Shown: positions 1-22,459 of the stretch, piece by piece
How the letters are laid out: every line of letters starts with the position of its first letter
Position numbering within the stretch: position 1 is the first letter of the stretch
IMG/VR virus record: IMGVR_UViG_2531839473_000014
DNA: 22,459 nt
Source: a virus
Lineage: Duplodnaviria; Heunggongvirae; Uroviricota; Caudoviricetes
Strand: one strand, 5' to 3'
The notes under the pieces: model-generated
What the model was told of the DNA's origin: nothing
Databases searched by the model: none
Seen by the model: only the letters and a program-made list of their open reading frames with translations
Program-made: the position numbers and the translations under genes

Positions 1-1236
1 TTACGATAACCGCGCATTCAACATGGCTATCTGTTCGTCGTTCATGTCATCAATCCACATACCGTAAATTTCATACACCATCTGCGCAGTTTCATGCCCC
101 ATTTGGCTGGCTATAAATGCCGGGTTCGCTCCTGCCGTCAACAGCCAGCAGGCAAAAGTATGCCGCGTATGGTACGGATTACGGCGGCGAATACCAGCAC
201 GTTTTACTGCTGCATTCCACCTTGCCCCCAAACTGCTTACCGAGTAATAAGGTTTCTGTTTTCCGTTACACACCCTTGGCATGAAAACAAAATGCAGTTT
301 TTGCTTTTCGGTTCTGCCGTACTCCCGATGATAAAAGGTGATTTCGCTTTTGCGATGATGCCCGGTCAGTTTGTATTGCTCCTTCAGTGCTTCAAGAGCA
401 GGCTGCAGTAGTGTTACTGTCCGGATCCCGGCATTTGTTTTTGGGGGACCGAACATATCAAGTATCGTCAGGTTTCTTCTGACATTCACTATTCCCTTTT
501 CGAGATCCACATCCTCCCACGCCAGAGCTGCCAGTTCCCCGTGACGAAGTCCTGAGTAAACGGCAAATTTCCACAAGTTCTGGCTCTGTCCTTTTTCACT
601 TTCCATTAATGCATTGAATTCTGTTTTAGATAACGGATCAGGCTTTATTCTGTTTCGCTGTAATTTTTTTACTCCTTCAAATGGTTTGGTTGATATAAAT
701 CCCGACTGATACGCAAAACGTAACAGCGAACAGAGCAGGGCGATATAGTTATCAACTGTGCGCACGGTTCTTCCTTTTTTGTTGGATCTTGGATTATCCA
801 GGTAAAGCGTTTCTCCATGCAGCAGTTCATTCCGGTAGTTTAAGATATCGCTATAACGAATATGTGATATCGGGGTACTTTCACAAATTATTATTCTGAG
901 TGTTTTTAATTGTGATTTCGTTTTCTTCATTGTGTTTGTTGTTAACTCTGTCTCTTTAATTTTTGTCCAGATATCACAAAGCTCCCCGAACGTTTTTATG
1001 ACCCTCGTTGTCACCATTTTTGCCCCAGTGCTGGACTGGGGAAAACGTCTTAAATACTCAAATTCACCGGAGTTGATTTCATGAACTATCAACGCTCTTA
1101 AATTCCCGGCCTTTTTAATGTTACTGTTAGTAACCTCCCAGCCTTTCAATGTTTCCCGACATCGTTTTCCTCGAAACATGAACCAGATGCGAATGTATTT
1201 ACCTCGAATCTCGACACCTGTTGGTAATTTAGACAT
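1..1236 (-). CDS. int: Phage tyrosine integrase (site-specific recombinase), 411 aa
   Basis: Full-length minus-strand ORF; C-terminal region has the R...H-x-x-R...Y catalytic layout of tyrosine recombinases (HTRHTFA motif). Sits at the prophage end with an excisionase-like gene immediately upstream, start/stop overlap TGAtATG. Confidence 0.9.
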   Translation of the reverse strand: MSKLPTGVEIRGKYIRIWFMFRGKRCRETLKGWEVTNSNIKKAGNLRALIVHEINSGEFEYLRRFPQSSTGAKMVTTRVIKTFGELCDIWTKIKETELTTNTMKKTKSQLKTLRIIICESTPISHIRYSDILNYRNELLHGETLYLDNPRSNKKGRTVRTVDNYIALLCSLLRFAYQSGFISTKPFEGVKKLQRNRIKPDPLSKTEFNALMESEKGQSQNLWKFAVYSGLRHGELAALAWEDVDLEKGIVNVRRNLTILDMFGPPKTNAGIRTVTLLQPALEALKEQYKLTGHHRKSEITFYHREYGRTEKQKLHFVFMPRVCNGKQKPYYSVSSLGARWNAAVKRAGIRRRNPYHTRHTFACWLLTAGANPAFIASQMGHETAQMVYEIYGMWIDDMNDEQIAMLNARLS

Positions 1237-1237
1237 A

Positions 1238-1453
1238 TCATGAGTCTTTGATAAACTGATTTATCTTTGGATAGTTGTACCAGATAATCCCTCGCTTGCT
1301 GTCTGGCTTACCTAAAGGAGATACTCGTTTGAAGTGAAAGCCTTCCACCCAGCAATTCTGACGGTATGCTTCAATTTGTCTGGCCCCCAGACCAGTACGA
1401 AGCATCAGACCGTATTCAACCATCCACTCTTCATTAAAAATCACTTGTGCCAT
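1238..1453 (-). CDS. xisR: Excisionase-like small protein (Rac XisR/YdaQ-like), 71 aa from ATG at 1453
   Basis: Small ORF directly upstream of int. The ORF-track start at 1477 is TTG; the in-frame ATG at 1453 ([10 protein letters not shown]...) is preceded by a GAGGTG Shine-Dalgarno. Assignment is by position and recalled similarity, not by a search. Confidence 0.55.
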
Positions 1454-1552
1454 CGCATCACCTCTGGCGGGCGACAATATTAGACTGAAATTGACGCCCG
1501 ACGTTGATTATTAATAATCAGCTATGAAGTTTTAATTTGAATACAATGCAAC

Positions 1553-1741
1553 TCACGAGGACAGAAGTTTCTCGCAATTAAAATTTATCAGTTTTACTTT
1601 CTGCTCTCTGGAAACGCCTGCTTCTTTTTTACCTGAGAGCATTTTTTCGCATTCTGATTTCGTTAGTTTAGATTTTGAATATCTTGTCCAGTTAGTAGGA
1701 GTGCCACCTTCCTTTTCAATAGTGGCGGTAATTTTATACAT
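1553..1741 (-). CDS. ydaC: YdaC-like small prophage protein, 62 aa
   Basis: In-frame ATG at 1741 (MYKITATIEKEG...) preceded by GGAGGTG; the 5' extension in the ORF track overlaps ralR in another frame and is probably not translated. Confidence 0.5.
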   Translation of the reverse strand: MYKITATIEKEGGTPTNWTRYSKSKLTKSECEKMLSGKKEAGVSREQKVKLINFNCEKLLSS

Positions 1742-1928
1742 GAACACCTCCATTATTATTTCCAGTGGTTCGTTTATTCCATCTTTCGAGTGCTTCTTTT
1801 TCACTTCCACCATAACCGGTTCGGGATTCGCATCCGTTACACTTCGCTCGGTAATATCCTGAAATAGCTTTAACCGTTACTGATGGACAACCACAAAACG
1901 GACATGGTTTGACTTTTTCATACCGCAT
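1734..1928 (-). CDS. ralR: RalR/Lar-like restriction-alleviation protein, toxin of a type I toxin-antitoxin pair, 64 aa
   Basis: Translation MRYEKVKPCPFCGCPSVTVKAISGYYRAKCNGCESRTGYGGSEKEALERWNKRT has the CPFCG...CNGC zinc-ribbon of the Lar family; position between xis/ydaC and the recombination genes matches Rac. Confidence 0.7.
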   Translation of the reverse strand: MRYEKVKPCPFCGCPSVTVKAISGYYRAKCNGCESRTGYGGSEKEALERWNKRTTGNNNGGVHV

Positions 1929-1991
1929 TGTCTTTTCTCTCATATGATAAAATTTTGTGATGGCGGTGAGGCTACACCGCCAAAGTCAATA

Positions 1992-3095
1992 TTAGGAGTC
2001 GATATATTTTGGTTTCATATCTGTCAGTGTCGTTTTATACGCCTCATATAATTCACCCAGATGTGGTCGAGCAGCATTCAGCGTATTTTCCAGAGCAGTA
2101 AATTTTTGTTCTGCTTCTGGATCACCTGATGAAGGCAGGTCATTTATCATCTTCTCGATACTGGCAATAGCATTGAGACGGTGATGACGCCGAACCACTT
2201 TTCCTTTAAGCTCGGCAAAGAATTCGCCGATCTGGTTTTTCTGATCCTCTATCTCTTGGCGTAATGCAGTGGTTTCCTCAGTCGTGGCCGCGCTTTCGAC
2301 ACGCTGCCGGAATTCATCAATCCACGCTTCGTCAATACGCTGTTCGATGGTTTCTGTTCGCTGCTCGCTTACCTCTCTATAATTCTGTACCGGCACAGGA
2401 TTGATGATTTTTTCCTGTGGCTCTTCCAGTTCGTCCGGGGTAAACACGCCCAGGATGACGTCAGGACAATAAAGGCGAGCCCAGTATTTCAACGCCAGAT
2501 AGGCGAGCTGTTGTTTCGGGTTTGAGGTCCATAAAGGAGAATTACGCGTAATCACGCTGGAAAGAAACACCGGTTCTCCCCAGGTAATCTCACTTTCACC
2601 GCGAAGAACTGCACCAACTCGAACTGATAGACCATACTCATCTTCACTGGTCCAACATGGGATCGTTTCTTTTTTCTCATAGATTCCGCCTCCTTTGGCC
2701 GTTTTCTTAACGGTCTCCACTCGGGTGCGAGAGCATTTCTCCCAGTCTCCCTCGTACTTGTAATGGAAGCGGCCTACAATTGCACTTGAGCTAGAGATCA
2801 CAGCGTTAACAAGTTGTGCTTCATAACCCAGAACTCCGTTTACCAGGTGTGTTTTCTGAGCCACAGCGTAGGGGTTCATGCCCCATTGCATGGCTTGCAT
2901 GATGATTGCCATGCAGTCGGCAGGTTTTCCTCGAAGGTGATCGGGAACTGTGACGGTGGCCTGTGACATCAACCCGGCTACTTCCTGAAGTTGCGTCAAC
3001 GCCTGAACGTTAAAAATAGTGTTACTGGCAAAAATGGTATTTGGTGTCTGCTCTGTCGTGATGATATTGGTATTTTGCATGGTCAGGTTCTCCAT
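1992..3095 (-). CDS. Phage single-strand annealing protein, Bet/RecT superfamily (recT position), 367 aa
   Basis: Immediately downstream of recE with TAATG stop/start overlap (alternative ATG at 3080 has a GGAG SD). Central region (AIIMQAMQWGMNPY ... SPLWTSNPKQQLAYLALKYWARLY) resembles the lambda Bet core as recalled; the tail is acidic/coiled-coil-like. Confidence 0.7.
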   Translation of the reverse strand: MENLTMQNTNIITTEQTPNTIFASNTIFNVQALTQLQEVAGLMSQATVTVPDHLRGKPADCMAIIMQAMQWGMNPYAVAQKTHLVNGVLGYEAQLVNAVISSSSAIVGRFHYKYEGDWEKCSRTRVETVKKTAKGGGIYEKKETIPCWTSEDEYGLSVRVGAVLRGESEITWGEPVFLSSVITRNSPLWTSNPKQQLAYLALKYWARLYCPDVILGVFTPDELEEPQEKIINPVPVQNYREVSEQRTETIEQRIDEAWIDEFRQRVESAATTEETTALRQEIEDQKNQIGEFFAELKGKVVRRHHRLNAIASIEKMINDLPSSGDPEAEQKFTALENTLNAARPHLGELYEAYKTTLTDMKPKYIDS

Positions 3096-6000
3096 TAAGC
3101 CAGATGCAGTGCTTCAAGACGACGAAGATCAAAGTCGTTTAATTCGTCGGTATAACTTTCGGTAATCGGTGCTGGCCAGTTGTTTGTCTCTAGGGCTTCG
3201 TTTATCTGGCGTAGCGTCCGGCGATATTCCTGTCGACCAAGTTCCAGGAGTTCCTGCGAGGCTTCCACGACTGCCACCCAGTGATAGCCAACATCTTTGT
3301 TGACGAAGATCCAGAAAAATTTGTCCAGGTTTGCCACATCACAATACATTGCGGCGCTGAGGTGATAATCACGCTCAATAATTTCACGGTGCAGGCGATC
3401 TTTCAGTCGTTCCTGTCGCACATAACCGAGGCTGACTGACTTCACGTCGGCGCAAATGCTTTCGTATTGCAGCCGGATTTCGATATCAGGACGGACCCTG
3501 ATTTCCAGCCCGGTTTCTTCATCAAACCCGAAATAGCTGATTTCAGATTTGCGATCCGGGTGGTTGAGTAGTCTTGCCGCGTCAGTATTGTTTTGCAGTG
3601 CCGCGTGAATATTTTTTGCCTGTTCATACATATCTGGACTGATAAACGTTTTTCCTGCATTTTCTTCTTGCTGGCGTTTTTGCCAGTCCTCCAGTGTTAC
3701 CAGTTTCGGGCGAATTTTCCGGGCGATTTCGGTTAATTGCTCTTTTGTGCCACTGATGTTGTAAGGCAACGATTTAGCACGTTCTTTTTTTGCCAGTTCT
3801 GGATCTACAGTTTCAATTTGCTCCAGAAGCTGCTCCCGTGTTCCACTGGTTTTCAGCAGAGGAGGGAGGCTTGCGTTGTATTCTTTAATACAGGCTTTCA
3901 TTGCTGATGCTGTGTGTTTTTCCCCCTCAGGAATACGCCGAAATTCCTCCGGAAGCGAACCGTAAAGGATGCCTGTTTCTTCGGCCCCAGCGCTTACTGA
4001 CAGTGGCTGTATAAGAGTGCTGTTGTAGCTTTCGATCCACTCTTTCATCTGCTCTGGTGTCATCAGTGATGGCAGACTGGCATTGTGTTTTTTAATGATG
4101 GTGATCAGTTCGTTAGAAGTAGTAACCACATATTCAGGAACCGGTACCGGAATGGCATATTCATCAGCGAATTTATCCGTTTCCAGAACATAGCTGTGAA
4201 TGATCCGCCCACGCAGCAATGCATCACTTTCCTCGTTCGGAATAGTTCCGGCAATGTGCCGCCCGTGGTAATACATCAGACTGATGCGGGCATCCTTCAG
4301 CATTGTGCTGCTTATTCCGTTGGCGGAGTGATAAACCTCGTTCGGGAGGTTTTCATAGCGGCCAGGCTCGAAATATGACGGCCACATGATTTCAGTTGCT
4401 ACATGAGCTGACGCTTCACCAGTTTCATCACTGCAATCGTGATGCGGATGGTTGCCAGCGTTCTCCTTGTGCGGATGTTCAGCGCCTTCCATTTCCTCCG
4501 GATCATTTTCCTTAGCTTCAACCTGATTCTCTTCATCGAATGTTTCCTGGTATGTTGCGTCGCCCATCACCGCACCACAGTCAGGGCAGTTATCCCCGCC
4601 AGTCTGACCGCAGGCATTGCAGACTATTTCCGGTCTCTGTTGCACTACTGGTTCAGGTTGTTTCACATCCGGGCTGGTTTTTACAGTTTCTGGCGTGTTT
4701 TGTTCCGTTTCTGGCTGGTTCTGGTACACAGAGTCGCGAGTCTGGATCCCCTTTACCCATTTCGGATCGTTCGGGTCGCTAATCCCTTCAACGAACTCAC
4801 CACGCGAAGCAACCAGTAATTTGTCTGCATCGACAGGATTTTTGGGCGGAATGTTTTTCCGTGTTTCATGGAGTTCTGCCCGCAGTTTCTGATATTTTTC
4901 ATCAACAGAATTTACCTGTGACTGAGCATCCAGCGGCTGCGTGTCCTGATGATGTTCAGTTGCATCCGGTTCCACTGTTTCAGCCGTTGCCTGTTCATCT
5001 GCCATTGCGCAATATGGTTGCGGTTTTTCTTCATCATCCTGTTTTTCTTCTTCTGTTACACGCTGCGGCATCGGGGCAGAGGAACGACCGCAGGCAATAT
5101 CCACGATTTCCGGATCAGGGTTGGCATGATCAGTTTCAGTCAGTACTTTGTTCAGATATTCAGTGACGTGCGCGGGGATGACCTCGATCCCAATTGGTGC
5201 TTCTTTCACGGACGCAACCACGATGGCGCGGGAATAATCCAGCCCGCCAGGCATGGTGATGAATTTGTCGCGGAAAACAGAAAAGGGCGGTTTATTTTCA
5301 GCGATAATTTCCTCAATGCGTTTAGCGTGTGCCGGATGAAGGTTATAGATGTCCACGTCCATTGAACGGGCCAGAATGCCAGTGGCTACGTCGCGGGCCA
5401 GCGACGCCTGATCATGAACGAAACCTTCGCCGCGATCGGTAAGGTTCCCGCCGCCTGCATTAGCACCGGAATCTGTGCGAGTGATGCGTGAAACACGATT
5501 CCCTTTTCGCCATTCTTTTGTTAGAAGACCGCGATCAATGTGTTCGGTGTCCAGCCAGGCTGAAATGAAATTCTTAAATTCATAGGGCTGATGTTTTTTC
5601 GTGATAGAGAAAACTGCCTTAATTGCATCAGTCAGGCGGAGCAGGGCGGCATTATCCAGAGTTGTCGGTTCTGCCATGCCGCGTATGGCCAACAGCAGAT
5701 TCTGGACATAGCTGTTTTCCTGATCCATCTCAAGAGCGGTAATGTGTTCGCGTTGTTTACGGGTGGCATGATGCAGGTATTTCCGATCCCCGGCCGCATA
5801 CGTAAAAATGTGCAGAAGACGCTGTGTGAACCGCAAAGTGGCTACAGAGACTTCGCAATCCTGGCAATCCCCGTGGGCGTCTGCCTGCGCGTTTTCTTCC
5901 AGGCCTCCCGCCAGTTCTTTGGTTTCCTGAGCATTATCCTGGTGGTGAACGTCGTCTGGTGCTGCTCCCGGTTTTAGTTCCCAGGTCATGGAGTCTTTGC

Positions 6001-6241
6001 TGAGTTGATAGCGTTCACTCCAGGTAAAATCGATCTCACCTTCAGGGGGCAGGTCATTAACGACAGGAAAATTCGTGGCAACAGCTTTAAAATAGTTGCT
6101 CAGTTTTTTACCTGACTTAACGATCAGGTAGTCCAGAGTGGCACAGGTTGATTCAAAATCGTCGCTTGCCCACAGGACGACGTCAGGCTCACCGGATGAT
6201 TTTTTCGCTTTCCGTAAAAGGAAGAGTGGTTTTGTGCTCAT
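3095..6241 (-). CDS. recE: RecE-like exodeoxyribonuclease VIII, long form, 1048 aa
   Basis: N-terminus [26 protein letters not shown] is recalled as the RecE N-terminus; C-terminal region carries PD-(D/E)xK-like residues (RPDIEI ... ADVKS). GAGG SD upstream of the ATG at 6241. Confidence 0.85.
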
Positions 6242-6342
6242 TGTTTTTTAACCTCAACTCAGATTAAAATTCGTTTTGTTCAGTGAATGATCTTGCCGGA
6301 TACACACTGTTCATAGCCTGCGCCATACGCAGGCTATTTCTT

Positions 6343-6618
6343 TCAGATTTCACCGTTTAATTTCATTGCAATCAGAGTTGCCAGAAATCCGGCTTTTTTT
6401 TCTGCGGGCAGATTCTTTCCGATGTGAACCAGGCACATTTTTGTGACACCTTCATCAAGTGTTTTTACGTTGCCTGATGGACCATCGATATCAATCACAG
6501 TGAATGGGGTTTCTTTATTTTTTGTTTTAATTACGTAGCCAATGCGCTTTCCTTCCAGATTCACCTCGTGAACAATGTCATCGGTAGTTACAACAGTGGT
6601 TTCATAATTGGTAATCAT
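6343..6618 (-). CDS. racC: RacC-like prophage protein, 91 aa
   Basis: ATG at 6618 (MITNYETTVVTTDDIVHEV...) preceded by AGGAGAAAAAC; the ORF-track 5' extension lacks an SD. Position recE-racC-ydaE-kilR matches Rac. Confidence 0.75.
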   Translation of the reverse strand: MITNYETTVVTTDDIVHEVNLEGKRIGYVIKTKNKETPFTVIDIDGPSGNVKTLDEGVTKMCLVHIGKNLPAEKKAGFLATLIAMKLNGEI

Positions 6619-6692
6619 GTTTTTCTCCTGAATTAAGGTTGAGCGAATCCCTGCCATTTCTGGCATAAATTCAGTTTCGAATAGTCAATTAA

Positions 6693-6869
6693 TTAAAGTT
6701 CGTGTGCCATCTGGTCTTTTTCGGCACAAGCTTCACTGCAATATTTTCTCGGTTCGTCTTTTGATAAAGTCCCGTGCATGAAGTGAAGCATTCTTTCTAT
6801 AGTTTTGCTTTCTTCAACGTCTTTTTTGCAAAGGTGGTAAGCACATTTTATTTTCTTAGTCGTCACCAT
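6693..6869 (-). CDS. ydaE: YdaE-like small zinc-binding protein, 58 aa (below the ORF-track length cutoff)
   Basis: Hand-translated: [59 protein letters not shown]-x4-C ... C-x3-C spacing; GGCGGAG SD; start overlaps the kilR stop. Confidence 0.6.
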
Positions 6870-7084
6870 GACTCCGCCTTTACAGGTAAACCATCACGAC
6901 CGAGGAAGACTTTAATCATGCAGTCAGTAATGCATGTTTTTGTAGTTAGGCTACGAATATAAAGTTTTCGCTTTTTAATATTGTTTGCCGAGGCAATATA
7001 TGTCCGGCCTTCATGAAGAACATAATCGCCAGGAGTCACGCACTGGCGTGGTATTTCATCGGTTCCGAAGTGATGAGCAATCAT
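6863..7084 (-). CDS. kilR: KilR-like cell-division inhibitor (Rac killing protein), 73 aa
   Basis: Translation [44 protein letters not shown]... matches KilR as recalled; position next to ydaE/racC. Confidence 0.8.
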
Positions 7085-7130
7085 AATTATCTCCTTAATA
7101 AATTTGTCGTATTAAGAAAATTCCAGAAAA

Positions 7131-7682
7131 CTATTTAATACTCAGCAACTGCTCGACGGTCATGTTTTTAATTGCGCTTCGGTTTACAAGAGTCCAGCCC
7201 TGTTTCTCCAGATAAAGGCGGAAAGTGTCTAGGGTACAGACGAGAGCGTCATCAGGAACGGTTTCAGTGAATTCGACGTTGCCGAATTTGTCGAAGCGAA
7301 CAACCAGAGTGCGCCCATCGCCCGGAATGATTTTGTTTGTGGGAGTGGTATTATTCTGGCGTAGTTCTGCTTCCATGCGGTCGAACTCAGCGATGTAGGC
7401 CTCTTTGAATGCAGCGGCTTTTTTGCCAGTGAAGCCCATCACCAGGAAAACGAAGCCGTTTTTGGTGATCTGGTAGGCATTATAGGAATTGCCGCGATGT
7501 TCGAATTTAACCCGCGAAAAGTTGCTGGTTAAAAAATATTCAGAGCATTCGAGGGATTCTATTTTTTGGACAACATGATGATGTTGCTTGCCAAAAAACT
7601 CTGCGATCGCAATGGATGTAGTTACAGCGCGACCGTTTTCGATGGTTACGTCAGGGTGAGAAAGGGTAGGGATAGTAGTCAT
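7131..7682 (-). CDS. Rha-family phage regulatory protein, about 184 aa from ATG at 7682
   Basis: From MTTIPTLSHPDVTIENGRAVTTSIAIAEFFGKQHHHVVQKIESL the sequence has the Rha-type N-terminal signature; GAGG SD before 7682. The ORF-track extension to 7979 crosses an intrinsic terminator and is not Rha-like, so it is excluded. Confidence 0.6.
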   Translation of the reverse strand: MTTIPTLSHPDVTIENGRAVTTSIAIAEFFGKQHHHVVQKIESLECSEYFLTSNFSRVKFEHRGNSYNAYQITKNGFVFLVMGFTGKKAAAFKEAYIAEFDRMEAELRQNNTTPTNKIIPGDGRTLVVRFDKFGNVEFTETVPDDALVCTLDTFRLYLEKQGWTLVNRSAIKNMTVEQLLSIK

Positions 7683-7852
7683 AATGACAGCCTCGATAGT
7701 CAGTTTAAATAACTCACCACCAAGGTTTTCCACGACCATAAGGGTGGTGAGACGTACAGGGGTGGAAATACCGGCGACTACCGAAACCGGCCAGCTTTGC
7801 GGCTGCCCTGCACGCCCCACCATAATCTGAATGTGGCTGTGCATTACGCATA

Positions 7853-7875
7853 AAAAAACCGCCTGAGCGCGGTTA
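7853..7875 (-). terminator. Intrinsic terminator on the minus strand (6-bp stem AACCGC/GCGGTT, 6-nt loop, U7 tract)
   Basis: Plus strand reads AAAAAAACCGCCTGAGCGCGGTT; on the minus strand the hairpin is followed by seven T. Lies in a gene-poor gap upstream of the Rha-like gene. Confidence 0.45.
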
Positions 7876-8319
7876 TGCGCGGTAATCATCATCGGGTTTC
7901 CACGCCCGGCACCCGTTTTATAAGGTGCAGGTGCACTATAATTCCACCCGTTCTGGTTTTCAATAGCTACATTCAACATTTTCTCTCACCTTTCATCACC
8001 GAAGTGAATTTTGTCGATGCGATGCCTGGTGCCTCCAGGTGACGTTAACCAGTTAACAATTAACGCCGGATAATCCACCCATAACACAGATGCTTTTAAC
8101 TGTTCCGCGTGCGCTTAGCCGCATTCACCGCATCACAAAATTCACTTTAAAAAGGGCGGACATCAGCCGAACTTCAAGAAAAAAAATGATGCCGCCAAGA
8201 CTACACACAGCAATGTCGTTATTTACAACCGGAGGCGCACTCCCACCATTTAAATTTCACAGACAAGACAGACTCTTTATGAATATCGGAAGTGCGCCTT
8301 CGTGTTGTATGCCTGTCTT

Positions 8320-8347
8320 TTTACCACTTCAGGCTCGGTGGTATACT
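8320..8347 (+). promoter_or_regulatory. Candidate sigma70 promoter (TTTACC, 16-bp spacer, TATACT) for the 8380 gene
   Basis: Hexamers read directly; placed about 30 bp upstream of the ATG and its AAGGAA SD. Not validated. Confidence 0.3.
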
Positions 8348-8379
8348 GGAGTTCTCACACAACCAGTAAGGAATTGCTT

Positions 8380-8613
8380 ATGCCTATTCAATCTCAACAC
8401 AAAAATATTGATTATCTTTCCGCCAGATTAGAGGCTACCGCGCTTGTTCTTGAAGAACTTGTTAAACTTCTTACGCCAGAGCAGCGTGAAAAACTGAATC
8501 TGGCAATTGCCGGGCGTTGCCCGGGCGTGAAAAATGCATCTCTCAGGAATAGAAATTCTCCCGCATATCAATTATTACAGTTCATCAACGATGGCGTCGG
8601 CAGCAGCGATTAA
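8380..8613 (+). CDS. Hypothetical small protein, 77 aa
   Basis: ATG at 8380 with AAGGAA SD at good spacing; the longer ORF-track start lacks an SD. No family recognised. Confidence 0.45.
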   Translation: MPIQSQHKNIDYLSARLEATALVLEELVKLLTPEQREKLNLAIAGRCPGVKNASLRNRNSPAYQLLQFINDGVGSSD

Positions 8614-8880
8614 TTTTTCTAATGCCTCTTCGACATGATAATTGTATGGTTGTAGTGACCTGAGATCTGTAATTGCATCAGCCAGGTTTTGTGCCATTAC
8701 GGCTGGTGCGATTTTTTTTGCTACTGATACCCGGCTGGCGAGTTCCAGTGCGAGACGTGCCTGCCTTGGAGTTAGCTCTCTTTCCTTTGCCATTGTTGAT
8801 GCCTGTACAGACAATTCATACGCCAGACAAAATACAGCATTATTAGTTTCTAGCGGGTCAATACCCTGAGTAAATGTCAT
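8575..8880 (-). CDS. Hypothetical protein, 101 aa
   Basis: ATG at 8880 preceded by GGGGAG SD; 3' end overlaps the 8380..8613 gene by 39 bp (convergent). No family recognised. Confidence 0.45.
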   Translation of the reverse strand: MTFTQGIDPLETNNAVFCLAYELSVQASTMAKERELTPRQARLALELASRVSVAKKIAPAVMAQNLADAITDLRSLQPYNYHVEEALEKLIAAADAIVDEL

Positions 8881-9069
8881 CTTATATCTCCCCTTAACGC
8901 CGGGTGGCGGAACTAAAACCTACAGCGCCGTGCTGCTTCTGCAATAATATTAGTTATATTCATATGAATGATCAACACAAATATGCATTTTGTTGATAAA
9001 AATGTACTATCGTAATGAAATTTTTAGTGTTTTTTTTGATAAAAAAGTAAGGTGAGGGAGCTGAGGGGA

Positions 9070-9095
9070 CAAAAAAACCGCCAAAAATGGCGGTT
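9070..9095 (-). terminator. Intrinsic terminator downstream of the repressor gene (stem AACCGCC/GGCGGTT, U-tract on the minus strand)
   Basis: Plus strand CAAAAAAACCGCCAAAAATGGCGGTTT; on the minus strand the hairpin is followed by TTTTTTTG; 20 bp after the stop of 9116..9580. Confidence 0.55.
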
Positions 9096-9115
9096 TAGTT
9101 ACGAGGTTACGGGAG

Positions 9116-9580
9116 CTATTTCTTCATGCGTTTCTGAGCTGCCAGCATCTTTTCAAACGCTTCTTTGTAGAGTTCATTTTGACCTTTAAGCCTTTCGATT
9201 AGTTTTGCTTTTTCTGATTCGGGAAGGATTTCAAAAAGATCCAGTAAATCAGCTTGTTGCTTGTTAACCATCCGCCAACCTTCGCCTTCGAAACTTTCGT
9301 CATAAGTTCCTGAGGAACGGACGTAATTCATCAGATCAGCTAAATCAGGCCTCAACTCTTCAGGCTTAACTCTTAGTAATACAGCGAATTTTAATGCTGC
9401 ATCAGTGTTTAGTGGAGCCTTTCCGTTGAGATAGTGGCTAACTGTGGATTGAGTCTCAAAGCCCATTAGCTCAGCAGCAAGCTCCTGAGTCAGTTTGAGC
9501 TCTCTTTTTTTGGCATCCCAGACTGCGCGCAGACGCTGCGTAGCTTCTGGCGATGCGATTTCTTCGCGTTTTCTTCTCAT
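9116..9580 (-). CDS. racR: Prophage repressor, XRE-type helix-turn-helix (RacR-like), 154 aa
   Basis: HTH segment LTQELAAELMGFETQSTVSHYLNGK; divergent from the ydaS/ydaT-like operon across a 104-bp AT-rich region. Symbol by context. Confidence 0.65.
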   Translation of the reverse strand: MRRKREEIASPEATQRLRAVWDAKKRELKLTQELAAELMGFETQSTVSHYLNGKAPLNTDAALKFAVLLRVKPEELRPDLADLMNYVRSSGTYDESFEGEGWRMVNKQQADLLDLFEILPESEKAKLIERLKGQNELYKEAFEKMLAAQKRMKK

Positions 9581-9684
9581 ACCACCATCTTATGAACACA
9601 ACTCATAAACTCAAACTGATATAGGTATTGATCATTTAAATTAATATAGTTAATATTTTGACAGGCATTACTAAGGTGACCCTT
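9581..9684. promoter_or_regulatory. Divergent promoter/operator region between repressor and ydaS-like gene
   Basis: AT-rich intergenic region with a TTGACA hexamer at 9658-9663 and tandem TTAATAT repeats; typical immunity-region layout. Operators not defined. Confidence 0.45.
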
Positions 9685-9960
9685 ATGACATTAGATGAAT
9701 ATTTGAAAAAAAATCGTGTACGACAGTCTTGTTTGGCCGTACTCGCTGGTTGTTCGCAATCGATGATTAGCCTCGTAGCTACTGGCCGTAGTCAGTTAAG
9801 CCCCGAAAAGGTATTGCGTATCGCGGAGGCTACGAATTTCGAGGTTACACCTCATGAACTTCGGCCTGATATCTACCCGAATCCGACCGATGGTTTACCT
9901 GTTGGATGTAAAGCTAACACACAAAATGCACAGGAGTTGATTCATGAAAATCAGGCATGA
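9685..9960 (+). CDS. ydaS: Cro/CI-type HTH protein (YdaS-like), 91 aa from ATG at 9685
   Basis: ORF-track start is TTG; the ATG at 9685 follows an AAGGTG SD. HTH segment SCLAVLAGCSQSMISLVATGRSQLS. Divergent from the repressor. Confidence 0.7.
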   Translation: MTLDEYLKKNRVRQSCLAVLAGCSQSMISLVATGRSQLSPEKVLRIAEATNFEVTPHELRPDIYPNPTDGLPVGCKANTQNAQELIHENQA

Positions 9961-10366
9961 GCACATTGAATCAGTGCTGTTAGCCCTGGCCGCTGAAAAA
10001 GGGCAGGCATGGGTAGCCAATGCAATTACTGAAGAATATCTGCGCCAGGGGGGCGGCGAATTGCCCCTGGTACCAGGCAAGGACTGGAACAATCAGCAGA
10101 ATATCTATCACCGTTGGTTGAAAGGTGAAACGAAAGCGCAAAGGGAAAAAATTCAGAAACTGATCCCTGCGGTTCTGGCAATTCTTCCGCGCGAGCTGCG
10201 TCACCGACTCTGCATCTTCGATACCCTGGAACGCCGTGCATTACTGGCGGCGCAGGAAGCGTTGAGTACGGCAATTGATGCGCATGATGATGCAGTCCAG
10301 GCCGTTTACCGGAAAGCACATTTCAGCGGCGGCGGTTCGTCCGGCGATTCTGTTGTTGTTCATTAA
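9944..10366 (+). CDS. ydaT: YdaT-like protein (toxic partner of YdaS in Rac), 140 aa
   Basis: Overlaps the ydaS end by 17 bp; AGGAG SD; size and position match ydaT as recalled. Confidence 0.7.
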   Translation: MKIRHEHIESVLLALAAEKGQAWVANAITEEYLRQGGGELPLVPGKDWNNQQNIYHRWLKGETKAQREKIQKLIPAVLAILPRELRHRLCIFDTLERRALLAAQEALSTAIDAHDDAVQAVYRKAHFSGGGSSGDSVVVH

Positions 10367-10385
10367 GTGAATAGGGTAACTAACA

Positions 10386-10799
10386 ATGAAAATCAAACCG
10401 TTTATCAATGCTGGAAATCTTACTCCCGGCGAACTACGAGACTGGATCCTGAAACTTGCAAAAAATGCAGAAATTGCGGGTTGGGGTACAGAAACTTCGG
10501 TTCGGAAGCTTCAGAGCGCAGAACTTAGCCTGCGTTCAGTTATGGACGATTTATCCCCAAGAATTAATTTTCTGGGGTCAGAGCAAATAATTCGTTCGGA
10601 AGATCACTCCAGCGAAGTTGCGGAAGTTCTGAATACTCTGAGGATAACTTTTGCTGCCGTTCGCGATATTCAACGAACCATTCTCTCATTGATTTCTCAG
10701 CTTCAAGAAATTGATAGTCGCATTCCTGATGGGGGTCATAGAGAGCGTCTTCCAGAATGTGAAGAGCAAGGACAGGGGAAACAGATAAGGGATCAGTAA
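10386..10799 (+). CDS. Hypothetical protein, 137 aa
   Basis: Co-directional, 20 bp after ydaT; hydrophilic helical-looking product. A 151-aa ORF runs antisense across it (10564..11019), so strand choice is not certain. Confidence 0.4.
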   Translation: MKIKPFINAGNLTPGELRDWILKLAKNAEIAGWGTETSVRKLQSAELSLRSVMDDLSPRINFLGSEQIIRSEDHSSEVAEVLNTLRITFAAVRDIQRTILSLISQLQEIDSRIPDGGHRERLPECEEQGQGKQIRDQ

Positions 10800-11098
10800 T
10801 ACGTTTTTCACTTGCCTGGTATAGCAATCTCGCCAGCGAATCATAGCTACTGGGGCTCAGGAGAGAATCCCGTGAGTGATTTGTAAGAATCAGGTGGAAG
10901 CGGGTGAGAACTATAGCCTTGCATGTTACCAGGTTAACCATGTCGTGGTCGTGCTGGTTAATTTTGTACACAGTGCGCATGTGATTTTTAATTTTTTGGC
11001 AAACAGCCATTAAAGACATGTCGAACCTCCTTTGGTTCTGTTGCTTGGGGAATCACAGATTATATCCGGAGGAAGGTTCGACACCAGATGAGGCAATT

Positions 11099-12223
11099 AT
11101 GGTTAAGGCTAAAAACATGCCAAATCCCATGCCAAAAACTAAGGCAAACAATGAGCCTTATCGCAAGGTAAAAATAACGATATGGGATGATCCCAAATTT
11201 AGGGCTTTATCTCCTCTGCCTCCAAGTGGACAGAGTTTGTTTATTTATCTGCTGACCAGTCCATTTACCGGGATTATTCCTGGGTTGTTTAAAGCCGGGC
11301 GGGCAGCAATGGCTGAAGAGTTGGGGTGGGATATCGAAGCCTTTGACTTAGCCTTAGGCGAAGCCATGAATCTTGGCATGGTGAAAGCAGATATCAAAGC
11401 CAGAGTTTTTTGGCTCCCGAATGCTGCGAAACACAATCCGCCAAACTCGATAAATGTCATTAAATCCTGGGCAAAGGCATTCGCTTTAATTCCTGATTGC
11501 CCTCTCAAATGGGAGGCCAGGGAATCGCTGAGAGCCGCGTCCTACGGGGTTTCTGAGGCTTTGGGGATGGCATTCGATAAGGCAATCCCTTTGCCTGAGG
11601 ATAAGCCTAAGGATAAGGCTAACGCTTTGTCATGCGGTATCCAGATAACAGATAACAGATATATAAACCCCACACATAACGCGCGCGTGCGCGAGAGTGC
11701 TCCGGCCAGTGAGGCAAATGGCGTGCCGTTGCAGACAGCGGAACCTGATTACCTGGAAGGCCTGAGCGAACCCATCGGGAAATTCCCGATGAGCGATAGC
11801 TGGTATCCGTCACGGGATTTTCGACGACGGGCTGCGTTGTGGGGGATGGCTCTTCCTGAGCCGGAATTTACACCTGCTGAACTTGCCGCCTTCCGGGACT
11901 ACTGGGCAGCGGAGGGGAAAGTTTTCACGCAGGTTCAGTGGGAGCAGAAATTCGCCCGTCACGTAAATCATGTCAGGGCGCAGGTTAAACCAGTCAGCAA
12001 GGGGGCAAACTATGCAGCAGCACCAGGTGGCACCGCATCACGGGCAGTTCAGGAAATTCGGGCAGCACGTGAGCAGTGGGAACGTGAAAACGGATTTATC
12101 AGCGACGGAAACGGCCTGGAAGCTGTGGGAACTCATGGGGGAGGTTTATTCGAACCGCTGGCCCCGGAAGAACGGGGCCGCACCTTCGAAGCTCTGGATT
12201 GCACAGATTGGCGCGATGACTGA
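11099..12223 (+). CDS. Phage replication initiation / replisome-organiser protein with DnaT-like C-terminal domain, 375 aa
   Basis: ATG at 11099 with GAGG SD. C-terminal segment GKFPMSDSWYPSRDFRRRAALWGMALPEPEFTPAELAAFRDYWAAEGKVFTQVQWEQKFAR aligns by eye to E. coli DnaT ([26 protein letters not shown]...[20 protein letters not shown], recalled). Followed by a P-like gene. Confidence 0.7.
   Translation: MVKAKNMPNPMPKTKANNEPYRKVKITIWDDPKFRALSPLPPSGQSLFIYLLTSPFTGIIPGLFKAGRAAMAEELGWDIEAFDLALGEAMNLGMVKADIKARVFWLPNAAKHNPPNSINVIKSWAKAFALIPDCPLKWEARESLRAASYGVSEALGMAFDKAIPLPEDKPKDKANALSCGIQITDNRYINPTHNARVRESAPASEANGVPLQTAEPDYLEGLSEPIGKFPMSDSWYPSRDFRRRAALWGMALPEPEFTPAELAAFRDYWAAEGKVFTQVQWEQKFARHVNHVRAQVKPVSKGANYAAAPGGTASRAVQEIRAAREQWERENGFISDGNGLEAVGTHGGGLFEPLAPEERGRTFEALDCTDWRDD
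11600..11665. repeat. Iteron-like direct repeats inside the replication gene (candidate origin)
   Basis: GATAAGCCTAA / GATAAGGCTAA tandem at 11600-11622 and AGATAACAGATAACAGATA at 11643-11661, followed by ATATATAAA; located in the linker between the two domains of the replication protein, as for lambda ori within O. Confidence 0.35.
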
Positions 12224-12677
12224 GCAGCAAATCCGGCAGGTCTGCCGCCAGTGCATGGACCGCTGCCGGGCGGGTGAAACATGGCCTCCGGACCTGGCTG
12301 AGTTTGTGGCGCTGATTTCGGAAAGCGGAGCCAATCCATTCGGTCTGACGGTGGATGCTGTGATGGAGGAGTACCGCCGCTGGCGCAACGAGTCCTGGCG
12401 ATACGACGGAAGCGATAAATACCCGTGGTCTCAGCCTGTGCTGTATCACATTTGCCTCGAGATGCGTTCAAAGGGGATTGAGCGCCAGATGACCGAAGGG
12501 GAGTTAAAACGGCTTGCAGAACGGCAACTGACGAAATGGGCAAAGCATGTTGGTAACGGCCTGAGCATTCCGCCAGTCCGGCGACAGCTGGCGGCACCAA
12601 AACGCCCGTCGGGACCAACGCCAATTGAGTTGCTGAAACAGGAGTATGAACGCCGGAAAACGGCTGGTTTTGTTTGA
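12012..12677 (+). CDS. Lambda P-like replication protein (DnaB helicase loader), about 221 aa; start uncertain
   Basis: C-terminal region PPDLAEFVALISE...YPWSQPVLYHICLEM...ELKRLAERQ parallels lambda P (PGQFVAWCREE...YPWKSNAHYWLVTNL...ELRRKAADE, recalled). ATG at 12012 has a strong GGGGG SD; an alternative ATG at 12216 overlaps the upstream stop (ATGACTGA). Confidence 0.55.
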   Translation: MQQHQVAPHHGQFRKFGQHVSSGNVKTDLSATETAWKLWELMGEVYSNRWPRKNGAAPSKLWIAQIGAMTEQQIRQVCRQCMDRCRAGETWPPDLAEFVALISESGANPFGLTVDAVMEEYRRWRNESWRYDGSDKYPWSQPVLYHICLEMRSKGIERQMTEGELKRLAERQLTKWAKHVGNGLSIPPVRRQLAAPKRPSGPTPIELLKQEYERRKTAGFV

Positions 12678-12709
12678 GTTGAGAAGTAATTTTTACCGGG
12701 AGGAAATTT

Positions 12710-13456
12710 ATGGAGACTGTTTTTGACGCACTGAAAGCGATGGGAAAAGCCTCGTCGGTAGAGCTGGCTGCGCGACTTGATATCAGTCGTGAAGAAGTGC
12801 TGAACGAGCTGTGGGAACTGAAAAAGGCTGGTTTTGTTGATAAAAGCGCGTACACCTGGCGTGTGGCTGATAACAACGTTCAGCAGGAACAGCCAGCGCC
12901 AGAAGAACAGCCGGAAGAAACCACCACGGCAACAGTAGCGAAAATCTCAGAGTGCGATTTAACCGCGACGATTGAACAACGCGGACCACAAACGGCGGAT
13001 GAACTGGCTACGCTGTTCGGTACAACATCCCGCAAAGTTGCTTCAACGCTGGCAATGGCAATCAGCAAAGGTCGTCTGATTCGCGTAAACCAGAACGGTA
13101 AATTTCGTTACTGCATACCAGGTGATAATTTACCAGCAGAGCCGAAAGTTGAATCGGTAGCGGAAACCGATGGTAAAGCCTTTCCTCAGCCAGCCGGTGT
13201 TGCGTTACCGGTACAGAAAGATGCAACACAGGAAGATATTAAAACAGAAACTGTGGCGGACATTGTGCAGTCGCTGCCATCGTTTACTGCAACGCGAGAA
13301 GATGATTTGATTTTGCCATCGCTGCATATGGCAAATCGCGAACTGCGTAGGGCGAAGAATCATGTCCAGAAGTGGGAGCGAGTCTGCGCCGCGCTGCGGG
13401 AGCTGAACAAGCACCGGGATATGGTTGCCGGGATTTGTCGGAAGTCCGGGCAATGA
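12710..13456 (+). CDS. Hypothetical protein with two winged-helix-like segments, 248 aa
   Basis: GGGAGG SD before the ATG; N-terminal segment ([29 protein letters not shown]) and a second similar segment ([30 protein letters not shown]). Function unknown. Confidence 0.55.
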
Positions 13457-14125
13457 GTGGATGGTGCAGGCCTGAAATCATGATACTAACAATGAAGGTA
13501 AAATGCATCGGCAGTCTGATTGGCCGTAGTGAGGCGGCGGTCAGGATGAAAGCCCGGGTTAAGGGAATAAGCCTGATTCTGCGGGGTGATTTTCACCAGT
13601 CAACAAAATATCCGTAGCGCGATAACGGTCAAAAATCATGGCGCTGACACTTTTGTGCCACTGGAGATGACTGTACCTAAGTTCAGGGGAGAAGAACACG
13701 TCCGGTGGGATGGTCGGGCCAGATTTAAAGGGCAGGTCATGGCTCCAGCCTGTACGCTGGCAATGGAGGCTGCCTGGCGGGAAATTGATATGGGAACCAC
13801 GCCACTCAGGGATTTACTGCCGGTCCAGAGAATAAATTCCTGTTACGGTTACACCACTGTGATCTTGCAAGTGCAGGAGAGTAGGTCTACACGGTAACGC
13901 GAGTGCGTGTAACTTTTGATGTCATTCCCGTAGAAACACCGGACAAATTTTCGCTGACAGGTCATGCTGAAGGTATAAATCTGCAGATTATGGACAATTA
14001 CGGATATCCGGCAAGAGCCGGAAAAAGCATGCCGCCTCTAATTCTCAGTGGAAGATGGACTTGATTATACTCATTGCATTGTCAGAAATAGTTATCCATT
14101 AAAGGCTGGCTATTCCAAACAGGAT

Positions 14126-14149
14126 GTTGATTACAAAAATGTAATCAAC
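14126..14149. promoter_or_regulatory. Perfect inverted repeat GTTGATTACA-AAAA-TGTAATCAAC upstream of the binding-protein gene (candidate operator)
   Basis: 10-bp arms, 4-bp spacer, read directly; just upstream of a TATAAT hexamer at 14178-14183. Confidence 0.3.
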
Positions 14150-14315
14150 ATGTAAGGTTTATACTCTTCAATATGCGTATAATTTTCCTTATTTTGTTAA
14201 CTTTAAATAACAAACTATGCACGAGGTAAAGTCGGATAAGTTTATCTGGATGTAATATATATTATTTGTAGTGTTTATAACTTTATTTCATGATAACCAA
14301 TAAAAGGAGTTTTTT

Positions 14316-15074
14316 ATGAGGAACATAATGGCAGGTTTTTTAATATTCCTGTCTTCTGCTGCTTATGCTGATATCAATCTGTATGGTCCTGGTGGCCCGC
14401 ATACAGCCTTGCTTGATGCAGCCAAACTTTATGCCGAAAAAACAGGTATTATAGTGAACGTTCATTACGGCCCACAGAACAAATGGAATGAAGATGCCAA
14501 AAAAAATGCAGATATCTTGTTTGGCGCATCAGAACAATCTGCTCTGGCTATCATTCGGGACCATAAAGACAGCTTCAGTGAAAAAGATATTCAGCCTCTT
14601 TATCTGCGAAAAAGTATTTTATTGGTAAAGAAAGGTAATCCTAAAAATATCCGGAGTATTGACGACCTGACCAGACCCGGGATTGGCGTAATTGTTAATG
14701 ATGGTGGTGGTACCAGTAATACATCAGGCACTGGCGTCTGGGAAGATATTGCCGGACGTAAAGGGAATATAGAAACTGTCGCCGCAATCCGAAAAAATAT
14801 TATTTTATATGCGCCCAACAGCGGAACTGCACGTAAGGCTCTTGAGAATCAGCCTGAAGCAGATGTCTGGATAACCTGGGCTGACTGGGCAGCCAGTAAT
14901 CCAGAAATTGGTGATGTCGTGGAAATAGCGCCAGACTACGTGATATGGCGTGATATGAACATTACAGTACGTCAGGATGCAAATGATGAAACCCGTCGAT
15001 TTGCAGAATGGCTACAAACCGATGAAGCGGCGCCTGCATTCAAAAAATATGGCTGGACCAGGAAAGGCACTTGA
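14316..15074 (+). CDS. Periplasmic substrate-binding protein, ModA/TupA-like type 2 fold, 252 aa, orphan (no transporter partners)
   Basis: AAAAGGAG SD; Sec signal peptide MRNIMAGFLIFLSSAAYA then DINLY; overall layout and C-terminal FKKYGWT resemble ModA (FKRYGFT, recalled). AT-rich compared with the flanking phage genes. Confidence 0.75.
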   Translation: MRNIMAGFLIFLSSAAYADINLYGPGGPHTALLDAAKLYAEKTGIIVNVHYGPQNKWNEDAKKNADILFGASEQSALAIIRDHKDSFSEKDIQPLYLRKSILLVKKGNPKNIRSIDDLTRPGIGVIVNDGGGTSNTSGTGVWEDIAGRKGNIETVAAIRKNIILYAPNSGTARKALENQPEADVWITWADWAASNPEIGDVVEIAPDYVIWRDMNITVRQDANDETRRFAEWLQTDEAAPAFKKYGWTRKGT

Positions 15075-15080
15075 CATCCT

Positions 15081-15109
15081 CCACGTCCTTCAGGACGTGG
15101 ATTCTTTTT
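15081..15109 (+). terminator. Intrinsic terminator after the binding-protein gene
   Basis: CCACGTCC-TTCA-GGACGTGG followed by ATTCTTTTTCC, 7 bp after the stop codon. Confidence 0.65.
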
Positions 15110-15337
15110 CCGGATGCCGCGCCAGCGGCATGTAGGGGCAGCTCACAAAACGGAAAAAATTGTACGCTAAGCCTCGCCAGGTGAACTGAATTCATTCCGA
15201 TATGGGAATTCCCATATCGGGCGAAAACGGTTTGCTGTAACGGCAGAGTTAAGTAGAATTGCTGCGGGTGCTTGAGGCTATCTGCCTCGTGTTTAACTGT
15301 CCAACTTTTTGGGGTCAGTACAAAGTGAGGCCCCTAT

Positions 15338-15550
15338 ATGCTCGTCACATATAGATTGCCTCTTACGGACCGAAAGGTCAAGGAGAAGCAGGCTATGAAG
15401 CAGCAAAAGGCGATGCTAATCGCCCTGATCGTCATCTGTTTAACCGTCATAGTGACGGCACTGGTAACAAGGAAAGACCTCTGCGAGGTACGAATCCGAA
15501 CCGGCCAGACGGAGGTCGCTGTCTTCACAGCTTACGAACCTGAGGAGTAA
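15338..15550 (+). CDS. mok: Mok-like overlapping reading frame of the hok locus, 70 aa
   Basis: ORF begins upstream of hok and reads through it in the same frame, as in hok/mok loci; whether it is translated here is not known. Confidence 0.45.
   Translation: MLVTYRLPLTDRKVKEKQAMKQQKAMLIALIVICLTVIVTALVTRKDLCEVRIRTGQTEVAVFTAYEPEE
15395..15550 (+). CDS. hokD: Hok/Gef-family membrane toxin (type I toxin-antitoxin), 51 aa, HokD/RelF-like
   Basis: Translation MKQQKAMLIALIVICLTVIVTALVTRKDLCEVRIRTGQTEVAVFTAYEPEE; AAGGAG SD; single transmembrane helix plus conserved C-terminal tail. Confidence 0.85.
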   Translation: MKQQKAMLIALIVICLTVIVTALVTRKDLCEVRIRTGQTEVAVFTAYEPEE

Positions 15551-15618
15551 GAGACCAGGCGGGGGAGAAATCCCTCGCCACCTCTGATGTGTCAGGCATC
15601 CTCAACGCACCCGCACTT

Positions 15619-15641
15619 AACCCGCTTCGGCGGGTTTTTTG
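15619..15641 (+). terminator. Intrinsic terminator at the 3' end of the hok mRNA
   Basis: AACCCGC-TTCG-GCGGGTT followed by TTTTTT. Confidence 0.6.
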
Positions 15642-15800
15642 TTGTGCAGCGTAGTTGATTAGCTTTTTGTGTACTCCTTTGGTTGTGGTTCTTGAGGGGC
15701 CGTTTGGAGTAAATAGAATCATATTGCTTAGTTAGCGCGCAGGGAGAAGAGGGATGGACCCCAAACAGGGGAATGCTAATTATCCGGAAGGATTCTGCTG

Positions 15801-15974
15801 ATGAAAATCGAAGAATTGCGTGAAATTTTTAGTGAAAATGGCCTCTATGCTGTGCGCGTTGAGAATGGGGAAGTTGTCTACGCAACGTTAATTCCTGATG
15901 ATCATGTAATTTTATCTATCGAGGCATTCATTGAATACCTGGAAAGGCTCGGTTTCAAGGTGGTTCGGGAATGA
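15801..15974 (+). CDS. Hypothetical small protein, 57 aa (below the ORF-track cutoff)
   Basis: Hand-translated MKIEELREIFSENGLYAVRVENGEVVYATLIPDDHVILSIEAFIEYLERLGFKVVRE; GGAAGGA SD 8 nt upstream; lies between hok and the YbcN-like gene. Confidence 0.35.
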   Translation: MKIEELREIFSENGLYAVRVENGEVVYATLIPDDHVILSIEAFIEYLERLGFKVVRE

Positions 15975-16033
15975 GTTATAATTCGTAAGCCAGCCTGAAC
16001 AACTGGCAACCTACAGCGCCATTGGAGATAGCA

Positions 16034-16633
16034 ATGGCGCATATACAACTGGTCAAACAAACTTCTTCTGGTTTACTTCTCCCGGCGACGCCGGAGAGTT
16101 GCGATTTTCTGCATCAAATCAAAATAGGCGAGTGGATACACGCAGACTTTAAGCGTGTGCGTAACTACGCATTCCATAAGCGTTTTTTCAAACTCCTGCA
16201 ACTGGGATTCGATTACTGGACTCCGGCCGGTGGGGCGATCACGCCTCGCGAACGAAAACTGGTATCAGGTTTCGTTGATTACCTGTGCGAATCAGTAGGT
16301 CGGGAACATACGCCAGCCCTGAGTGATGCCGCAGAGCAATACCTTAACACCGTTGCGACTCGCAGAACCCGGGATGTGGCATTACTCAAGTCATTTGACG
16401 CTTTCCGCGAGTGGGTAACCATTCAGGCCGGATTTTACACCGAGCATTTTTATCCTGATGGTAGTCGTGGGCGTCGGGCGAAATCCATCTCGTTTGCGAA
16501 TATGGACGAAACCGAGTTTCAGCAGGTTTATAAATCTGTACTGAATGTGCTGTGGAACTGGATTCTGTTCCGTAAATTTTCCTCTCCGGAGGAAGTCGAA
16601 AATGTGGCCGCGCAGCTGCTGGAGTTTGCGTAA
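16034..16633 (+). CDS. DUF1367-like phage protein (YbcN-like), 199 aa
   Basis: ATG at 16034 with GGAG SD (ORF-track start is TTG); stop overlaps the next start (TAATG). Family assignment from recalled nin-region proteins. Confidence 0.55.
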   Translation: MAHIQLVKQTSSGLLLPATPESCDFLHQIKIGEWIHADFKRVRNYAFHKRFFKLLQLGFDYWTPAGGAITPRERKLVSGFVDYLCESVGREHTPALSDAAEQYLNTVATRRTRDVALLKSFDAFREWVTIQAGFYTEHFYPDGSRGRRAKSISFANMDETEFQQVYKSVLNVLWNWILFRKFSSPEEVENVAAQLLEFA

Positions 16634-16923
16634 TGGTGGACTTACGTAAAGCGGCGCGGGGGCAGATGTGCACCGTCAGAATTCCTGGCTACTGCAATCA
16701 CGATCCGGAAACGTCTGTGCTGGCGCATTACCGACTGGCGGGAACGTGCGGAACAGCGATAAAGCCACACGATATGCAGGCAGCGATTGCCTGTAGCTCG
16801 TGCCACGATTTAATCGACGGGCGGGTAAAAAACAGCGATTACACCAAAGAAGAATTACGCCTGATGCATGCAGAAGGTGTTTTTCGCACACAAGAAATCT
16901 GGAGAAAGGAGGGATATTTATGA
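16633..16923 (+). CDS. DUF1364-like zinc-binding phage protein (YbcO-like), 96 aa
   Basis: Cys/His pattern CTVRIPGYCNHD...CSSCHDLIDGR; translationally coupled to both neighbours (TAATG upstream, ATGA downstream). Confidence 0.55.
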   Translation: MVDLRKAARGQMCTVRIPGYCNHDPETSVLAHYRLAGTCGTAIKPHDMQAAIACSSCHDLIDGRVKNSDYTKEELRLMHAEGVFRTQEIWRKEGYL

Positions 16924-17462
16924 TTTACCCAACGAATACAGGAAAAAGCGGAGAACACCTTCGTCTCAACACGCTGGAAAGTGTCTGGATTCAGGGAAAA
17001 CTACGTATGTGGGGGCGCTGGTCGTACATTGGCGGCGGTAGGTCAGGGAATATGTTCAATCAGTTGCTGGCGTCAAAAAAGTTGACGAAAACAGCCATCA
17101 ATGAAGCCCTATTCAGAATGAAAAAAGCGGGAATAGAGAAACCTGAACTGGAATCATTTTTGCGAGAAATTATCAATGGCAAGCAAAAGAGCTGGCTGGT
17201 GCATTGTACTGATGCCGAGGCGCTATGCATTGATCGGGTGATTAGTGAAGTGCTGGCAGATCATCCGGGGTTGGTTTGTATCCTCCAGCAGCGGTATGAA
17301 GGACGGGGGATGACTAAGCGCAAAATGGCTGAATTGCTGAATGATGCACACCCAGAGTGGTGTTTTAGCACATGTGAAAAGCGAATTGCTAATTGGTTGG
17401 CTGTTGCTGAGTATGCGCTATACATTCCCATGCGAGAATCACTTGCTCAAAAAATAGCTTGA
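16920..17462 (+). CDS. Late-gene antiterminator Q-like protein, 180 aa
   Basis: ATG at 16920 after AAGGAGGG; contains the GKLRMWGRWSY segment recalled from Q-family antiterminators; followed by a short leader ending in an intrinsic terminator. Confidence 0.6.
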   Translation: MIYPTNTGKSGEHLRLNTLESVWIQGKLRMWGRWSYIGGGRSGNMFNQLLASKKLTKTAINEALFRMKKAGIEKPELESFLREIINGKQKSWLVHCTDAEALCIDRVISEVLADHPGLVCILQQRYEGRGMTKRKMAELLNDAHPEWCFSTCEKRIANWLAVAEYALYIPMRESLAQKIA

Positions 17463-17544
17463 TTTTTTACGCACAAACTGCTTCAATTTCGCTACGCTTC
17501 GCAAAGCTGTATCGCGAGGTGAGTCTGCGCATGAACTTTAATAG

Positions 17545-17572
17545 AACCCGCCTTCGAGCGGGTTTTGTTTTA
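17545..17572 (+). terminator. Intrinsic terminator about 85 bp downstream of Q (tR'-like; late promoter/qut expected in 17463-17544)
   Basis: AACCCGC-CTTCGA-GCGGGTT followed by TTGTTTTATT. Promoter hexamers not confidently assigned. Confidence 0.55.

Positions 17573-22459: not shown

What the first reader, a model, noticed from the sequence alone, without database searches (positions are those of the whole stretch)
10386..11098. Unassigned region after ydaT: a 137-aa ORF with a full-length antisense ORF and a 300-bp intergenic stretch
The 137-aa plus-strand ORF and a 151-aa minus-strand ORF (10564..11019) both translate to protein-like sequence. The region 10800-11098 upstream of the replication gene is non-coding on the plus strand and contains a GGTTAACC palindrome. 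This is a typical accessory slot between immunity and replication modules.
Basis: seen in the sequence. Interest (0 to 1): 0.4.

Follow-up and report, generated by a model that had tools for sequence, protein, structure and literature searches.

The report
Two overlapping convergent prophage genes
Both reading frames flagged here are real, conserved genes that run towards each other and share 236 bases of DNA, forming a two-gene cassette in a swap-in accessory slot of E. coli-type prophages that genome annotation pipelines routinely report only half of.

Summary
Both ORFs exist at the stated coordinates: A (10386-10799, +, 137 aa) and B (10564-11019, -, 151 aa). They overlap by 236 nt at their 3' ends, so neither is a full-length antisense of the other.

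Both are genuine genes. B has gapless 151-aa homologues down to 28% identity. Every lineage but one also keeps an A homologue on the opposite strand, in the same phase, overlapping by 158-272 nt. A's first 59 residues lie outside B and are conserved only in A's frame. Stop codons in A's phase are depleted only in the overlap: 1 observed against 25 expected.

The supposed 300-bp intergenic stretch is the first half of B plus a conserved ~70-nt leader. The leader holds a strong Shine-Dalgarno site, a promoter-like element and an inverted repeat.

In other prophages the same leader precedes unrelated cargo genes. These include the PD-Lambda-6 defence gene and ECs1072 of CP-933P, a remote B relative with its own overlapping partner.

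My best reading, which is inferred, is a cognate pair. B would be a leftward accessory or defence-type gene expressed in lysogens. A would be its partner inside the rightward early lytic operon, with convergent transcription making the two mutually exclusive. Function is untested.

The parts
10386..10799 (+). Gene A, 137 aa. It is co-directional with the early rightward operon (ydaS/cro - ydaT - A - replication genes). The predicted core is three helices (residues 14-112) followed by a variable, disordered tail (113-137).
   Evidence: ORF. PGAP calls it WP_000695003.1, hypothetical. It matches phrog_37051 over its full length. Homologues are read from DNA in 12+ diverged lineages. Its N-terminal 59 aa are conserved only in this frame. 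dN/dS is 0.23-0.69 in frame against about 1-3 out of frame. AF2 gives pLDDT 70 with the tail below 50. Tail identity is 19% against 38-67% for the core.
10564..11019 (-). Gene B, 151 aa, all-helical, transcribed leftward and antisense to the early operon. It carries an invariant C-terminal motif LPELxWxDLPxELF. It is a remote relative of the ECs1072 family.
   Evidence: ORF. It is not annotated in RefSeq E. coli. Gapless 151-aa homologues reach 48% identity, and a profile search finds 23 cluster representatives among 1.84e9 proteins. hhalign against ECs1072/C1 gives 86.7% probability. Distant members hit NF033230 below threshold. AF2 gives pLDDT 63.
10564..10799 (.). The 236-nt region that codes on both strands. 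A codon position 1 coincides with B codon position 1. A residues 60-137 lie opposite B residues 74-151.
   Evidence: The same phase and a 158-272 nt overlap are seen in all B-family lineages, and 269-323 nt in the paralogous C1 family. Stops in A's phase over B's last 53 codons number 1 against 25.3 expected, while the other antisense phases have 69 and 40. B's first 70 codons show 77 against 79.2 expected. Variable sites are spread evenly over the three phases, 13/15/15.
10585..10626 (-). Codons for B's C-terminal motif (residues 132-145, LPQLRWSDLPNELF). They lie opposite A residues 67-81 (QIIRSEDHSSEVAEV). This is the most conserved segment of both proteins.
   Evidence: L132, W137, D139 and P141 are invariant across 24 family members. 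Segment identities are 75% for B 130-151 and 67% for A 60-81.
11020..11087 (-). Conserved leader immediately upstream of B's ATG. It is the module's left boundary, and sequence beyond it is unrelated between phages. Other prophages use the same leader for unrelated leftward cargo genes.
   Evidence: Alignments. 119 IMG/VR loci carry the leader, with cargo falling into 5 or more families. The L002 variant has the same leader in front of an 83-aa gene. No Rfam family matches it.
11026..11033 (-). Shine-Dalgarno site of B: AAAGGAGG, then a 6-nt spacer (TTCGAC), then ATG at 11019-11017.
   Evidence: Read directly from the sequence. It is invariant or nearly invariant in all lineages.
11019..11083 (.). 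Perfect 10-nt inverted repeat: TGTCGAACCT (11019-11028) and AGGTTCGACA (11074-11083). As RNA it pairs an anti-SD arm with B's SD and AUG. It can form on either strand's transcript.
   Evidence: the repeat finder I3. Minus-strand fold is -29.1 kcal/mol, z -3.5. Plus-strand fold is -31.6 kcal/mol, z -3.1. The helix is 88% paired in 16 lineages, but only 2 of its 16 pairs show changes on both sides.
11059..11087 (-). Promoter candidate P-b, inside the conserved block: -35 CTGGTG (11087-11082), a 17-nt spacer, and -10 TATAAT (11064-11059). Other lineages keep the same positions (TTGGTG-N17-TATxxT).
   Evidence: Read from the alignments. The -35 is weak and the -10 degenerates in some lineages (GxTAGC). 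The consensus scan did not report it. This is inference.
11096..11123 (-). Promoter candidate P-a, just outside the conserved block: TTGGCA, 16 nt, CATAAT (10 of 12). Its transcript would start at about 11089 and would place the whole leader, anti-SD arm included, in B's 5' UTR.
   Evidence: Consensus scan. It is not conserved in other lineages.
9944..10366 (+). Context: ydaT (CII-equivalent), the gene upstream of A in the rightward operon.
   Evidence: Pfam PF06254, PGAP, PMC9986795.
11099..12223 (+). Context: the replication-initiation gene (DnaT-domain, YdaU/O-like), next in the rightward operon. Rightward transcripts must cross all of B in antisense to reach it.
   Evidence: Pfam PF17948. 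GAGG-N5-ATG sits at 11099. Other gene callers start it here. PGAP starts it at 11309.

Best explanation
The region holds a cognate two-gene cassette, not one gene plus a spurious shadow ORF.

Gene A (rightward) belongs to the early lytic operon cro/ydaS - ydaT - A - replication genes. Gene B (leftward) has its own conserved leader, with a strong ribosome-binding site and a promoter-like element, and is embedded antisense in that operon. The two converge and share 236 nt of dual-coding DNA.

Shown here:
- Both proteins are under purifying selection.
- The overlap and its phase are conserved across the whole family and in a paralogous family (ECs1072 of CP-933P plus an unannotated partner).
- A and B always travel together.
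- The leader is a portable unit that precedes alternative cargo genes in the same slot, one of which is the PD-Lambda-6 defence gene.

Inferred:
- B is made in the lysogen, when the rightward promoter is repressed, and acts as an accessory function of the defence or exclusion type.
- On induction or infection, rightward transcription must read through the whole of B. It therefore shuts B down by transcriptional interference and antisense pairing, and at the same time produces A.
- A is the cognate partner that neutralises or modulates B, so the phage's own lytic growth is not harmed.
- The leader's inverted repeat can sequester B's ribosome-binding site and would keep B translation low or conditional.
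For: Both genes are real:
- B homologues are gapless and 151 aa long.
- A homologues are present in the same phase in every B lineage except L008.
- A's non-overlapping N-terminus is conserved only in its own frame, E 1e-10 to 1e-20.
- A-phase stops are depleted only in the overlap: 1 against 25.3 expected, versus 77 against 79.2 in B's first half (searches show the same).
- dN/dS is below 1 in frame.

Cognate pairing: B with A in 26 of 26 loci, C1 with an A-like partner in 37 of 37. B resembles C1 and A resembles the C1 partner by hhalign, while the crossed controls fail.

Slot and leader.

Defence association: one cargo is PD-Lambda-6, E 7e-89 over its full length.

Operon position is constant across phage types: cI | cro(-ydaT) - A - (B) - replication genes.

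Lysogen expression of the paralogue: ECs1072 appears in a Sakai microarray list from uninduced cultures.

The SD site and hairpin.
Against: - There are no expression or phenotype data for A or B.
- Neither protein matches any Pfam, NCBIfam or PADLOC model above threshold.
- Neither has a solved or informative structural relative.
- The defence link rests on one validated cargo in the shared slot. Another cargo is BssS-like, so the slot is not defence-only.
- The promoter is unproven. The conserved candidate has a poor -35 and degenerates in some lineages, and the better consensus site lies outside the conserved block.
- No intrinsic terminator was found for either gene.
- Hairpin covariation is thin.
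- An A-B protein interaction was not testable.
- The lineages in the stop-codon test are not fully independent.
- L008 keeps B without A's N-terminus.
Confidence: 0.55

Rival explanations
1. Both genes are real, but the cassette regulates the phage's own development and is not a defence or exclusion function. Leftward transcription from the leader would act like lambda's oop or P_RE transcripts, damping the early operon (A, ydaT, cro) in antisense. B and/or A would then tune replication or the lysis-lysogeny decision.
For: The cassette sits exactly at the cII-equivalent/replication junction, where lambda has the leftward oop unit (established knowledge). No terminator lies between B and the repressor gene on the minus strand until 9096-9075. 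The cassette occurs only in temperate-phage early operons. A and B have no similarity to known defence proteins.
Against: The slot is dispensable and its content varies. K-12 Rac-type and many other prophages carry other cargo or none. The cargo includes a validated defence gene and a BssS-like gene, which fits morons better than core regulators. The YdaT-dependent P_RE equivalent lies elsewhere, at 9937-9954.
Confidence: 0.22
2. The pair is an addiction-type toxin-antitoxin module that stabilises the prophage. B would be a toxin whose translation is held down by the leader hairpin. A, or the rightward antisense RNA, would be the antidote.
For: Pairing is strictly cognate. The convergent 3'-overlapping layout resembles type I systems such as txpA/RatA and bsrG/SR4 on B. 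subtilis prophages (established knowledge). The SD site is sequestered in a leader hairpin, as in many type I toxin mRNAs.
Against: B is a 151-aa soluble helical protein (GRAVY -0.43), not a small membrane peptide. A would be made only when the lytic operon is on, which is the wrong timing for an antidote needed in every lysogenic cell. There is no similarity to any toxin or antitoxin family.
Confidence: 0.13
3. Only B is a functional gene. The A reading frame stays open as a passive by-product of B's sequence, or is a decaying remnant.
For: Given B's amino-acid sequence, the chance that the A phase is open over the overlap is not tiny in any single lineage (0.06-0.27). A's last 25 residues are unconstrained (19% identity). 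In L008 the A phase stays open although A's N-terminus is replaced. The first database search found only close A homologues.
Against: A's first 59 codons lie outside B and are conserved as protein, ungapped and in one frame only, in 7 of 8 diverged lineages. The same holds in lineages where B is only 28-31% identical. Pooled stop depletion is 1 against 25.3. A is predicted to fold as a helical hairpin that joins non-overlapping and overlapping parts, with pLDDT about 90 for residues 41-110. A-like partners accompany the paralogous C1 family.
Confidence: 0.05
4. Only A is real, as in the RefSeq annotation, and the 151-aa minus ORF is a chance antisense ORF.
For: PGAP annotates only A in the E. 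coli genomes that carry this region.
Against: B has a perfect SD site. It has a family of gapless homologues down to 28% identity with invariant motifs. Its first 73 codons lie outside A. It is annotated in Salmonella and Serratia records. It is related to the curated NF033230 family.
Confidence: 0.02

Closest known systems
ECs1072 family phage-associated protein (NCBIfam NF033230), the gene after ydaT in prophage CP-933P/Sp of E. coli O157:H7
   Same: It has the same length (151 aa), the same slot after ydaT, the same leftward orientation and the same conserved leader. It has a C-terminal LPPCxExEWD motif at the position of B's LPELxWxDLP. It also has a convergent partner ORF in the same phase whose N-terminus resembles A's. 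Profile similarity is 86.7%.
   Different: B does not reach the NF033230 threshold: the window protein has no hit, and distant B members score 16-22 bits against a cutoff of 70. Sequence identity is about 14%. The ECs1072 partner is longer (169 aa) and overlaps by 317 nt. ECs1072 itself has no known function, and its partner is unannotated.
P22/lambda sieB with esc and the sas antisense RNA (Ranade and Poteete 1993; recalled from memory, not re-read here)
   Same: A lysogen-expressed exclusion gene lies antisense inside an early lytic operon. The phage's own early transcription supplies the antisense RNA and an antidote that protects it from its own system.
   Different: There is no sequence relation. 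The sieB antidote (Esc) is an in-frame truncation of SieB itself, not a separate protein encoded on the opposite strand. The resemblance is one of mechanism only.
Lambda oop antisense RNA at the cII-O junction
   Same: It is a leftward transcription unit at the junction between the cII-type gene and the replication genes, and it overlaps the 3' end of the upstream rightward gene.
   Different: oop is a 77-nt non-coding RNA overlapping cII by about 55 nt. Here the leftward unit encodes a conserved 151-aa protein, and the overlap is protein-coding on both strands.
PD-Lambda-6 (PADLOC PDLC04020; series described by Vassallo et al. 2022, PMC9519451)
   Same: It occupies the same slot under the same leader in a related prophage (L170), with a small convergent ORF facing it.
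   Different: It is an unrelated protein (131 aa, with a hydrophobic N-terminus). A and B have no PADLOC hit.
Convergent 3'-overlapping type I toxin-antitoxin loci on prophages (txpA/RatA, bsrG/SR4)
   Same: They are convergent transcripts overlapping at their 3' ends, carried on prophages, with toxin mRNA leaders that hide the ribosome-binding site.
   Different: In those systems the antitoxin is a non-coding RNA and the toxin a small hydrophobic peptide. Here both strands encode conserved soluble proteins of 137 and 151 aa.
Experimentally studied antiparallel overlapping genes of EHEC (laoB, ano, asa; PMC5810103, PMC5960689, PMC6294744)
   Same: They are non-trivial antiparallel overlaps that annotation pipelines suppress.
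   Different: Those are young, short ORFs embedded in older genes and have narrow taxonomic range. Here both partners are old, and the overlap is conserved down to 28% identity and across two paralogous families.

Membership tests
ECs1072 family phage-associated protein (NF033230) | Whole-protein score at or above the curated cutoff (70 bits) against NF033230 | tested here: not met
   Window B has no hit at E up to 10. Distant B-family members score 21.7 and 15.9 bits. The C1 control scores 104.6 bits.
ECs1072 family phage-associated protein (NF033230) | Remote homology by profile-profile comparison, with collinear alignment | tested here: met
   hhalign of the B family against the C1 family gives 86.7% probability, E 4e-6, residues 27-99 against 29-103. 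Crossed controls give 0.1-0.4%.
ECs1072 family phage-associated protein (NF033230) | Same genomic slot, orientation and leader | tested here: met
phrog_37051 (for A) | Full-length profile match | tested here: met
   E 5e-94 over 1-137 of 137. The family has no known function and is built from gene calls of near-identical phages.
Genuine antiparallel overlapping (dual-coding) gene pair | Each ORF is conserved as protein in parts that do not overlap the other | tested here: met
   A 1-59 and B 1-73.
Genuine antiparallel overlapping (dual-coding) gene pair | The second frame stays open in the overlap beyond what the first protein's sequence predicts, across diverged lineages | tested here: met
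   1 stop observed against 25.3 expected in 19 lineages. The control region shows 77 against 79.2, and the other phases have 69 and 40.
Genuine antiparallel overlapping (dual-coding) gene pair | Both products are translated | not testable with these tools
   Needs ribosome profiling, tagging or mass spectrometry.
Known anti-phage defence systems (PADLOC-DB 2.0) | Significant match of A or B to a defence-system model | tested here: not met
   B has no hit. A's best hit is JetD at E 0.025 and 11.6 bits, which is noise.
Moron (autonomous insert in a phage operon: own promoter, gene, terminator) | Own promoter upstream of the inserted gene | tested here: inconclusive
   There are two sigma-70-like candidates. 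Neither is proven.
Moron (autonomous insert in a phage operon: own promoter, gene, terminator) | Intrinsic terminator after the inserted gene | tested here: not met
   No terminator-like site lies downstream of B on the minus strand before 9096-9075.
Type II toxin-antitoxin system | Co-directional bicistronic operon with recognisable toxin or antitoxin folds | tested here: not met
   The genes are convergent, and there are no Pfam or NCBIfam toxin or antitoxin hits.
Type I toxin-antitoxin system | Small hydrophobic toxin peptide plus a non-coding antisense RNA | tested here: not met
   B is 151 aa with GRAVY -0.43. The antisense strand encodes a conserved protein. Only the convergent 3' overlap and the SD-sequestering leader resemble type I.

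The most novel reading that the evidence does not exclude
A and B, together with ECs1072 and its unannotated partner, could define a new class of prophage cassette. A lysogen-expressed abortive-infection or exclusion effector and its lytic-operon-encoded antidote would be written on opposite strands of the same DNA. The two would then be inherited inseparably and expressed in a mutually exclusive way. The whole cassette would be plugged into a previously unrecognised lambdoid-prophage hotspot, defined by a portable ~70-nt leader that drives interchangeable defence cargo.
Probability: 0.25. Interest if true: 0.8.

Novelty: new variant of a known kind. Interest (0 to 1): 0.62.

Why it matters
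First, long antiparallel gene overlaps in bacteria and phages are usually dismissed as artefacts, and few are established. Here comparative evidence alone shows that both partners and the overlap itself are conserved, down to 28% protein identity and across two paralogous families. This makes a clean test case for how dual-coding DNA evolves.

Second, annotation pipelines systematically drop one member. PGAP keeps A and drops B in this prophage. It keeps ECs1072 and drops its partner in about 455 E. coli genomes, including O157:H7. Half of a two-gene system is therefore invisible in public databases.

Third, the shared leader marks an accessory hotspot at the cro/cII-replication junction of enterobacterial temperate phages. 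It already contains one validated defence gene and several uncharacterised cargo-partner pairs. That gives a short, concrete list of candidates for defence or self-immunity experiments, in a prophage (CP-933P) whose immunity region is already under study.

Tried and rejected
- Pfam, NCBIfam, PADLOC and PHROGs scans of A and B gave nothing informative beyond phrog_37051, which has unknown function.
- Foldseek of the AF2 models against the PDB gave only noise for B and generic helical hairpins for A, such as CorA, prefoldin and UvsY, all at E above 0.2.
- Profile searches against PDB sequences found nothing.
- An Rfam scan of 9000-11600 on both strands found no family for the leader.
It was redone with database proteins found by a profile search.
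- A YdaT operator as regulator of B was rejected. The only good site (1 mismatch) is at 9937-9954, the published position. The 2-mismatch sites at 10689 and 10876 are within chance expectation, 27 matches against 19.4 expected.
- GGTTAACC as a signal was rejected, because it is at chance level and inside conserved codons.
- The LexA box was considered by eye in the leader. CTGT...ACAG is there, but the spacing is 13 rather than 8, so it was rejected.
- The clamp-binding or SSB-tail mimicry idea for B's C-terminal motif was recalled from memory only and not tested, so it is not claimed.
- A genome-contig scan yielded only one extra locus.
- A first Monte Carlo version of the stop-codon test timed out and was replaced by an exact calculation.

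Full report
SETTING. The window is a Rac/CP-933P-like lambdoid prophage of E. coli, 99.9% identical to strain RM9088. Around the finding the genes run as follows: a cI-like HTH repressor (9116-9580, -), ydaS/cro (9658-9960, +), ydaT (9944-10366, +; PF06254), the region in question, and then a DnaT-domain replication gene and a lambda-P-like gene. YdaS and YdaT are the Cro and CII equivalents of such phages (PMC8630535, PMC9986795).

THE OBSERVATION. I call the plus ORF A (10386-10799, 137 aa) and the minus ORF B (10564-11019, 151 aa). They converge and share 236 nt (10564-10799). Neither is a full-length antisense of the other. Codon position 1 of A coincides with position 1 of B. B's ATG is preceded by AAAGGAGG and a 6-nt spacer. 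The GGTTAACC palindrome (10932-10939) is at chance level and sits in conserved B codons.

WHICH ORF IS REAL? BOTH.
- A first protein search seemed to favour B. B has gapless 151-aa homologues down to 48% identity in Salmonella, Serratia and metagenomes, while A has only homologues of at least 86% identity.
- That asymmetry comes from gene calling. PGAP annotates A and omits B in E. coli. Other pipelines annotate B and omit A. Only one phage record and one Logan contig carry both.
- Reading the DNA of the diverged loci shows an A homologue on the opposite strand of every B gene. It is in the same phase, is 110-147 aa long and overlaps B by 158-239 nt. The one exception is L008.
- The same holds for B relatives of only 28-31% identity, where the overlap is 194-272 nt.
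- A's first 59 residues lie outside B. They are conserved at 39-50% identity, ungapped, E 1e-10 to 1e-20, in A's frame only. The other five frames give nothing comparable.
- Among close relatives, dN/dS in that segment is 0.23-0.69 in frame and about 1-3 out of frame. In the overlap, variable sites fall evenly on the three phases (13/15/15), so no single wobble position exists.
- I calculated the expected number of stops in A's phase from B's amino-acid sequence and local codon usage. Over 19 lineages (B, distant B and the paralogous C1 family), B's last 53 codons contain 1 stop against 25.3 expected. The other two antisense phases contain 69 and 40. B's first 70 codons contain 77 against 79.2 expected.
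- The lineages are not fully independent, so the Poisson value (about 3e-10) is only indicative. The contrast between regions and between phases does not depend on it.

ANATOMY OF THE TWO PROTEINS.
- A is predicted as three helices (14-30, 35-69, 72-112). Confidence is high for roughly residues 41-110. The tail (116-137) is disordered.
- The tail is also unconserved, at 19% identity, and varies in length. It lies opposite a well-conserved B helix (B 74-98, 61%). In that stretch B dictates the sequence and A merely reads on.
- The functional dual-coding core is A 60-112 opposite B 99-151.
- B is all-helical but modelled poorly, with pLDDT 63.
- B's hallmark is the C-terminal LPELxWxDLPxELF motif, with four invariant residues in 24 members.
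- The B family is small: 23 cluster representatives in 1.84e9 proteins.
- No Pfam, NCBIfam, PADLOC, PDB-sequence or fold match is informative for either protein.

THE 'INTERGENIC' STRETCH.
- Bases 10800-11019 are B codons 1-73.
- Bases 11020-11087 are a leader conserved in all lineages. It is more conserved than the proteins themselves. Conservation ends abruptly at TGGTG.
- The leader contains the SD site. It also contains a promoter-like element that keeps its position, (C/T)TGGTG-N17-TATAAT-like; in this window that is CTGGTG and a perfect TATAAT.
- It contains a perfect 10-nt inverted repeat (11019-11028 and 11074-11083) that pairs an anti-SD arm with the SD and AUG.
- Pairing is kept in 88% of cells, but only 2 of the helix's 16 pairs show changes on both sides. 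The hairpin is therefore plausible but not proven, and it folds equally well on the plus-strand transcript.
- A second promoter-like site, with a better consensus (TTGGCA-16-CATAAT, 11123-11096), lies just outside the block. It would put the whole leader into B's 5' UTR. I could not decide between the two.
- No Rfam family matches the leader.
- No intrinsic terminator follows either gene. Rightward transcripts must therefore traverse all of B in antisense to reach the replication genes.

THE SLOT.
- A variant prophage (L002) has the same ydaT, leader and replication gene. Between them it carries a different convergent pair: a 98-aa gene on the plus strand and an 83-aa gene on the minus strand that starts at the same leader ATG.
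- Searching IMG/VR for the leader gave 119 loci. The gene that starts at the leader ATG falls into several families:
  - C1, 151-152 aa, 40 loci;
  - B, 28 loci;
  - a 97-aa family, 23 loci;
  - the 83-aa family, 17 loci;
  - a BssS-like 83-aa family (PF13991), 4 loci;
  - singletons, one of which is PD-Lambda-6 (PADLOC PDLC04020, E 7e-89 over its full length).
- C1 is the curated 'ECs1072 family phage-associated protein' (NF033230). It sits after ydaT in CP-933P of O157:H7 and is present in 455 of 5426 complete E. coli genomes.
- C1 also has an unannotated convergent partner of 169 aa. The partner is in the same phase and overlaps by 269-323 nt even between members only 30-40% identical. Its N-terminus (PHIWRGGLSDVELAEWL) resembles A's (KPFINAGNLTPGELRDWIL).
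- Profile comparison links B to C1 (86.7%) and A to the C1 partner (73%), while the crossed controls fail.
- Cargo and partner are strictly cognate. B goes with A in 26 of 26 loci and C1 with its partner in 37 of 37. Three small cargo families share a 'RIARNVAWYA' partner family.
- The operon position is constant in lambdoid phages with quite different replication modules and in a Cox-type phage: repressor | cro(-cII) - partner - (cargo, antisense) - replication genes.

HOW IT MOST LIKELY WORKS.
- Shown: this is a cognate, convergent, partly dual-coding gene pair. One member lies in the early lytic operon. The other lies behind a portable leader, in a slot that elsewhere holds a known defence gene.
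- Inferred, step 1: in the lysogen the rightward promoter is repressed and B is expressed from the leader. The paralogue ECs1072 is detectable on arrays of uninduced Sakai cultures (PMC2241611).
- Inferred, step 2: on induction or infection, rightward transcription crosses B. It silences B by collision and antisense pairing, and it produces A.
- Inferred, step 3: A counteracts B.
- Inferred, step 4: the leader hairpin limits B translation.
- This resembles P22 sieB/esc/sas and lambda oop in logic only. Both comparisons are recalled from memory.
- The rivals are a developmental regulator, an addiction module, or one of the two ORFs being spurious. The last is contradicted by the comparative data.

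VERDICT. The interpretation as an accessory slot is right. The open question of which ORF is real is answered with 'both'. What is new is a deeply conserved antiparallel gene overlap, systematically half-annotated, in a leader-defined prophage hotspot. Its function remains to be tested.

Noticed in passing
window 11018-11309: The start of the replication (DnaT-domain) gene is inconsistent between annotations. PGAP starts it at 11309 (305 aa). Other callers start it at 11099 (374-375 aa), where GAGG-N5-ATG is present. The ORF is open from 11018. The PGAP choice creates an apparent 510-bp gap that hides gene B.
   Followed up: partly
window 9937-9954: TTGATTCATGAAAATCAG differs by one mismatch from the published YdaT operator OM (TTGATTN6AATCAA). 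It sits at the ydaS/ydaT junction, as in CP-933P, which suggests the P_RE-type control described for CP-933P applies to this prophage too.
   Followed up: partly
L178 2545-3286 (E. coli O157:H7 CP-933P region); L109 and relatives: The curated ECs1072 family gene has an unannotated 169-aa convergent partner ORF overlapping it by 317 nt. The partner is conserved in members only 30-40% identical. This means a second, more widespread dual-coding pair, present in 455 of 5426 E. coli genomes.
   Followed up: partly
L170 (IMG/VR), cargo at oriented 6950-7345: The PD-Lambda-6 defence gene sits under the same leader after ydaT. An 82-aa hydrophobic ORF converges on it with a 4-nt gap. This may be a partner that the one-gene definition of the system misses.
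   Followed up: no
L059 and 22 similar IMG/VR loci: A 97-aa cargo family under the leader has a 117-aa antisense ORF covering 273 of its 294 nt. I did not evaluate whether that ORF is conserved for its own sake or is spurious.
   Followed up: no
L008 1505-2492 (Trabulsiella guamensis): B is intact. A's N-terminal part is replaced by unrelated sequence, giving a 254-aa ORF that still reads through the overlap in A's phase.
   Followed up: no
L177 (GenBank PP818812, 'Actinobacillus phage vB_Apl-pPE4'): This deposited phage genome is about 97% identical at protein level to this E. coli Rac-like prophage region and annotates both overlapping ORFs (gp12, gp13). The Actinobacillus host label looks doubtful.
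   Followed up: no
window 10555-10576: The imperfect palindrome CCCCAAGAATTAATTTTCTGGGG is centred on B's stop codon and on A's most conserved residues (R59, I60). It could be a 3'-end hairpin for either transcript. No T-run follows it on either strand.
   Followed up: no
P0042 (distant A homologue, Escherichia marmotae): A UniRef cluster name calls this protein 'Chemotaxis protein CheZ'. Pfam gives no CheZ match, so the name is probably a mis-transfer prompted by the long helical hairpin.
   Followed up: partly
window about 14318-15076 (from L001 annotation): The prophage carries paa (an AcfC-family adhesin) and a frameshifted fimbrial gene downstream of the replication module. These are virulence-type cargo unrelated to this finding.
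   Followed up: no

Follow-up and report, generated by a model that had tools for sequence, protein, structure and literature searches.

This locus raises the question of whether a prophage replication gene may hold, within its own coding sequence, the site at which replication starts, as in phage lambda, whose origin lies inside the O gene (PMC5509034). The gene comes from a Rac-like E. coli prophage and was analysed within a 22,459-nt stretch of phage DNA, the whole of which is called the window below. The preliminary description had taken 11099–12223 to be a replication gene, and an ORF of 374 aa was found there. The coding features are the following:

11099–12223, plus strand: replication initiator gene (ORF with ATG at 11099 and stop codon at 12221–12223, 374 aa)
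11156–11593, plus strand: N-terminal domain, a putative origin-binding winged helix (approximately aa 20–165; PHROG 25711, 1408 and 1701 matches)
11756–11983, plus strand: DnaT-like ssDNA-binding domain (aa 220–295)
12012–12677, plus strand: lambda-P-like helicase loader (221 aa)
12012–12223, plus strand: dual-coding stretch, a 212-nt overlap that reads as the initiator tail in frame 0 and as the P-like N-terminus in frame +1

The initiator is laid out as an N-terminal winged-helix-like domain, a disordered linker, a DnaT-like ssDNA-binding domain and a tail; both halves match PHROG replication-initiation families (phrog_1408 and phrog_1701), and its RefSeq name is 'DnaT-like ssDNA-binding domain-containing protein'. 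Homologues of YdaS and YdaT (Cro/cII-like) at 9658–10366 precede it and the P-like gene follows it, which is the lambda-type order of cro/cII-type genes, initiator and loader. One divergent gene (10564–11019) is inserted between the YdaS/YdaT homologues and the initiator.

A Pfam search of the N-terminal 165 aa gave zero matches, even at E ≤ 1. The AlphaFold model has a helix-turn-helix and a beta hairpin at residues 63–105, with pLDDT of 60–94 over residues 60–165, and a fold search with the N-terminal model gave no significant match (best E = 0.08), the top matches all being winged-helix regulators. With pLDDT down to 60 and fold matches below significance, the model gives a weak hint of a winged helix. 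The family of this domain has 4436 representatives (50% identity level, E ≤ 1e-3). Linker residues 168–200 have pLDDT below 50 and are predicted to be disordered, so that a sequence imposed by the DNA could be tolerated there.

The proposed homology to DnaT passed the profile-search test that the preliminary description had set for it: PF17948 matches residues 229–295 with E = 6.4e-17 (61.5 bits, gathering cut-off 25), PDB DnaT chains 6aep, 4ou6, 2ru8 and 9zbt match with E = 6e-20 to 2e-16 at about 57% identity, and the NCBIfam DnaT model NF002770 matches with E = 1e-26. The last match covers model positions 81–157 only and reaches 93.6 bits against an equivalog cut-off of 201; the initiator is therefore a domain relative of DnaT and not a DnaT orthologue. 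It is the C-terminal three-helix ssDNA-binding domain of E. coli DnaT that aligns with initiator residues 220–295, whereas in place of the DnaT N-terminal part the initiator has a domain of putative origin-binding type and a linker. The gene had been said to end in the DnaT-like domain, but approximately 80 residues come after residue 295.

The gene following the initiator had been described as a lambda-P-like loader, and profile matches place it in the lambda P family, with its start corrected to 12012 from the 12216 of the public annotation (153 aa). The 221-aa form matches phrog_109 'P-like helicase loader' over profile positions 20–235 of 236 (210.7 bits, E = 5.6e-62), compared with positions 74–235 and 187.3 bits for the 153-aa form. 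With the extension, the start of the PF06992 match moves from profile position 50 to 33, the match then covering positions 33–161 of 162 (61 bits, cut-off 26), and the lambda P structure 8v9t matches with E = 7e-4. The +1 frame is open in 17 of the 17 relatives having the P-like gene, with a conserved peptide AW.LWE.M..Y.NRW..KNG..PS.W, and the ATG and a GGAGG- or GGGGG-type Shine-Dalgarno sequence are kept in every relative. Synonymous identity in the initiator is 0.66–0.88 at 12089–12223 because of dual coding with the P-like gene. Co-occurrence of the acidic tail of the initiator with the P-like gene, considered as a sign of protein–protein contact, was withdrawn, since one piece of DNA, read in two frames, encodes both the tail and the P-like N-terminus. 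An ungapped two-frame identity comparison was left unused because indels make its result uninformative.

Between the two domains of the initiator lie the following features, to none of which a strand was assigned:

11570–11641: iteron-like array of six 12-nt-phased units, GCATTCGATAAG, GCAATCCCTTTG, CCTGAGGATAAG, CCTAAGGATAAG, GCTAACGCTTTG and TCATGCGGTATC
11642–11662: three heptamers, CAGATAA CAGATAA CAGATAT, with conserved GGTATCCAG just before them

The repeats of the preliminary description, GATAAGCCTAAG/GATAAGGCTAAC at 11600–11623 and AGATAACAGATAACAGATA at 11643–11661, are present in the interdomain linker, inside the predicted disordered segment; their extent had to be revised, as the first are not two 11-mers but belong to the six units. 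Tandem Repeats Finder (TRF) reported a 12-nt unit repeated 2.5 times at 11593–11622 and a 7-nt unit repeated 2.9 times at 11642–11661 (100% match), with scores of 46 and 40 respectively (TRF default, 50), and 12 arrays scoring at least 30 were found in the whole window. Taken alone, these two repeats are weak and not beyond chance, and it is comparison with relatives that makes them significant. Self-match at lag 12 reaches 0.54 in the array (mean over the gene, 0.33), which puts the array among the top 2% of windows. The interdomain-coding DNA contains direct repeats, as in lambda, though shorter and less perfect than the lambda iterons.

The period of the heptamers is out of frame and, as seven is no multiple of three, they cannot be a peptide repeat; they are kept as CAGATAA or CAGTAAA despite differing encoded peptides. 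They are the local equivalent of a homologous tract, (CAGTAAA)n or (CAGGAA)n, carried by relatives, and are the candidate unwinding element. The AT tract described earlier is minimal, only about 10 nt long (TATATAAA). Of all 30-bp duplexes in the gene, 11638–11667 is the least stable (−30.9 kcal/mol versus a mean of −41.9, sd 3.5), with 3–4% of window positions less stable. It is a candidate for an easily unwound region beside the repeats, but GC is only as low as 0.37 over 60 nt, and relatives carry (CAGGAA)n at 50% GC. A DnaA-box-like sequence, GTATCCAGA at 11637–11645, agrees with the consensus at only 7 of 9 positions, and is not claimed as a DnaA box.

Synonymous sites were compared in 20 relatives with 70–91% DNA identity. 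The linker codons (aa 158–189) have the lowest amino-acid identity in the protein, 65%, and 89% synonymous-codon identity, whereas the two parts of the N-terminal domain have amino-acid identities of 93% and 78% and synonymous identities of 45% and 54%; the difference in synonymous identity gave a Mann-Whitney p of 4e-13, a statistic that, like the one below, is not phylogenetically independent since the relatives share ancestry. Over the 12-nt array synonymous identity is 0.79–0.96, the linker codons being fixed as AAG, TTG, CCT and GCT, different from the rest of the gene, and the arrays of relatives differ by whole 12-nt units. These comparisons place purifying selection at the DNA level exactly on the linker repeats. 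One further site within the N-terminal domain shows the same constraint:

11336–11365, no strand assigned: constrained 30-nt block GAAGCCTTTGACTTAGCCTTAGGCGAAGCC, near-invariant in the 20 relatives while the flanking codons vary freely

Synonymous identity in this block is 0.90 against a background of about 0.5 (Mann-Whitney p = 5e-6). Within it lies a palindrome, GCCTTAGGC, which is linker motif GCCTAAGG reversed; in the initiator gene, CCTWAGG was found only in this block and in the linker.

Four N-terminal types share one C-terminal module, and each has its own 10–12-bp-phased repeats just before a common junction:

11665–11703, no strand assigned: junction sequence AACCCCACACATAACGCGCGCGTGCGCGAGAGTGCTCCG, common to the four N-terminal types, with a GC-rich near-palindrome at 11680–11693
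Repeats of the N-terminal type of this initiator: CCTAAGGATAAG-type units
Repeats of another N-terminal type: GTCACGAC, five copies, spacing 10–11 bp
Repeats of another N-terminal type: ACCCAAA, six copies, spacing 10 or 20 bp
Repeats of the Rac YdaU type: TGTTCAAACA, two copies and an inverted copy

An AGATA-type tract comes after each of the four type-specific arrays. The iteron-like sequence thus co-varies with the N-terminal module, the putative DNA-binding one, as it does in lambda. A scan for deeper relatives of the type-B N-terminal domain gave only sequences at least 96% identical.

Because the linker repeats are kept by selection on the DNA itself, we conclude that they are most likely the replication origin of the phage, of lambda type and embedded in the initiator gene, and we put the probability of this at roughly 60%. 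The arrangement proposed in the preliminary description is thus supported, each computationally testable part of it having held, and it gains comparative support from DNA-level selection, out-of-frame heptamers, type-linked repeats and the layout of the superfamily, from which we infer origin activity. Copies of the motifs also cluster in this gene: of the nine TAAGGC copies in the window, six fall within 11104–11619, and of 37 loose CTTTGSCTAAGG matches, 18 fall within 11097–11618. In the proposed mechanism, DNA at about 11570–11670 would serve as the prophage origin on the lambda plan. The N-terminal winged-helix-like domain would bind the 12-bp-phased repeats, and possibly also the related sites at 11336–11365 and near the 5′ end of the gene; the strands would part at the adjacent heptamers, where the most easily melted 30 bp of the gene lie; the internal DnaT-like domain would hold the single-stranded DNA; and the P-like protein, starting at 12012, would bring host DnaB. 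Against the origin reading, the melting-prone tract is short and of modest AT content (the lowest 60-nt GC is 0.37), and the repeats are short and imperfect beside the four 19-bp iterons of lambda.

The repeats could instead reflect a slippage-prone low-complexity peptide linker (K/P/A/L-rich, then polar) with no cis function, the origin lying elsewhere, e.g. in an intergenic region. The predicted disorder, the variation of unit number in whole 12-nt steps and the TRF scores below the default threshold would agree with this, but we consider it unlikely, since the stretch of lowest amino-acid identity has a synonymous identity of 0.89, the heptamer period is impossible for a peptide repeat, and the motif recurs inverted 250 bp upstream in a well-folded domain. 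Distant relatives bear on both sides of the question. They carry lineage-specific 11–12-nt repeats followed by (CAGGAA)n; (QE)n occurs in 93 of 149 superfamily representatives at a median residue of 170, and in 70 distinct loci the tract takes the form (CARGAR)3–13. Here the tract reads in frame, giving (KPSx)n(QE)n, and synonymous positions of the hexamers partly follow genome GC (CAAGAA, CAGGAA, CAGGAG), so that a peptide-level requirement for (QE)n may still apply. Tract codons are, however, pulled towards CAGGAA in AT-rich and GC-rich hosts alike. The 60 nt before the tract rank in the top 5% of windows of their own gene for 10–13-nt periodicity in 74% of the 70 loci, and for 23 loci the lag that fits best is 11 nt, which no peptide repeat could give.

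Less probable again is that the conserved DNA is a module-exchange junction, used for swapping N-terminal modules onto the DnaT-like/P-like module, and no origin. Mosaic breakpoints do lie at 11639 and 11661, the starts of the phage matches Rac-SA53 and PPompW (query 541 and 563), approximately 930 E. coli genomes match only 11639–11720, and K-12 Rac YdaU changes to another C-terminus right after its AGATA tract. Exchange would account for 11665–11703, but not for the upstream type-specific arrays, their 10–12-bp phasing or the block at 11336–11365. Since the origin of lambdoid phages itself falls at a mosaic boundary, the junction and origin readings are not exclusive.

We give an equally low standing to the view that the repeats are regulatory protein-binding sites, e.g. 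for repression of the initiator/loader operon by its own product or for control of the internal start of the P-like gene. Copies of the motif are spread over the 5′ end of the gene, 11336–11365 and the linker, which would suit looping or roadblock control, and a minus-strand promoter-like site overlaps the 5′ motif cluster. The motif was not found in the immunity-region operators or the rest of the window, however, and in many lineages, with differing loaders, a putatively melting-prone periodic tract invariably accompanies the array at the domain boundary.

That an overlapping gene or a structured RNA concealed in the linker causes the synonymous constraint is highly improbable. One antisense frame does run through the linker without a stop in 17 of the 20 relatives, 11560–11700 folds better than shuffles (z = −2.5) and a true hidden overlap exists at the initiator 3′ end, but the remaining sense frames are full of stops. 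The antisense ORF at 11542–11673 (43 aa), which has neither a conserved start nor a ribosome-binding site, was rejected, as was the linker RNA hairpin, which is not conserved (consensus fold of 17 relatives −2.3 kcal/mol, five invariant pairs). A search of 10300–12800 against Rfam gave zero family matches.

The locus is similar to lambda O, ori-lambda and P in several respects. Cro/cII-like genes, initiator and loader come in the same order, and the initiator joins a putative DNA-binding module at its N-terminus to a partner module at its C-terminus; direct repeats occupy the interdomain-coding DNA, a tract predicted to melt easily comes next, the repeats differ from one N-terminal module to another, and the loader is a homologue of lambda P. 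It differs in that the N-terminal domain has no detectable Phage_rep_O similarity and the partner module is DnaT-like instead of Phg_2220_C, neither PF04492 (Phage_rep_O) nor PF09524 (Phg_2220_C) being found in the initiator by Pfam search. The repeats are six 12-nt-phased short units versus four 19-bp dyad iterons in lambda, followed by 21 nt of heptamers versus an AT-rich region of about 40 bp, and loader and initiator overlap by 212 nt in another frame versus 4 nt in lambda. PF09524 is present in one distant relative of the N-terminal domain.

DopC and DopE are a domesticated O-like/P-like pair of Cellvibrionales and Oceanospirillales (Brezellec et al. 2017, PMC5509034), in which an N-terminal HTH-type domain and a DnaT C-terminal motif are likewise followed by a lambda-P-like gene. 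DopC is chromosomal and was reported without iteron-like sequences and without origin function (PMC5509034), whereas the initiator gene here is prophage-borne with repeats constrained as DNA.

Rac YdaU occupies the same place after ydaS and ydaT, and its linker has TGTTCAAACA repeats and then an AGATA tract. The 'YdaU' of Rac-SA53 shares the whole C-terminal module from 11639 on with 94% identity, but has a DUF1376 (PF07120) N-terminal domain (E = 1e-26), to which the initiator here has no match; K-12 Rac differs further: the C-terminus of its YdaU is a different one, and its YdaV is DnaC-like. An active origin, oriJ, has been reported for Rac (PMC3945230). A literature search found no fine map of oriJ, and the 'oriJ' PCR primers published by De Paepe 2014 fall in a part of ydaV without repeats and are uninformative on its fine position. 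Papers on Stx-phage replication ('Eru') mention neither DnaT nor iterons.

The locus would thus be a new example of the origin-in-initiator arrangement of lambda, and would provide a testable origin of about 100 bp for very common replication modules of E. coli and enterobacterial prophages, including LT-II/pertussis-like-toxin Rac-like prophages and modules in O157:H7 prophages. The lambda rule, that the iterons go with the DNA-binding module while the loader goes with the C-terminal one, would extend to initiators whose N-terminal domains are unrelated and whose partner domain is DnaT-like. The corrected P-like loader (221 aa, overlapping the initiator) matters for complementation and expression work.

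The periodic tract after the iterons could mark an element for unwinding or loading that thousands of phage origins have in common. More specifically, and tentatively, the heptamers might be the local form of an undescribed superfamily-wide origin element, a purine-rich tract of 6–7-nt period directly after lineage-specific 11–12-bp iterons, kept at the DNA level as an unwinding or helicase-entry site whatever the peptide; once the strand is opened, ssDNA-binding modules, the DnaT-like domain among them, would read it. We regard this as possible but doubtful. On this view most lineages would have the (CAGGAA)n form, and the element would lie in thousands of phage initiator genes. Across its forms the tract encodes the peptides QEQEQE, QITDNRY and QKAVSSKQI.

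The linker of the initiator gene probably contains a lambda-type replication origin, a reading to which we give a probability of about 0.6 on the sequence evidence. This kind of origin is already known, and the present locus would be a further case. An origin embedded in the initiator gene had been proposed in a preliminary description and, as far as computation reaches, is supported; our analysis corrects that description on how the repeats are built, where the DnaT-like domain sits and how far the loader gene extends, and adds a DNA-constrained block at 11336-11365 and a superfamily-wide periodic tract. The window corresponds to the early part of a lambdoid, Rac-like prophage, with the following genes.

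Gene neighbourhood of the initiator gene
1-1236, minus strand: integrase
1992-6241, minus strand: RecT and RecE/exonuclease VIII
9116-9580, minus strand: HTH repressor
9658-10366: YdaS-like and YdaT-like genes
10564-11019, minus strand: divergent gene (RefSeq label 'ECs1072 family') with a strong AAGGAGG site
11099-12223, plus strand: initiator gene, 3′ of the YdaS-like/YdaT-like genes and 5′ of the lambda-P-like gene
Next after the lambda-P-like gene: DUF1627 gene
Farther downstream of the DUF1627 gene: pertussis-toxin-like and heat-labile-enterotoxin genes

The initiator open reading frame, both tandem repeats and their coordinates were all as first described. The profile search for DnaT homology, set beforehand as a check, was positive, with PF17948 matching residues 229-295 (E=6.4e-17); the solved DnaT structures 6aep, 4ou6, 2ru8 and 9zbt also matched (E=6e-20 to 2e-16, about 57% identity over 70 residues). 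The NCBIfam DnaT match (E=1e-26) scored well under the equivalog cut-off, which makes the initiator a domain-level relative of DnaT rather than an orthologue. The protein does not end in this domain, as had been stated; the domain is internal and followed by about 80 residues. Pfam has no family for the N-terminal 165 residues, which matched PHROG replication-initiator and DnaD-like families and belong to a large domain family (4436 representatives at the 50% identity level, E<=1e-3). An AlphaFold model (15 sequences in the input, mean pLDDT 60) predicted a helix-turn-helix with a beta hairpin for residues 63-105, plus helices as far as 162; a fold search with it matched only winged-helix regulators, none significantly. 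As residues 168-200 had pLDDT <50, "interdomain linker" was a fair description of where the repeats lie. Brezellec et al. 2017 (PMC5509034) described an HTH and DnaT-C architecture with a P-like partner, for phages as well as for the domesticated pair DopC/DopE, and detected no iterons in dopC.

The C-terminal module, made up of the DnaT-like domain and the P-like gene, occurs with four N-terminal domains that are unrelated to one another, and each of these has its own phased repeats directly 5′ of the common junction AAACCCCACACATAACGCGCG. An AGATA-type 6-7-nt tract lies 3′ of the array in all four.

Linker repeats of the four N-terminal types
Window's type: CCTAAGGATAAG-type 12-nt-phased units
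Very common E. coli type: GTCACGAC x5, spacing 10-11 bp
PPompW type (HTH_36-like): ACCCAAA x6, spacing 10 or 20 bp
Rac DUF1376 type: TGTTCAAACA x2 and one inverted copy

YdaU of K-12 Rac (2620-3477 of locus L205) and the 'YdaU' of Rac-SA53 (locus L002) have the DUF1376 domain, repeats and AGATA tract in common, and diverge completely after the tract: the former has a non-DnaT C-terminus and is paired with the DnaC-like YdaV, and the latter continues with the DnaT-like domain and P-like gene. As in lambda, the iterons are tied to the N-terminal module, the loader to the C-terminal one. By megablast, similarity of the Rac-SA53 and PPompW prophages to the window starts only at 11639 or 11661. The entire initiator gene is present in 37 RefSeq E. 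coli genomes, and about 930 carry segment 11639-11720 only, joined to other N-terminal halves. A less likely reading is that the conserved DNA marks a boundary of module exchange rather than an origin; the junction sequence clearly acts as a mosaic boundary, but this leaves the type-specific repeat arrays unexplained. For Rac, an active origin named oriJ has been reported (PMC3945230); a literature search found neither its fine position nor a paper bringing DnaT, iterons and phage origins together.

Selection on the linker DNA also points to an embedded origin. About 110 loci with the same N-terminal domain were gathered from genomes, viral contigs and metagenomes and cut to 20 representatives of 70-91% DNA identity, among which codon identity was scored where the amino acid is common (synonymous-codon identity).

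Synonymous-codon and amino-acid identity along the initiator
N-terminal domain, aa 20-73: synonymous 0.45, amino acid 0.93
N-terminal domain, aa 91-155: synonymous 0.54, amino acid 0.78
Linker, aa 158-189: synonymous 0.89, amino acid 0.65

In sliding windows over the 20 representatives, synonymous identity was 0.79-0.96 across 11570-11665 (linker constraint, Mann-Whitney p=4e-13). When the window's clade is compared with the others, linker amino-acid identity falls to 0.43. The linker codons for Lys, Leu, Pro and Ala are nearly always AAG, TTG, CCT and GCT, and the rest of the gene differs. Tandem repeats had been correctly noted, but the layout of the array is different: two alternating kinds of 12-nt-phased unit, ..CTAAGGATAAG and ..CTAA.CCTTTG, whose copy number changes by whole units among relatives, are followed by GGTATCCAG, invariant in most relatives. 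Behind it come 7-nt repeats, which read CAGATAA in the window and CAGTAAA in most relatives. The reported AT tract is present but only about 10 nt long, and within the gene duplex stability is lowest over the 30 bp at 11638-11667. GTATCCAGA (11637-11645), part of GGTATCCAG, fits the DnaA-box consensus TTATCCACA at 7 of 9 positions. The distant relative L124 carries GTTATCCAGG at this place. In the otherwise identical IMGVR_UViG_2690316123_000001 (L041), the third heptamer is CAGATAA, not CAGATAT, giving an in-frame TAA that truncates the initiator at 187 aa; L041 is probably a decaying prophage. As repeats alone the arrays are unremarkable: their TRF scores of 46 and 40 fall short of the default cut-off, and the window has twelve arrays of equal quality.

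The motifs are strongly clustered: 11104-11619 holds six of the nine window copies of TAAGGC, and 11097-11618 holds 18 of the 37 loose matches to CTTTGSCTAAGG. With lower probability than an origin function, these sites may serve regulation. The linker repeats may instead be purely peptide-level, but the 7-nt period is not explicable as a peptide repeat, and such a repeat accounts neither for out-of-frame periods nor for the synonymous constraint. An RNA hairpin in the window's linker (not conserved in relatives; no Rfam family matched) and an antisense ORF across it (no conserved start) were rejected.

Besides the candidate origin in the linker, a 30-nt block at 11336-11365 was nearly invariant among the 20 relatives, with variable adjacent codons (synonymous identity 0.90, p=5e-6). 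It contains the palindrome GCCTTAGGC, which is GCCTAAGG of the linker inverted, and lies within the DNA coding for the putative recognition helix; it may serve as a further initiator site, as a looping site or in some other way.

In relatives of 45-60% identity, the same position is occupied by (KPSx)n and then (QE)n, a layout found, in an unbiased count, in 93 of the best 149 representatives (median residue 170). The tract DNA in 70 distinct loci (GC 0.33 to 0.71), a set biased to tract carriers since QEQEQEQ was one of two scan patterns, is (CARGAR)3-13, mostly CAGGAA, with lineage-specific direct repeats immediately 5′. When windows of the same gene were ranked for 10-13-nt periodicity, the 60 nt 5′ of the tract fell in the top 5% in 74% of loci; the lag scoring best was 12 nt for 43 loci and 11 nt for another 23. 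Codons are drawn to CAGGAA in AT-rich and GC-rich hosts alike, though not absolutely, and because this pull is incomplete (QE)n may have a peptide-level role. QEQEQE-coding (CARGAR)n after 11-12-nt repeats was seen in the linkers of loci L122, L124 and L286-L359 and in proteins P0026-P0174. The literature search found no paper describing this tract in phage replication proteins.

Synonymous identity was raised at the initiator 3′ end too, because of a hidden overlap with the loader gene. The +1 frame contains no stop over at least the 218 nt ahead of the initiator stop in all 17 representatives that have a P-like gene. It encodes a conserved peptide (AW.LWE.M..Y.NRW..KNG..PS.W), and each representative has an ATG with a ribosome-binding site of GGAGG or GGGGG type; in the window AGGGGG (12000-12005) lies 6 nt upstream of ATG 12012. 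With the extension, coverage of phrog_109 'P-like helicase loader' begins at position 20 versus 74, with 211 bits in place of 187, and the Pfam lambda P match begins at profile position 33 versus 50. The lambda-P-like next gene had been rightly recognised but is longer than annotated: these features give a predicted loader of 221 aa (12012-12677), whose first 212 nt (12012-12223) overlap the initiator and are read in its +1 frame. Public records annotate it from 12216, with a 153-aa product. The initiator's acidic tail always occurs together with the P-like gene; this was considered as a sign of protein contact and withdrawn, as the overlap explains the pairing. phrog_15931 (482 positions) spans the initiator C-terminal half (171-347) and the P-like protein (270-482), and the two may be annotated or encoded as one fused product in some phage genomes.

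The replication pair has a 97% identity megablast match in one phage record, PP818812, labelled 'primosomal protein' and 'replication protein'. This record (PP818812.1, L001) is titled 'Actinobacillus phage vB_Apl-pPE4'; the neighbours are typical E. coli Rac-like genes, and the host label looks doubtful. The inserted gene at 10564-11019 separates the ydaT-like gene from the initiator, and an ORF on the plus strand (10386-10799, phrog_37051) overlaps it; a minus-strand promoter-like site, TTGGCA-16-CATAAT, lies within the initiator's first codons (11096-11123). The toxin cargo (17850-18575, 18586-19068, 20422-21201 and 21161-21562) consists of two toxin genes with a small ORF after each: one codes for an ADP-ribosyltransferase resembling pertussis toxin S1 (PF02917), the other for a heat-labile enterotoxin A chain of full length (PF01375, E=1.6e-130). 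This cargo is in keeping with the LT-II-encoding Rac-like prophages described by Jobling, as cited in PMC5917428. A periplasmic solute-binding protein gene (14316-15074; SBP_bac_11, E=1.6e-34) amid the prophage early/nin-region genes is unusual cargo.

What the first reader, a model, noticed from the sequence alone, without database searches (positions are those of the whole stretch)
13900..15110. Orphan periplasmic binding-protein gene as a self-contained moron
A ModA/TupA-like binding protein with a Sec signal peptide sits alone with its own AT-rich upstream region, a perfect 10-4-10 inverted repeat (14126..14149) and its own terminator, between the replication module and the hok/Q region. 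No permease or ATPase gene accompanies it. It could scavenge an oxyanion or metal for a host transporter, or act as a surface/periplasmic decoy.
Basis: partly seen in the sequence, partly recalled or inferred. Interest (0 to 1): 0.5.

Follow-up and report, generated by a model that had tools for sequence, protein, structure and literature searches.

The report
Known prophage colonisation gene paa/adfO

Summary
A 252-aa ORF (14316-15074, +) has a Sec-type signal peptide, an AT-rich leader, a perfect inverted repeat and its own terminator. The repeat is 12-4-12 at 14124-14151, longer than the 10-4-10 reported. The ORF lies between the replication genes and hokD/Q of a Rac-like prophage, with no permease or ATPase gene nearby.

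The gene is paa/adfO. RefSeq names it "AcfC family adhesin Paa". The region is 100% identical to E. coli RM9088, where this locus (FRV13_09320) was published in 2023. About 585 of 5,426 complete E. coli genomes carry it.

The protein matches the solved structures of C. jejuni PEB3 (E 4e-82) and V. cholerae AcfC (E 1.5e-81). An AlphaFold model superposes on AcfC at TM 0.90-0.97. ModA and sulfate-binding proteins are only distant fold relatives. Being an orphan is a family trait: none of eight diverse genomic contexts has a dedicated transporter.

The gene, its palindrome, a conserved TATAAT and the terminator move together as a roughly 1-kb cassette among IncF plasmids and prophages. Here it is fused to a PapH-like fimbrial pseudogene and sits in a variable cargo slot.

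The mechanism is still open: true adhesin, or periplasmic anion sensor or uptake protein. Novelty: already known. Interest: low.

The parts
13622..14155 (+). PapH-like fimbrial minor-subunit pseudogene (frameshifted, internal stop, lacks its 3' end), fused upstream of the paa cassette. DNA homology to intact chromosomal fimbrial genes runs 13650-14114.
   Evidence: RefSeq pseudogene at L002:8723-9256. The two ORF fragments are 75% and 90% identical to the PSUO2 fimbrial protein. blastn gives 85-89% to fimbrial genes and a weaker hit to papH.
14124..14151 (.). Perfect 12-4-12 inverted repeat at the left edge of the paa cassette. Candidate operator; function not shown. Not a canonical terminator, since no T-run follows on either strand.
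   Evidence: The core ATTACA-AAAA-TGTAATCAA is conserved in the Escherichia cassettes (one substitution in E. albertii), but the outer arms are not kept by compensatory changes. The repeat plus its flanks occurs only at paa loci in E. coli genomes.
14178..14183 (+). Candidate -10 hexamer TATAAT with a weak -35. This would put the repeat centre near -52. Inferred only.
   Evidence: Read from the sequence. Invariant in all 7 Escherichia paa cassettes aligned. The consensus scanner did not call it because the -35 is poor.
14304..14309 (+). Shine-Dalgarno AAGGAG, 6 nt before the ATG at 14316.
   Evidence: AAAGGA is conserved in the Escherichia cassettes. Homologues start M-K/R-K, which supports M1 over the M5 start used in the PPompW phage records.
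14316..15074 (+). paa/adfO coding sequence including the stop codon (252 aa): AcfC/PEB3-family class II periplasmic solute-binding protein.
14316..14369 (+). Sec signal peptide, residues 1-18 (MRNIMAGFLIFLSSAAYA). Predicted cleavage before D19.
   Evidence: Low pLDDT over residues 1-20. The crystallised mature PEB3 aligns from residue 19. AcfC was shown to be periplasmic by fractionation (PMC5976639).
14715..14735 (+). Anion-binding loop S134-N-T-S-G-T-G140. T136/S137 correspond to PEB3 T138/S139.
   Evidence: S134, T136, S137, G138, T139 and G140 are invariant and N135 is at least 90% conserved in 39 family members. PEB3 numbering was checked against the K135E entry 3fir. The ligand role of T138/S139 is recalled from Min et al. 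2009 and was not read here.
15080..15110 (+). Intrinsic terminator (stem 15080-15101 plus T-run), 6 nt after the stop codon. It marks the right edge of the cassette shared with plasmids.
   Evidence: Plasmid homology ends at window 15078-15101.
15197..15220 (.). Second perfect palindrome (12-0-12, CCGATATGGGAATTCCCATATCGG) between the paa terminator and the hok/sok locus. Whether it belongs to the paa unit is uncertain.
   Evidence: The segment 15100-15289 travels with paa in O157:H7.

Best explanation
The gene is paa (porcine attaching-effacing associated gene, also called adfO in O157:H7). It is a lysogenic-conversion cargo gene in the early-region variable slot, between the DUF1627 gene and hokD, of a Rac-like prophage integrated at ttcA.

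Shown here: the protein is a 252-aa pre-protein with a Sec signal peptide. Its mature part is a two-lobed class II solute-binding protein about 52-57% identical to the crystallised PEB3 and AcfC, and it keeps the family's invariant SNTSGTG anion-binding loop. The gene, its AT-rich leader (palindrome plus conserved TATAAT) and its terminator move as a roughly 1-kb cassette between IncF plasmids and prophages. The family is orphan everywhere sampled.

From the literature: paa and adfO mutants adhere less well to host cells and tissue. adfO is transcribed from the lysogen and induced in bovine rumen and rectal contents. PEB3 binds 3-phosphoglycerate and PEP. AcfC is periplasmic, binds sulfated glycans and promotes chemotaxis to mucin.

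Inferred mechanism: Paa is exported to the periplasm and closes on a small anionic host- or mucus-derived ligand (phospho- or sulfo-compound). It promotes colonisation indirectly, by passing that signal or ligand to a host-encoded partner such as a chemoreceptor or transporter, rather than by acting as a classical surface adhesin. I put about 0.55 on the indirect route and about 0.3 on direct adhesion. The palindrome about 40 nt upstream of the conserved TATAAT is most likely a binding site for a host regulator. That is inferred, not tested.
For: Identity: 99-100% DNA identity to loci annotated paa / 'AcfC family adhesin Paa' / 'Paa/AdfO' in PPompW phages and E. coli chromosomes. The RM9088 locus FRV13_09320 is described as Paa in PMC10562709. 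The adfO/OI-57 review is PMC8565820.

Fold and family: Pfam SBP_bac_11 1.6e-34. PDB hits PEB3 4e-82 and AcfC 1.5e-81. The AF2 model has pLDDT 91.3 and superposes on 4jb7 at TM 0.90/0.97, rmsd 1.1 A. Forty-two columns are invariant, including the SNTSGTG loop apart from N135, which is at least 90% conserved.

Orphan family.

Cassette and moron features.

Expression from the lysogen: PMC8524897.

Homologue biochemistry: PMC5976639, PMC12469816 and PMC3417527, and the ligand-bound PDB titles.
Against: Paa's own ligand, localisation and partner were not and could not be tested here. The primary Paa, AdfO and PEB3 papers (Batisson 2003, Ho 2008, Rangarajan 2007, Min 2009) are not in the held library, so they are cited only through later papers.

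The homologues' ligands disagree with each other: phospho-carboxylates, sulfated glycans, D-Asp. AcfC showed no cell-adhesion phenotype, whereas Paa and AdfO did, so function may differ within the family.

The promoter and the operator role of the palindrome rest on conservation alone. The outer arms of the palindrome are not maintained in diverged cassettes.
Confidence: 0.85

Rival explanations
1. Paa is a true non-fimbrial adhesin. A fraction reaches the cell surface or is released, and it binds host-cell or mucus structures such as sulfated glycoconjugates directly, mediating the early attachment step.
For: The literature calls Paa, AdfO and PEB3 adhesins, and mutants adhere less. AcfC binds heparin, chondroitin sulfate and mucin in ELISA. 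Family genes repeatedly sit beside pilus or fimbrial loci: the fimbrial pseudogene here, FaeA/TcfC genes in Aeromonas and the TCP/ToxT island in Vibrio.
Against: The protein has an ordinary periplasmic SBP fold with a Sec signal. It has no lipobox and no outer-membrane anchor or autotransporter domain. AcfC and PEB3 are periplasmic, and AcfC gave no adhesion phenotype. A review notes that the 'adhesin' label on the PEB proteins is doubtful.
Confidence: 0.3
2. One reading: a ModA/TupA-like oxyanion or metal scavenger that hands molybdate, tungstate or sulfate to a host ABC transporter such as ModBC or CysTWA.
For: Same fold superfamily. ModA and sulfate-binding proteins are the next-best structural matches after AcfC and PEB3. 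There are weak local sequence hits to Sbp and SubI.
Against: Identity to ModA is only 11-19%, at TM about 0.65-0.73. NCBIfam sulfate and thiosulfate SBP models score 19-23 bits against cut-offs of 155-308, and no ModA model hits. The close homologues, at about 52-57% identity, bind organic phospho-, carboxy- or sulfo-ligands. E. coli already encodes ModA, Sbp and CysP (general knowledge).
Confidence: 0.07
3. An inert hitch-hiker: a remnant of a broken fimbrial or plasmid island that landed in the prophage and is not used.
For: It is fused to a fimbrial pseudogene and lies in a slot filled with miscellaneous cargo in related prophages.
Against: The ORF is intact and held at 99% identity or more in about 563 records, with all family-invariant residues preserved. 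It is transcribed and regulated in EDL933. Mutant phenotypes are reported.
Confidence: 0.03

Closest known systems
Paa / AdfO of porcine EPEC, ETEC and EHEC O157:H7 (Z2053, O-island 57 / CP-933O; PPompW prophages)
   Same: The same gene. The protein is 99-100% identical. The fimbrial-pseudogene-paa-hok arrangement is the same, and the 1,211-bp region is 99.2% identical in O157:H7, O55:H7, O111 and O145. adfO is reported always to accompany the hok-like ckf gene.
   Different: The carrier differs. Here it is a Rac-like prophage at ttcA that also encodes LT-II and a pertussis-like toxin. Downstream of 15290 the hok region diverges from the O157 version.
PEB3 of Campylobacter jejuni (PDB 2HXW, 3FJ7, 3FIR)
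   Same: Alignable along the whole mature length (E 4e-82; 52% identity in the structural alignment), same fold (TM 0.88/0.96), same SNTSGTG loop including T/S at the PEB3 T138/S139 positions, and orphan gene organisation.
   Different: PEB3 is N-glycosylated at a DFNVS sequon that Paa lacks (Paa has DSFSE). PEB3 K135 is T133 in Paa. peb3 is chromosomal and BumR-regulated, not on a mobile element. Paa's ligand is untested.
AcfC of Vibrio cholerae (VC_0841; PDB 4JB7)
   Same: The best structural match (TM 0.90/0.97, rmsd 1.1 A, 52% identity). Also a horizontally acquired colonisation factor on a virulence island beside pilus genes.
   Different: acfC lies in an operon downstream of the chemoreceptor-like acfB under ToxT control. 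paa is monocistronic with no chemoreceptor gene nearby. AcfC showed no cell-adhesion phenotype.
ModA / Sbp / CysP oxyanion-binding proteins of ABC importers
   Same: Class II (cluster D) two-lobed SBP fold and the Pfam SBP_bac_11 superfamily.
   Different: 11-19% identity. Fails the curated family models. No cognate permease or ATPase genes nearby.

Membership tests
AcfC/PEB3/Paa family of orphan periplasmic solute-binding proteins | Full-length sequence similarity to PEB3 and AcfC (about 250 aa, roughly 50% identity or more) | tested here: met
   phmmer against PDB: PEB3 4.1e-82 and AcfC 1.5e-81 over residues 11/16-248. 99% identical to the cluster named 'AcfC family adhesin Paa'.
AcfC/PEB3/Paa family of orphan periplasmic solute-binding proteins | N-terminal Sec signal peptide (periplasmic export) | tested here: met
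   MRNIMAGFLIFLSSAAYA|D read from the translation. All 39 aligned members have an equivalent hydrophobic N-terminus. Export itself was not tested.
AcfC/PEB3/Paa family of orphan periplasmic solute-binding proteins | Class II two-lobed SBP fold superposable on the PEB3 and AcfC crystal structures | tested here: met
   AF2 model pLDDT 91.3. Foldseek: 4jb7 TM 0.90/0.97, rmsd 1.1; 3fj7 TM 0.88/0.96.
AcfC/PEB3/Paa family of orphan periplasmic solute-binding proteins | Conserved anion-binding loop SNTSGTG, including the positions of PEB3 T138/S139 | tested here: met
   S134, T136, S137, G138, T139 and G140 are invariant and N135 is at least 90% conserved in 39 sequences. Aligned to PEB3 S136-G142. 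The ligand role of T138/S139 comes from memory of Min et al. 2009.
AcfC/PEB3/Paa family of orphan periplasmic solute-binding proteins | No dedicated ABC permease or ATPase genes next to the gene | tested here: met
   None in the window. None dedicated in 8 diverse genomes. Two have a neighbouring but complete ABC system with its own SBP.
AcfC/PEB3/Paa family of orphan periplasmic solute-binding proteins | Contribution to adherence or intestinal colonisation | not testable with these tools
   Reported for paa and adfO mutants, seen here only through secondary sources.
ModA / TupA molybdate-tungstate binding proteins | Match to curated ModA family models, and oxyanion-pocket-level similarity | tested here: not met
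   No ModA model among NCBIfam hits at E <= 0.001. Foldseek to ModA structures gives TM 0.65-0.73 at 11-19% identity, well below AcfC and PEB3.
ModA / TupA molybdate-tungstate binding proteins | Encoded with modBC/tupBC permease and ATPase genes | tested here: not met
   The neighbours are a fimbrial pseudogene and hokD.
Sulfate/thiosulfate-binding proteins Sbp/CysP | Score above the curated NCBIfam cut-off | tested here: not met
   22.7, 21.6 and 19.0 bits against cut-offs of 288, 155.5 and 308.
Phage moron (autonomous lysogenic-conversion unit) | Sits between conserved phage modules in a slot that holds different or no cargo in related phages | tested here: met
   Related prophages carry DUF4406/DUF4752/Ea22-like genes or an ORF6N gene between the DUF1627 gene and hokD. 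Only 11 of 50,697 phage records hold the paa block.
Phage moron (autonomous lysogenic-conversion unit) | Base composition different from the surrounding phage genes | tested here: met
   GC is 0.33-0.41 across the leader and 5' half of the gene, against 0.50-0.60 upstream.
Phage moron (autonomous lysogenic-conversion unit) | Own terminator | tested here: met
   Stem 15080-15101 plus T-run, -16 kcal/mol, z = -4.3.
Phage moron (autonomous lysogenic-conversion unit) | Own promoter active in the lysogen | tested here: inconclusive
   A conserved TATAAT at 14178-14183 with a poor -35, not called by the scanner. Transcription in uninduced EDL933 is reported, but the start site is unknown.

The most novel reading that the evidence does not exclude
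A prophage- and plasmid-borne orphan binding protein re-tunes host behaviour. Periplasmic Paa captures a mucus- or host-derived phospho- or sulfo-metabolite and docks on a chromosomal chemoreceptor or transporter, as AcfC is proposed to do with AcfB. In that case the 'adhesion' phenotype would really be phage-conferred chemotaxis or nutrient sensing. The conserved palindrome would be the operator through which a host regulator switches the cassette on in the rumen and rectum.
Probability: 0.2. Interest if true: 0.5.

Novelty: already known. Interest (0 to 1): 0.15.

Why it matters
paa/adfO is a routinely typed virulence marker of EPEC, ETEC and EHEC, so finding it here adds no new biology. Its mechanism is still unsettled: the sequence and fold say periplasmic ligand-binding protein, while the name says adhesin. 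The small additions from this work are these. The gene, its palindrome-bearing leader and its terminator form one roughly 1-kb cassette shared by IncF plasmids and prophages. The prophage copy is fused to a PapH-like fimbrial pseudogene. The whole AcfC/PEB3/Paa family is orphan across eight diverse genomes. These points give defined targets for ligand-pocket and operator mutagenesis.

Tried and rejected
1. ModA/TupA or sulfate-SBP membership: rejected.

2. The palindrome as an intrinsic terminator of the upstream fimbrial fragment: rejected. No T-run follows on either strand, and the repeat belongs to the paa cassette, not to the fimbrial homology, which ends at 14114.

3. The palindrome as part of a wider regulon: a 40-nt query found it only at paa loci. 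This search cannot detect degenerate sites.

4. From memory I compared the palindrome with FNR, CRP, Fur, LexA, TyrR, PurR and CpxR consensus sites. None fits. No tool was used for this.

5. A structured leader RNA or riboswitch: no Rfam hit in 13500-15800 apart from sub-threshold sok and isrK downstream. The consensus fold of six leaders is only -4 kcal/mol.

6. The scanner's promoter at 14042-14071 lies in the fimbrial fragment and is not part of the conserved cassette, so I did not adopt it.

7. 'Fragment of a larger transporter operon': rejected after inspecting eight contexts.

8. The primary papers (PMC166039, PMC2346697, PMC2206636, PMC4957749) could not be read because they are not held.
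Full report
**Observation**

The region holds one substantial ORF, 14316-15074 on the + strand (252 aa).
- The N-terminus, MRNIMAGFLIFLSSAAYA|DINLYG, is a Sec-type signal peptide with an A-Y-A cleavage motif and no lipobox cysteine.
- AAGGAG lies 6 nt before the ATG.
- The inverted repeat is real and longer than reported: a perfect 12-4-12 at 14124-14151. Its hairpin is -14.3 kcal/mol, z = -4.7.
- Only two perfect repeats with arms of 12 nt or more exist in the 22-kb window, against 0.03 expected from dinucleotide shuffles.
- A terminator follows the stop codon: a 9-bp stem at 15080-15101 plus a T-run.
- GC drops to 0.33 over 14000-14450, against 0.50-0.60 upstream.

**What it is**

Megablast against phage records gives 99.2% identity to eleven records carrying the PPompW prophage, some of them joint Stx2a-phage/PPompW entries. 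There the ORF is annotated [quoted passage not shown].

Among complete E. coli genomes, 585 of 5,426 carry at least 80% of the 1,211-bp region. Most are at 99% identity or more, and the annotation is "paa: AcfC family adhesin Paa | fimbrial protein".

Strain RM9088, from a crow, is 100% identical. The window corresponds to the left arm of its Rac-like prophage at ttcA: intR, xisR, ralR, recT, recE, kilR, the immunity region, DnaT-like and P replication genes, a DUF1627 gene, paa, hokD, a Q-like gene, and lysis genes with two toxin operons. The RM9088 genome paper already names this locus (FRV13_09320) as Paa (PMC10562709). In O157:H7 the same gene is adfO (Z2053) of O-island 57, reported always to accompany the hok-like ckf gene (PMC8565820).

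**Protein family**
- Pfam SBP_bac_11, E 1.6e-34.
- Against PDB sequences: PEB3 of C. jejuni 4.1e-82, AcfC of V. cholerae 1.5e-81. Sulfate-binding proteins appear only at E 1e-4 to 1e-3.
- An AlphaFold2 model built on 39 homologues has mean pLDDT 91.3.
- Foldseek puts AcfC 4JB7 first (TM 0.90/0.97, rmsd 1.1 A), then the PEB3 entries. ModA structures follow at TM about 0.65-0.73 with 11-19% identity.
- NCBIfam sulfate and thiosulfate SBP models score 19-23 bits against cut-offs of 155-308, and no ModA model hits.

In an alignment of 39 family members from Enterobacterales, Aeromonas, Vibrio, Francisella, Helicobacter and Campylobacter, 42 positions are invariant. They include S134, T136, S137, G138, T139 and G140 of the loop S134-N-T-S-G-T-G140; N135 is at least 90% conserved. 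T136/S137 align with PEB3 T138/S139. PEB3 numbering was checked against the K135E entry 3FIR. From memory of Min et al. 2009, these are the ligand-contact residues whose mutation abolishes 3-phosphoglycerate and PEP binding.

**Orphan status**

The window has no permease or ATPase gene. I also looked at eight diverse genomic contexts:

| Genome | Context |
|---|---|
| Edwardsiella | single gene; a complete ABC system with its own binding protein lies nearby |
| Enterobacter | single gene; a complete ABC system with its own binding protein lies nearby |
| Aeromonas | single gene, next to FaeA and TcfC fimbrial genes |
| Francisella | single gene |
| Campylobacter | single gene |
| Helicobacter | single gene |
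| Vibrio | ToxT/TagA island |
| Salmonella | single gene on a mobile element |

None has a dedicated transporter.

**Anatomy of the mobile unit**

Plasmid copies at 86-90% identity, mostly IncF and often from pigs, share homology only from window 14112-14130 to 15078-15101. That is, from the palindrome to the terminator.

I aligned the upstream regions of seven Escherichia cassettes:
- The leader is part of the cassette.
- The palindrome core ATTACA-AAAA-TGTAATCAA is conserved (one substitution in E. albertii), and so are a TATAAT at 14178-14183 and the Shine-Dalgarno.
- The outer arms of the palindrome are not maintained by compensatory changes. That fits a DNA (protein-binding) element better than an RNA one.
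- The -35 is poor. The palindrome centre would lie near -52 if transcription starts a few bases after the TATAAT. This is inferred only.

No Rfam family or conserved leader fold was found. The palindrome with its flanks occurs only at paa loci in E. coli.

Immediately upstream, 13622-14155 is a frameshifted PapH-like fimbrial-subunit pseudogene. Its fragments are 75-90% identical at protein level to an intact chromosomal fimbrial gene. The prophage therefore acquired a block of about 1.5 kb, "fimbrial fragment + paa cassette".

In related prophages the same slot, between the DUF1627 gene and hokD, holds unrelated cargo. Together with the low GC and the terminator, this supports the moron description. 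An own promoter is plausible but unproven. Transcription in uninduced EDL933, induced in rumen and rectal contents, is reported (PMC8524897).

**Mechanism**

The literature is divided.
- paa and adfO mutants adhere less, and adfO mutants secrete less of several proteins.
- PEB3 is now described as a transport or binding protein for phospho-metabolites such as 3-PG.
- AcfC is periplasmic, binds sulfated glycosaminoglycans and mucin, affects chemotaxis to mucin, and showed no cell-adhesion role. Its crystal holds D-Asp.

Paa has an ordinary periplasmic SBP architecture with no surface anchor. I therefore favour an indirect role at about 0.55: periplasmic capture of an anionic host or mucus ligand, passed to a host chemoreceptor or transporter. 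I give direct adhesion about 0.3, oxyanion scavenging about 0.07, and an inert remnant about 0.03.

**Verdict**

The finding is a correct description of a known gene. Novelty: already known. Interest: low (0.15). What remains open is Paa's ligand, its partner, and the function of the conserved palindrome.

Noticed in passing
window 17850-19068 and 20422-21562: Two AB5-type toxin operons lie in the late region of the same prophage. One is a Pertussis_S1/scabin-like ADP-ribosyltransferase (17850-18575) with a subtilase-family B subunit (18586-19068). [quoted passage not shown] This matches the Rac-like LT-II / pertussis-like-toxin prophages described by Jobling 2016.
   Followed up: partly
window 15197-15220: A second perfect palindrome, CCGATATGGGAATTCCCATATCGG (12-0-12, contains an EcoRI site, -18.3 kcal/mol, z = -5.0), lies between the paa terminator and the hok/sok locus. 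It and the paa-upstream repeat are the only two perfect repeats with arms of 12 nt or more in the 22-kb window, and they bracket paa. The segment 15100-15289 travels with paa in O157:H7. Function unknown.
   Followed up: partly
window 13622-14155; L003 1-6258: The fimbrial pseudogene fused to paa is most similar to the second subunit gene of an intact chaperone-usher operon in APEC strain PSUO2. That operon lies just downstream of pgtB-pgtA, the regulators of phosphoglycerate transport, and an IS21 remnant. PEB3 binds 3-phosphoglycerate, so the adjacency is curious, but it may be coincidence.
   Followed up: no
L009 6001-12762; L014 1-5750; window 13622-14155: Family members are repeatedly linked to pilus or fimbrial loci on mobile islands. 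In Aeromonas the paa homologue is next to FaeA-like regulator and TcfC usher genes, beside AlpA and YfjJ island genes. In Vibrio the homologue lies in a T2SS/TCP-like ToxT island. In E. coli paa is fused to a fimbrial pseudogene.
   Followed up: partly
window 14316 vs 14328: Start-codon discrepancy between annotations. RefSeq uses M1 (252 aa). The PPompW phage records and the PHROG profile start at M5 (248 aa). Homologue N-termini (M-K/R-K...) and the AAGGAG 6 nt upstream favour M1.
   Followed up: yes
window 15266-15397 and 15559-15640: Sub-threshold Rfam matches: sok antitoxin RNA (37.9 bits, gathering 59) overlapping the mok/hok leader, as expected for a hokD locus, and an isrK-like sRNA (30.5 bits, gathering 50) just downstream of hok.
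   Followed up: no
window 15290 onward: The paa block is 99% identical between RM9088 and O157:H7 up to about 15289. The sequences then diverge, and the RM9088 hok leader resembles copies found next to IS150 and mok elsewhere. This suggests a recombination breakpoint just downstream of the paa block.
   Followed up: no
L007 1313-6750: In Enterobacter bugandensis the paa homologue sits 690 bp downstream of a complete FbpABC-like ABC importer that has its own SBP_bac_11 binding protein. This is the only context sampled where use of a neighbouring transporter is conceivable.
   Followed up: no

Follow-up and report, generated by a model that had tools for sequence, protein, structure and literature searches.

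The hok locus and its surroundings

The DNA analysed here, referred to as the window, is the 22,459-nt IMG/VR record IMGVR_UViG_2531839473_000014. It is a Rac-like lambdoid prophage integrated beside ttcA in E. coli, and it is 100% identical to the genome of strain RM9088 over the queried region. A hok/mok locus occupies positions 15232-15641 on the plus strand, complete with promoter, tac and fbi ends, and terminator (Table 1). In the identical genome, PGAP names the gene hokD and gives its product as "type I toxin-antitoxin system toxin HokD". An earlier reading of the letters (the original prediction) had described a HokD/RelF-type toxin with an overlapping mok frame and a terminator, and had seen no relBE-like genes beside it. 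All four of these points were borne out. The Hok protein matches the Pfam family HOK_GEF (PF01848) with an E-value of 1.2e-23 (82.9 bits against a cut-off of 22), and 51 of its 51 residues are identical to K-12 HokD/RelF. The mok ORF is in frame with hok, and the 7-bp stem of the terminator is followed by a T-run. No RelE or RelB homologue is annotated around hok in the identical genome region, where the upstream gene is paa and a DUF1367/DUF1364/Q-type block lies downstream. The gene order of the Qin relBE-hokD (relBEF) operon, with hokD as the third gene, is therefore not found at this locus.

Mok consists of Hok with a 19-aa N-terminal extension, and the mok and hok starts are 57 nt apart in one frame, as in mokW. 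In Rac_442_2 the two starts are 58 nt apart and the frames differ. The 1-nt indels that shift mok relative to hok sit in the sok -10/spacer region. In the hok system of plasmid R1, mok is out of frame with hok.

The motif at 15232-15259 is probably the hok promoter, judging by its position. Conservation of its -10 and the bases around it (TTAAGTAGAATTGCTGC) extends to hokW, Rac_442_2 and the short-leader relatives described below. The -35 is not conserved, reading TTGCGG in hokW and being absent in Rac_442_2. The predicted full-length mRNA folds with a minimum free energy of -152.7 kcal/mol (z = -5.17), and this fold includes the 5'-3' pairing of tac with fbi, both of which were defined according to the standard hok model (PMC9841398).

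Some smaller observations concern the toxin gene and its transcript. Codon 47 of hok is TAC followed by G (15533-15536), which is the TACG context of A-to-I mRNA editing by TadA and would recode tyrosine to cysteine if edited. This recoding has been reported for hokB and mentioned for hokC, hokD and hokE (bioRxiv 10.1101/2025.08.07.668861). The hok 3' UTR (15559-15640, plus strand) matches the Rfam isrK model at 30.5 bits, under the threshold of 50, and the hok 3' UTR of Rac_442_2 scores 33.2 bits. We treated these and the other sub-threshold Rfam matches in the 3' UTR (rsmX and others) as chance or terminator-driven. A perfect 24-nt palindrome with a central EcoRI site (CCGATATGGGAATTCCCATATCGG) lies at 15193-15216, 16 nt upstream of the hok -35, and is also present in the intact paa-linked relatives.

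Table 1. Positions of the hok/mok locus elements, the sok remnant and the IS150 scar in the window
Feature	Position	Strand	Details and basis
paa (AcfC-family adhesin)	14316-15074		Upstream neighbour of the hok locus
Putative hok promoter	15232-15259	+	-35 TTGCTG 15232-15237, 16-nt spacer, -10 TAGAAT 15254-15259; read from the sequence
Predicted full-length hok mRNA, 376 nt	15266-15641	+	Start of the Rfam sok/hok-leader model at 15266; fold; terminator
tac, GGGTGCTTGAGG	15266-15277	+	Paired with fbi in the MFE fold
Predicted 5' metastable hairpin, GAGGC-TATCT-GCCTC	15274-15288	+	3' arm CCTC 15285-15288
TGCCTCG microhomology, deletion junction	15283-15289	+	Common to the hok tac hairpin and IS150 nt 1404-1410
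IS150 right-end remnant	15290-15322	+	Last 33 nt of 1443 bp; 40 nt including the shared TGCCTCG (15283-15322)
AAG, probable surviving copy of the 3-bp IS150 target-site duplication	15323-15325	+	Position matches the 214-4 insertion
Sok remnant, first 24 nt, GACGAGCAUAUAGGGGCCUCACUU	15346 to 15323	-	5' recognition tail and 5' arm of the lost terminator hairpin
mok Shine-Dalgarno (SD), GAGG	15327-15330	+	Alignment with the mokW SD
mok ORF, 70 aa	15338-15550	+	Same arrangement as annotated mokW/hokW (AP000422)
sok promoter homologue	15381-15353	-	-35 TTGACC 15381-15376, 17-nt spacer, -10 CAATCT 15358-15353
hok (hokD) toxin ORF, 51 aa	15395-15550	+	Pfam PF01848; identity with K-12 HokD
fbi, CCTCAACGCACCC	15600-15612	+	Complementary to tac and paired with it in the MFE fold
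Intrinsic terminator of the hok mRNA	15619-15636 plus T-run, to 15642	+	7-bp stem with 5 GC pairs

Comparison with intact hok/sok loci

We compared the locus with four intact relatives, which have two types of leader, a long one (hokW, Rac_442_2) and a short one (CFSAN004176, PPompW). In both types the antisense strand folds as a 5' tail, a long hairpin and a UUUU tail. The hokW-sokW locus of Sakai prophage 5 (phage VT2-Sakai, AP000422) is likewise carried by a lambdoid prophage. It resembles the window in the -10 region of the hok promoter, tac, fbi, the hok SD, the in-frame mok and the register of the sok promoter, and its hok coding region and 3' UTR are nearly identical. AP000422 annotates a 71-nt SokW, and the original prediction that loci of this type normally carry a short cis-antisense RNA is correct for intact members, in which Sok starts 9 nt into mok (sokW, AP000422; PMC8621323). 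SokW transcribed from its own promoter neutralises HokW, and mutation of its -10 abolishes the protection (Takada et al. 2021, PMC8621323). This -10, deduced from the primers in the same study, is TAACCT on the minus strand, compared with CAATCT in the window. HokW of Sp5 is made upon prophage induction (PMC8621323). The distance from the tac hairpin to the mok ATG is 92 nt in hokW but 49 nt in the window (15289-15337), of which 33 nt belong to IS150. The ucb element and the SokW RNA with its long hairpin and U-tail are present in hokW and missing from the window.

The intact short-leader hokD-type locus (E. coli CFSAN004176, and prophage PPompW of O157 strains) has paa upstream and rem/DUF1367 downstream, as in the window, and is identical to the window on each side of the scar described below, including the sok promoter, mok and hok. 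It keeps the segment GGCATGAAC...GGCAGATAGATAAAAGCCCCACCCGACTATAAATCG, which holds ucb and a Sok of approximately 50 nt with the terminator GCCUCAC...GUGGGGC-UUUUAUCU, and which the window lacks. At position 15257, the hok -10 is TAGAAT in the window, hokW and Rac_442_2, whereas the intact short-leader relatives beside paa have TAGGAT; the hok promoter of the scarred allele is thus the better of the two.

The hokD (relF) gene of Qin in K-12 encodes the same 51-aa toxin and has the same 3' UTR with fbi and terminator, and the downstream order rem/ydfU (DUF1367)/Q is shared with the window. However, its homology to the window begins only at the hok SD, and relBE replaces the promoter, tac, the mok start and the sok promoter. 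The window keeps all of these and has instead lost ucb and the 3' half of sok. The hok/sok (parB) system of plasmid R1 has tac, fbi, mok, hok and a sok promoter inside mok, in principle as in the window, but it switches by means of ucb and dcb (PMC9841398), and the window has no ucb. R1 Hok is only ~44% identical to HokW-type toxins (PMC8621323).

A remnant of IS150 in the hok leader

Alignment with the four relatives showed that the window departs from the short leader type exactly between 15289 and 15323. A BLAST search with this stretch found IS150 ends in thousands of records, the K-12 copy among them, and the match covers window positions 15278-15324. The last 40 nt of the element are identical (40/40) between the window and the IS150 copies of K-12 and strain 214-4, and the terminal inverted-repeat sequence ending in ...CA is present. 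A complete IS150 has both ends and a frameshifted transposase within 1443 bp. The window has the right end only, with 1410 bp gone, and therefore holds a remnant rather than a mobile element.

Strain 214-4 carries a complete 1443-bp IS150, identical to the K-12 copy, in a hokD-type leader at the same site and in the same orientation. It is flanked by AAG on each side (...TAAATCG AAG, then IS150, then AAG TGAGGCC). An IMG/VR contig also has the full 1443-bp element with AAG duplications at the same leader position and in the same orientation. In the window the AAG to the right of the remnant is present and the left copy is deleted, and the junction reads ...GAGGCTATCTGCCTCG, then TGTTTAACTGTCCAACTTTTTGGGGTCAGTACA, then AAG TGAGGCC. 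IS150 has ...CTATATGCCTCG immediately before its last 33 nt, so the TGCCTCG motif is common to the hok 5' hairpin and to IS150.

We modelled this history in silico by placing IS150 into an intact short-leader relative at AAG with a 3-bp duplication, and then removing the 1464 bp between the first and the last TGCCTCG. The product is the same as window positions 15200-15645 except for three SNPs (15257, 15416 and 15469), none of which lies in or near the scar. Of the 1464 bp removed in this model, 1410 belong to IS150 and 54 to the hok leader. The lost 54 nt hold GGCAGATAG, ucb (AAAAGCCCCAC) and the DNA for the 3' arm of the Sok hairpin and its U-tract, and the insertion point falls inside the Sok hairpin (Sok ...CACUU^CGAUU...).

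Among 5426 complete E. coli genomes, none carried a whole IS150 in a leader that otherwise matched the window, as a direct progenitor would. The IMG/VR contig that matches the left junction (L014) carries a 214-4-type allele, in which the 5' region of mok differs and the hairpin reads TGTCTCA, and it is not the progenitor. The exact scarred allele is present in 2 of the 5426 genomes, RM9088 (crow, USA) and OkiPb01695 (cattle, Japan), in the same prophage context. Two IMG/VR contigs also carry it and are identical over 15200-15660. Two other explanations of the leader were discarded. The first, simple deletions in comparison with hokW, gave way to the IS150 scar. The second was a small inversion of the AAAAGCCCC/TTTTTGGGG segment, which is a complement rather than a reverse complement and is derived from IS150.

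The remains of sok

No canonical Sok gene was found in the window. The Sok RNA of plasmid R1 is 64 nt long. The original prediction had expected an antisense RNA of about 60 nt that only needed to be located; instead, sok is cut by the IS150 scar, and what is left is the promoter homologue and 24 nt. A short Sok RNA comprises a 5' tail, a stable hairpin and a U-tract terminator, and the window retains the 5' part alone. The start of this remnant at 15346 was placed by register with the annotated sokW start. Sok would not be locatable because IS150 landed in sok and was then mostly deleted.

The sok promoter homologue is in exact register with that of sokW (TTGCCT-17-TAACCT) and is identical in the intact short-leader relatives. 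Its CAATCT element agrees with the -10 consensus at 2 of 6 positions and does not have the T at -12, but the two matches are at the most important positions (A at position 2 and T at position 6). Other minus-strand -10 candidates (TATATG etc.) have no acceptable -35 at 16-18 nt and were set aside. Generic promoter and terminator scans of the minus strand returned nothing, and the same scans miss the validated promoter and terminator of sokW, so these negatives carry no weight and the homology register was used instead.

On the minus strand, the stretch running from 15346 to at least 15252 has no hairpin followed by a U-tract, and none was seen by eye on to approximately 15050. The first 95 nt of the antisense contain no run of four or more U residues, and shuffled sequences fold as well as the 107 nt that lie downstream of 15346 (z = -0.35). 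Any antisense transcript from the surviving, weakened promoter would thus probably be a read-through RNA with an undefined 3' end, covering the IS150 remnant and then the hok promoter. The Rfam model of the hok leader and sok (RF01794) scores 37.9 bits in the window, under its gathering threshold of 59. The four intact relatives score 103.9-113.5 bits (103.9 for the short-leader intact locus), and the IS150-split locus of 214-4 gives 82.6 and 45.4 bits, one score for each half.

Predicted folding of a hok leader without ucb

In the standard model, ucb masks the mok SD as long as the mRNA is full-length; after processing it pairs with tac instead, which opens the mRNA (PMC9841398). ViennaRNA reproduced this textbook switch for the intact relatives: the full-length RNA had tac paired with fbi and ucb paired with the mok SD, and the 3'-truncated RNA had a tac/ucb stem with the SD paired to dcb. 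The window has no ucb, since the relatives' AAAAGCCCCAC segment falls within the deleted 54 nt, and no tac/ucb stem was predicted for it. Its mok SD is predicted to pair with CCUC at 15285-15288, with a probability of 0.99 in the full-length RNA and 0.81 in the truncated RNA. These folds suggest that the hok mRNA is unable to make the tac/ucb switch and that the mok SD would stay on CCUC in both forms, which may be why carriers tolerate a hok gene that has no Sok.

A locked, silent hok mRNA is plausible on these models because single substitutions that weaken the tac/ucb stem abolish the toxicity of R1 hok (PMC9841398). Loss of ucb could also act in the opposite direction and open the mok SD, as ucb is an anti-SD too. 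Thermodynamic folds cannot separate active from inactive forms, and folding alone cannot decide between locking and opening. The unpaired probability of the mok SD was rejected as a proxy for activity, as an intact relative, folded into its predicted active form, likewise has an SD that is mostly paired, in that case with dcb.

Proposed history and status of the locus

We consider it likely, with a probability of roughly 80%, that a prophage-borne hokD-type hok/mok/sok locus was hit by IS150 and then suffered a deletion, and that it is no longer a canonical hok/Sok module. On the sequence evidence, IS150 inserted 1 nt upstream of the mok SD (3 nt counting AAG), at a point within the sequence that specifies the Sok terminator hairpin. 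TGCCTCG then occurred twice, in the hok 5' hairpin and 33 nt from the right end of IS150, and a deletion of 1464 bp between the two copies made the hok promoter, tac hairpin, mok, hok, fbi and terminator contiguous again. The same deletion reduced sok to its promoter and first 24 nt, without hairpin or terminator, and removed ucb. We infer that canonical hok/Sok function has been lost, and the locus is best seen as a decayed module. The original prediction had named a nonfunctional hok leader, or the lack of an antisense promoter or transcript, as signs of a decayed locus; decay agrees with what we found, but an antisense promoter homologue is still there. Two points speak against full decay: hok has an undamaged ORF whose product is identical to a known toxin, and a longer antisense RNA from the surviving promoter, with its 5' recognition tail, could still neutralise the hok mRNA.

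The latter point can be extended to a type I pair that still works, with the sok promoter driving a longer antisense RNA that is Rho-terminated or reads through. Such an RNA would keep the 5' tail and full complementarity to the 80-nt hok leader, and could act through RNase III cleavage or by interference with the hok promoter. The TTGACC/17 nt/CAATCT promoter in register with the validated sokW promoter (PMC8621323) and identical in intact relatives, the intact first 24 nt of Sok including the single-stranded tail, and the viability of carriers despite an intact hok promoter and ORF are all consistent with a working pair. We nevertheless regard it as doubtful: the minus strand has no hairpin with a U-tract between 15346 and at least 15252, nor by eye to approximately 15050, the sok -10 matches only two of six consensus positions and has no T at -12, the Rfam sok model remains under threshold, and the Sok RNAs of R1 and sokW depend on being short, structured and abundant. 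A different possibility, which we consider quite unlikely, is that hok has become independent of Sok. The chimeric hok/IS150 leader would supply a new anti-SD that keeps mok and hok closed in cis and the antitoxin-free toxin silent. The toxin might still be released in particular circumstances, for instance on prophage induction or 3' processing. Intact tac and fbi elements fit this picture, as do the predicted pairing of the mok SD with CCUC 15285-15288 or with the IS150-derived GGGGUC 15311-15316 in both full-length and truncated RNA, and the production of HokW of Sp5 on prophage induction (PMC8621323). However, the closed leader is a prediction, no known trigger would open it without ucb, and the allele is rare (2/5426 genomes), with no sign of selection for it. 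An equally speculative, related reading is that IS150 prefers Sok-hairpin DNA and has recurrently disarmed hok/sok paralogues in a site-specific manner across E. coli.

The scar might also have been imported by recombination with a hok locus that was already scarred, such as the common hokA allele with its 124-nt IS150 remnant. That allele is 96.9% identical to window positions 15278-15341, including the AAGTGAGGCCCC flank, and several hok paralogues coexist in each genome (a median of three matching places). Import is very unlikely, however, as the left junction of the hokA scar differs (the hokA promoter region is joined to IS150 at approximately nt 1320, without tac), the window junction sits in a hokD-type tac hairpin, and both flanks of the scar are of the hokD short-leader type with no mismatch.

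Insertion and deletion within the hokD-type locus itself, our preferred reading, has consequences mainly for annotation. The PGAP label "toxin HokD" hides the deletion of an antitoxin gene and one regulatory element, and for that reason the locus should not be counted as an intact toxin-antitoxin module in surveys of prophages or toxin-antitoxin systems. The allele is a natural mutant whose hok mRNA has tac and fbi but no ucb or Sok, and so bears on the two opposite roles given to ucb. The understanding of hok/sok is unchanged.

IS150 at other hok loci

IS150 insertion into hok/sok is a known class of event, and E. coli B lines under experimental evolution have repeatedly acquired such insertions in the regulatory regions of hok/sok (PMC5419217). 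We found no description of the present allele, a prophage-borne case to set beside the other hok leaders that IS150 has repeatedly hit at one spot. In four other settings, too, IS150 ends lie within 1-3 nt of the same leader position, just upstream of the mok SD. These are K-12 hokA, a widespread hokA scar allele, the hok locus between ybdK and entD, and sites beside plasmid mok genes. An IS150 end abutting AAGTGAGGCCCC-type sequence was found in 872 of the 5426 genomes. IS150 seems to have a strong insertion hot spot in the DNA that encodes the Sok terminator hairpin. IS150 ends near the mok SD were seen in at least four hok paralogues (prophage hokD-type, hokA in both orientations, and ybdK-entD; loci L006, L007, L008 and L009).

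Where IS150-interrupted hok loci bear scars, these arose, as in the window, by short-homology deletions. K-12 hokA has an entire IS150 in the orientation opposite to that of the window remnant. In the common hokA scar, the hok promoter and tac are gone, whereas the deletion in the window re-joined the promoter and tac to mok and hok.

Other features of the prophage

Downstream of hok, a 57-aa ORF (15801-15974, plus strand) occupies the place where relatives have rem. A Pfam search with this ORF gave no match, and PGAP annotates a short incomplete pseudogene at the site in the identical genome (L002, 16602-16679).

A full-length RalA antitoxin sRNA of Rac was identified with Rfam at 1557-1735 on the plus strand (224.5 bits), and ralR is annotated in the identical genome. 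This makes RalA/ralR a second type I toxin-antitoxin pair in the same prophage, apparently intact. On the minus strand, at 7740-7928, Rfam matched a C4 antisense RNA (73.1 bits) followed directly by the Hfq-binding RNA isrK (62.7 bits). This is a P1/P7-type c4/ant-like immunity element in a Rac-like prophage and lies near a gene for a Rha-family regulator.

Two toxin cassettes surround the prophage lysis genes, at approximately 17850-19070 and 20420-21560 of the window (PGAP; 18651-19869 and 21223-22363 of L002). One cassette encodes a scabin-related ADP-ribosyltransferase and a subtilase-family AB5 B subunit, and the other is a gene pair annotated as "enterotoxin A family" and "enterotoxin". 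This arrangement resembles the reported LT-II-encoding lambdoid prophages.
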